DNA from: a virus
Lineage: Duplodnaviria > Heunggongvirae > Uroviricota > Caudoviricetes
DNA length: 8,124 nt
IMG/VR virus record: IMGVR_UViG_2713896783_000023
Strand: one strand, 5' to 3'
In this document: in pieces, positions 1 to 8,124 of the stretch
Numbering within the stretch: position 1 is the first letter of the stretch
Layout: each line of letters begins with the position of its first letter
The notes under the pieces: model-generated
What the model was told of the DNA's origin: nothing
Databases searched by the model: none
What the model saw: only the letters and a program-made list of their open reading frames with translations
Made by a program: the position numbers and the translations under genes

Positions 1-5530: not shown

Positions 5531-6622
5531 ATGCGTGATTACGCAAAAGTTTCTCCGCGATTCTGGCTGGGAGAAACGGGGAGAGAACTTAGAAAGGCGG
5601 GTGCAGAAGCGCAAGTTGTTGCTTTTTACCTGATGACATCCCCTCACGCAAATATGCTGGGTTTGTATTACCTGCCAGTTTTATACCTTGCTCATGAAAC
5701 CGGGCTTGGTCTGGAAGGGGCTTCAAAGGGGCTTAAAAGGGCTGTTGAAGCTGGTTTTTGTAGCTATGACCATGATGCAGAGATGGTCTGGGTCCATGAA
5801 ATGGCAGCCTGGCAGGTTGGGGAAACGTTGAAGCCTGGCGATAACCGTTGTGCAGGTGTCAGGAATGAGTATGCATCATTACCTGAAAACGCTTTTCTGT
5901 CAGTGTTTTACGACAGATATAAAACGGATTTCCATCTGGATGTGAGGCGGAATAATAGCCGAAATTCGGTAAGGGGCTTCGAAGGGGCTTTTAAGGGGCT
6001 TCGAAGCCAAGAACAGGAACAGGAGCAGGAGAAAGAACAGGAACAGGACAAAAACACTATGGTTCATGGCAAAAAAAACACCACGAACCAGGCAGGGGAT
6101 GTTCAGACCGTCAATCCTGGTCAGCCAGCAGGCACGACACCGGAAGCCGATTCGGGCGCTGTGCAGCAGGTGATGACCGCAGGGTCGGAGCAATCACACC
6201 AACTGCAGCAGCCTGAAGCCGATTCCGCCATTCAGCGGGAAGCCGATCGGGTAGTCCCGGAAAGCACCGGGCAGTCTGTGGGACGAGTGGATTATCCGGA
6301 TGTGTTCGAACAGGTCTGGCGGGAATACCCGTTGCGTGCTGGGGCAAACCCGAAGAAATCCGCTTTCAGTGCCTGGAAGGCCAGATTGCGCGAGGGGGTG
6401 CCACCAGAGACCATGCTGGATGGTGTGAGGCGTTACGCGAGATACCTGGCGGCGACCGGGAAAGCGGGAACGGAATTTGTTCAGCGAGCGACGACGTTTT
6501 TTGGGCCGGACCGGAATTTTGAAAACCCCTGGTTGCTCCCGGTAAGCGGCACGAACAACCAGCGTTGTGTGAATCATATTTCTGAACCGGATACCGAAAT
6601 TCCGCCGGGATTCAGGGGGTGA
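5531..6622 (+). CDS. Replication initiator / replisome-organiser-like protein (lambda O analogue; 363 aa from ATG 5531, ORF-track start 5420 also possible)
   Basis: Lies immediately upstream of the DnaC-like loader. GAGG SD 5 nt before ATG 5531. Central low-complexity linker (EQEQEQEKEQEQ) and internal DNA repeats typical of an intragenic origin. C-terminal motif (YPDVFEQVWREYP...SAWKARL) resembles phage replication-protein C-terminal domains as I recall them. Confidence 0.65.
   Translation: MRDYAKVSPRFWLGETGRELRKAGAEAQVVAFYLMTSPHANMLGLYYLPVLYLAHETGLGLEGASKGLKRAVEAGFCSYDHDAEMVWVHEMAAWQVGETLKPGDNRCAGVRNEYASLPENAFLSVFYDRYKTDFHLDVRRNNSRNSVRGFEGAFKGLRSQEQEQEQEKEQEQDKNTMVHGKKNTTNQAGDVQTVNPGQPAGTTPEADSGAVQQVMTAGSEQSHQLQQPEADSAIQREADRVVPESTGQSVGRVDYPDVFEQVWREYPLRAGANPKKSAFSAWKARLREGVPPETMLDGVRRYARYLAATGKAGTEFVQRATTFFGPDRNFENPWLLPVSGTNNQRCVNHISEPDTEIPPGFRG
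5715..6050. repeat. Iteron-like repeats inside the replication gene: 3 x AAGGGGCTT at 11-bp spacing (5715-5743, third copy degenerate), 3 x AAGGGGCTT at 11-bp spacing (5971-6001), then a GAACAG-type hexamer tandem array (6011-6046)
   Basis: Read directly. Copies at 5715, 5726, 5737 (AAGGGCT) and 5971, 5982, 5993. Array GAACAG GAACAG GAGCAG GAGAAA GAACAG GAACAG. An A-rich stretch follows at 6050-6080. Confidence 0.6.
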
Positions 6623-6628
6623 TGTGGC

Positions 6629-7375
6629 ATGAAAAACATTGCGGCAGCCGGGGTTCTTGAACGTATTCGCAGACTTGCACCACAGGCGTCGGTTCCACCG
6701 TACCGGACGGTGGAGGAGTGGCGGGAATGGCAACTTGCTGAAGGACGAAAACGCAGCGAGGAGATTAACCGCCAGAATCACCAGTTGCGGGTGGAAAAAA
6801 TCCTGAATCGTTCGGGCATCCAGCCTCTGCACAGCAAATGCTCGTTTGCGAATTATCAGGTGCAGAACGACGGGCAAAAATACGCGCTGAGCCAGGCCAA
6901 ATCCATAGCTGACGAACTGATGACCGGGTGCACGAATTTTGTGTTCAGCGGTAAAACCGGCACCGGGAAAAATCACCTTGCAGCGGCGATGGGTAACCGG
7001 CTGATGGCGAAGGGGCGCAGCGTGATTATCGTCACCGTGTCTGATGTCATGAGCGTGTTGCATGACAGCTACGACAACGGCAAATCCGGGGAAAAATTTT
7101 TACAGGAGCTTTGCAGTGTTGATTTGCTGGTCCTGGATGAAATAGGCGTTCAGCGGGAGACGAAAAACGAGCAGGTGGTATTACACCAGATAATTGATCG
7201 CCGGACAGCATCACTGTGCAGTGTCGGGATGTTAACAAACCTGAATCATGCCGCAATGAGTACACTTCTTGGTGAGAGGATTATGGACCGCATGACCATG
7301 AACGGTGGTCGATGGGTGACGTTTAACTGGGATAGCTGGCGTCCAAATGTCAGCAATATGAGGGTTGTGAAGTAA
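6629..7375 (+). CDS. DnaC-like replicative helicase loader (IstB-like AAA+ ATPase, 248 aa)
   Basis: Walker A-like FSGKTGTGKNHLAAA and Walker B LLVLDEIG. Typical size and position after an O-like initiator in Rac-type replication modules (YdaV-like). Confidence 0.85.
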   Translation: MKNIAAAGVLERIRRLAPQASVPPYRTVEEWREWQLAEGRKRSEEINRQNHQLRVEKILNRSGIQPLHSKCSFANYQVQNDGQKYALSQAKSIADELMTGCTNFVFSGKTGTGKNHLAAAMGNRLMAKGRSVIIVTVSDVMSVLHDSYDNGKSGEKFLQELCSVDLLVLDEIGVQRETKNEQVVLHQIIDRRTASLCSVGMLTNLNHAAMSTLLGERIMDRMTMNGGRWVTFNWDSWRPNVSNMRVVK

Positions 7376-7396
7376 TTTTGTCCGGAGGAAATTTTA

Positions 7397-8124
7397 ATGG
7401 AAACCGTATCTGACGCACTGAAAGCACTGAAAAAAGCCTCTTCACATGTGGTGGCAGCTCGCCTTGGAATCAGTCGTGAAGAGGCTGTCAACGAGCTGTG
7501 GGAACTCAAAATAAATGGCGTCGTTGATAAAACTGGTCACACCTGGTTTCTGGCTGGCGAAGGTGAATCCCGGGTAACCGAAGAGCGGCCAGTAAAATCT
7601 GAAGCACAGGATATGCTGACCGGGGAGGTCGAACAAAAAGTTACCGCAGACATGATGATTGAGTTTATCGGTCAGGATGGGGCTAAAACGTGTGAGGAAC
7701 TGGCGGGTAAGTTCGGTGTCAGTACTCGCAAGGTTGCTTCCACGCTGGCGGTGGTAACCGCAACGGGGCGGCTGGCACGCGTTAATCAGAACGGTAAATT
7801 TCGTTACTGCATGCCGGGCGATAATTTACCAGCAGAGCCGAAAGCCGCGCTGGTAACGGAAAGTGATGGTAAGGCCTTTCCTCAGCCAGCAGGTGCTGCG
7901 TTACCAGTCCGGGAAGCCGCAACACAGGAAGAAATTAAAACAGAAACTGTGGCGGACATTGTGCAGCCGTTGCCATCGTTTACCGAAACGCAAGCAGATG
8001 AGCTGATTTTTCCGTCCCTTCGCAGGGCAAACCTGGCGCTGCGCAGGGCGAAAAGTGATGTTCAGAAGTGGGAGCGAGTCTGCGCCGCGCTGCGGGAGCT
8101 GAACAAGCACCGGGATATTGTTCG
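7397..8124 (+). CDS. Hypothetical protein, 3' end beyond window (242+ aa); contains two similar HTH/winged-helix-like segments
   Basis: ATG 7397 with GGAGG SD at 7384-7388. Hand translation is open to the window end. Not in the ORF track because there is no stop. Internal similarity between VAARLGISREEAVNELWELKINGVVDKTGHTWFLAG and ELAGKFGVSTRKVASTLAVVTATGRLARVNQNGKFRYCMPG. Confidence 0.6.
   Translation, partial: METVSDALKALKKASSHVVAARLGISREEAVNELWELKINGVVDKTGHTWFLAGEGESRVTEERPVKSEAQDMLTGEVEQKVTADMMIEFIGQDGAKTCEELAGKFGVSTRKVASTLAVVTATGRLARVNQNGKFRYCMPGDNLPAEPKAALVTESDGKAFPQPAGAALPVREAATQEEIKTETVADIVQPLPSFTETQADELIFPSLRRANLALRRAKSDVQKWERVCAALRELNKHRDIV

Follow-up and report, generated by a model that had tools for sequence, protein, structure and literature searches.

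The locus and the repeats of the initiator gene

The stretch of DNA analysed here (the window; 8,124 nt) shows 100% identity to a lambdoid (Rac/Qin-like) prophage from E. coli O157:H7. This prophage is degraded, with an IS66 insertion downstream, and the window's own copy of the putative origin discussed below may therefore no longer be able to fire. The window also contains a run of 50 N. The genes and features on which the argument rests are the following:

3599-4000, minus strand: cI-like repressor
4109-4381: YdaS/Cro-like gene
4365-4790: YdaT/CII-like gene
5531-6622, plus strand: replication initiator / replisome-organiser gene, 363 aa (PGAP CDS in the identical O157:H7 record, PHROGs, AF2 models)
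5558-5950, plus strand: region coding for the winged-helix N-domain, residues ~10-140
5715-5751, plus strand: iteron cluster 1, two copies of AAGGGGCTT, a degenerate copy and a half-site in 11-bp register
5971-6008, plus strand: iteron cluster 2, three copies of AAGGGGCTT and a terminal half-site AAGCC (6004-6008) in 11-bp register
6011-6048, plus strand: (GARCAR)n hexamer array, six units, (GAACAG)6 (TRF, period 6, 6.3 copies)
6050-6080, plus strand: A-rich stretch with an A8 run (6071-6078), forming the start of the exchangeable C-module
6051-6622, plus strand: C-terminal module, a disordered PEADS-repeat region and a helical domain (residues ~274-324) (PHROG 3729, AF2 model)
6629-7375, plus strand: DnaC-like helicase-loader ATPase, the downstream partner gene (NCBIfam, Pfam IstB_IS21, PHROG 50)

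A small gene whose strand is disputed lies between the YdaT/CII-like gene and the initiator gene. The start of the latter was placed at 5531, corresponding to M38 of the ORF 5420-6622, as this is the PGAP annotation and the position at which PHROG profile coverage begins. Its product is named only 'hypothetical protein' by PGAP; it matches PHROG 1701 (E 1e-148) and PHROG 3729 (E 1e-125), and the labels of its PHROGs are 'DnaD-like helicase loader' (PHROG 1701) and 'replication initiation protein'. When the 363-aa protein was compared with Pfam-A no match was found at E <= 0.01, and the sole return of hmmscan at E <= 10 was a spurious PhyR_sigma2. The sequence was found not to belong to the DnaD/DnaB_2 families. 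The product of the downstream gene scores 509 bits with NCBIfam PRK12377, above the cutoff, and 299 bits with the DnaC equivalog, below the cutoff.

In the AF2 models the initiator has at its N-terminus a winged helix, which is modelled with confidence, and a disordered linker connects this to a helical module at the C-terminus. The N-domain has the topology H1-b1-H2-H3-b2-wing-b3 (H1 25-36, beta 45-47, H2 50-57, H3 60-73, wing strands 77-80 and 85-88) and finds structural matches among known DNA-binding winged helices, whilst a sequence search of the PDB with the family profile returned no match. The C-module is ~92% identical to that of 'replication protein O / replisome organizer' genes from many E. 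coli phages which have other N-termini, and this module probably contacts the helicase loader. The gene had been called O-like in the first-pass annotation; the term holds for its architecture but not for the N-domain, which has no Pfam match and, as judged from its sequence, is not homologous to lambda O.

The commonest 9-mer of the window is AAGGGGCTT, of which exact copies begin at 5715 and 5726 in cluster 1 and at 5971, 5982 and 5993 in cluster 2. The third copy of cluster 1 is AAAGGGCTG at 5737, a 7/9 match which is nevertheless in register, and the half-site GAAGC at 5747-5751 ends the cluster at the fourth 11-bp register. The original description of three exact copies per cluster is thus accurate for cluster 2 and has to be amended to two exact copies and one degenerate copy for cluster 1, whereas the 11-bp spacing was found in both clusters and their starts are indeed 256 bp apart. 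In 500 Markov-1 simulations the mean number of same-9-mer neighbour pairs at 10-12 bp was 0.054, compared to three in the window, and a 9-mer triplet at this spacing, of which the window has one, never arose (0/500); the cluster repeats are real and lie far beyond chance. No repeat array other than those of the initiator gene was found in the window, and a search for DnaA boxes found none near this gene.

Both clusters are coding. Residues 62-73, which lie within the winged helix as part of its helix 3, are encoded by cluster 1; the product of cluster 2 is RGFEGAFKGLRS, at the end of the N-domain, a segment modelled with low confidence which is probably disordered. The duplicated peptide motifs noticed at the outset, GLEGASKGL and GFEGAFKGL, are present in the translation. 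However, 11 nt does not divide by three, and copies of the 9-mer are accordingly translated as EGA(S), KGL and RGF; a repeat which ignores the reading frame in this way points to selection on the DNA and not on the peptide.

The elements which follow the N-domain are arranged in the order cluster 2, AAGCC, (GAACAG)6 and A-rich stretch. The hexamer array, located by TRF at 6011-6048, is purine-rich and encodes the EQEQEQEKEQEQ linker, as had been proposed. The A-rich stretch bore out its first description only in part: there is a run of eight A residues, and between 6000 and 6099 the AT skew is +0.74, but the GC content of 0.47 makes this DNA A-skewed rather than AT-rich, and the stretch is not conserved in distant homologues. 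The A-rich tract (6051 onwards) is part of the exchangeable C-module, outside the conserved core of the putative origin, and it is the hexamer array which is the conserved purine-rich element.

Conservation among homologues and exchange of modules

With the N-terminal 159 aa as query, 364 relatives at 40-80% identity were found. A scan of one genome per species gave 80 loci, distributed over the Enterobacterales, Acinetobacter, Stenotrophomonas, the Burkholderiales and others, with a locus GC of 36-69%, and 79 genes were placed in a codon alignment. In nearly all of the 80 scanned loci two copies of AAGGGGCTT were found, at gene nt 185 and 196. The codons of cluster 1 in the 79 homologues are GAA (99%), GGG (99%), GCT (77%), AAG (100%), GGG (84%) and CTT (86%), and E73 is encoded by GAA in 98%. 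For the other invariant glycines of the protein the top codon accounts for 34-63% and GGG for just 10-30%, as against 99% and 84% GGG for the two glycines of the motif. Expressed as normalised codon entropy, cluster 1 stands at 0.22 and 67 other conserved codons at 0.82 (Mann-Whitney p = 2e-8), and cluster 2 together with the AGC-CAA that follows it stands at 0.32 compared to 0.82 elsewhere (p = 4e-5). The freezing of synonymous sites is equal in low-GC and high-GC hosts; it cannot be explained by recent common descent, since synonymous sites elsewhere in the gene are saturated. Whether the repeats are conserved as DNA or only as protein had been posed as a refuting check, and in the 79 homologues the answer is DNA, the synonymous sites under the 9-mers being nearly frozen. 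The repeats are under strong selection as DNA.

An antisense gene was considered as the source of the synonymous constraint; the antisense strand of the GC-rich homologues frequently has open frames. This explanation was rejected, as the window has no minus-strand ORF of at least 50 aa across cluster 1 and as a period of 11 nt could not arise from an ORF.

In ~60 of 78 loci cluster 2 is made up of the reverse complement, AAGCCCCTT, in 2-3 copies, and direct and mixed orientations also exist. The inverted cluster encodes EAPSKPL in place of EGASKGL, so that the 9-mer persists on one strand or the other although its translation differs, which is the behaviour of a duplex-DNA site. The spacing of the 9-mers is 11 nt in 144 of 167 intervals, and cluster 2 always terminates in AAGCCA(A/G), with the array immediately after (S159 is AGC in 100% and Q160 is CAA in 86%). 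The density of exact 9-mers is 6.4 per kb in gene nt 150-520 and falls to 0.044 per kb in 387 kb of flanking sequence. The distance between the clusters is not in helical phase among the homologues and changes in ~12-nt steps. Five Acinetobacter-type loci (L012, L018, L030, L041 and L059) have 2-3 extra 9-mers in the non-coding 40 bp before the ATG, again at 11-bp spacing and in either orientation; these look like an autoregulatory operator, and such operator sites are common for iteron initiators. In four Undibacterium-type homologues the in-gene 9-mers are absent and helix 3 is altered; a search of these four for replacement iterons gave no more than a weak periodicity of ACCTT and a single 9-mer upstream, and this is unconvincing. 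The family as a whole has what is generally expected of an iteron origin, namely at least three phased repeats of one short sequence which are under selection as DNA.

The hexamer array stands directly after AAGCCA in 78 of the 79 homologues, with 1-16 units (at least three in 77 of these 78). Its third codon positions vary freely (entropy 0.89) and it is read as EQ in 73 of 78 loci; on these grounds it could be kept mainly as a flexible linker peptide. In the remaining five (L046, L054, L055, L065 and L080) the array is in frame +1 and reads GAGAGA, RARAGAG or IAVAVAV, a shift brought about by a spacing of 12 nt instead of 11 nt upstream. The ORF is of normal length (295-318 aa) in four of the five, whereas that of L046 stops at 187 aa; database proteins with GAGAGA or GTGTGT linkers reflect the same change of frame. 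The array had also been predicted to be a slipped-strand hotspot in which changes preserve the frame, and this agrees with its length of 19-61 nt, in 6-nt steps, among near-identical IMG/VR relatives and with an E. coli allele which is one unit short. Over 74 loci it is the most purine-skewed segment (mean purine fraction 0.79), with a GC content 8.5% below the locus mean and a second dip of 12% ~100 nt upstream. The DNA beside the iterons is not clearly AT-rich, with the array ~8.5% below locus GC and the window's A-rich stretch at 47% GC, and a classical DNA-unwinding element was not evident there.

The N-domain and the repeats are inherited together. At least 22 unrelated C-terminal modules are found attached to them, and the gene that follows is DnaB-like in 26 loci, DnaC-like in 16 and of another kind in the rest; as the C-modules and downstream genes differ, the N-domain is the sole constant protein partner of the repeats. 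In the window the mosaic junction lies at ~6051: approximately 1500 E. coli genomes share its sequence from this position on only, joined to a different N-module annotated 'phage replisome organizer'. An hhalign comparison of the family with this alternative E. coli allele gave no N-domain similarity. One example of an exchanged module, allele L084 (strain 14EC001), has four GTCACG at 10-bp spacing inside the N-domain coding region, five more 250-260 bp downstream, then (ACAGATAAAGAT)n and then the junction. The allele and the window are alike in the C-module (6051 onwards), the DnaC-like partner and the upstream YdaS/YdaT genes, and alike too in that short repeats at 10-11-bp spacing form two clusters separated by 250-260 bp, with a tandem array after the second; they are unlike in the N-module, in the iteron (GTCACG) and in the array unit (ACAGATAAAGAT). 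The same layout with a different iteron is what would be expected if each N-module carries its own cognate origin.

A putative origin and the alternatives

Taken together, these results make it probable (we would put it at roughly 0.7) that the two clusters are iterons for the initiator's own N-domain and, with AAGCC-(GARCAR)n, constitute a prophage origin embedded in the initiator gene. The locus would then be best explained, as far as sequence comparison allows, as a well-known kind of system, the iteron origin within an initiator gene, in an uncharacterised initiator family which has no Pfam domain. We infer that the N-domain is the binder because the repeats are co-inherited with it and because a swap of the module changes the iteron.

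The most serious alternative is that the repeats do bind the initiator but serve autoregulation or copy control, as an operator or through 'handcuffing', and that the real origin is elsewhere in the prophage. Some lineages have phased 9-mers over the ribosome-binding site and 5' region, which resembles an autorepression operator, and a clear AT-rich unwinding element is missing beside the clusters. Regulation and initiation roles often coexist in iteron systems. However, exact 9-mers are almost absent from the 2.5-kb flanks and the window has no other repeat array, and a site within the gene, beside the linker-coding region, agrees with the mapped lambda and SPP1 origins (PMC7466680; PMC5737612). 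A purely regulatory role for these sites is considered improbable. There is, in addition, a slim chance that a factor other than the initiator, from phage or host, recognises the 9-mers, for example a repressor, a nucleoid protein or a methyltransferase. Such a short motif would suit this, but the hosts span the beta- and gamma-proteobacteria and differ in neighbouring genes and C-modules, with the N-domain alone co-occurring with the motif; moreover, exchange of the N-module is accompanied by exchange of the iteron with the layout unchanged, and no DnaA box is nearby.

The remaining possibilities place the selection on the RNA or on the protein. It is conceivable, and in our opinion very unlikely, that mRNA hairpins, pairing of cluster 1 with an inverted cluster 2, or ribosome pausing at the Shine-Dalgarno-like AAGGGG tune translation. 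The RNA from 5700 to 6060 does fold better than shuffled sequences (z = -3.0), with a local hairpin for each cluster, cluster 2 is complementary to cluster 1 in most homologues, and AAGGGG is similar to the Shine-Dalgarno core. Against this, the same 9-mer occurs in cluster 2 in both and in mixed orientations, and because this orientation varies the pairing between clusters is lost, uncompensated, in the Enterobacterales including the window; the inverted AAGCCCC is not Shine-Dalgarno-like yet is equally conserved, the spacer dinucleotides which the local hairpins require are variable, the same repeats are present in non-coding DNA, and an Rfam scan of the region returned no RNA family. Least probable of all, to the point of being negligible, is that the GLEGASKGL / GFEGAFKGL motif is selected as protein and that the similarity in DNA is a by-product. 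The peptide EGASKGL is highly conserved as protein, but its synonymous sites are fixed whatever the host GC, the copies fall into three reading frames owing to the 11-nt period, an inverted cluster 2 specifies the other peptide, EAPSKPL, and copies are also found in non-coding DNA; the frozen synonymous sites, the three frames and the inverted copies rule out a repeat of the peptide alone.

If the clusters are iterons of an origin, initiation might proceed as follows. Initiator monomers would bind every 11 bp, head-to-tail and along the same face of the helix, with helix 3 as the likely recognition helix; OmpR/PhoB-type winged-helix proteins also bind 11-bp direct repeats. The two clusters, ~255 bp apart, would be drawn into one nucleoprotein complex, the stress of which may open the purine-rich, relatively low-GC DNA flanking cluster 2, and the C-terminal module would then recruit the DnaC-like loader with host DnaB. 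As such an origin lies in coding DNA, cluster 1 would double as the code for helix 3, and cluster 2 and the array as the code for the linker.

A bolder version, which we regard as speculative and on balance unlikely, is that the origin is self-referential, in that the recognition helix (residues 60-73) is encoded by its own binding-site cluster and the array acts as an unwinding or single-strand-binding element. Specificity and target would in this case be locked in the same nucleotides, and this would account for a segment that is almost completely frozen in two classes of proteobacteria. The unwinding role would fall to the (GARCAR)n array, which is retained universally, and not to an AT-rich tract, and the array would perhaps be a phage analogue of the 'DnaA-trio', the trinucleotide repeats found beside DnaA boxes.

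Relation to known origins, and occurrence

The N- and C-modules of O proteins are known to be exchanged between lambdoid phages. In lambda the iterons and an AT-rich tract are located midway along the O gene (PMC7466680), and the first-pass annotation had likened the present locus to this layout. The likeness would extend to an origin within the initiator gene, as in lambda O/ori-lambda including the Stx-phage variants with six iterons, and to tandem initiator-binding repeats followed by a strand-asymmetric region which encodes the inter-domain linker (PMC7466680); in lambda O, as in the scheme proposed here, it is the N-domain which determines the specificity for the origin, with the C-terminal part making contact with the helicase-loading partner. 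It does not clearly extend to the AT-rich region of lambda: the A-rich stretch of the window is not conserved in this family, and the iterons adjoin a (GARCAR)n array of ~50-60% GC. The N-domain has no Phage_rep_O similarity (no Pfam match, E <= 10), and the 9-bp iterons at 11-bp spacing in two clusters ~255 bp apart, one of them, unlike in lambda, inside the coding region of the DNA-binding domain, differ from the four contiguous ~19-bp inverted-repeat iterons of lambda. The partner is a DnaC/IstB-like AAA+ loader in the window, and a DnaB-like helicase in other members, as opposed to lambda P. The locus was therefore not assigned to the lambda O type, from which it departs in N-domain, iteron geometry and partner protein.

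Bacillus phage SPP1 offers a second comparison, in which oriL, with AB boxes bound by G38P beside an unwinding element, is embedded in gene 38 and is followed by genes for a loader and a helicase (PMC5737612). Like SPP1 G38P, the window's protein has no AAA+ domain, its putative origin lies in the initiator gene and a loader gene is downstream, and some members of the present family have a C-terminal Pfam PF09524, the domain assigned to G38P in PMC5737612. However, the window's protein has no Phage_rep_org_N (PF09681) match at E <= 10, which sets it outside the G38P type; the sequence and geometry of the repeats differ, and the clear AT-rich unwinding element of SPP1 has no clear counterpart at this locus. 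On these comparisons the putative origin of the window would be analogous to both lambda O/ori and SPP1 G38P/oriL and is homologous to neither. The window's initiator is not related in sequence to the winged-helix initiators of iteron plasmids (staphylococcal RepA_N, PDB 4pta/4pql; the Rep family), and plasmid iterons are usually 17-22 bp and outside the rep gene, whereas here the sites are inside the gene and in a phage context.

Literature searches with motif strings and for lambdoid prophage iterons, replisome organisers and oriJ/Rac returned no description of a AAGGGGCTT origin or of this initiator family. If our reading is correct, it would establish where replication starts, and by which iteron code (AAGGGGCTT in an 11-bp phase, AAGCC and the GARCAR array), for a widespread and unannotated family of phage and prophage initiators, and would provide a directly testable minimal origin for mini-replicons and for studies of EHEC prophage induction. 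The locus would be a clean natural example of overlapping protein and DNA codes, and the combination of an 11-nt period with frozen synonymous sites may serve as a signature for other in-gene origins; the allelic N-module with GTCACG iterons shows that the layout is general for replication modules of this kind. The initiator family occurs in ~470 complete E. coli genomes and in Stx phages such as POCJ13 and 75/02 Stx, and is also found in phages of Acinetobacter and Klebsiella and in numerous prophages of beta-proteobacteria.

Putative origins in homologues of the initiator gene

The prophage of E. coli 14EC001 (locus L084) carries a different N-module, that of a 'phage replisome organizer' allele, joined to a C-module and a DnaC-like partner which it has in common with the window. 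GTCACG iterons recur in this allele at 10-11-bp spacing in two clusters with 250-260 bp between them, and the second cluster is followed by a (ACAGATAAAGAT)n array and then by the mosaic junction.

Iterons and array in locus L084 (E. coli 14EC001 prophage)
954-990, first cluster of iterons
1214-1260, second cluster of iterons
1261-1295, (ACAGATAAAGAT)n array

The putative origin has the same layout in L084 and the window, with an iteron that is unrelated.

The four Undibacterium-type homologues (L074, L079, L081 and L082) are without in-gene 9-mers; the sequence of helix 3, the winged-helix segment encoded in the window by the first 9-mer cluster, is altered to TAANLAAGL, and ahead of the hexamer array only ACCTT is retained, at 11-nt spacing. 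L079, L081 and L082 each have one exact AAGGGGCTT in intergenic DNA some 920-940 nt upstream; the contig of the fourth, L074, stops short of this region. In the Acinetobacter-type homologues L012, L018, L030, L041 and L059 a third cluster is found within the 40 bp before the gene start, made up of two to three 9-mers at 11-bp spacing, occurring in either orientation and overlapping the Shine-Dalgarno region; this upstream cluster is probably an operator for autorepression.

The C-terminal module of the initiator

Three copies of CCGGAAGCCGATTC within window 6140-6249 (at 6140, 6212 and 6236) encode a PEADS peptide repeat where the C-terminal module is disordered. The allele of E. coli O103:H2, 98.3% identical overall, is 24 bp longer than the window over 5300-6700, and the extra 24 bp fall outside 5680-6130. 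Over its last 24 residues (window 6551-6622) the initiator weakly resembles the C-terminal end of DnaT, a primosomal protein (NF002770 at E 0.002, well short of the cutoff), and the Pfam DnaT DNA-binding domain PF17948 is present in some homologues; together these similarities hint that phage initiator-loader gene pairs may be linked to the host dnaT-dnaC operon.

Flanking genes and the state of the prophage

Just upstream of the initiator gene two ORFs overlap on opposite strands, and one of their annotations is probably wrong.

4753-5313 (+), ORF matching PHROGs phrog_8304 (E 6e-120)
4997-5452 (-), ORF labelled 'ECs1072 family phage-associated protein' by PGAP; no PHROGs match

In the O157 genome (locus L001), the IS66-family element ISEc8 lies downstream of the window's region, at 10159-12471. 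It disrupts DUF977, the gene that comes directly after the replication module, and this copy of the prophage is therefore degraded. Two further features were identified in the window, which also holds a 50-N run of masked or unknown bases (1161-1210), left out of the k-mer statistic that it distorts.

1369-1420 (-), DicF antisense sRNA (Rfam RF00039, 76.9 bits, full length), adjoining the prophage dicB/ydfB genes
3093-3571 (-), genes for a RelE/ParE toxin paired with a RelB antitoxin, as annotated in the identical record; they separate the immunity region from the prophage's dicB side
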